Source: Bigelowiella natans CCMP2755
Lineage: Eukaryota > Protista > Cercozoa
NCBI GenBank assembly: GCA_000320545.1
Contig: ADNK01001072.1
Span: 1-64,000 of the forward strand
Length of the DNA: 64,000 nt
Direction: 5' to 3'
The notes beneath the pieces were generated by a model, which saw only the letters and a program-made list of their open reading frames with translations, did no database searches and had not been told where the DNA came from. How positions within the stretch are numbered: the first letter of the stretch is position 1; each line of letters starts with the position of its first letter. Made by a program: the position numbers and the translations under genes. Shown here piece by piece: positions 1 through 64,000 of this stretch.

Positions 1-19139: not shown

Positions 19140-21262
19140 ATGTTCTGGACCTCAGAACTCTTTGTAAAAAAAAAGGGCAAGCTTGGCTGGATCTGGTTAC
19201 TCGTTGTATTCTGTGTTCTATAATAATTCTCATGGTGTCTCATGCTCTTATAAAATTCCATTTATCAGGATTGCTGGAACTTGTTTTCGCAGAGTGCCAG
19301 CTTCAATTATAAAGGATGCCAACATTACCGAAATGTGTGACAACGTCATAGATACAGAGATTCCGCTTGCATTGCGAGCACAAGCGATTCTAGTTCACGG
19401 CATCTCCCGCATACAGAACAGGAAGTCTTACTACTTCCTCCAACATGTATATAATTAATTGAAATCATTAGGCTTGTTCATTTGATCAGTAGTTCCTAAT
19501 GTTGTGTTGTCATATCATGTTAGGCAATTGGTTTCAAGGTCTCTGTGCAGGTTTTCAAGGATGCTACCAAAGCAAAAAATAATGTTGATCTTCCTCTCAA
19601 TAAAAGGATTGCGAAGTAAATACTCTTTGTGGATTTAATAAATAATGATAATCAAATGTCTGAATACGCTTTAAAATAAATCTGCAGGACGTCCGCCATT
19701 ACAGCTCCAAATCCCACAGACCTAGATTTTAATATTGATGAGATTGTTGATATTGAAGACATCAAAGAGTTCAATTTTGAAATTGAAGATTTTAACAGAT
19801 ACTTGCAGGACGAATACGACCTAGATAAAAATCTATCTATTGAAGCATCCTTTCCAACTTTCGAATTTTCACAGCCAGGAAGAGATTATGAACTCAACCG
19901 ACCGACACGTCGCACTGAAGGTGCTTCGGTATCTTCTTCATCGAAGTTTGGATCTCAATCGTCCTCTAGATATGATGATGATGATGAAATGATCGATATT
20001 GTCGATAAAGACCAGAACTTACAGTTCGACATTTTTGATGAAGAGACTAATAAAAGTGATGTCAAACACGTTAATGGGAATAGAATCGTGCCTGAGGACG
20101 AAAGGCTAAATCACGACGTCGATGATACGCAGTATGGACTGCATGATAATAACTTGGATGAAGAAGATAGGCAAGTCATATCTGAACTAGACTCAGAACT
20201 TCAAAGCATGCAAGAGAGCACAGATATGACCCCAGAAAAAAAAAATTCTCAGAGAAGTCGACGTAAGCGAAAAGTTGCAGAAATAGATGAGATTATTGAA
20301 ATTCCTAGTGCTGAAATTCGACGACAGCTCAGCGACACATCGAGTATACGTACAAAGAGACCTGCCGCAAAAAAGACTAGAATAAGTAGTAAGAGACGGA
20401 AACAAAACTCAGAGTGGACACAGTTCCCTTATTTATTCAATAACACTGATTCGAAACTAGTTACAACACTTCGGAAAAAGATATCAGAAAAAATAATTGA
20501 ACAACAAAAGAAAAAGTTCGAAGAGGCCAAGCTCTCACAGAGTATGAGTTACGAGCCTATTCGAGGGGAAGACATGGTCACATTTGATGACATATTCCCA
20601 GAATATAGCGACCGTGATACACAGGGACACTTTTCTCATTCTGGAGATACTTCGAATCCCGACGTTGAAATGCCCCGAGATCGTTATTCTGCGGAAGATC
20701 CGCTAACCCGCCCACCACCAACTTCGTTTCTCGGTATTGAACTCACAGAAGAAAGTGTTGGAAGGGAATCTCTCGGTTTTGATAGACTATCCTTCGATCA
20801 TCGTCTTTCCATCGGATCGAGAAATACTCAGTCACCTTCTGAAAGCAATTATAGCTCGGAGAATAAGCAAAACTTTAGAGAAAACCGAATGACAAGTATA
20901 TTTCGAAATGTCCTCCAAAATGAATTTGACAAGATCGAAATGAACAATCTTAAGGACGAAGTGCTGTTTAGTAAATTACTTGGTAGATTTGATTATTATA
21001 TAGCTATTGATATGCAGAAAAACATTGAGTCCTTGTGTTGCAGATGAAGTTGTAAAAAATCCTGGTCCAAGCGAAGTTGTGCGAAGTTTTATGCAGTTAC
21101 TTGGTACTGAATCAACATTCATGTATCATGTGTAATTTTGTTCATTCCTCATAATTTTGGTTTTCAGTTCTTCGATCAGCTGGGGAAATCTCTGCAGAGC
21201 AACACGAGCCATATGGCGATATTTTTGTTCGCAAAGCTATCAACTGGTCTGCAAATCTCTAA
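19140..21262 (+). CDS. Cohesin alpha-kleisin, Rad21/Rec8 family (divergent, possibly meiotic Rec8)
   Basis: N-terminal MFWTSELFVKKKGKLGWIW|IAGT...NITEMCDNVIDTEIPLALRAQAILVHGISRIQNRKSYYFL; central DEIIEIPSAEIRRQLSDTSSI; C-terminal winged helix VVRSFMQLL|VLRSAGEISAEQHEPYGDIFV, stop at 21262. Confidence 0.9.
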
Positions 21263-21849
21263 GAGAATAAATTGATTCCAATAGCTAATGAAAAGGCACC
21301 AGACTGTCGATAGTCCAGAGGACACATAACATATATAGGCATTGGATGTTAGGCCAAGCTCTATCATTGCTTTATATTCGCACGCACGCTGCATCCTGTT
21401 ATAACAATGTTGATATGTAGTCATCAAGTGCTGCTGTTATTGCGTGACGCAAAGGGAGTAACTCCGAGCGAATAATTCTTGAGACTATTACTTCGCAATT
21501 TCGTGACGACAAGCACTTGTTCGCATCATGTCTACAATGCGGTCTATTCATAAACATGTGCACTGGTGCAGTGTAATGGAGCAAATAATTCTGATAAGTA
21601 GCATGAAACAGCCATTCATTGTCACATGCATGGCCATGGCAATCATTCAAACATGCGAGGTTAAAGCAATAAATTTATTGAAAATTTTTCATCTTCCAGC
21701 ATGCAGTACCACCATAAATATCAATCAGTATGCATCGGCTTATCGTCCTCAACTATTTCCATTCTGAAATATACACAAGCCATGCACAGGATTAGAAATT
21801 CGCCACCAATCTACATGAAAATTCTGACAATTAAATTAGACACCTTGCT

Positions 21850-23466
21850 CTATTTTGCAGAAAGTCTTTTTGCCATTGAATACCTAATCATTCATTCAAT
21901 TCGTGATCATGTTCGTGTGATTTTCGAATCTTCTGATACGGATATGCCGAAGTGGTATTCCAAATGCAGCGGGATTTTAACAAGAAAAATAGAGGAACAT
22001 AAGAACAAGTAACATGCTGTAAGTGAACATTCGCGTTTATTCGTGCATTAATGTGAATTCTCTTACATATACACTCCGCTTATAGCGATTCCAGCCCCAG
22101 CAAGGTTCAGTGGAGACACAGGATTTCTACGAATTAGAAGAGAATGAAGAAGAGTAAAACTACCATCTGCCTAAAGCACATATTGTGCTCTTTACGAAAA
22201 CTCCCATGAATAATTCTTCGAGGTTAAGATGATGAACGGTATTGTGTTGAAATGAGGTTGGTGTGAAGTACTGGAAGAATATGATGGAGCTGGCAATGAC
22301 TACGACTCGCTTCACACAATTCCTTTGTGGGTAGAAAAATACAAAATATTAATATGGCGATTGGCCACTCAGTCCCCCTCTCCCCCTCCGCCCCCCTCTC
22401 TCAATCTCTCTCTTCCTCTCTCCTCCCCAATTTTGATATCATCACATATTTTAGAGACTTACCCAACCGAATGGGTGACAGGCGAGATTCTATTCAGAAT
22501 CGCGTAGGACAACTAGATGGAGAAGAGTGAGAACAACAACCAGTTACTGCAAGTTTCCACAAGCACCAAAAAAGCAATCGCACTTATCGAAGACATCATG
22601 AATCTACGTAGCATGTTTTAAAAATGGAATGCCTTCCCGCCCCTCCTTCTCCTCTTCTCCTTATTCTTGTTCTTCTACTTCACTTATACGTTAATATTCA
22701 TTTTTCCTCCTTTGCACCCTTCCACTCTTCATACTTGTTGATATGCGTGAAAGAAGAAGGCGGCATATAGAGCTTTCGTTACTACGTCGTTTGAAACCTA
22801 ATCATAACAACAGTTTTGAAGTGGCGTGGATCGTCGTAAAACGGGAGTGTGGTATTGTGATATGCAGGGGGCGGCGAGAAGGCCTATCAGAGCACAGATG
22901 TAGGTGCTGTTATTGTTGTTTATGAGATTGATTACTGCTCCGGATGTCACAAATCCGATTGTCCCCGGTTCGATTATAGCTGCGTAAATAAATAAGTAAA
23001 TTTAGACAGGAATATCATCCTTTTCACACGCCCTTTTCATACGTAATGCGTTGAGTGACCAACCTGAGATCGGAATGGTAATGAGGAAGCTCATGATCGT
23101 CATAATCGAGAAGAAGTTTATCGCGTCGATAGATTTATTCTCCCCTCCCATAACCTGATCACCAAAACCAAAATCCGGGGTGGGTTACAGTAGGCTCGAG
23201 TGGATGAAAATGCAGCTCTGTTTTCGTATTCGCAAGGCTCAGCTTACACAGGATGAAGTGGCTGTAAAACCAAGTTTAAGTATTTTTTGTGCTGACGATG
23301 ATGAAGATGATGATGATGACAATGATAGCTGTTTCTTTGCAAGCTCTCCCTTGCGCATTGTTTCAAGCAACCAGTTTGGACACGACGTTTCGGCTTTGGA
23401 AGAAAAGATTCGATCCCAGTGCAGCAAACAATCCTGGTTTCATAACACACACACACACACACATTG

Positions 23467-23533
<67 letters not shown>

Positions 23534-23998
23534 ATATCATTCCCATAATTTCCATTTGGTCCTCCACTAGGAGGGAATCATTTATACGATTAATAGTGAT
23601 CGATTCTGGAGAATACCTATCCAGTTAAATGATGGCTCTGTAAACGAAGCAAGTGATACGCCAGCAGCTATCTGCAAGACAAAGGACGAAACTAAGCGGA
23701 AATTGAATTATCGTGCACCACAAAAAAATGAAGATGGCGACCTCAACGACGTAATCAACGTCATGATGGGTTATTATAAGTCAACAGAAATAAAAAACTT
23801 ACCGGAATTAATGTAACTAGCACAATGGGGGGGGCCTAAAAAATACGTGTTCAGGAATTATGAATACGTGACAATGTACTCGCATAAATAATCTCTATAT
23901 AAATTCTCTTTCACCAGTGCGATGAAACGAAATGATATCATTTCAGATTATTGAGTTTATTCTGTGGGATATACTACTACTATACGCCACTACTACTG

Positions 23999-24032
<34 letters not shown>

Positions 24033-25753
24033 CCACTGGCCCAGGAATATCCCAGAGAGAATGACGGAGAAGAACGGTTCCAGTGCCTGACACACGATTG
24101 AGAAACAACAACGAACATACACACATACATAATAATAATAATAATAATGATGATGGATGAAAAGTTGCTTCAAGATGACAACCTTAATCGTATGCGTAAA
24201 GGACACAGCAACCTGGCGGATGATGCAATCAACCACACAATTAATCACTCCAAGAAGCCACCCATGGCGGGTGTTGTTCATTCAATGATTATGGCAAGGA
24301 TTTTCAGCGATATGATACTGCAGATCAGCAATCAGCAAACCATTCAACAAAACAACATACGTGATTTGCATGTGAGCTACCTTTCCTAGGGAAACATTGG
24401 TGAGTATATTTCCCATCGCATGAACCTGAAAGACCCCATTCTACTGCTCACCATAGAGAAACTGACGAAAGAGAAATGGACTATGTAGTAGCGCTAGCAG
24501 CAATACTAGAAGTAACAGGGCTAGTGCGTATTTCATCGTCTTCCGCTAAAAAATGATTTGCTAATAACCGCGGCGATCGGAATCAGTTTGACGAGAAAGG
24601 ACGTCATGTGTGCGCGCGATCCAAACTGAGGAAGAGGTTGTAAGCGGAGCCCCCATGCGCTCAGAGCCTACCGTAACGTCAACAGTGGTGAGTTTCTGCG
24701 ACGATAGCGATTAAGTAGGCACAACCGGTGATGGAGCAAGGGCATCATTCATTCATTCATTCGTTCGTTCTACAATCACTCTCACGTTACTAACCAAAAG
24801 CGACCCTACTGCGAATTGAAGCCCCGTGCAGGACACGGGGACAGGGAACTCTGAGAGAACCTGGTAGAGAGTTGTGGCAAGAAACTCGATGGTGATGATG
24901 ATAACAGTGGTTGTAGTAGTAGATGTGCGGGCTATAGATGAACGGTGATTTAGCCATTTAGGAGCGAGCAGCAATTCAAGCACTACAGAGAGTGAACAGG
25001 GCGCAGCATGAAGGAGTAGGCAGACAAAGAGTTGACTATTGCGCATTATCAGTGAAGAAAGCATACACCTGTTTGTTGAAGAGATTAAACCAGATGTTAA
25101 AGGTATACCATCCAAGGAATAGAACTCCTAAAACGGCCATGACTCCCACTCCTTTCCGCCCCTGCTTGTTGATGCGTGTGGACATCTCGTTATTGCCAAC
25201 GCGCAGATCTCCAATTGATGGTTTCCATATTTGTAAAGAGGAAGAAGAGATCGATAATATATTTTCTCCTGTTTTCGTGTTTGCGTGCGTGTATATCTGC
25301 ATGCATGTATTATTGCCGTAATCGATGAAAACCTGCGTTACGTCCATTGAGGTTAGAGATGTTCTCACCACCCTGAGCATGGTGGAAACGCATAAGTATG
25401 CACTTCAGTTTGTATATAATGCGTCGCATGCCATCCACACTCAATAATTGTGGAAGAAATGTAAGTAATCACCTTGATGGAGCTCGCAGGAAGGTGACGA
25501 GAAAGCTCGCAAGATTGAAATTTCTACGACGCAGGTGACTGCCTCCTTGCGTAAAGAGACTCGTGACCATTCTCCGTGAGGGAGTAGATTGGGAGAAAGA
25601 ATATGGTGTTATTTTAGGACTGCTCTCCGACATCAGCGCTGGTGCTCTTAATCGAAGGGATAATGGCTCTTTTGTGGAGCGCCATTGTGGGCTCGTAACG
25701 GTTCCACGGATAATCCCTGAAATTCGAAAGAGTGCCCCAATACGGAGTGATTG

Positions 25754-25809
<56 letters not shown>

Positions 25810-26000
25810 CATCGCTAGTAATGTGAAAACAAAGATTGCACTCTTTTCTTACCTTTTCTCTCTTGATGATGCAGGGAAGCAGCCTTGCCTTCTGCTTGGA
25901 TGGTCACGGACGAAAAGACAAAGATACAAAGCAATAGTGTTGTCGTCGACTTGAAGCAATCATGCTTAAGGCTATGATTGCTTTCAGCCGGCTTTTTCAT
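21850..26000 (-). CDS. Plastidic phosphate translocator (TPT/PPT family) with bipartite leader, multi-exon
   Basis: Exons: LFLGWYTFNIWFNLFNKQV, FPVPVSCTGLQFAVG, VHAMGNILTNVSLGK|VAVSFTHTIK|ALEPFFSVILS, GVSLASFTEPSFNW, LSYAILNRISPVTHSVG|NCVKRVVVIASSI, NPVSPLNLAGAGIAISGVY|MYSMAKRLSAK*. N-terminal signal-like segment TTTLLLCIFVFSSVTIQA. Confidence 0.9.
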
Positions 26001-27080
26001 AGAATGATCCACGCTAGAGAGTCTGCGGTAAAAATATAAACATTAGATTCAGAACAGTGAAACGCAAGACTTAAGGAACAAACCCTCCCACACACATCGA
26101 ACATTCAAAACTCTAGGAACGGGCGAATGCTTCGAGTAAATAGCTCCCGAACAAAGATGGCTACGCTGTATGTATACGCTGTGCCCATTGTTCCTGCTGA
26201 ATCACCTGGTGCGAACTGATCAGGTTAGAGCAACGCTTTTTCGGAAAATTAAACAGCCACATCATCGCAGATATACTTGGCTCAAAGAACGGACCACTTT
26301 CCTGGAAGATTTTCAGCAGGATAAACAAGCAAATCTTACTTCCGAATACTTCCGAATTTAAAAATATCGTGGAAAATGCCCCATCGACAAAAAGATGGTT
26401 CCGTTTATAGATATTACCGAAGACGTTTTGCTTTCGTGCGAACTGACTGTAGGATCTGGTGATCCTTTTTGAATTGCTTGGAAGTTACCAAAGCTCGAAA
26501 AGTTGCTGGAATTTGGGCGTTTTCGTATGGTCAAAGCTGTCATGCGGTTTCTCGTCCGATAGATCTACGTCGTACGAGTAGGAAAAATACGAATTGTAGA
26601 AGAGCTTCACTTTTTGATCGATGAAATCCAGAATTCTGAAGTCTAAATTTCGAACAAAGAAGCTCGCCTGAAGTGGGTCGAACAGCGAAGTCCATATGTC
26701 ATTGAAAAACAGTGTAAAGGTTTACATTTTCTTGTTGCGACTTAAAAAAATACCCATGTCTGAAGAGAAAGGCGTCGGCTCCAATACTTAATAGCGGAGA
26801 AAGAATGGTGAGAGGTCTCACGTGTGCAGCTGTCTTAACCTGTAGGGCACGGAAAACGTTTCCCGAGAGTTCGATATGACCAATGAAGATTACATGACAT
26901 ATAAATCTATGTAAAACGCTTGCGTTGCTTTTTTCGGTCGATCCTTCGTAGATGGATGGTGTGTGGGAAGTCTTCTTCGCTTAGTCAGCAAGATTGGAGC
27001 TCCTTTCAACATGCTTATGACTTATCTCAGACGCGGTGTTGAAGGTGAAAGTACTGGAACAGACTCGTCTATAAGCACAT

Positions 27081-28845
27081 ATGCTTTTCACTTCATCTTA
27101 CTACCTCTTGGGCCTGTGCGCACTGGTCCTCATCTTGCCTGTGGTAAGTTGGATCCGCAGCTGCCGCAGACTTCAATGAGATTCATCTGATTTTAAGTAT
27201 ATACAGCTTGCATATCTTCTATGGTGGTTCTTAACTCCGATTCGCCAGAGCTTTTCCAATCCTCCTGCCCACAGTACGTTGAGGGGAAATATAACGAATA
27301 CAACGAGATGCCAGAACATGAGCTCAATGTTATGATCAATATTGATCTGCTCTGTGGGGTTTCCAATCTAGACCTTAAACTTGCATTCTGTGGCCCATAC
27401 GTGGTAAGAAAGTCTTAAAATTGTTGCTCTTTTTGTTGTGCCTCAGGTTACCGGCACAGCTATCGAAACACCACAACGAACAACGACGAGAGTACTGCCT
27501 AGAGAATAGAATAGTAGTTTCTTCCTCTCTCTTGTCTAGAAATTTCAGTGTGGTGATAATCCAAAAAAATTTCTCTTACCATCTCATTAATTATTGTGCA
27601 TGTCGCTTATTCTCTCTACCATCCGTCATTTTTTGCAGATTTTCCTTCAGTGCACCATGACCATGGAGATGGTGAGTCAAACCCGTCTAAGTTGGATATT
27701 TATTAGTAAATACGTACTCAAAGCATTAAGATTACCTGCTCCCCACCTGTACTTCTAGATGCAGTTTACTTATCTCTCATCGTTCCGGCTTACAATGAAG
27801 AAGATCGGATGGAGGTGCGCACCTGTTCACGAAGCTCGAAACTGTCACCACCTCTGAAATATGATGAATATGCAGGTGATGCTGAATGAAACACTCCCAT
27901 ATCTCGAGGGGAAACAGAAGGCCAATAAAGAATTTACATACGAAATCATCGTTGTAGACGACGGGTATGATCGACACAAAATTAGCTGAAGCAAGAGCGC
28001 ACGTGGATTTGCGCATGAGCCGAATGCTGAATCTATCTCTCGAAATTTTAATTGGACGAAATCTGCATATGCACACCGTTACCTCTCGTAAAAATATTCA
28101 CATACATAAGTGTTTTTACCAGTAACATTCTGATTTGTGTCGGTTGAACTTCTCCGCTCGTTCGTTCGTGCATGCAGAGAACCAGCACCTACAGACTATT
28201 CATAGTTTTTCTATATCATCACAGGAGCCGCGACAAAACGACTGAGATTGCGCAAAAGTAATTAGTATATTTCATCATGAGAGAGAGGAGGGGGCGAGGG
28301 GGGAGGGCAGCATCAATATCTCGTTATTATTGTCTATTCCCAATGCAAGTGAGTCCGCTCCTTCGGTAATCTCAGTTGTGAAAAATAAATCGTAGCATCC
28401 AACTAATGACTAATTGACCTATTTTTTTGCTTATTTTGTGTAGGTACGCTCGTGAGCATGGGTCCGATGTCTTTCGCGTTATGACTTTAAAAAAGAACCA
28501 GGTTAATTGCATCAGCAATAGCGTTAAAAATATAGTCAAATGGGGTGGGGTGAAGGAGCAGCAGAGATCTTTCTAACAGGGACCGAGCTACTGTATCAGC
28601 CTTTGAATTGCATGAATGTGCCCTTTCATCCTTCATTCATCATCTTTAAGTTATTGCCATCCTCATCATCTTATGTCTTCTATGTTCCATATTACTATTA
28701 CTTTCTTTCCCAGGGCAAGGGAGGAGCAGTGCAGCAAGGTTGTTTCTCATTCGAGCAATTAAGCTTCTCAACCAATCCTCCGGAATCTATCTATCTTCAG
28801 CAGCAACTTATAACTATGTGTTCTTCATAATTAAAAAAAATTATA

Positions 28846-28883
<38 letters not shown>

Positions 28884-29176
28884 TAGGCATGTTGCATGCA
28901 CGTGGGAAGTACTTGCTTATGGTAGATGCCGACGGAGCGACGGAAATTAAGGTAAAAGAATCAAAGTAGTAGACAATTATGATACACAAAATGGAGGAGA
29001 TAGGCTAAAGGAGGCCCGAATATCTGAGCATTCATTTTTCCACTTTCGCATCACATGACAGCCGGATTTTGGTCATCATCATTGAGTTGTTCTTACTCTC
29101 AAACCCTAGGACCTAGACAGGCTAATCGAGGCAATGCGCGTTACAGAAGACTCAAAAACAGGGTTGTCCAACATGC

Positions 29177-29215
<39 letters not shown>

Positions 29216-30337
29216 CATAGAGGAGAAAGGGGAGGAATGACTACAGATAAAGAGTGGGAGGGGGTGGGCGGACAACGTGAATATTACAAAATGACATTTG
29301 CTATTAGGTATGGAATTGTTGTTGGTTCACGTGCACATCTTCAAGAAAAAGCAGTAGCGAAGGTAGTAGAATGATTCTTGTCAACAAAACTTGTTATAAA
29401 CGTGTGTGTGTGTGTGTGTGTATTACACAATTATTTTGTGAGCATTGGTTGTCTCCGAAGGTCTGCTGAAGATCATCACTATATTTATTGTCTCTGATCA
29501 GCGCAAATGGTATCGGTCTATTCTAATGCACGGCTTCCATTGGCTCGTGTACACTCTCGCGGTAAGTGCGTGTGGTGTCTGCTTTTTGTGCAGAGAGAGA
29601 GCATTGTTGTACTGGCGTGTGTTCAGCAACCTCAGGGCGAGGACGATCACAGCGAAAATATGAAATTTTTATTTTGCCATGTAAATTCTGAAACGAGGGA
29701 TAAGATAGCCTCATCGTGCGCCATCTTTGCAGGTCAAAAGCATCAAGGACACGCAATGTGGGTTCAAACTTTTCACGCGCAAATCCGCGCAGGTAACGGG
29801 GATTGACGTTATTTAATGTAGGATTTTCGAATACAAAAGGATTTACGCATTCTCAGTGCTCATTTCAATGATTGTAACCCACAGATCCTGTTCTCAAATC
29901 TGAACCTGAGAAGATGGTGCTTTGACGTGGAGGTACATATCTTGACTATGAGCAGTATCGTAGATGGAAGCAAATCGTAGTTAAACGAAACTGATGTATA
30001 CCACGTTTACTATTGTAGCTTCTCTACATGGCTGAATCTCTCAACATGCCGTTGAAAGAGGTTGCAGTGAACTGGCAGGAGATTCCTGGCTCGAAGCTCA
30101 GAGTAAGTCGAGAATGTGATCTTTTTTTTCCAGCATTTATTCGTACTATGAAATTCATAGGTTTTGGAAGCCGCGCTGTTAATGGGCCGCGATTTGGTAA
30201 GAACATGAAGACATACTTCATTTTGTAGACACTAATGTGCATTAATCTTGTAGGTGATAATCAGAGCATGCCATACATTTGGACTATGGCGCATCGCAAA
30301 TCCAGGAATGGGTGAAGAGTCCAAGAAGCAGCGATGA
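27081..30337 (+). CDS. ALG5: Dolichyl-phosphate beta-glucosyltransferase (GT2), multi-exon; start approximate
   Basis: N-terminal TM, FPSVHH, YLSLIVPAYNEEDRM, YEIIVVDDG|SRDKT, NQ|GKGGAV, GMLHARGKYLLMVDADGATEI, IVVGSRAHL, RKWYRSILMHGFHWLV, IKDTQCGFKLFTR, RRWCFDVE|LLY, EVAVNWQEIPGSKL. Confidence 0.93.
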
Positions 30338-31309
30338 ACTCAGCTCTTAGCTAGCCAACATTTCGCAATGAGGTGCCTCAATTTTTGTTGAAATCAAGCT
30401 CTCTTTGAAAGCGGCGTCTACATGCATGTCGCCTAATGTGCATTATTGTGTGTCATGACATGATGACAATTTCTTTGTTGGCATCGATCACGCACAATGA
30501 TCAATGATTTCGCGTTTGATGAGTGCCAGCTAGAGTGGCTCTCGATGCAGTCTAGCAGTGACGAAGCGCGCACACAACGTCCTCTAGTCCTCCATGGTGC
30601 ACATTACAGCATCGTGACGCTCAGATTCGCTCTGTGAACAGTGTCGCTGCAAGTTGCATTCATCATGCAAACGCTAGCACACACGCAACACAGTCTGCTA
30701 TGCTAGCATGAATGAATGGAGTGATTCCAATGGGGCAGCTGAAAGGATTATGGGACACGCCAACTTACAGGAATGAATGAATGAACGAAGCAGTCCCACA
30801 GGAACAGTTGAAAGGATCATGAGTCGCAGCCACCACGCTCAAAATTAACCAGGTCAAAACTCGAATCGAAAAATGGACTCAGTGCTTGCTTCTGAAAGCC
30901 TTGGTTGGGTACGAGTAAAACCTTCTTACGACAAGGATAAATTCATGTCTAGATCTATTTTCTAAAAAATTGTCTCAATTCTACGAGTACGACGTACGAG
31001 TCGTACGCCTCGGACGTGCGAAGGCATTATGTCGCACATGGTTAATTTAAGCTGTTTTGTTTGAGAAGACCTCGTATGAAATGTTCTGCGCAAAAACCGG
31101 GTAATTGTTTGTCGCCCCGGTGCAAATAGAGGCCTTTTGCAGGCAGCACTGCGACAAGGCGCACATCGAGCGTCGACCCAACCCAACGCCTTTCTCAACC
31201 GCTCTCCCATTCCACCTCAGTCACCCTGCTGGGGATCTTGAGATTCGTATAAATACAGGGGTATAAAGCAGCAATGTCGGGAGGAAACAAGAAAGGTCCT
31301 ATCAATAGG

Positions 31310-32517
31310 ATTAGTCCCTCTCTTTGTCGTTGCATTGCTGTCCTTTCTGAATCTCCTCGCCCTTTCTCTGTTTCCCTCTATCTCTTTCTTTCCCTGTTTG
31401 ATTCCGAAATGTAATCCTGCGTGCGAATCGTTCCTGTGTGATCTGGCTTAACCTGTTCATTTAATCCCTCCCGGACAAGAACCAAAACTGCCGTACCAGG
31501 TGCATGCCGCGCTACTAATAATAAAGCTGAGGACGTTTTACGGCGATAGCCCTTATAATAAATAGCTGCTGCTACTACGTATTCTTCATTTTTTCCGGAA
31601 TTGGCGGTCATACACAATCATAAAGTGAAACGCGTTCTTGTTTCATCGTTTCCTCATCCCTCCTCTTACATCCCCTCCCCCCCCCTCGCTCAGTTGGAAA
31701 CATATCTCCACCCTGGGCTGTTGGCGAAAAAGGTGGTAGCTTCTGTACTTGTGAGAAATATACGGCGGGCGTTTTACAGGACTAAATAATCCGTCATTGA
31801 AATCATGCAAGATGTAGTAGTTACGCCACAACGCATCTATACTTATAATCAACATCGTCTCAGAATCTCGAATTTGAAATGAAGCTAGGACTACTCATCG
31901 ATAAAATGTCATTTCGGAAACCAGACATAGGCATTGAAGGTAATATTGTTGCAGGAGACGATGGAAGAGAGCAAAGGGAACGCACAGTAGTAATTACCCG
32001 AAGGAATGCCTTATGCTGTGCAGAAACGGCGTCAGAGCAACCGTGTGAATAGAATTGAAACTTGTTGCTTACTTACTTGCTGTTTGTTCAGAAGGCAAGA
32101 ACAAGTTCGTCCAGTCTTATCCAGACAATTGCAGATTCGAGTCCCAGGTTGCTACCATGCTTACAAATAAAATATGCGTGTTTCTATTCGCCCTGATCTT
32201 CCTCCGTTTCTCTCCCCTCCGACTCTATGGATATTAAGGTCGAATATCGGGTATTCCGTAGTCTGAATAAGCTGCTGAACAAGTTTTGTAAAGACGGTGT
32301 GGGAACCAAAACGCCACTGGGAGTGTTCCGCAAGTAACGATGAATCTACGATAGATGCGTGGGAGTGTGCCTTTACAATAGCCAATGTGTACTTGGAGTG
32401 TAAGTAAGTGCTTAGAGCAGCACTTGCCCTCTTTGCTTGCAGGTACTCGAGAATGCTGTGCATGGATGCTGTGTTCAAGAGTGAGACTGGAGACCCGGTA
32501 ACTACCTCGAAGCTAGT

Positions 32518-32555
<38 letters not shown>

Positions 32556-35500
32556 TTGTTGACACTATGTAGTAGTAGTAGTAGCAGTAATCTCGATGAC
32601 TTTGCAATGTGATTGAGAGGCTGCACGTATGGTGTGGCCCATCAACCACACATTATGATACTCGTAAAGATGATTAAGCAACACACTACATCCCTTCTTC
32701 TGAGAGCACAGTTTGGTTTTTCGTGCATACTAATGTAGGTACGAGTTTCTTACGACCTCCATGGCAGCGAGCCACCAATTGCCGTTACTAAAGAGCCACT
32801 ACCTCCTCTTTTGGTGAAATCTCTCCCCTATTCCCTCACTAATCTTGGAGTAGTCGTGATAGCACACAACAATATCCATTCTTCTTCTTCTTCTTCTTCT
32901 TCTTCTTCTTCTTCTTCTTCTTCTTCCTTGGGACAGGGGGCTAGTATTCCCACTCGTCAATGATCCCTTCCCCCCCCTTCCTCCTCACGCATGAATATCC
33001 GCTACTGCTCTACACTCACAGATAGTTTGGGCCGGACAGAACCAGCTTGACATTCGAGTGAGCGCAGCGTATGAACATCCTGCTGACGTGCCAGTGGTTG
33101 CTTCTTCTGCTGCTACAAGTAGTAGTACTGAGGTTTGTTGGATGATGCATGGGCTGCTATCTCTATTACATATTATTGTGCTTATATTCTTTCACTACTG
33201 TACCTCCTTCCATGCTTCTCTTACTTCTCCTCCTACCACTAAGGAGAAAAAGAAATAATTTTCTTGCTATAGATTGTACACCACGCATACCATCGTTGAT
33301 TTTTTGTCCCAGGCCTGTCTTTTCATCTTGAATTCGGCGCGTGTGTGTGTGTGTCCCCTGCTAAAAAACATATCGCTTTTCTTTTTTCTTTGCCCCAAAA
33401 AAGCGATTCCACGAGGAACTCTGTCGCTCGGCAACACCAAAACAAAAAAACTGTGGAATAAACACTGAGATCGTCCCCCCCTTTTCGCAGAAAACAAAGG
33501 AGGAAGGCAAGAAGGAACCTGGCTATGGTGAGGAGGGGGAGGAGAAGAAGCCACCTTCCATAGATTCCGTCCGTGTCAAGAGCCGGATTACATATCAGTA
33601 CTCAAACAATCAATTTATATAGTGCTACACACCACACCCACACACACACAGGCACACACGCACACACGCACGCAAACATACGACGCAATAGCACCAGCAC
33701 ATTCGAATAACATGTGTATAACATAGATACAGAAGTCATACTTCTTCTCCTTCCTCCCCCCTTGCTCTCTTGCTCTTATGATGATGATCGTCGTCATCAT
33801 CATCATCATTACTATCGCTATCGCTGTATATGCGGTTAGATTTGAATACTACCAAGTCGACGTCACGACGGTGAGCGCAGTAGCAGTAGTAGTGATAGTG
33901 GTAGTAGTACTAGTAGTAGCAGTAGTAGTAGTAGTAGTAACACCAACAGATATGCACGCCTAAGGAGAGATGAAGAGTCCCTTCCCCCCCTCCCTCCCCT
34001 GCATAGATATGATCAGCATTACACTCGCAGCATATCATCGCCTCTATCATCATTACCGGCAATGATGCGTTGAGGAGAGTCGGGCGTTGATTCGTTGGCC
34101 CTTCGGTATCTTACACCACGAACAACCTTAAAAAAAAGGTATTCGCATATCCGGACATTTCGTCGGAGGATGGCAAAGCCTTAACGAGCAACTGCGATTT
34201 TGTGAGTGACTAGGATGACGACTACACCTTGATGATCCATGTTGGGAGATGATGATTCATCATTGGCCTTCATGTCATTCGGAGCAACTCCTCCTCATCA
34301 CATTGAATTGTTGTTGATCATCAGCGGGCGAAGCTGAAGAAGGGTGATGCTGTGCGAGTGTTTCGCTCCTCTCGCCAAGAATGGCTCCCGTGCGTCGTGG
34401 ATTCGGTGTGTGGATAAATACATAGAATAGCCCTTCCCTGGGACGAATGACAATGACAATGATGGTGATGATGATGATGATGATACCTTCTTCAAGTTGA
34501 ATAATATCCTTACGTCATCATATCATAATCACCATCGTGATTACTCTGTGCATTCAGCATTTTCCCTCCCTCTTTCCCCCCCGTCAATATATCGTTCATT
34601 TCATCAAGGTCACGGAGAAGTGCATAGTAGTTAAATTTGAGGATAACAGTACGAAGCAGCTGGCGCGCTTTGGACCCGAATTGGAGAAGAAGGTGCGTGT
34701 GGTGTAGTTGGTAGCTGGGAAGATGTTTTTGGTGGTAGCGGTGTTTAGGGGGAGGGGGGGGGGGCAGGTTAACGATGGGCGCCAGTCTATAGGTCTCTAA
34801 TAATAACCCGATGTACGAATACAATTTTAAGACATATATGTACACTTTTACCACTATCCAAAACTCAAACCTTCAATGTTGTTTTGCAATTCATGACATT
34901 CTACGGGTTCTTAGTGTCAACAACACGTGTCGCTCCCCCCCGTCCCCCCCCCCTCTCTCTTTTTGCCACCATCCACCAATCCACCATCCATCCATGATTA
35001 GGACCATGACGTGCTACCAGAGGTGAGATACGAAGTGGAGGTGGAGCTTCTTCCTGATATTCTTACTGAGGAGGAATCGAGGAAAAGGGTGAGAAGGCTA
35101 CTGATACTACACTACTAATACTACCGCTATTGCTACTAATGCTGCTCCCATTGCTAATGGCAACCACCACCTCCTTAAGACCTACTGAAAGACGCATTCA
35201 CTCACTCCAAGACCACACCCACTTTCTTCGCAGATTCTCTGGAAATGGCTTCAGTGCATCCTGCTACTCCGGAGCCATGCAATGGTTGATTTGGAGCAAT
35301 GATGATGATGACGATGATCGTGATAGTCCCCCCCCCCATCGGCATATTGCATAAAGCCCTCGTACCCATGTGCAGCACACACCACACTCCACACAGATAT
35401 TCTACGACAAATCAGAATATTTTGCGCGCGGTTACTATCATCATCTCCTTCTTTTTTTTAAATTTGGCCGTTTGCTGAACTAACATCCGCCTCCTTGCTT

Positions 35501-35621
35501 GTGTCTCTATCGTTACCTCAGAGACCTTCATATACACCCCAGCAGGTCGCAGCTCTCCAAGGCCGGCCAAGGACAGGAGAAAAACGTAGCAGATCTCACC
35601 ACTCAACGACGACATCGTCAA
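31310..35621 (-). CDS. Probable multi-exon gene of unknown function; boundaries uncertain
   Basis: Coding-like segments on the minus strand separated by SSR-rich introns (e.g. SFEVVTGSPVSLLNTASMHSILEYL...IFYL, LLLQFGSKARQLLRTVILKFNYYALLRDLDEM); no recognised domain. Confidence 0.4.
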
Positions 35622-36040
35622 ATAAGCGTGGTAAAGGGGAGGGTGAGAGTTAATAGTTAAGTGAATGAAAGCATGATGATGGTATAGGAAAGTGCGCTGG
35701 ATAACTTTATCTGCGCTATTTGATGTACATTAAAATATATATAATGGGTTAGAAGATTTGCTGCTTTTGATGCGAACAAAGCAACCAAAGCTATAGAAAG
35801 CAACAAGGTTAGCATACATACCTAGCACGTGCGTGAGATGGAGCTGTCGCACTTGTGGGCGCCCGCCATAAGTCATGCCCCAGCCAAGCTCTAATAAACA
35901 CTTGGCCTCGCACCCATAGCTAGATAGTGATGCATAGTGGATACATCTCCATTGCAAGGCCTTCTGACACCGTAGGCACATGCACGCGCTGTGCTGCGCT
36001 AGCTTCGCAGCTAGTCTAGCTAGTGTTACAGCAGCACATT

Positions 36041-36437
36041 CGTTGGAACAATTTCACATGAGCGCACATGTCATGGGAACATGAGCGCACATGTCATGGG
36101 AATGCAGCAGCAAGCAAATCATCCTAGTCAATTGTTGTGACGGATGTTGCCGCAACCGGCCCGTTACGTTCCATTGGGAGCAGTTACCAAGTCGCAGTTT
36201 CGGTTGTTTGGACACGAAACGGAGGCAGTTTAGTGCAGACGACTTGGCGCGACTTCGGCCATTGGAACGGACCGACGACATGATTCAACAGCCCGTCTCA
36301 TCAGGAAGCTAGGCAGCACTGCGCGACGGGCAGCTGAGCGCAGTTCATGCTGAATGTTTGAGCAAGTAGCTCATTGTTTGTTGTGCATGTGACAGGTTTT
36401 CACTTGACAACACATTGCATCGTTGATGAATCCAACG
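36041..36437 (+). repeat. 5' LTR (contains a 23-bp tandem duplication ACATGAGCGCACATGTCATGGGA near its start)
   Basis: Matches 42804-43152 over about 350 bp; has 7-bp inverted termini. Confidence 0.88.
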
Positions 36438-36449
36438 GATCAAGAGTCC
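36438..36449 (+). other. Putative primer-binding site complementary to the tRNA-Lys(CUU) anticodon arm (half-tRNA priming)
   Basis: GATCAAGAGTCC immediately follows the LTR. Restoring CA to TA gives GATTAAGAGTCC, the reverse complement of GGACTCTTAATC (stem, CU-CUU-AA loop). Confidence 0.55.
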
Positions 36450-36508
36450 ATCACTTGCCGGTGTGCGGAGAAGCTCTCAGCTGTCAGCTGGATTGATGCA
36501 AGCTCTCC

Positions 36509-38362
36509 GTGAAAGTGAAGAGAATTGATGAATTCGATGGCAAGAAGGAGGAGGCCGTGTTTTTCCTGAAGTCCACACAATCAGAAGTGCTCAGCGCAGG
36601 TCGAACGCATTGGCGAGTTCTGTTAGGCAGAGGTGTCTTCTCTGGTGTGAAGTGTGACCTGGAGTGCGACGCCACTGAAGAGGATTTCGATGCATCTTCT
36701 GATGATGGATTGGACGGTGAGTCAAGAAGGAAAAAGAACATGCCCAAACTTGAAAAGGGATCTGACGATGAAGCTGCAAGCGACCCGCAAGAAAAGGCCA
36801 ACCGGAAGAAAGCCCACAAAACTCAGCGTGCTTGCAACAAATGCTCACAAAAGATTTGCAATGTCATCTTCTCGCGTCTCACCTCAAAGGTGTCACCTTC
36901 AATTGACCAGTGTGACATGGAGACGGGAGATGGGCCAGGGCTGCATCGGGCCCTTCAGGATGTCCATGTGGCAGGAACGGAAAATGGATTTGCAAGCATT
37001 TTCAAATTCGTCAACGTGAAGCAAGAAGGACCTTTGGCTGAACTCGAAGATTGCACCTTCAAGTTCAATCAACTGTGTCGACTGTTGGAGGAGAGGAGCA
37101 GCATCATCTCTCCGGACATTCGAAATGTGACACATTTGAATGGCTTGAGCAAAGATTTTGATTTGATCAGAGATCGCATTCGCGATGAAGGAACCTTGAA
37201 CGAGTCAAGAATCGAAGACATCTTGAGACGAGTCAGGGGTGCTGCAGAAAGAAACGGAGAAAGAAAGAAGGACAAATGTGTGAAATCCATCTCCAAAAGC
37301 AACGGCCCACGGATGCTCTTGGCTCCAGATGGCAAAGACAAGTTCAATCGGAAGCTCAAGTGTTTCAACTGCAAAAAGCATCATCCTGGCGGAGAACGCA
37401 GCTGCACAGAACCTTGTCGAATTTGCAAACAGCCTGGGCATGCCAGATGCAATTGCAAACTCAGGAACAAACAGTCGCCCCACACCCCAACGAGGGGAAA
37501 TGATGCTCACTTGGCAGTTTCTCATTCGGGCAAAATGCCGAATTGGAAAGTCGGAATTTCATCTGGAGATGAAGGTCTGATTGCAGCTGATGAAGCTCTG
37601 TTCAGCAACGAGATTCACACCACATGCGTCGACAGCGGCGCTGCGAAACATTGTGTGAGCTCAGAGTTCATTGAATCACGAGCTTCAGAGGTGACGGATC
37701 ACGTCACCGAGCAAGGCAGTGTTGGCACTGCTGGTGATCAAAGGCTGGAGATTGCGGGTTCTGCCAACGTGGCAGGATTGAAAGGTGTCAAGATTGTCAA
37801 GGGTCTCAAAGCAAGTTTGGCAAGCGTTTCTGAAATGTGCAAAGAGGACAATTGCTGTCTCGCATGCAGTGCCGACAAGGTTTGGAAAACATCGAAAGAC
37901 AGTCTGACCCTGCCGGACAACGCCATCTGCATCGGCACTCGTTCGAGAGGATTGTGTGTTTGCAATTTCAGCACCTTTGAAGAGGATGCATCGGATGAAG
38001 CACATCTCACTGACAGCGCTCCTGCGAATGTGCTCTTCAAATGGCACCAGATCTTGGCACATCTGGCTCCAACAAGTTTGCACAGAGCGGTGAAAAATGG
38101 CACAATTGACATTCCAGAAATTGACCGTTTGTCTCCTGCAGAGCTGGAGAAGGCATTCAAGGAGTTTCCTGAATGCAAGACTTGTGGTGAAGCTTTTGGT
38201 GTCAAACGCAATCGTCGCACCGCGTTTCAGCGTGTGCTCGATTCAGGCAAAACTCAGGGTTGTCAAGCCGATCAGGATCTCATGTGGCCTTGGACACCGT
38301 GCTCGAAGGAGGGACATCGCGGTGCGTCATCATTTGGCTGGATTTGGGGAAATGTGGGATGA
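36509..38362 (+). pseudogene. Copia Gag-protease-integrase(N-terminal) polyprotein, truncated before the IN core/RT/RNaseH; Tyr-free
   Basis: Zinc knuckle CRICKQPGHARCNC, protease VDSGAAKH, GL(C) where Copia has GLY, HHCC finger WHQILAHL...CKTC, and start of the IN core DLMWPW...SKEGHR. There is no ATG start and homology is lost after about 38320. Confidence 0.88.
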
Positions 38363-38829
38363 TCATTTGCATGGCAAATGACAGAGCAATCCTGACTGTG
38401 TGACCATGGACACAGCACATGTCACATGTGCATCATGTGTGTCATGTGCACGCATGTCCATTGTTGTTGAATGAACACGCACAAATGAGAACTTGAGTTC
38501 ATGCATGTGTGTAGCCGATGCACGATGATGAATGGATTGAGCTTTGAAAAAGACACAACTCAAGACAATGCAGAATGTCCGTCAAATTAGCGGATACTCA
38601 TTGTAGACACGTAATGTCATACATGTATCACATATGCTATTACTATGTCTATTATGTAGCTGCTGCTTTGCATAGCTACATTAGGATGACTATTTTAAAG
38701 ATTTAATCACTCCATTACATCCGTCTCATATCCATTTACATGTAATCTTCAACATTTTACATTAAAAAATCATCTAATCATTACGGCTCAATTACGTTTA
38801 TACATCAATATTTTCACGCAGCTGCAATG

Positions 38830-41146
38830 TTATATCTGCGAAATCAGCTCTGGGTTGTTTTCCAAAGAAAATGTCCACTCAAGAGCTAGAGCTACGGTAG
38901 ATCCATGATTCACAACACCGTGAGCCCAAAGGTTGGGAATGAATATAAGATCGCCTTCCTCTTGCTCACATTCAATTTTACTCCTGGGATGATACTCAGC
39001 AGCGTGCTGCTGCTGTGGCCTCATTGTCCAATCTTTCATTTTCATTTTACTGTAGACCCTCTCACTTGGAGGTAGGAGCGTCCAGCTCTTTTTGCCATAC
39101 ACAACAATATTAAAGGCATACATATGGTGATGCATAGGCGACCCACTTCCATCAGGACCGAGGAAGAGCTGTGTCGTAACTTTGTGCGATTTGCTTTGTA
39201 GATGCTTTGCAAATGAAGGGAAACCAAAATGCACTTTCCCATCACGAGACGAGGCTATTTCCGCCCTTCGTGCGCCCTCCTCCTCTCCTACAGGGCCTTC
39301 CTCAACGATTACTAAGTATGGGGCGGTTTCTTTCGAATTGCTGCTGCTATTACAAGTGGACTGCCGCTGGGTGTGGTTGGAACTACCGTATTCACAAGGG
39401 ATGTATCGTTTCAAATATTTTCGTACCGTCGTTCGGCGGGTGCGCAGACCATGTTTATGAGCGTATGGAATCTTACTAACCTCCACCCTTTTCCTCCCGA
39501 GGCGCGAAAGTAACCCTTTCCTACTCATTGTCGCTCTTAGTTCGTCCCACCTCTCGTGCTCCAATGCTCCCGTAACGAGCACGGGCTGAGAGCGGTACAA
39601 GAATTCCACAAGAAACCTCTCTACTGTCATATTTGCTGCTGGAATGACGGAAAAGTCGCAGCGAGCTCTTTCTTGTTTTCGATACCTATTGTCTTCCTCA
39701 TCGGAGCAGCTTCCCCCTTCGCCATTTCCGATTTCCGTTCTACAGACATTTTCACGAACATCAGCATCACCCATATTCAAACTGCCGCTGTTTGGATATT
39801 TTCCATGAACTTCTTGGACAGAAGGGTCGAAGTGATCCCTAGACTCGTAACCTCTACCGAAGGAATCAAGTCTTTGCCCATTGTTTACAATTGTGAAAAG
39901 TTCATAATCATGCAAAGCTGAGTGGAGGCTTGGATAATCCATCGGACGGTATGTTGGTAATATTGAAGGGGATGGTGATGCTAAAGAAGATCTTTCTTTT
40001 CCCTTGAGATTAGCACCATGCGAAAGGAATAACCGCACTACCCAATGGAACCCTTCGATTGTCTAGCGTAACATATACAATCAACAAACAGACAACAACA
40101 CCTTGATGAGCTATTCCCAAAGTTTTGGTTTGTGTGAAAATGTTTCATTGCGACCAAAAAGTATGAATAGTGTTAGAAAGAATAGTTTTATGTATACTGC
40201 GAATCGCAATGGGGTGAATCCTAGCGAGTCCTGGGCGTGAAGGAGAGAAGGTTCCGTTTTCAAAACAGCACTGAAGACCTAGAGAGTACAGAATCGCAGA
40301 TAATGAAAATGCAAAGACCTCAAGCATTGGAAAAAGGAATCTAGTTGCCAATGACCTTCGAAAATCGAAATTTCAAAGAGCACACAATTGCTTTTCGAGA
40401 GACGGTATCCGGGCTGTGCATACCGCACGCTACAAGCTCACGTAGCGAAACATCTTTAGTGTCCTTCAATGCGTTTTCTAAAGTTGCGCCTACCTTTATT
40501 TTTTGAAACGTTAGCATTCCGTGCAAGCGTATATTGCAATTAGAACTTCTTGGTAATAGATTGATTGTGCCCCACCTTTGCTTTCAGCAAGTGCAATGAG
40601 CTGAAAGTAGCTTTGATTGACATGACGGACACCAAGAAATGTAGCACATTCCTGTTTGAAGGGGTGTCCAATAATTCAGTTCGTTTGTATAAATGCCCGC
40701 TTTCATCTAGCTGAGAATTGTATTATTATACCCAATTCCTTGCCGATGTCTGCTTTCAGTATCGTACAAGGAGAAAGCCCGGTCGTTCCCTATGCATTCT
40801 CGTAGGAAGCTTGGTTTGGCGTCGTTGCCTGAATTTGTACTTGCATTCATAACTCAATCGACTTCAACTGGTAATCCTCTTTCAATTTTCAGTCTATTAC
40901 CAAGATGCTTGAGCACTTCTCTCTCTGTATGGTTGCCCTCGAGCAACATAACCAGCTCTGATCCACACCTCCAAGTTTCACGGAGGACGTGCGACTCAGA
41001 CACCGTGTTCCTGAAAGATATCATTCATGGTCTGTTTGCCTGGTACACGATACAGAATCAGCCCACCTATGCGCACCACTGAGGAGAATTGGAGCCCATG
41101 CCAGCGCTGCGAGCAGCCACAAAGACCCGGAAGGGACGCCGGTCAT
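38830..41146 (-). CDS. Signal peptide + ankyrin repeats + JmjC (JMJD8-like, HxH) protein, about 7 exons, nested antisense within the LTR element
   Basis: MTGVPSGSLWLLAALAWAPILLSGAH signal (ATG 41146); ankyrin QDSLGFTPLRFA|TIEGFHWVVRLFLSHGAN; JmjC FLYRSQPVLVTG...QLFLGPDGSGSPMHHHMYAFNIVVYGKKSWTLLPP...QEEGDLIFIPNLWAHGVVN; GT-AG introns in frame. Confidence 0.88.
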
Positions 41147-41496
41147 CCGGCCGCGCTTACGAGTAGATAATCTCCCCTCCTCCTTTTTCTCCTTCGAGAG
41201 CGGGGATTCGGCTCGAAGCCCCGGCGGAAGAACTCCTGCAATCTTCGATCACATCCCACTCGAGACATCACCCACATGCCCCTTTCGAAATTATCACGAA
41301 ACAGGTCCTATTTTCATGTCGCGTCAACATTCTTTCACGACTAAAACAAACACTTTCAAATCGCCAAACGTCGAAAGGATCTTGCGAGCTCAGAATTGCC
41401 CTCCCCAGGCTGCTCGGAAGGAGGTTGGTGACCGCTGAGACACGTTGCTAAAATGCCACTGGGGGTAGCTTTCACTGCAAGTCTCCGGGGAAGGAA

Positions 41497-42803
41497 GAAT
41501 CCAGGCCAGCAGCAAAGTTGGATGAAGGAAGGAAGGGCAGGAGGACAGCTGTTGCGCGTAAGGTGTTCACAGGCCGAGGCGCTACGTGCACAAGTAGGCA
41601 GGGGGGGGGAAGGCACGTTTGCTTCCTTTTGAAGAGTTATGTTCATTTTTGTCAAAGATTATATTTTTATTAAATCGTGCACTGCGTAATCATTCGCGAA
41701 GCTTTCGCGAATGCCGCCGCACGTGGGGCAGCACACTTCCGGTGTGCTGCCATGAGTCCCGCCGGAACCCACGTGCCTATACTGTATTAATATCTACGTT
41801 ATCTATATTCTATATCCGCGACAACCCCTTTGTTGTCGCACGTGACTTGTGCTCGCGTAGTAGTACGCGCTACACAGCTGCGTGTGCACAAGCGGCTGCC
41901 TCGATTCTCTGATGATGTTTTGACCTTTTTCACATGCATGCACCAAGTCAACTGTCATCAGGCGAAATCACCTGAAACTGCATGCATGACATCGTGCTGC
42001 AGAAGGAATGGCCGTTGTTTTTGTCTGCTCTGGCTCTGGCACGCTTGCCAGGACAGTTTTCAACGATGCGCTTGGTCACCTTTTCTGTCCTGGAGCACGC
42101 GGTGACAACACATCGCCCGTGTGTTGCACTTCGCAATTTGCTGCACAGCAAATTGAAGGAAAGGGCAGCGTGTTGGAGTGCTTTGCACTCAATGCGCGAA
42201 GTGCATGCTTGTGGCAGCAGTGGCAACGCCGGCGGGCGTTTGCAGGCTGCGACAAGCAGTGCAGAACGGGCTGCCAATGCAGGCAGGTTCTGTGCCTGCG
42301 ACAAGGCAGGACAGTGCTGCATCAGCCATGTGCCAGCAAAGGAAGTGGGCGCGTCTTCCTCAAATCTGATGCCCGTGACAAGCACCCACGGCTGGGGTGC
42401 AAGGTGCGCGGAGGGAGAGGGGGGGGGGAGGGGAACGAAGATGGTCACGTGGGGAGGGCATGCATCCACAGGTGACGTGAACATCCACAGGATGTGCAAA
42501 AACAAAGTTGCAGAAGCAAACGTTGGAGTGCTTTGCACTCGAGAGCAGGAAGTGCGTGCTCGTGGTTGCAGCAGCAGCGACAAAGCAATGTTGCGGCGTT
42601 CTCCAGCTGCGACAAGCAACCAGCAGCACAAGTTGGTTTCAGGTGATTTTGCCTGATCATTGAGTCGTGCATGAAAAGCCACGTTGTGCGTCAACAAGAG
42701 AATCGAGGCAGCCGCTTGTGCAGCTGTCCTCCTGCCCTTCCTTCCTTCATCCAACTTTGCTGCCAGCCTGCATTCTGCAGCGCGCCGCCCTCTGCTTCCA
42801 ACA
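41497..42803. mobile_element. Nested fragments of a second LTR-like family: 42521-42803 (CGTTGGA...TCCAACA), a partial direct copy from 42171 (TGTTGGA, preceded by a purine-rich tract), and an inverted partial copy at about 41497-41978
   Basis: GTTGGAGTGCTTTGCACTC occurs at both 42172 and 42522. 41497-41551 and 41875-41978 are reverse complements of about 42635-42775. Confidence 0.65.
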
Positions 42804-43152
42804 CGCACGTGTCATGGGAATGCAGCAGCAAGCAAATCATCCTGGTCAATTGTTGTGACGGATGTTGCCGCAATCGGCCCGTTCCATTGGGAGCAGTCAC
42901 CAAGTCGCAGTTTCGGTTGTTTGGACACGAAACGGAGGCAGTTTAGTGCAGACGACTTGGCGCGACTTCGGCCATTGGAACGGACCGACGACATGATTCA
43001 ACAGCCCGTCTCATCAGGAAGCTAGGCAGCACTGCGCGACGGGCAGCTGAGCGCAGTTCATGCTGAATGTTTGAGCAAGTAGCTCATTGTTTGTTGTGCA
43101 TGTGACAGGTTTTTGCTTGACAATGCATTGCACATCGTTGATGAATCCAACG
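42804..43152 (+). repeat. 3' LTR (first ~22 bp missing or replaced by the nested LTR fragment)
   Basis: Aligns to 36086-36437 with 8 transitions and 2 small indels; followed by TSD ACATT. Confidence 0.88.
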
Positions 43153-43557
43153 ACATTTCAACCAGATGTTTTCGTGCGCACGTAGTCATCAGCTGCAACA
43201 ACAAACAGCACACATGTCACGTGCCAGCGGCATGTACGAAATGCTTGGTGACCAAAATGATTGCGGGGCGATCTTTTCTGATGCATTGTTGCTTGTGCAT
43301 GCATGATTTCTCATCACTCCAGCAAAATGCAGCTGGCTAGCTGGCTAGCTGGGTCGGTGTGCACCTTCGTGTCCCGCAGAATTGCATACATGTGCACTGT
43401 GCGCAGTCCCAAAAAACGCAAGCCAGACGACGCCGCAAAATTATGAGTCCTACTACTTGGTATCCAGCAAGTACGTCTGTATCGCTGTACGAAGCTACGC
43501 TAATAAGCTACGTTCAAAGAGAGAGATGATGCATCTGCGGCCGACTATTTGTGCCGC

Positions 43558-43868
43558 CTACAACTCATCGTGTGTTTTCTCTGACTGCTGTTCTTCAGCG
43601 CCACCACTCCCTCCTGATCTCCCTTCACCTTCGTCCTCACTATCGTCGCCGTCAGGTGTAAGTACAAAGAGGGGTTCATAGCTAACCATGTATGGCTTCG
43701 GAGCGTCCAATTTCCTTTCGTGCCACCCAACACGCGTGACCGTTCTCCAGCCCTATAACGATAACCAAGTATTTCACTCACAGTCGAATGCAGCATATGC
43801 GTATGGTTTCTTAGTCGGTTATACAGAGTTATGAATGTTGATGACAGTGATAAGATAGGAGTAATGCT

Positions 43869-43900
<32 letters not shown>

Positions 43901-44456
43901 TAGTAGTAGTGTGACGAAGTAATAGCAGCTATATTGTTATCAATATCATTTGACATCTTCGGGTGTACACATCTACCAAGTGATTGAAGGAGCGTTGCTA
44001 CTTCATTCGCGCGCGCAAACACAAACACAAACACACACACCCACAAATAACGTGTATACATTATATATATTGTAATATGTGCGTATGATTTACATATATG
44101 TGCGTGTGCGTGCGCGCGCGCGTGTGTGTGTGTATTGTATTCACATAGATTCGGTGAGAAAAACTATTAAAATAGCACCTGTAGCATCAATGGGAGTCGG
44201 ATTCTGCCGTACCTTTGTCATTAAAAAAATAACATCCAATGAAGAATATAAGTATGGCCAAACACATTGAATTGAAGCATGCGCGATGATGCTGCAAAGG
44301 TTGCGCTGCTCTGCCCTGTCACATAGCTTAGACCCCTTGCTCAACCAAATATCGAGACTTTCTTTTGATATTCAAAAATTCCTTTTGTAAACACACACAC
44401 ACACACATGCACATGCACGCACGCACACGAACACGTATGCACATACATGAACAGAG

Positions 44457-44499
<43 letters not shown>

Positions 44500-44512
44500 T
44501 ATTGAATTTCTG

Positions 44513-44547
<35 letters not shown>

Positions 44548-45681
44548 GTACACACACAATACGCATGTATGCATCTATCTTAACAGTTTTATTGCAAAAC
44601 TACCTGCGATGAAGATTCCACGCCAAAACATCGGGTCCTTAAAAGAAGAACATATTTTATTTAGTGGGAGGAAGAATCTAAACACGTCATCATTGCCTTT
44701 ACGACGATGATATACCCTCTCTCTCTCTCTCTCCCTCTCTCTCTGCCACTCTCTCAGATATATAGTATAACATTTGTGCGTGTGTTTATACAAGTGCTAC
44801 ATGGATCATCATGAGTTGTTTCATCATCGTCAATATGTATGTGCGACACACCAATAGGAACTGAGAAATAAAACTTTCCGTGAGGCCTTAAGACTCCTGC
44901 AGGGCAGGGGAAACATATGAAACCTTAGTGCTTATCATCATCATCATCACCACCATCATTTAATAGCGTATATGTTGTAACAAGCGCCTCTTTGCAATCT
45001 CATAGCAGCTGTGATTCTGCATCAAAACAATGTTCAAGCGGTAATATCAGACCTCCTTCTCACCCCCCCTCACCCCCCTCCCCCTCCCAGGTCGCATTGC
45101 AGGACAAAAACCATCAAGGTTTTATCGCTCGTAACAGCTGTCTAGTTGTCCAGCAACAGTGAGTAGATTAGTAAAATTTGAGTTATTGTGAGTTGGTTCT
45201 CTCTCTTATTCTTCCCTCTTTGTTGGGTGATACTGCGGGAGGAAAGCACCTTTAACCATTTCCATAGCTTCCACATCGCCATTGGGGTTGATAGGGTCCC
45301 CATACCGACCAAGCCCGTCATGATCGAAGCTGTCAACATAAGATGATGTAGGAGGGGGTAAATACAGTATGCACCCTTTATGGGGGGACACCAGGTGCGG
45401 TCAATGCATGCAAAATGTGCAATATGCAGGTTACCTCGATATGGAGAATGCAGCATCGAATTTGAGAGTATGCTTCTTCTGATGAAACTCCTGCGATGAT
45501 AGTGTATTGTCAGATAGTAACATTGCACAACCACGCGAATAGGAATTCCATCTAGAGCATAACCATCCACATTACGTTGCTTATGCAAGCAATGCATATT
45601 CTACCTCCACCGTGAGGGTTTTGAGCTGTGGGTGCTCGAAAGTTAGCTTATTGTACTCCACAGTCGTCACAGTCTGGGAGG

Positions 45682-45722
<41 letters not shown>

Positions 45723-46537
45723 CATGCTGCAACGCTTCGTCTATGATGTACATTTGGGCAATAGCAAAAGGCCTTTGATCCATGTCACCATTTGGGAAGG
45801 GGTTCCATTATTTGTCTAGCAGCATCTTTCACCTTTGCTCCGTGTGCGAGGCAGATACACTCGAAGTAGGGCTCCATCGATCCGAAAACTACCACCTCAA
45901 GTCCCTCGATGGGGTATTTGAGGAGAGCTTGGTAGATCCAGCTGGGCTTGTTCTGCAGTCCGATACCCAACGAAATCAACCTGATATTGATGTATAAGTG
46001 TACGCTCTGCATCACGAGGGGAGTGATGGTCTCAACAAACCTTTGCATGTTGGCCTTTTGTTGCTGCACGTTCAGCAGCATAGCATCGATGTCCAAACGA
46101 GGAAATTGATAGTGAGTTCCTGAAGACGTTGTAATAAATATACGTGAAGGGGGGGGGGGAATAAGGCAGAGCCGTACGTAAGAATACCTTCGCCACCGTT
46201 AGAATCATCGACATAGTACGATTCAACTGGAATTTTGCCCTGCATCGTGAAATCATCACGGAGGTCCACGGGGATTTCGCGGGGAGGCTAATCAATTTCG
46301 ACTTCAGTAAGTAAGTCGTTTAAAACACCACGGCGCGATGATTGTGAAGTACACCCACCACTGTTCACCGCTTCTAACAAATCAATTCGTGGTCTAGTTG
46401 CTTTAAAAATTCGCTTAGCAAGGAGTGCAGTCCCAATGCTCCCGTAGTATTACCTCTCCTCCTGTGATTGAAGAGGCTGCCGCAGCTACCACAACGAAGA
46501 TCCACAGGGATGAGCTTCCTCGCCCAGGAGCACCCAT
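43558..46537 (-). CDS. DUF268-family SAM-dependent methyltransferase-like protein with signal peptide and C-terminal HDEL, multi-exon
   Basis: MGAPGRGSSSLWIFVVVAAAASSITGG | PPREIPVDLRDDFTMQGKIPVESYYVDDS | VVVFGSMEPYFECICLAHGA | TVEYNKLTFEHP | KFDAAFSISS|FDHDGLGRYGDPINPNGDVEAM | GVLRPHGKFYFSVPI|GPDVLAWNLHRR|YGRIRLPLML | ...YEPLFVL...KTHDEL*. Confidence 0.85.
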
Positions 46538-47430
46538 TATTCTCCCGAAATTCCAACCCGACAACACGAAAACTGCTAAATCCTTCGGGTTTTTCTCTGT
46601 GCGACAATATCAATCTTCGGGTAATTTTGTTGTCGCAGGAGTAAAATGCATGCCGTTTTCACTTCCGCCGCGTGGGTTGGATCGAAGGAAGTGTCGTGTC
46701 GCCTCGATGCCCTCCTCCTCCTCCTCCTCCTCCTCCTCCTCCTCCTCGAGGGCAGCAACCCGACACACGTGCTAGCCCATACATCGCAACACACAGACGA
46801 TACCATCTCACCTTAGAATTGCTACGTATCTGCAAGAATGGAAGAGCTGGACAATGTAGTTGAGGCAGAAATTTCGTCGCACACCCCGCTGATGCTGTAT
46901 TTTTTGCAACATTGTCAAGGATGAAACGGCGGAGGTCTTGGATCAGTTCCTCAGCCTCGACTCGGACGATGTGAGGCGCTGACAACATTTTCTTTGATCT
47001 AAATTATTATGATTTAGGCGTGAAAAGTTGTTTTATGTGATCAGTTGCAAAGATTAGCTCAGCAAATGCAGCTCCAGTTCGACGTAATCTTTGCCATCAT
47101 ATTTCCGATTCGTGCCTCTTTTTGTTTCGGCGCAACACGAACAGAGCCCATAGAAATGCACTTATAATATTAAGATCTAATTTGCATCCGGTGGCGACTG
47201 CTGACTAGCTTGAATTTCTCGATCAGAACCAGCTCTTCGAGCATAAGTTGCAGGATGATCACGGCTTAGGCATCATCGATTCAAATGTACGTACACACTC
47301 ATAAAACCTGTCTGTTGTGAAGAAAAATCGTCAAGTGGTAGGTCCGTTTCATGAGCGAGAAGTCAATGTATAACTGAATTATCCGTGTCTGTGCACGATC
47401 GACTGCCTGTTACAGACCAATGAAGGCGAG

Positions 47431-50877
<3,447 letters not shown>

Positions 50878-51408
50878 ATTAGGAAGACGCTAAGCTAGTA
50901 ATGTTAGGCACTTCCTGTTCCTGTCTTCTGTTTGCTCGATCTTCATCATTGTTGTATTAAACACAATAGAACAGGCTATGTCATAAAATAGGACAGGCTG
51001 CTAAGATGTTTGTTGTGGCTTGCCGTCTGACAACATGTATGCACATGCCATGACCTTTGTTCATATACATCGTTTTGTATCATGCGTTTAGCGTGCGTAC
51101 ACACATTGCGAATATAAAATGCAGCTGCAGGCGCTGCATGGGAGTAGTGCACCGCTCCTACCACTAGTAGACATCACATGTAAAACGGAGTACGGCTGTT
51201 ATGGCCAACTCACGATGAGACAGGATACATAGCGCTATAATCTAGTGATGTCATCCAGCGAATATCAACGTGTCCAATCCGCGTTGACAGAACACAGCAA
51301 GCCCACAGAACGCGTAGTAGCATACAAACAATGAATTAGTATATAGTTTAAATGCATGTTGATCGAATAGAGTTTCCTAACGTTTATCCCACGGACATCA
51401 TAAATGAG

Positions 51409-52212
51409 CTATTTCGAAGTGAAGCCTCCGTCAACTGGCAACGAGATCCCGGTAATGAAGTCGTTCTGCGGGTCGGCAAGGAACAGAACTGCGCTTGCAA
51501 CATCTTTTACTTTTCCCGGCCTCTTGATTATGTGCACCGCTTTTGCAAACTGCTGTGCGCCTTCAGCTCCACCGGTCATGTCCGTTTCGATGACCCCTGG
51601 TGCTACTGCATTGATGCGGATGTTATGATTCGCGGCCTCGGCTGCAACATACTTAACGATGCCTGTGACGGCAAACTTGGAGGAAGTATACCCGCTGTTG
51701 TTCTGCAGGTTCTCTTGGGAAACTAGACCTACCGCCGAACTGTTAATGACTACAGAGCCACCTTTGTTTTGAGCTACCAGCTGCTTCAACGCGTACTTGA
51801 GGCCAAGCTGCACTCCAAACACGTTGACATGGTAGTTCTTCTGCCAGGTTTTGCTGTCTGCCTCCCAGATTGGCTTGTTATCAGAAGAGAATACCCCTGC
51901 GTTCAGGAACACCGCATTGATCGAGCCGAACGCTTTGACAGCTTCCTCGATGAGGGTTTTGTTGTCTGCTTCAATGCTAATATCCGCCTTGACTGCGATG
52001 GCTTTGGAGTCGAGCTCCTTTATCTCATCAACCAGACTTTTCAGTCGATCATCACGTCTCGCAGCAACCACAACGTTGGCACCCTCCTTGGCAAAGGCTA
52101 GAGCTGTGTTGCGCCCGATGCCAGACGATGCACCGGTGACAACCACGGTCTGGTCTTTAAACCGGCGACTTTGAGGCTGAGCGGAGGTCTGGCTTGTGTT
52201 CACGGTAGACAT
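51409..52212 (-). CDS. Classical short-chain dehydrogenase/reductase (FabG/glucose-dehydrogenase-like), single exon
   Basis: TGASSGIG, NAG, catalytic S...YTSSK, IRINAVAPGVIETDM, FITGISLPVDGG. Confidence 0.93.
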   Translation of the reverse strand: MSTVNTSQTSAQPQSRRFKDQTVVVTGASSGIGRNTALAFAKEGANVVVAARRDDRLKSLVDEIKELDSKAIAVKADISIEADNKTLIEEAVKAFGSINAVFLNAGVFSSDNKPIWEADSKTWQKNYHVNVFGVQLGLKYALKQLVAQNKGGSVVINSSAVGLVSQENLQNNSGYTSSKFAVTGIVKYVAAEAANHNIRINAVAPGVIETDMTGGAEGAQQFAKAVHIIKRPGKVKDVASAVLFLADPQNDFITGISLPVDGGFTSK

Positions 52213-52985
52213 AGTATGGTATTGTGTTTAGTAGCGAGGGTTTGGGTGCTTGGATTATGCGAGGATGTGATTCCACTGACGGAGGCATCCTCGGCGATCG
52301 ATCAAGAGAAGGAAGCGGCTCTTCTTCTTCCTGCATTGACTTCAGTTCCGAAAAACCCTTCGACAAGAGATTTCAAAACGTCGCCTCGTTCAATTCACAA
52401 GCATTTCTTGCACTTGCATCATAGATCTAATCGGCATGCAGAAAGGAAGCCAACAGCAACCTCTCTTTATTTCGGAGTGAGCAATCTCTGGCTGCTGCGT
52501 AATCGGCATGTGCCGGTAACAAGAAGAAGTCTTTCTGGGTTCCTTCTTGAGCGCTGCGACAATGAATAGTCACTGTTCATACGATGTTTTCCGTTGTTTT
52601 TTTGTTGCGTGTAGAACATGTAAGGTACTCGCAGCATGGAAGTCTTGCGTCATGAACGAAGTCTGTCGCATCATGCAAAAAGGATATCACCTTGTTTTTT
52701 TGTGACATAAAGTACTTTTTCGCGGGAGAGTGTTCCCGATTTTTATGAAATATTTTTAGCGACAATCCATAACATTTGTCGCGAATTCCGATTGTTCGTG
52801 GGTTTCGCAACCGATGAAGAGTGACAGTGCACTCCTGGGACAAAGAATTTACACAACTTTTAACGGTTTGATAGTATCTGCTAATCTCTTTTTGCGACAT
52901 CATCTTTCGATTGTCGTAGATTATAATATCCACACATCTCCACAGATTTCGCCTTCCGTCCTCTTGCCCACCTCCTTCCAGAAGG

Positions 52986-53360
52986 ATGCGGTTAGAGGAT
53001 GTTGTCCTTTACCAAAAATATATGGTGGATGGGAAGAAAATGGGGGTTGTTATGTTCAAGGGGAAAACACGCTTCGGCAAAGGTGAATGGGTGGGGCTTT
53101 CACTTGAGCGCCAAGGGGCTGGTTACCACAATGGAACTTATCAGGACATAGAATACTTCAGGTAATAGTTGTAGTATTCTGAGTTCGCACCGGTTAATGA
53201 TTAAGAATTTGTACAGATGTAATCCTGGACACGGGATTTTTGTTCGACCTTCAGCACTTGCATCGTGCCCCACTGGTACCTTTGAAAAGGTAGACACCGA
53301 AGAATTGAAGGTACACGACACGTCTCCCATCGCCTGTAGTCCACCAGCGAATATAATAGG

Positions 53361-53410
<50 letters not shown>

Positions 53411-56400
53411 CTTTAACTTGCAATAAAAACTCATTTTCTAATTGAAAGGATCAGAATCGGTCGGGACACAACGTTCGGACCCATTCGATGGAGCAAAGAG
53501 CAGAGATGGTCTTTCTTCAAATTCAAAACGTGTTAACACTTTCAAAATTATTGTTGTATTAATTGTTGTGTTGGCATTGTTTATGCTTCTCTAGCTTGCA
53601 GAGCTCAAAGTAAATGATGGAGAGAACCTCCCCGACGTCTCAAACTCTGCTATTCTTCGCGCAATAGCGGAAAGCCGCAGCAATCTCTTCGCGGATAAAG
53701 ACAACACAACTGGAGGTGGAGAGTTTGGGGATGAAGATGGGAAATTTGAAACAATTCAAGAAACTAAAATTCCCTTCAATAGCCCTGAAAAGGAGAAGGT
53801 AAACTCGAGTGTAAAGAGTCCTGTACGGAGTTCGACCTCGAATAAATCAAAGAAAAGGCAACAAAGAGTGGCAAGTGGAGTTTGGGTATGGGGAGAAAAT
53901 AGACATGGTGAGCTAGGTATTGGCGAGCCAATACGGGGAAATTCAAAGTGCCAGCATCGCCCAGCTCAGGTGAAAACGGCAGAGGGAAGTGCCAAAGTTG
54001 CCCAGATTGTGCTGGGACAGCAGCACTCAGTTGTGCTCAGCGCCGATAGTAGCGTGTACACCTGTGGTTCTTGGACAAATGGTCTTCTCGGAATTCCAAA
54101 AATCAGTAATGACATCTACAGGTGAGATCACTCAAGGACTGTCACCTCTTCCCCCCTCCTCTAAATTGTACTACTACATATGAATTTTGATGACTAAACT
54201 GTACGGCACTGCGAGATGTTCCTAGACCAAAACAACAGTCTTTCCTCCAGCAGTGATCTTTTTGAAATAGCCTCCCCTACTGTACATATTTTAACTAGCT
54301 TCTTATCTACGTGGGTAGGTACCGAAGGGTGAAGTCCTTAGGCTCCAAAAGTGTCCATATAGCTTGTGGTAATCACCATACGGTGGCTATCAAGGAAGAC
54401 GGCCGGTTATGGGCTTGGGGGGGTACGCTGCACGGCAAACTTGGACACCTAGAAGCGCATGGCGGACTATGCCAAGTTTCTGGGCTTTATGATCAGAAAG
54501 TTGTCGATGTTGACTGTGGGAAAACGCATACGATCCTCTGCACGGACGACGGCGTGGTGTACGTTTTCGGCATCCTCCCCGGAGTAGACGGCTTGAGTAA
54601 GACCACCGGTTCTTCGCCAACGAGGAGGAGGCAGACTATAGGAGCTGCAAGGTACGTTGCTCCTCGTGCAGTCAAGGGCGCTCTTGGGTTGTGCAGGGTG
54701 GTGAGCGTTGCAGCAGGGACACAGCACAATCTCGTCTGCAGTGAAGATGGAGAGCTGTACTCCTGGGGCCTCAACGACTATGGCCAGCTGGGCTATGGTA
54801 CAACCCAGAGCAGCCGGACTCCCAAGCTGGTGAAAATGGAAGAGAAGACGATATCGATTTCGTGCGGCGACAAACACAGTCTTGTGGTTGACTGCTCCGG
54901 GAAGCTCTTCTCGTTTGGCTGCGGCATTCACGGCCAACTAGGCCACGGAGTTTCACGCAATGAGCGAAGGCCAAGGAGAGTCGATGCCTTTCAAGGGAGG
55001 GTTCTTCAAGCGGAAGCAGGTAGCAACCACTCCGTCGTTCTTACATGTGATGGAGAGGTGTACACATGGGGTCTGGGAAATCGAGGGCAACTGGGCCATG
55101 GAACCTTGTCGGACTCCTCAAAACCGACGCTTGTTACCGGTTTGCCGAAGGGGATTATCAAGCAAGTTGCAGCTGGAGGCTCACACACCCTGGCATCAGA
55201 GATCCCATTCTTGCCAGTCAAGGAAATGCTCGCACGTCTCGATTCAAAGTCTCCTGCTGCTGTTCAAGAGAGGAGGAGAGAGATGGCACAACTGTCGTCC
55301 TCGTCGTCGTCGTCTTTATTGAGATCTCCTACAACTATTGGCCACCACTCTGTACAGCATACTCAAGGAGGAGGAAGAAAGGAACTATTGCGCATTGAAG
55401 ATGATGATCCTCTAAAGCCTCCTCCCGATGATGCTGCTGCCCCTGTGTCGAAGAACGTTAACACAGGCACGAATAACAGTGATATATTACTGCCATGCAC
55501 TTCTCCGCCTGAAAGCAACCACTCGTCGTTCTGCCGAATCAACACCACACCACCCACCGCCACAAAACTGCCCTCGCCCCCTGAGCTTCCGCCCCCCTCA
55601 TTTGAAGAATCCGCAATTATGAGGGCCACAGCGAGAAAGATCTACTTTGAGGATGATGACAGTTGTATTACCAAGCAGATGGTGGAGGAGCAGTTAGGAG
55701 AGGGAGGAAGGGGGGCCAAGAGTACTTCCACCAGCATCATCGCACGCTCAGCCGGTAATGTGGTGACGGTGACTTCGATCAATGACTTATCGAGCGCTGC
55801 GACTCTACAGACATTCAAGATCGAGGAGGAGGAGGATGATGAGGTGGATGACCACGAATTGAAGCAGCAATGCGATGCTAATGATGGTGGTGGTGGAGTC
55901 GGTGCTTTGTCACCAACATCACCACCTCTCCGCTGCGCTACGGGTACAAATGAGAGTACGACCGCTGGCAAGGGAGGCGAGCATCCTCCTCCTCCTTCTT
56001 CTGTGCTCACACCAAAAGGAACACCAGTTTTCTCCAAAGGTTGTCTATGTCTCACTACCCTTTCATCTTCACCATGCGTTGTCTTGTCCTTTCTCTTCCA
56101 CTTTGATCTCTCTTCGCTGTGAACGAATCTCGTGGTGGTAGTAGTAGCCTTAACTTATGATGTTTCAACAAAGGAAATCTGCTGCCGCTGCCCCCTCCTC
56201 AACCCACACCGTCTCCATCAATGGGCACAGCAGCAGCTGACCACAGCACGAGGATGGATGCAACAATAATTGCAAAAAGCGATTTGAAAGGTGGAAGACG
56301 ACGCGAAGATGATCATGATCATAGCAGAAGCAGTATTAGGGGGAGAATAGGCAGTCCCGTCGTGAATATGTCTCCGTCTCCAATAAAGGGTACTTACTTA

Positions 56401-56693
56401 GTCGCATCGCCTTGATTTTCCCAATCGAATTGCAAATGATTGAAAGAGAGAAGGGCGGGATACATCCGGTGCCTTTATGCCTATTCTAAGCAGAGTAGTC
56501 TGTGTTATTCAGAAGACTATATTATCGTAGCAGTAGTAGTAGTAGTAGTAGTAGTAGTATCGATGGTTGTGGTAGTTGAAACGAAGCCCCGCTTGTCTTA
56601 GAGCTAAAAGGGTAAAGTACTACCGACATCAAACGGATTAGTTCCCTCCCTTTTAACTTCTCTTATGACGCCCTCATCGTCGTCGTCACTAAC

Positions 56694-56732
<39 letters not shown>

Positions 56733-57164
56733 TCCCCCTTTTCTCTTTCTACCACCCCCCCCCGTTCCTCCTTCTCTTCTTCTTTCTATAGTTGCGTCAA
56801 GAGGTTCGAGAGGTGTTGCAGCAGCAGCAGGGTTTATGATGACCACATCATCACCACCGGCGACATCTCCGCACTCATCAAGATTCCTGCTCCATCATAG
56901 CAACCGGGGCTCGGCAGCCTCCTTTCATTCGACGCGAGGAGGAGGAGGAGGAGGAGGACAAAATTATTCCAGCACTACAAGACAGCAGCAATGGCTTGAT
57001 GCGTCTCACACGAGCTCAGGAGTGAATAGCCCAGAATCCTTGGCAAAGTCAGTTTAATTTGTCCCACCCAAGACTACTATCACTACTAATACTACTAATA
57101 CTACTAATACTACCACTATTAACCACCATCTCCAGCAGGTATGCTGACCCTCCCCCTCCTCCTC

Positions 57165-57195
<31 letters not shown>

Positions 57196-59706
57196 TCCTC
57201 CCCCTCCTCCTTTCTCTGTGCCCCCCCTCTCTCTCTTTCTCCCTCTCTCCTCTTTCATAGATATCTAGGCGGAGGTGATTCGCGAGTGTCGTCTCGTGCA
57301 AATCTCTTCGAGAGCGCCGACAGTCTACCCGACGTTTTCTGTCGATCGCGACTAGAAGAAGAAGAAGACGAAGAGGGGGGTGAAGCTGAAGGAATAGAAG
57401 AGGGAAAAGATGATAATGATGAAAAAGGAGGAGGAGGAGGAGGAGGAGGGCACAAAGCAGTGCTATCATCATCATCATCATCATCACCAATTGCTGGTCT
57501 TAACAAGCTCTTATCATCTCCGAGGTCTCCTCCTCCGGTGATTCCTGAAGTTGTAGAGGGATTTGGCTCCACCATTAAACCTAAACCTGCTGCTGCTGAG
57601 GGGGGGGATAATGCCACAGATTCTGCTGCTGCTGCCGATGTTACTTCGACCCTTCCCCCAATTTCATCATTGCCATCCCCGTCTTCAAAGACAATGGAGA
57701 TTAGTGAAGAGCAGCCTGGTGGTGGTGTTGGGGTTGTTTTTAAGGGGAGAGAAAGGAAGAGAAGCAGCTTGGCAGCGGTGGCGTCTTCCTCCCCTGAGTC
57801 ATCAGAGACCAAGACAGACGAACAAAGACAAGTAATGATGATGCTCCAGAAAAGCACTAGTGATAATAATGGTCATGAGGATGATGATGATGATGATCGC
57901 ACAATGCGTGTCAGTAGTAGCCAACTTAGCTTCAGCACCAGCAACAACAACAACAACAACTACGGCATCAGAAAGAAAGCCGCTGCTCAAAACAACAATA
58001 GCCGCCATGGGGACGAGGAGAAAGAAGAGGAGAGGGAGGAAAGCAAGAAGGCGAATGGGAAAAATATCGAAGAAGCACGTGATGATGATGGTAATTACCA
58101 TCATCCCGAAAGCAGCAAGCTTTTACCCAACAACATACCTCACAACACTCATAATACTTTGATAGTAGCTGCGGCGAAGGACAGAGGGTTAATGAATAGC
58201 GTGCCTTCTTCTGCTACTACTACTACTACCACAAACGCTGTGGCTACATTGATGGAGATAGGTCATGATGATGATGGAGCAGCAGCAGCAGGAGGAGGAG
58301 GAGGAGGAGCAGCAGCAGCAGCAGAAAAATTTAATCCGCAGCAACAAGAGGAGAAGCAGAAGGAGGGGGAGGGGCTAGAGTCAATCCACAGCGATAATCA
58401 TGTGAAACACATCGATGATGATGATGATGGTGATGGTGATGGTGAAAGGAACATACATACCGATCAGCTCCCAACGCTCAACGGAGGACGAGGTGGGGGG
58501 GGAAGCAGAAACGAGAGTAATGGGCATAATGCCGAATGCAATCAAGACAAATACAATGCGACTGAGAGCAAGAAGGACTCCATTATGATGACTACTCCCA
58601 CTGGGTTGCTGCTGCGGGGAAAAATAAACAATAATAATGTAGATAAAAATAGTAGCAGAGACTTTCAGGAAAGTGACTCTGCCGTCAGTAGCATCAAGGG
58701 AGATATCTCCGCTGCTTTCCAGCTTTTCAACCAGGTATTTGTTGGCTATGATGCGCTTCGTAGTTGTAGGAGAATGGCTACATTTCAACCAATATCCTCC
58801 CTCCCAGTATTCGCACTGTCGATGTGATTATGTCTCCCCCCCCCCCCCCCCTTTTTTATTAGGATTCTTTAAATGATTCTCTGGGAATGAGCCGACTTGG
58901 TAGTAATTCAATTGAAAACAGCTACATGGCAATACTATTTATTACTAATGGACGCGGTATATGAAGATGACAACAATGTTTTTCCATCAAAAAACGGTAC
59001 CTCTTTTGTCATCCAATATATTGCTGACTCTTCAATTGTTACCGTTATTTTGCTCCAGACGAGGTCAACATCACGCATGATGAGCAGTCCCTTGGTGGTG
59101 GTGGTGGGGGGGGGATCAGTTTTCTTGACGATGATGCGTCGTTGCAGTACAGCAACATTGGAGGAAAAAGAAGAATGAGACGGATAGGAGGAGAAGAGGC
59201 ACTAACGCCAGCATATTCGGCCAAGAAGAAGCAAAGTCAGCGGCAACCCAGCTCTTTAAGAAAAGTCGCTATTGGCTCCAACCTCAATACTTTCCCTTCT
59301 TCTTCTTCTTCTTCTTCTACTGCTACTACATCTTCCGAGAATGAGAAGAAGAAACCATCGTCGTCGTCGTCATCGTCGTCGTCATCATCTGGGATGTTCG
59401 CTGTCCCTGAGGTTCCTGCCCACCATCGTCACAAAAGCAGTAGTAACCATCTCGACAAAGGGAGAGGAGGCACGCCATCGTCAACACCAGCACGAGCAGC
59501 TGCATCAGGGCCTTCTCGAAGACGACGCCATTTAGAATTCACTCCTACATTGCGGGAGAGGCAACGAGGAGGAGGAGGGAACGCTACCTTGGATGAGTCG
59601 AAGGTAGTAAATGGCAAAGAAGGTGGAGGACGATAATATTGTTCGGGGGGGGGGGGGGGGGATTTTAATCATGCTATAATCATTAGTATAATCATTGCAT
59701 CTTCGA

Positions 59707-59749
<43 letters not shown>

Positions 59750-59886
59750 GGTCGGAAGAAGATATAGTGGCACTGCCATTGCCAATGCAAGCGATGCCTC
59801 CTTACTTGCTTTTGAGGACCACGAAGGAAGAGAAGGAGGAAGAACACGCGTCTCTGCTGCGGAAATGCTACAAACAGAAGACAATC

Positions 59887-59923
<37 letters not shown>

Positions 59924-60672
59924 GTGTGTTGTGATACTAATCGTTGTGCGTTTGAGAAGTGATGAATGACGACTATCATGGCGTCGGTGGTGGTGGTGTT
60001 GGTTTTGCCCTTTTTCTCATCTTTCATTTGCAGAACGTCCCTCCCCATGTGATTCGGTTTGCGCACCGTTTCCTGACCGTCCTGACCCACCACACGTGGC
60101 CAGAGCTGCGTGTCCGTCTTCAAAACTTCGTACGAGACGTGGAGAAGAACGACACCGGCCTCATTGATGCTCATGTACGTTTGGAGAGAGGGGGGGGGGG
60201 GGGCGATATAGCTTATATTATCAGCAAATTCGCAATGTGGATGATGAGGGTGAATGTTGTTTCTCAGGTTACTGTGAGTGAGGTGGAGCGCGACTCCATT
60301 TGCCATCCTGTTGGCCACGATTCGGTATGAATGCTTTCATAATCCCTTCCTCCCTTCTTTCCTTCCCCTTTAGACCTGACCCACTCATACAATATAACAT
60401 ACATTCACGGTTACTACTACTAGTAGTGCTATGACAGCTATGTCGCAATTTCATCCTCCTCTTTCCCCCCCACCCTCCTCCTTGTGCTTTCCCCCTTGGC
60501 TACTCAGTTTATAGCGGGCATAACCACGCCTTTCAAGCAGAAAAAGGCACAGCAGAGACTTCGGCGCATACCTGACACGCCGATATCATCTCTTCTCTCA
60601 TCATCGAAGATGGGGCTGGTTGGTGGAGGAGGAGGAGCAGGTGGTGGTAGTTGCAAGAAGAAGAGAATGTGA
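52986..60672 (+). CDS. CAP-Gly domain + RCC1-repeat propeller + very long low-complexity tail protein, multi-exon; 3' end approximate
   Basis: CAP-Gly GVVMFKGKTRFGKGEWVGLSLERQGAGYHNGTYQDIEYFR|CNPGHGIFVRPS; about seven RCC1 repeats (VWVWGENRHGELG, IACGNHHT, LWAWGGTLHGKLG, YSWGLNDYGQLG, VYTWGLGNRGQLG, VAAGGSHT); S/G/D/N homopolymer-rich exons to about 60672. Confidence 0.8.
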
Positions 60673-61247
60673 ATCAATGAAAGAATGGGTGTGCGATGTC
60701 GCTGTCACTGAGATGATGGTTCAATGATCCCTCTTCGTCTCTTTTCCTTCTGTCCTCTTTCTGTTCGCTGCTCTTGGTCGTTTAGATGAGAATTCGCAGC
60801 GGGCAAATGCTGTAGGAGGAGAAGGGATGATAAATTTGCTTCAAGCGACAGGTTTTGTGTGATTAGTAGTAATAGTTGTTGCACGTGGTACCCTTATTTT
60901 TTTTTCTTTGGTATATTCTTCTTCCTCCCCATTGTCCTCACTATTGTCGCCATCGCGCTTGTCCCTGCCCATTTGCTCCGCAGTGATGATAATATCTGCT
61001 GGTGGAGCTCATGCAGACAACAAGAACAAGGAACTCTTCAATATGCACGTAATTACCATCCCGCCGTCATCGTTATTGCGAGTATACGATGTGTTGTGTG
61101 AGCGTGGCTGATGATTGGTCGATGGGCTATTATTTCACTTCTTTTTACCCATTGTCGCTCCAACAAACAGCTGGGTCCTATATCGTATGAGGACGAATCA
61201 CCGTCTTGCCGTTCTCTGGCTCCGAGGAAGAATGAGAAGGTTCATGT

Positions 61248-61284
<37 letters not shown>

Positions 61285-61559
61285 TTGGTCGGCTCTCCTC
61301 TGATCGATTACAACGAACGACAACATGATGCTGTGTGTTTGTGTGTGTGTTTATGTGTGTGTGTGTGTGCAGATGAGGAGAGAGTTTGGCCTCTTGAATA
61401 ACGAAATCATTGGGAGAGGACAGGGGCTGTTAGAAGGAGGAGGAGGAGAGGAAAGTCGCCGCCAACGCATTCTCGCTCTCCACTCCCCACCATCGAAGTG
61501 ATAATTTCGTGCGTATGGCATTTCACGATGAAAGGATTCGATGTTAATTAATTAACAAG

Positions 61560-62330
61560 CAGTGAGCGCATAATCACAACCTGTGCATGCACACATACTG
61601 CATAATGGCTGCGATGGTTCATCAGCCAGAAGCACATCTAGAGACTTTGGCTATTCTCTTGCTCCAGTCATCAGTTTTATCTAGTTTTATCTAGACCGTA
61701 TTGTAATGTGTGTTATGAATGAGTTGTGATGCATATATGTCGCACTCAACCACTAGCACATAGCGGACACTGCTGGACTACCTAATAGCTGTACTTTTGT
61801 CAGTAAATATGCATACAGCAGGCATATCGAGATATATTATAGCTAGATAGCTTCGATCGTAGCAACGTAACGACACAACATGTAGCATGCTAGCATGGCA
61901 CATGCACACATAGATATGTGTACATCCAAAAGATGAGGAGATGTGCGAACGTCTTGCACAGCTATGCATGACGATGACTATTCGATCTAGCTAGCTAGCT
62001 AGCAGTGTAATGTTATATTACTCCTAGACTTACACACACAAATGCGACGCGTATGTATAGGCATGCATTCAGGGCCGCATGTGTAGAATTGCCAACCGTG
62101 TCGCAACAACATGCTCTAGTGCTTGCTAGCTTGTCGTTCTAGCGTTGCTGTCCGTACACTGCATCGATATCCTGCCGCACACCTCTAGACCTATCTAGCT
62201 ATATATACTTAGCTTGTCTTGCATGCACAGCATTATCGTCTCATCACGTGCTAGCGTGTCGTATAATATCGTGGCAGACGTTGGACGTAGCTTTTCCAAT
62301 AGTACCACAATTTTATGTTGCATTATGTAG
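61560..62330. other. CTAG/GCATGC-rich intergenic tract
   Basis: Examples: tctagctagctagctagc at 61987-62003, gcatgctagcatgg, ttgctagcttgtcgttctagc. Confidence 0.7.
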
Positions 62331-62639
62331 CATCATAAATGAAACTGAGGCTTCAATTGCGGCGACGACATCATGAGATCCTGGCTCGCAGGACTTGTAA
62401 TCATATTATCTTCTAAAATTCTCGACTCGGCCTCCCGAGCCTAGTCCATTAAATACAAGTCATGCGTGTAGTGGCAATGAATAAAAGGTATATTCTAACG
62501 CGTGCAAGCGGTGTGCATTATAATTGACAAAATACCTCAGAGCATCATCATCATCATCATCATCATCATCAGCTATAACATCATCATCATCATCATCATC
62601 ATCATCGTCGTCGTCGTCGTCGTCATCATTCCTTTCTTA

Positions 62640-63208
62640 CCTTGTTGACACTGGTGACAATTGTACGATTGGACTGCCCGAACTTAAACTCGAGAAATCG
62701 CTCCTCGCCTATCGGCGTAGACGCCTGGCAATCAATCCACAAACATAAAACGACGTGATTCCTCAGGAAAGGCTGTTAAATGGTCGCGGCACTATTCCTC
62801 AACATCAGCACTCACCGTGGCCCCCTCAACAAAATCGTAAAGCTCCTTCAAACTTCGTATCCGTGTGTTACCGACGTACTAATGCCCCGCCAATAGTAGA
62901 AGGAAGCAGAGAAAAAAGGACAGAGAGCTTGTGCGTTAGTGACAAGTGAATAGAAGCGAACGAGGAATAATCGGTGAAAGACTATGAAATCACGAACAAC
63001 GAAGGCAACAACCAATCGGGTAATTTCTCTCTGCCGTTTCTATGCCAGAGCTGTGATCATCGCCATCACTTGGTTTTCCGAACTATTTGGCTCACTATTC
63101 TAACCTTAAGAAGCTGGTGATGACACTCGAAATTTGTCGTCAGCTCCGAAGTGAGGACATGGGATAAAACTACGGCCTTTTATTTTTATTTGCGAGAGGA
63201 GCGAGTGG

Positions 63209-63251
<43 letters not shown>

Positions 63252-63470
63252 TAAGAAGCGGCGAGGATGAAGTCAGCGGATGTTTGTTGTGATAATTTAT
63301 TCCTCCTCCTCCTCCTCCTCCTCCTCCTCCTCCCCCCTTCCTCTTCCTCTCCCGTCTCTACCTCCATAACAATCAAACAAGTACCTACCTGCTCACCGTC
63401 AAACTCGGGTGTGCCTAATCCACATAGATCATGCCCGACAACGTGAGAATAATCATGTGTTATCAGCACC

Positions 63471-63501
<31 letters not shown>

Positions 63502-64000
63502 TGCGCGCGCGCGCGCGCGCACGCAACACACATGTCTGCATGCAGGTGTAAGAGTGTTTGCCTTTGAATCATGACTACTCATATTCTAGCTGCAAGACCA
63601 CCGTCACCACTTACCCAATAAGGCCACATTCAAGATGTCTAACGGCGTGTAGGGGTTATCCTACCATCACATCATCATCAGATCTTAACACGCTTTTCGT
63701 TCAAATACTGCTGCTGCTGCTGATGTTCCAGAGATGAATGAAGAGGCGTGATAGCGTGCATACGTGCGTGGGCATGGATGAGCAAAGAGCCTACCTCCCA
63801 GTGCGATCCAAAGCAAGTGGCCAAATAAGGATGCGACAACACCGTAAACACCTAGTGGGCGTAACGTGATATTTAATTAGAAACAATCGTTTGAGGACAA
63901 CGAAAATTGGATGATGATCCAGCATCCTTGCCACATCATCACATACACAGCATATTCACATCATCGTCATCATCATCATCATCATCATCATCATCACTAT
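62640..64000 (-). CDS. 3' fragment of an unidentified multi-exon gene entering from the right edge
   Basis: Short coding-like blocks bounded by AG/GT on the minus strand between SSR introns (e.g. about 63385-63455, 63615-63660, 63795-63850); frame not resolvable. Confidence 0.3.

Follow-up and report, generated by a model that had tools for sequence, protein, structure and literature searches.

A Copia-type retrotransposon remnant of Bigelowiella natans depleted of TpA: the end-state of a described hypermutation process

Why does a stretch of about 1.9 kb of retrotransposon-like DNA contain not one TA dinucleotide? In the 64-kb window, the whole stretch of DNA analysed here (contig ADNK01001072.1 of Bigelowiella natans CCMP2755), TA is absent from 36626–38511 (tract 1, a gap of 1888 bp) and from 41873–42943 (tract 2, a gap of 1073 bp), and these counts and gap lengths bear out the manual scan of the initial annotation. 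Based on the background density of ~62 TA per kb, ~117 TAs are expected in tract 1 and ~67 in tract 2. Beyond the tracts, the two longest TA gaps of the window measure 257 bp, beside tract 1, and 192 bp, and no dinucleotide other than TA has a gap greater than 342 bp. The features of the locus are as follows.

36086..36419, + strand, left LTR copy of a Copia-like family; direct repeat of 42804–43132, with further copies L021 and L026
36509..38362, + strand, 617-aa open frame, Gag-protease-integrase remnant (motifs; domains of relatives)
36626..38511, no strand, TA-free tract 1, 1886 bp; single-copy, without RNA contigs
38464..38656, no strand, copy of an unrelated dispersed repeat, beginning where the Copia remnant ends (38463)
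38715..41575, - strand, JmjC/Cupin_8 gene of at least 7 exons (spliced RNA contig; Pfam; exon frames)
41550..41875, - strand, solo LTR from a young, transcribed and very abundant Ty3-like retrotransposon; TA-normal, inside TA-free repeat DNA
41873..42943, no strand, TA-free tract 2, 1071 bp; unclassified repeat and start of the right LTR copy
42804..43132, + strand, right LTR copy; direct repeat of the left LTR copy

A complete Ty1/Copia element encodes a Gag knuckle, a DSG protease and an integrase upstream of the RVT_2 reverse transcriptase, and is flanked by LTRs and a target-site duplication. Here the 617-aa frame has a CX2CX4HX4C knuckle in Gag, a DSG protease motif and the pre-integrase region with the integrase N-terminal zinc finger, and LTR copies are present; the integrase core, reverse transcriptase and RNase H are absent, and no target-site duplication was found by eye around the LTR pair. 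Pfam identified no family in the 617-aa product itself at E up to 0.01, therefore its classification is taken from its relatives, which carry RVT_2, rve, gag_pre-integrs and zf-CCHC. The locus is a remnant of a Ty1/Copia LTR retrotransposon family, not a complete member. The left LTR copy, for which likeness to other family copies begins near 36035, has been eroded in part and retains 6 TAs; the right copy is ~50–60 bp shorter at its 5′ end and keeps 3, all in TAG context. In tract 2, an unclassified repeat family, every examined copy of which lacks TA, accounts for 41876–42803, and 42804–42943 are the beginning of the right LTR copy. An Rfam search of 35500–43700 returned nothing above threshold.

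The product of the 617-aa frame is exactly EP00466_Bigelowiella_natans_P021505, which is jgi/Bigna1/87544. It contains no Tyr, compared with 1.7–4.0 % in eight relatives. At the 15 columns that are mostly Tyr in these relatives it has Cys (nine), His (three), Phe (two) and Trp (one), so that Cys or His occupies 12 of the expected Tyr positions, as had been proposed. Likewise, the predicted GLC in place of the Copia GLY motif is seen as GLCVC where the relatives show GLYxY. The best match in its own genome is 26 % identical and a close relative is absent there; no family ancestor can be inferred. The nearest intact relative (L074, with a 1668-aa frame) has a TA observed/expected ratio (o/e) of 0.65 and 3.2 % Tyr, and therefore the TA-free composition is not intrinsic. 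The suggestion that elements are inactivated by missense rather than by stops is sound, as neither TA to CA nor TA to TG is able to make a new stop codon; with only missense changes, the ancient reading frame remains open.

The lost TAs have a counterpart in CA and TG. In tracts 1 and 2, respectively, o/e is 0.00 and 0.00 for TA, 1.57 and 1.88 for CA, and 1.61 and 1.58 for TG. The ratio of CA to TG is 184:186 in tract 1 and 115:112 in tract 2, and the two are randomly interleaved, agreeing with the earlier reading that both strands are hit. In a runs test, diluted by native CA and TG sites, z was +0.83 and +0.60, like background DNA; strand-coordinated runs are absent, and APOBEC-like kataegis is rejected. 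Pooling 31.3 kb of TA-free DNA gives an excess of CA plus TG of 54 per kb, close to the 62 per kb of missing TA.

Comparisons between copies place these changes at shared sites. The two LTR copies of the locus differ at eight substituted columns, six of which are TA/TG, TA/CA or CA-versus-TG sites, and in an alignment of four LTR copies 23 of 42 variable columns fall within {TA,CA,TG} sets. Between 38323–38464 and L002 there are nine CA/TG doubles and just two further substitutions. In the solo-LTR family, TpA transitions account for 6/7 differences and 11/16 variant columns. The copies of neighbouring repeats, like those of the LTR, differ mainly by TA, CA or TG at shared sites; from 38512 onwards the copy at 38464..38656 has lost few of its TAs, and its sister copies have CA or TG at those sites. 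The change therefore acts on chromosomal DNA and after the copies separated. As the right LTR copy is truncated and no target-site duplication was found, mutation after the insertion of a single element is not proven by these comparisons, which date it only to after the copies diverged.

This is a process that has already been described. The initial annotation, which could not establish whether that was so, had proposed an A:T to G:C mutator at TpA, a reading that is right given the paralogue and LTR comparisons and a published mutation accumulation experiment, in which the rate of TpA to TpG/CpA change in B. natans was ~1000-fold higher in foreign DNA that is silent (Mettrop et al., bioRxiv 10.64898/2026.01.13.699255). 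In two viral regions, 230 of 231 de novo mutations were of this type. That study also reports 124 TpA-depleted clusters and 324 TpA-depleted CDS, in which RT and DDE domains are enriched, and gene 87544 is in its Table S8 (10.64898/2026.01.13.699255). The locus matches the published footprint in the gene itself, in TA loss with CA/TG gain, in A:T to G:C change at TpA on both strands and in a target of foreign origin. Contig C105, which is 99.3 % identical to 41841–42803 and carries the matching CA/TG pattern, is 4360 bp and thus equal in size to scaffold 226 of the preprint, a whole-scaffold TpA-depleted cluster. The locus is consequently not a new phenomenon. What is added here is copy-by-copy evidence from an LTR retrotransposon, the sparing of CTAG, edges at element junctions, the fact that a young high-copy family escapes, the equal frequency and random order of CA and TG outcomes, and an expressed, spliced JmjC gene that is untouched; there is no mention of LTRs, flanking context or CTAG in the main text of the preprint (10.64898/2026.01.13.699255).

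Taken as a whole, the locus is probably best explained by a TpA mutator that has acted on the Copia-type remnant and on the neighbouring unclassified repeat, with adenine deamination as its likely chemistry and silent segments as its likely targets. Either strand of each TA step is changed independently and with equal chance, site by site, until TA is exhausted, with CTAG the slowest to go. Adenine at TpA would be deaminated to inosine and then copied as G, probably by a nuclear enzyme of the zinc-deaminase fold, either ADAT2/3-like or another of the six CDA-fold loci identified in the genome, which lie on C980, C570, C3623, C3286, C1679 and C3588; there is also one A_deamin locus, on C2414. 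Such an enzyme would be recruited to non-self segments that are transcriptionally silent, rather than to repeated DNA in itself.

The surviving TAs are concentrated in particular flanks. As had been noted initially, most are in TAG/CTA context (103 of 117 in depleted DNA), and CTAG alone makes up 65 of the 117 (56 %), compared with 5.1 % in normal DNA. A hand tally of Table S2 of the preprint agrees, with TAG/CTA at 20 of 206 TpA events on scaffold 10 against ~21 % of TA sites, a share taken from the normal DNA of the 64-kb window. CTAG is strongly spared and is by far the slowest site. At asymmetric CTAH sites the two products are equally common (32 and 34), which agrees better with the TA step being recognized as a duplex than with a plain deaminase motif on a single strand. 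The CA/TG excess split by tetranucleotide is too noisy to tell which flank matters, as the composition of erased DNA is not that of the background.

An adenine deaminase is the leading but unproven mechanism, and the loci above are candidates only. TA is palindromic, thus thymine-directed chemistry yields the same products with the same flank dependencies, and sequence is unable to separate the two; the equal use of products at asymmetric sites favours neither base. In this alternative, with the same footprint and targeting, the T of TpA would be oxidized or modified (5hmU or 5fU type), pair with G and be read as C. This is improbable. Modified thymines mispair partially, and the 230 clean transitions out of 231 are what would be expected of a base invariably read as G (10.64898/2026.01.13.699255). 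Tet_JBP was not found in the genome, a search that was blank in control genomes as well. Mutagenesis of the polymerase-eta type (WA to WG), an option raised by the initial annotation, is rejected; AA should fall with TA, yet AA o/e is 1.25 in the 31.3 kb of TA-free DNA and 0.97 in background.

With regard to targeting, the edges of the erased tracts fall within 50 bp of element junctions such as 38463/38464 and 41875/41876, where an expressed host-type gene on one side and the LTR of a young transcribed retrotransposon on the other adjoin the erased DNA. The gene at 38715..41575 (inspected exon by exon) is supported by a minus-strand RNA contig with six GT..AG introns and by a Pfam Cupin_8/JmjC match at 38830–40038, and has an ankyrin-like motif. 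It lies between the tracts and its TA content is normal. The set of RNA contigs that covers 38715–41575 with splicing has none on tract 1. Silence as the targeting rule is based on this one RNA contig set, a 6 % sample of a single raw run and the NCLDV region of the preprint, in which no silence is reported for the virophage region (10.64898/2026.01.13.699255).

Could duplication itself be the signal? Many of the TA-free loci are repeats, the initial annotation proposed a repeat- or heterochromatin-targeted mutator, and a comparison with RIP, in which duplicates are sensed by homology and both copies are mutated, is drawn in the preprint (10.64898/2026.01.13.699255). However, tract 1 has single-copy read depth, with a DNA-level paralogue in the genome for its last 190 bp only, and the mutated NCLDV region is likewise single-copy (10.64898/2026.01.13.699255). 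The young Ty3-like family is the most repeated one encountered, its LTR having at least 684 matches at 98–99 % identity, yet it keeps a TA o/e of ~1.1, and its LTR pairs are identical in eight of nine elements. From the figures in the preprint, 211/(6169 × 3132) gives a rate of ~1.1e-5 per TA site per generation and a half-life of ~63,000 generations, and therefore targeted copies of this family would be unable to keep their TAs. Repetition is not supported as the trigger of TpA loss, and homology-sensed targeting of this kind is very improbable.

Editing of the retrotransposon transcript by an ADAR- or ADAT-type enzyme, fixed by reverse transcription, is a still poorer account. Such enzymes prefer U before the edited A (10.64898/2026.01.13.699255) and the main target here is a retroelement. 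However, editing of one strand predicts TG alone, and the strand symmetry described above refutes it as the main route. In addition, LTR copies and non-coding sister repeats differ in product at shared sites, and the published mutations arose in integrated DNA-virus sequence during clonal growth (10.64898/2026.01.13.699255).

The remaining explanations have almost no standing. Ordinary decay of CG to TG or CA in methylated repeats that lacked TA intrinsically would account for the CG-versus-CA/TG differences that also occur among copies, and a lone CA-versus-TG column could derive from CG. However, CpG is plentiful in the tracts, as had been reported (79 and 59 sites, o/e 0.70–0.71), and is not depleted (o/e 0.70–0.74 versus 0.83), therefore double CA/TG differences should be rare, yet they are at least as frequent as single CG differences. 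Columns with TA together with CA and/or TG are common, the CA plus TG excess matches the missing TA, and the intact relative is TA-normal; the copy-column and excess counts refute this reading. An artefact of sequencing or assembly, such as random reading of a modified base at TA as C or G, has nothing found in its support and is equally refuted, as contigs from independent Illumina DNA runs of 2021 and 2025, each of 1878 nt over 36485–38362, show no differences from the 2012 reference and C105 has the same CA/TG pattern. There are also no differences over 38699–41538, although such contigs lose rare variants, and present-day mutation could not be visible in tract 1, where every TA has gone.

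A more specific version of the TpA mutator can be put forward, although it is doubtful. The mutator may read the duplex TA step and its flanks together, which would leave CTAG almost immune and let flanking C:G slow both strands equally, and it may be aimed to within 50 bp at silent segments, not at repeats nor at a spreading chromatin domain. It would then be a guided (for example small-RNA-directed) DNA base-editing defence that reads both strands, a kind of enzyme system not yet characterized in eukaryotes. The young Ty3-like retrotransposon, were it preferentially in erased islands, would then be using these islands as safe harbours.

This is among few cases of a eukaryote rewriting foreign chromosomal DNA by context-specific base change. 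Experiments published in 2026 brought the process to light, and the list of that study already included this locus (10.64898/2026.01.13.699255); the locus shows the end-state on a retrotransposon, with a frame that is Tyr-free and still open. The protection of CTAG, the edges that follow junctions, and the spared gene and high-copy element narrow the search for the enzyme and the targeting signal. For annotators there is a warning, since such 'zombie' open frames get called as genes.

Compared with known systems, the closest is the hypermutation of the preprint, which shares the organism, both-strand TpA to TpG/CpA change, a CpA- and TpG-enriched end-state, foreign targets and, in Table S8, the gene. 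It differs in that NCLDV and virophage inserts supply its direct evidence, with transposons appearing as enriched Pfam domains only. Fungal RIP is similar in making regional, dinucleotide-specific transitions at the DNA level that ruin mobile elements and leave sharp compositional islands. However, RIP is triggered by duplication and converts CpA to TpA, giving AT-rich DNA with many stops, whereas the B. natans process is not so triggered, TpA is lost, GC rises and no stops are made; with the opposite direction, a single-copy target and a spared high-copy family, this is not fungal RIP. APOBEC3 and AID provide the working model, in which the host imposes on foreign DNA a deamination signature specific to context, although the target of APOBEC is cytosine in single-stranded DNA and its clusters are strand-coordinated, whereas here A:T pairs are changed strand-symmetrically and CA and TG do not cluster. 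In ADAT2/ADAT3 and TadA, the adenine deaminases of tRNA A34, the edited A follows U or T, in keeping with the TpA requirement, and genes of the CDA fold are present in this genome. The natural substrates of ADATs are RNA loops, and the way in which flanking C:G slows both strands equally here does not obviously look like the effect of a single-strand motif; amphioxus ADAT2 and engineered TadA are reported to be active on DNA (cited in 10.64898/2026.01.13.699255).

The 64-kb window holds 3738 TA dinucleotides (o/e 0.76), and counting confirmed the initial annotation in that there are none in 36626-38511 or in 41873-42943, the gaps being 1888 and 1073 bp. After these two tracts, the longest TA gaps in the window are 257 bp, adjoining the first tract, and then 192 bp; the maximum gap for every other dinucleotide is at most 342 bp. 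CpG is plentiful, as had been claimed, with o/e 0.70-0.71 in both tracts versus 0.83, which is no depletion. In the first tract there are 184 CA and 186 TG, approximately 42 and 49 above the numbers predicted from the window's usual o/e, and this surplus matches the approximately 91 absent TAs. Logan contigs from two DNA runs (2021 and 2025) were compared with the window. In both, 36485-38362 is spanned by a single 1878-nt contig with no differences and at the depth of its single-copy surroundings, therefore this sequence is real and stable.

The following features were identified at the locus:

36086-36419: left LTR copy, forming a repeat pair with 42804-43132; more copies of this LTR family are on other contigs (L021 and L026).
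36509-38362, plus strand: 617-codon frame, 3′ of the left LTR copy, with a CX2CX4HX4C knuckle, a DSG protease motif, and an integrase-type zinc-finger region.
38715-41575, minus strand: expressed gene, with an RNA contig set, six GT..AG introns, and at least seven exons (examined singly).
42804-43132: right LTR copy, its first 50-60 bp missing, adjoining a different repeat family (41876-42803).

A Pfam search with the 617-codon frame recognised no family. An exhaustive HMMER search found 48 relatives, the long ones of which contain RVT_2, rve, gag_pre-integrs, and zf-CCHC, and are therefore Ty1/Copia polyproteins. At this locus, the Copia element has no integrase core, reverse transcriptase, or RNase H, and it stops at 38463, giving way to an unrelated dispersed repeat. 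No target-site duplication was found around the LTR pair. The locus is a mosaic of element fragments, with no single intact provirus.

The frame encodes no tyrosine, as first noted. Its nearest intact relative, an ORF of 1668 aa from a Tara metagenome scaffold, has 3.2 % tyrosine and a TA o/e of 0.65, therefore the family is not TA-free by nature and an intrinsic TA-free composition is ruled out. Cysteine and histidine had been noted at expected tyrosine positions, and this holds: in 12 of the 15 alignment columns that are mostly tyrosine in the relatives, the frame has cysteine (nine) or histidine (three), the products of TAY changing to TGY or CAY. An environmental metagenome scaffold encoding another Copia relative (L075, P0003) has a TA o/e of 0.39, 1.7 % tyrosine, and 4.9 % histidine, with no clear excess of CA/TG.

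Changing TA to CA or TG makes no new stop codon, TGA arising only from TAA, which is itself already a stop. There are 50 TGAs across all frames in the 1886 bp of the first tract, and the calculated chance of a 617-codon open frame is approximately 6e-8, therefore the open frame is the original one, as fits the earlier proposal of inactivation by missense rather than by stop codons. It has been kept since the process is fast relative to background mutation, and dead elements of this kind are consequently annotated as genes.

Between the left and right LTR copies there are eight substituted columns, six of which are TA/TG, TA/CA, or CA versus TG at one dinucleotide. With two more family copies aligned, 23 of 42 variable columns are sets drawn from TA, CA, and TG, several containing all three. 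Likewise, nine CA/TG doubles separate 38323-38464 from its sole paralogue (L002), alongside two substitutions of other kinds. In principle, CA-versus-TG columns could descend from CG through CpG decay, however this would require near-total decay, and no CpG depletion is seen here; columns in which one copy retains TA are also frequent in the LTR alignment, contrary to such an origin. In a non-redundant pooled sample of 31.3 kb of TA-free DNA, gathered from loci of the Bigelowiella natans genome, CA and TG together exceed expectation by 54 per kb, versus 62 missing TA per kb. Neither CG (o/e 0.74) nor AA (o/e 1.25) is depleted in this sample, the latter disfavouring the suggested polymerase-eta activity at WA. 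In each of the two tracts, CA and TG occur in equal numbers and in random order (runs test z +0.8 and +0.6), therefore both strands are hit, site by site, as had been proposed. This equal, random interleaving excludes RNA or cDNA editing, and also long strand-coordinated patches.

Within strongly depleted DNA, 117 TAs survive, of which 65 are in CTAG, versus 5.1 % of TAs in normal DNA. The claim that most survivors are in TAG/CTA holds for 103 of them (Fisher p = 2e-28), and ATAA, ATAC, and ATAT are nearly absent. Flanks are nowhere mentioned in the main text of the preprint on TpA hypermutation in B. natans (Mettrop et al., bioRxiv 10.64898/2026.01.13.699255), the trinucleotides being given in its Table S2, from which the TpA events of scaffold 10 were tallied by hand (n=206).

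TpA events of preprint scaffold 10 by context.
TAA/TTA: 67
TAT/ATA: 67
TAC/GTA: 52
TAG/CTA: 20

The expectation for TAG/CTA is approximately 21 %, taken from TA sites in the window's normal DNA, a proxy for the scaffold 10 region's own denominator. Asymmetric CTAH sites yield either product with equal frequency (32 versus 34), therefore a flanking C:G pair slows change equally on both strands. In the hand tally, A-to-G at TAG occurs three times and the equivalent T-to-C at CTA 17 times. Table S2 also contains four T-to-C events in ATG or ATT context, which are not TpA; the preprint text places all but one at TpA.

The edges of the tracts are sharp. The first ends no more than 50 bp from the junction at 38463/38464 and the second starts within a few bases of 41875, where a solo LTR ends. 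Situated between them, the expressed gene, with an ankyrin-like motif and a JmjC/Cupin_8 domain, has normal TA content. Its RNA contig extends at the 5′ end into the solo LTR. On the first tract there are no RNA contigs except one partial match near 36629-36824. A TA-rich low-complexity stretch at 38589-38784 has a summed DNA-run contig depth approximately 100 times the single-copy level.

The solo LTR (41550-41875, minus strand) belongs to a young Ty3-like family whose LTR has at least 684 matches (98-99 % identity) and occurs in pairs with a spacing of 5389 bp. The two LTRs are identical in eight out of nine elements, and RNA depth is very high. Repetition is not the trigger, and the repeat-targeted option is not supported: the first tract is single-copy, whereas this family keeps a TA o/e of approximately 1.1. 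From the preprint figures (211 events, 6169 TA sites, 3132 generations), a rate of approximately 1.1e-5 per TA site per generation was computed, giving a TA site a half-life of approximately 63 000 generations; copies of the young family therefore cannot be under the targeted regime. Low-level exposure does exist, since 11 of 16 variant columns in its LTR are TpA transitions.

Within this family (loci L046/L047) these transitions are concentrated in a T-rich LTR patch (columns 1589-1637), and 11 of 27 TA sites vary in the LTR versus 1 of approximately 229 in 3 kb of internal sequence. Several LTR variants are common to many copies, some perhaps as subfamily markers. DNA just outside the copies is TA-poor (pooled o/e 0.41), with 10 of 33 flanks below 0.25 versus none of 500 random window pieces. 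The family, itself TA-normal, seems to have a preference for erased islands (window 41550-41875; loci L045-L073). The sole element with differing LTRs (L050/L067; contig C2101, 17466-23180) has three substitutions, two of them TA to TG, and no TA in 500 bp of outer flank; targeting of this copy may have only just begun.

The process thus causes transitions in chromosomal DNA, specifically at TpA and equally on both strands; flanking bases modulate it, and it stays within segments. In the inferred mechanism, a zinc-deaminase-fold enzyme would deaminate adenine to inosine. By domain match, the genome has six zinc-deaminase-fold loci (PF00383/PF14437) and one A_deamin locus (PF02137), on contigs C980, C570, C3623, C3286, C1679, C3588, and C2414, more candidates than the preprint considers (ADAT2 and ADAT3 homologues). 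Chemistry directed at thymine would give identical products at the palindromic TA and cannot be told apart from sequence alone. A Tet_JBP search gave no match in this genome, nor in any control genome.

Overall, the initial observation is confirmed and its interpretation supported, other than in repeat-targeting and in the prospect of an undescribed process. Mutation-accumulation lines of B. natans had 231 mutations in integrated NCLDV and virophage regions, of which 230 are TpA to TpG/CpA, at approximately 1000 times the background rate and limited to some lines (Mettrop et al.). The same preprint reports 324 TpA-depleted CDS, enriched in RT and DDE domains, and 124 genomic clusters of TpA-depleted windows, and proposes an ADAT2 homologue as the candidate enzyme. 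The 617-aa product is an exact match to JGI protein 87544, which is listed in its Table S8. Contig C105 (L011), 99.3 % identical to window 41841-42803, is probably preprint scaffold 226, a cluster over its whole extent, both being 4360 bp. C105 matches the window from the young LTR end through the second tract's repeat and diverges exactly at the right copy of the Copia LTR. Either this contig arose by a recent segmental duplication or it represents the same region assembled differently. The phenomenon is remarkable yet already reported, with this gene on the published list. What is added here is the sparing of CTAG, of the expressed gene, and of the high-copy family, together with tract edges that are sharp at junctions; these do not make a new system but are useful in searching for the enzyme and targeting signal of the one described.
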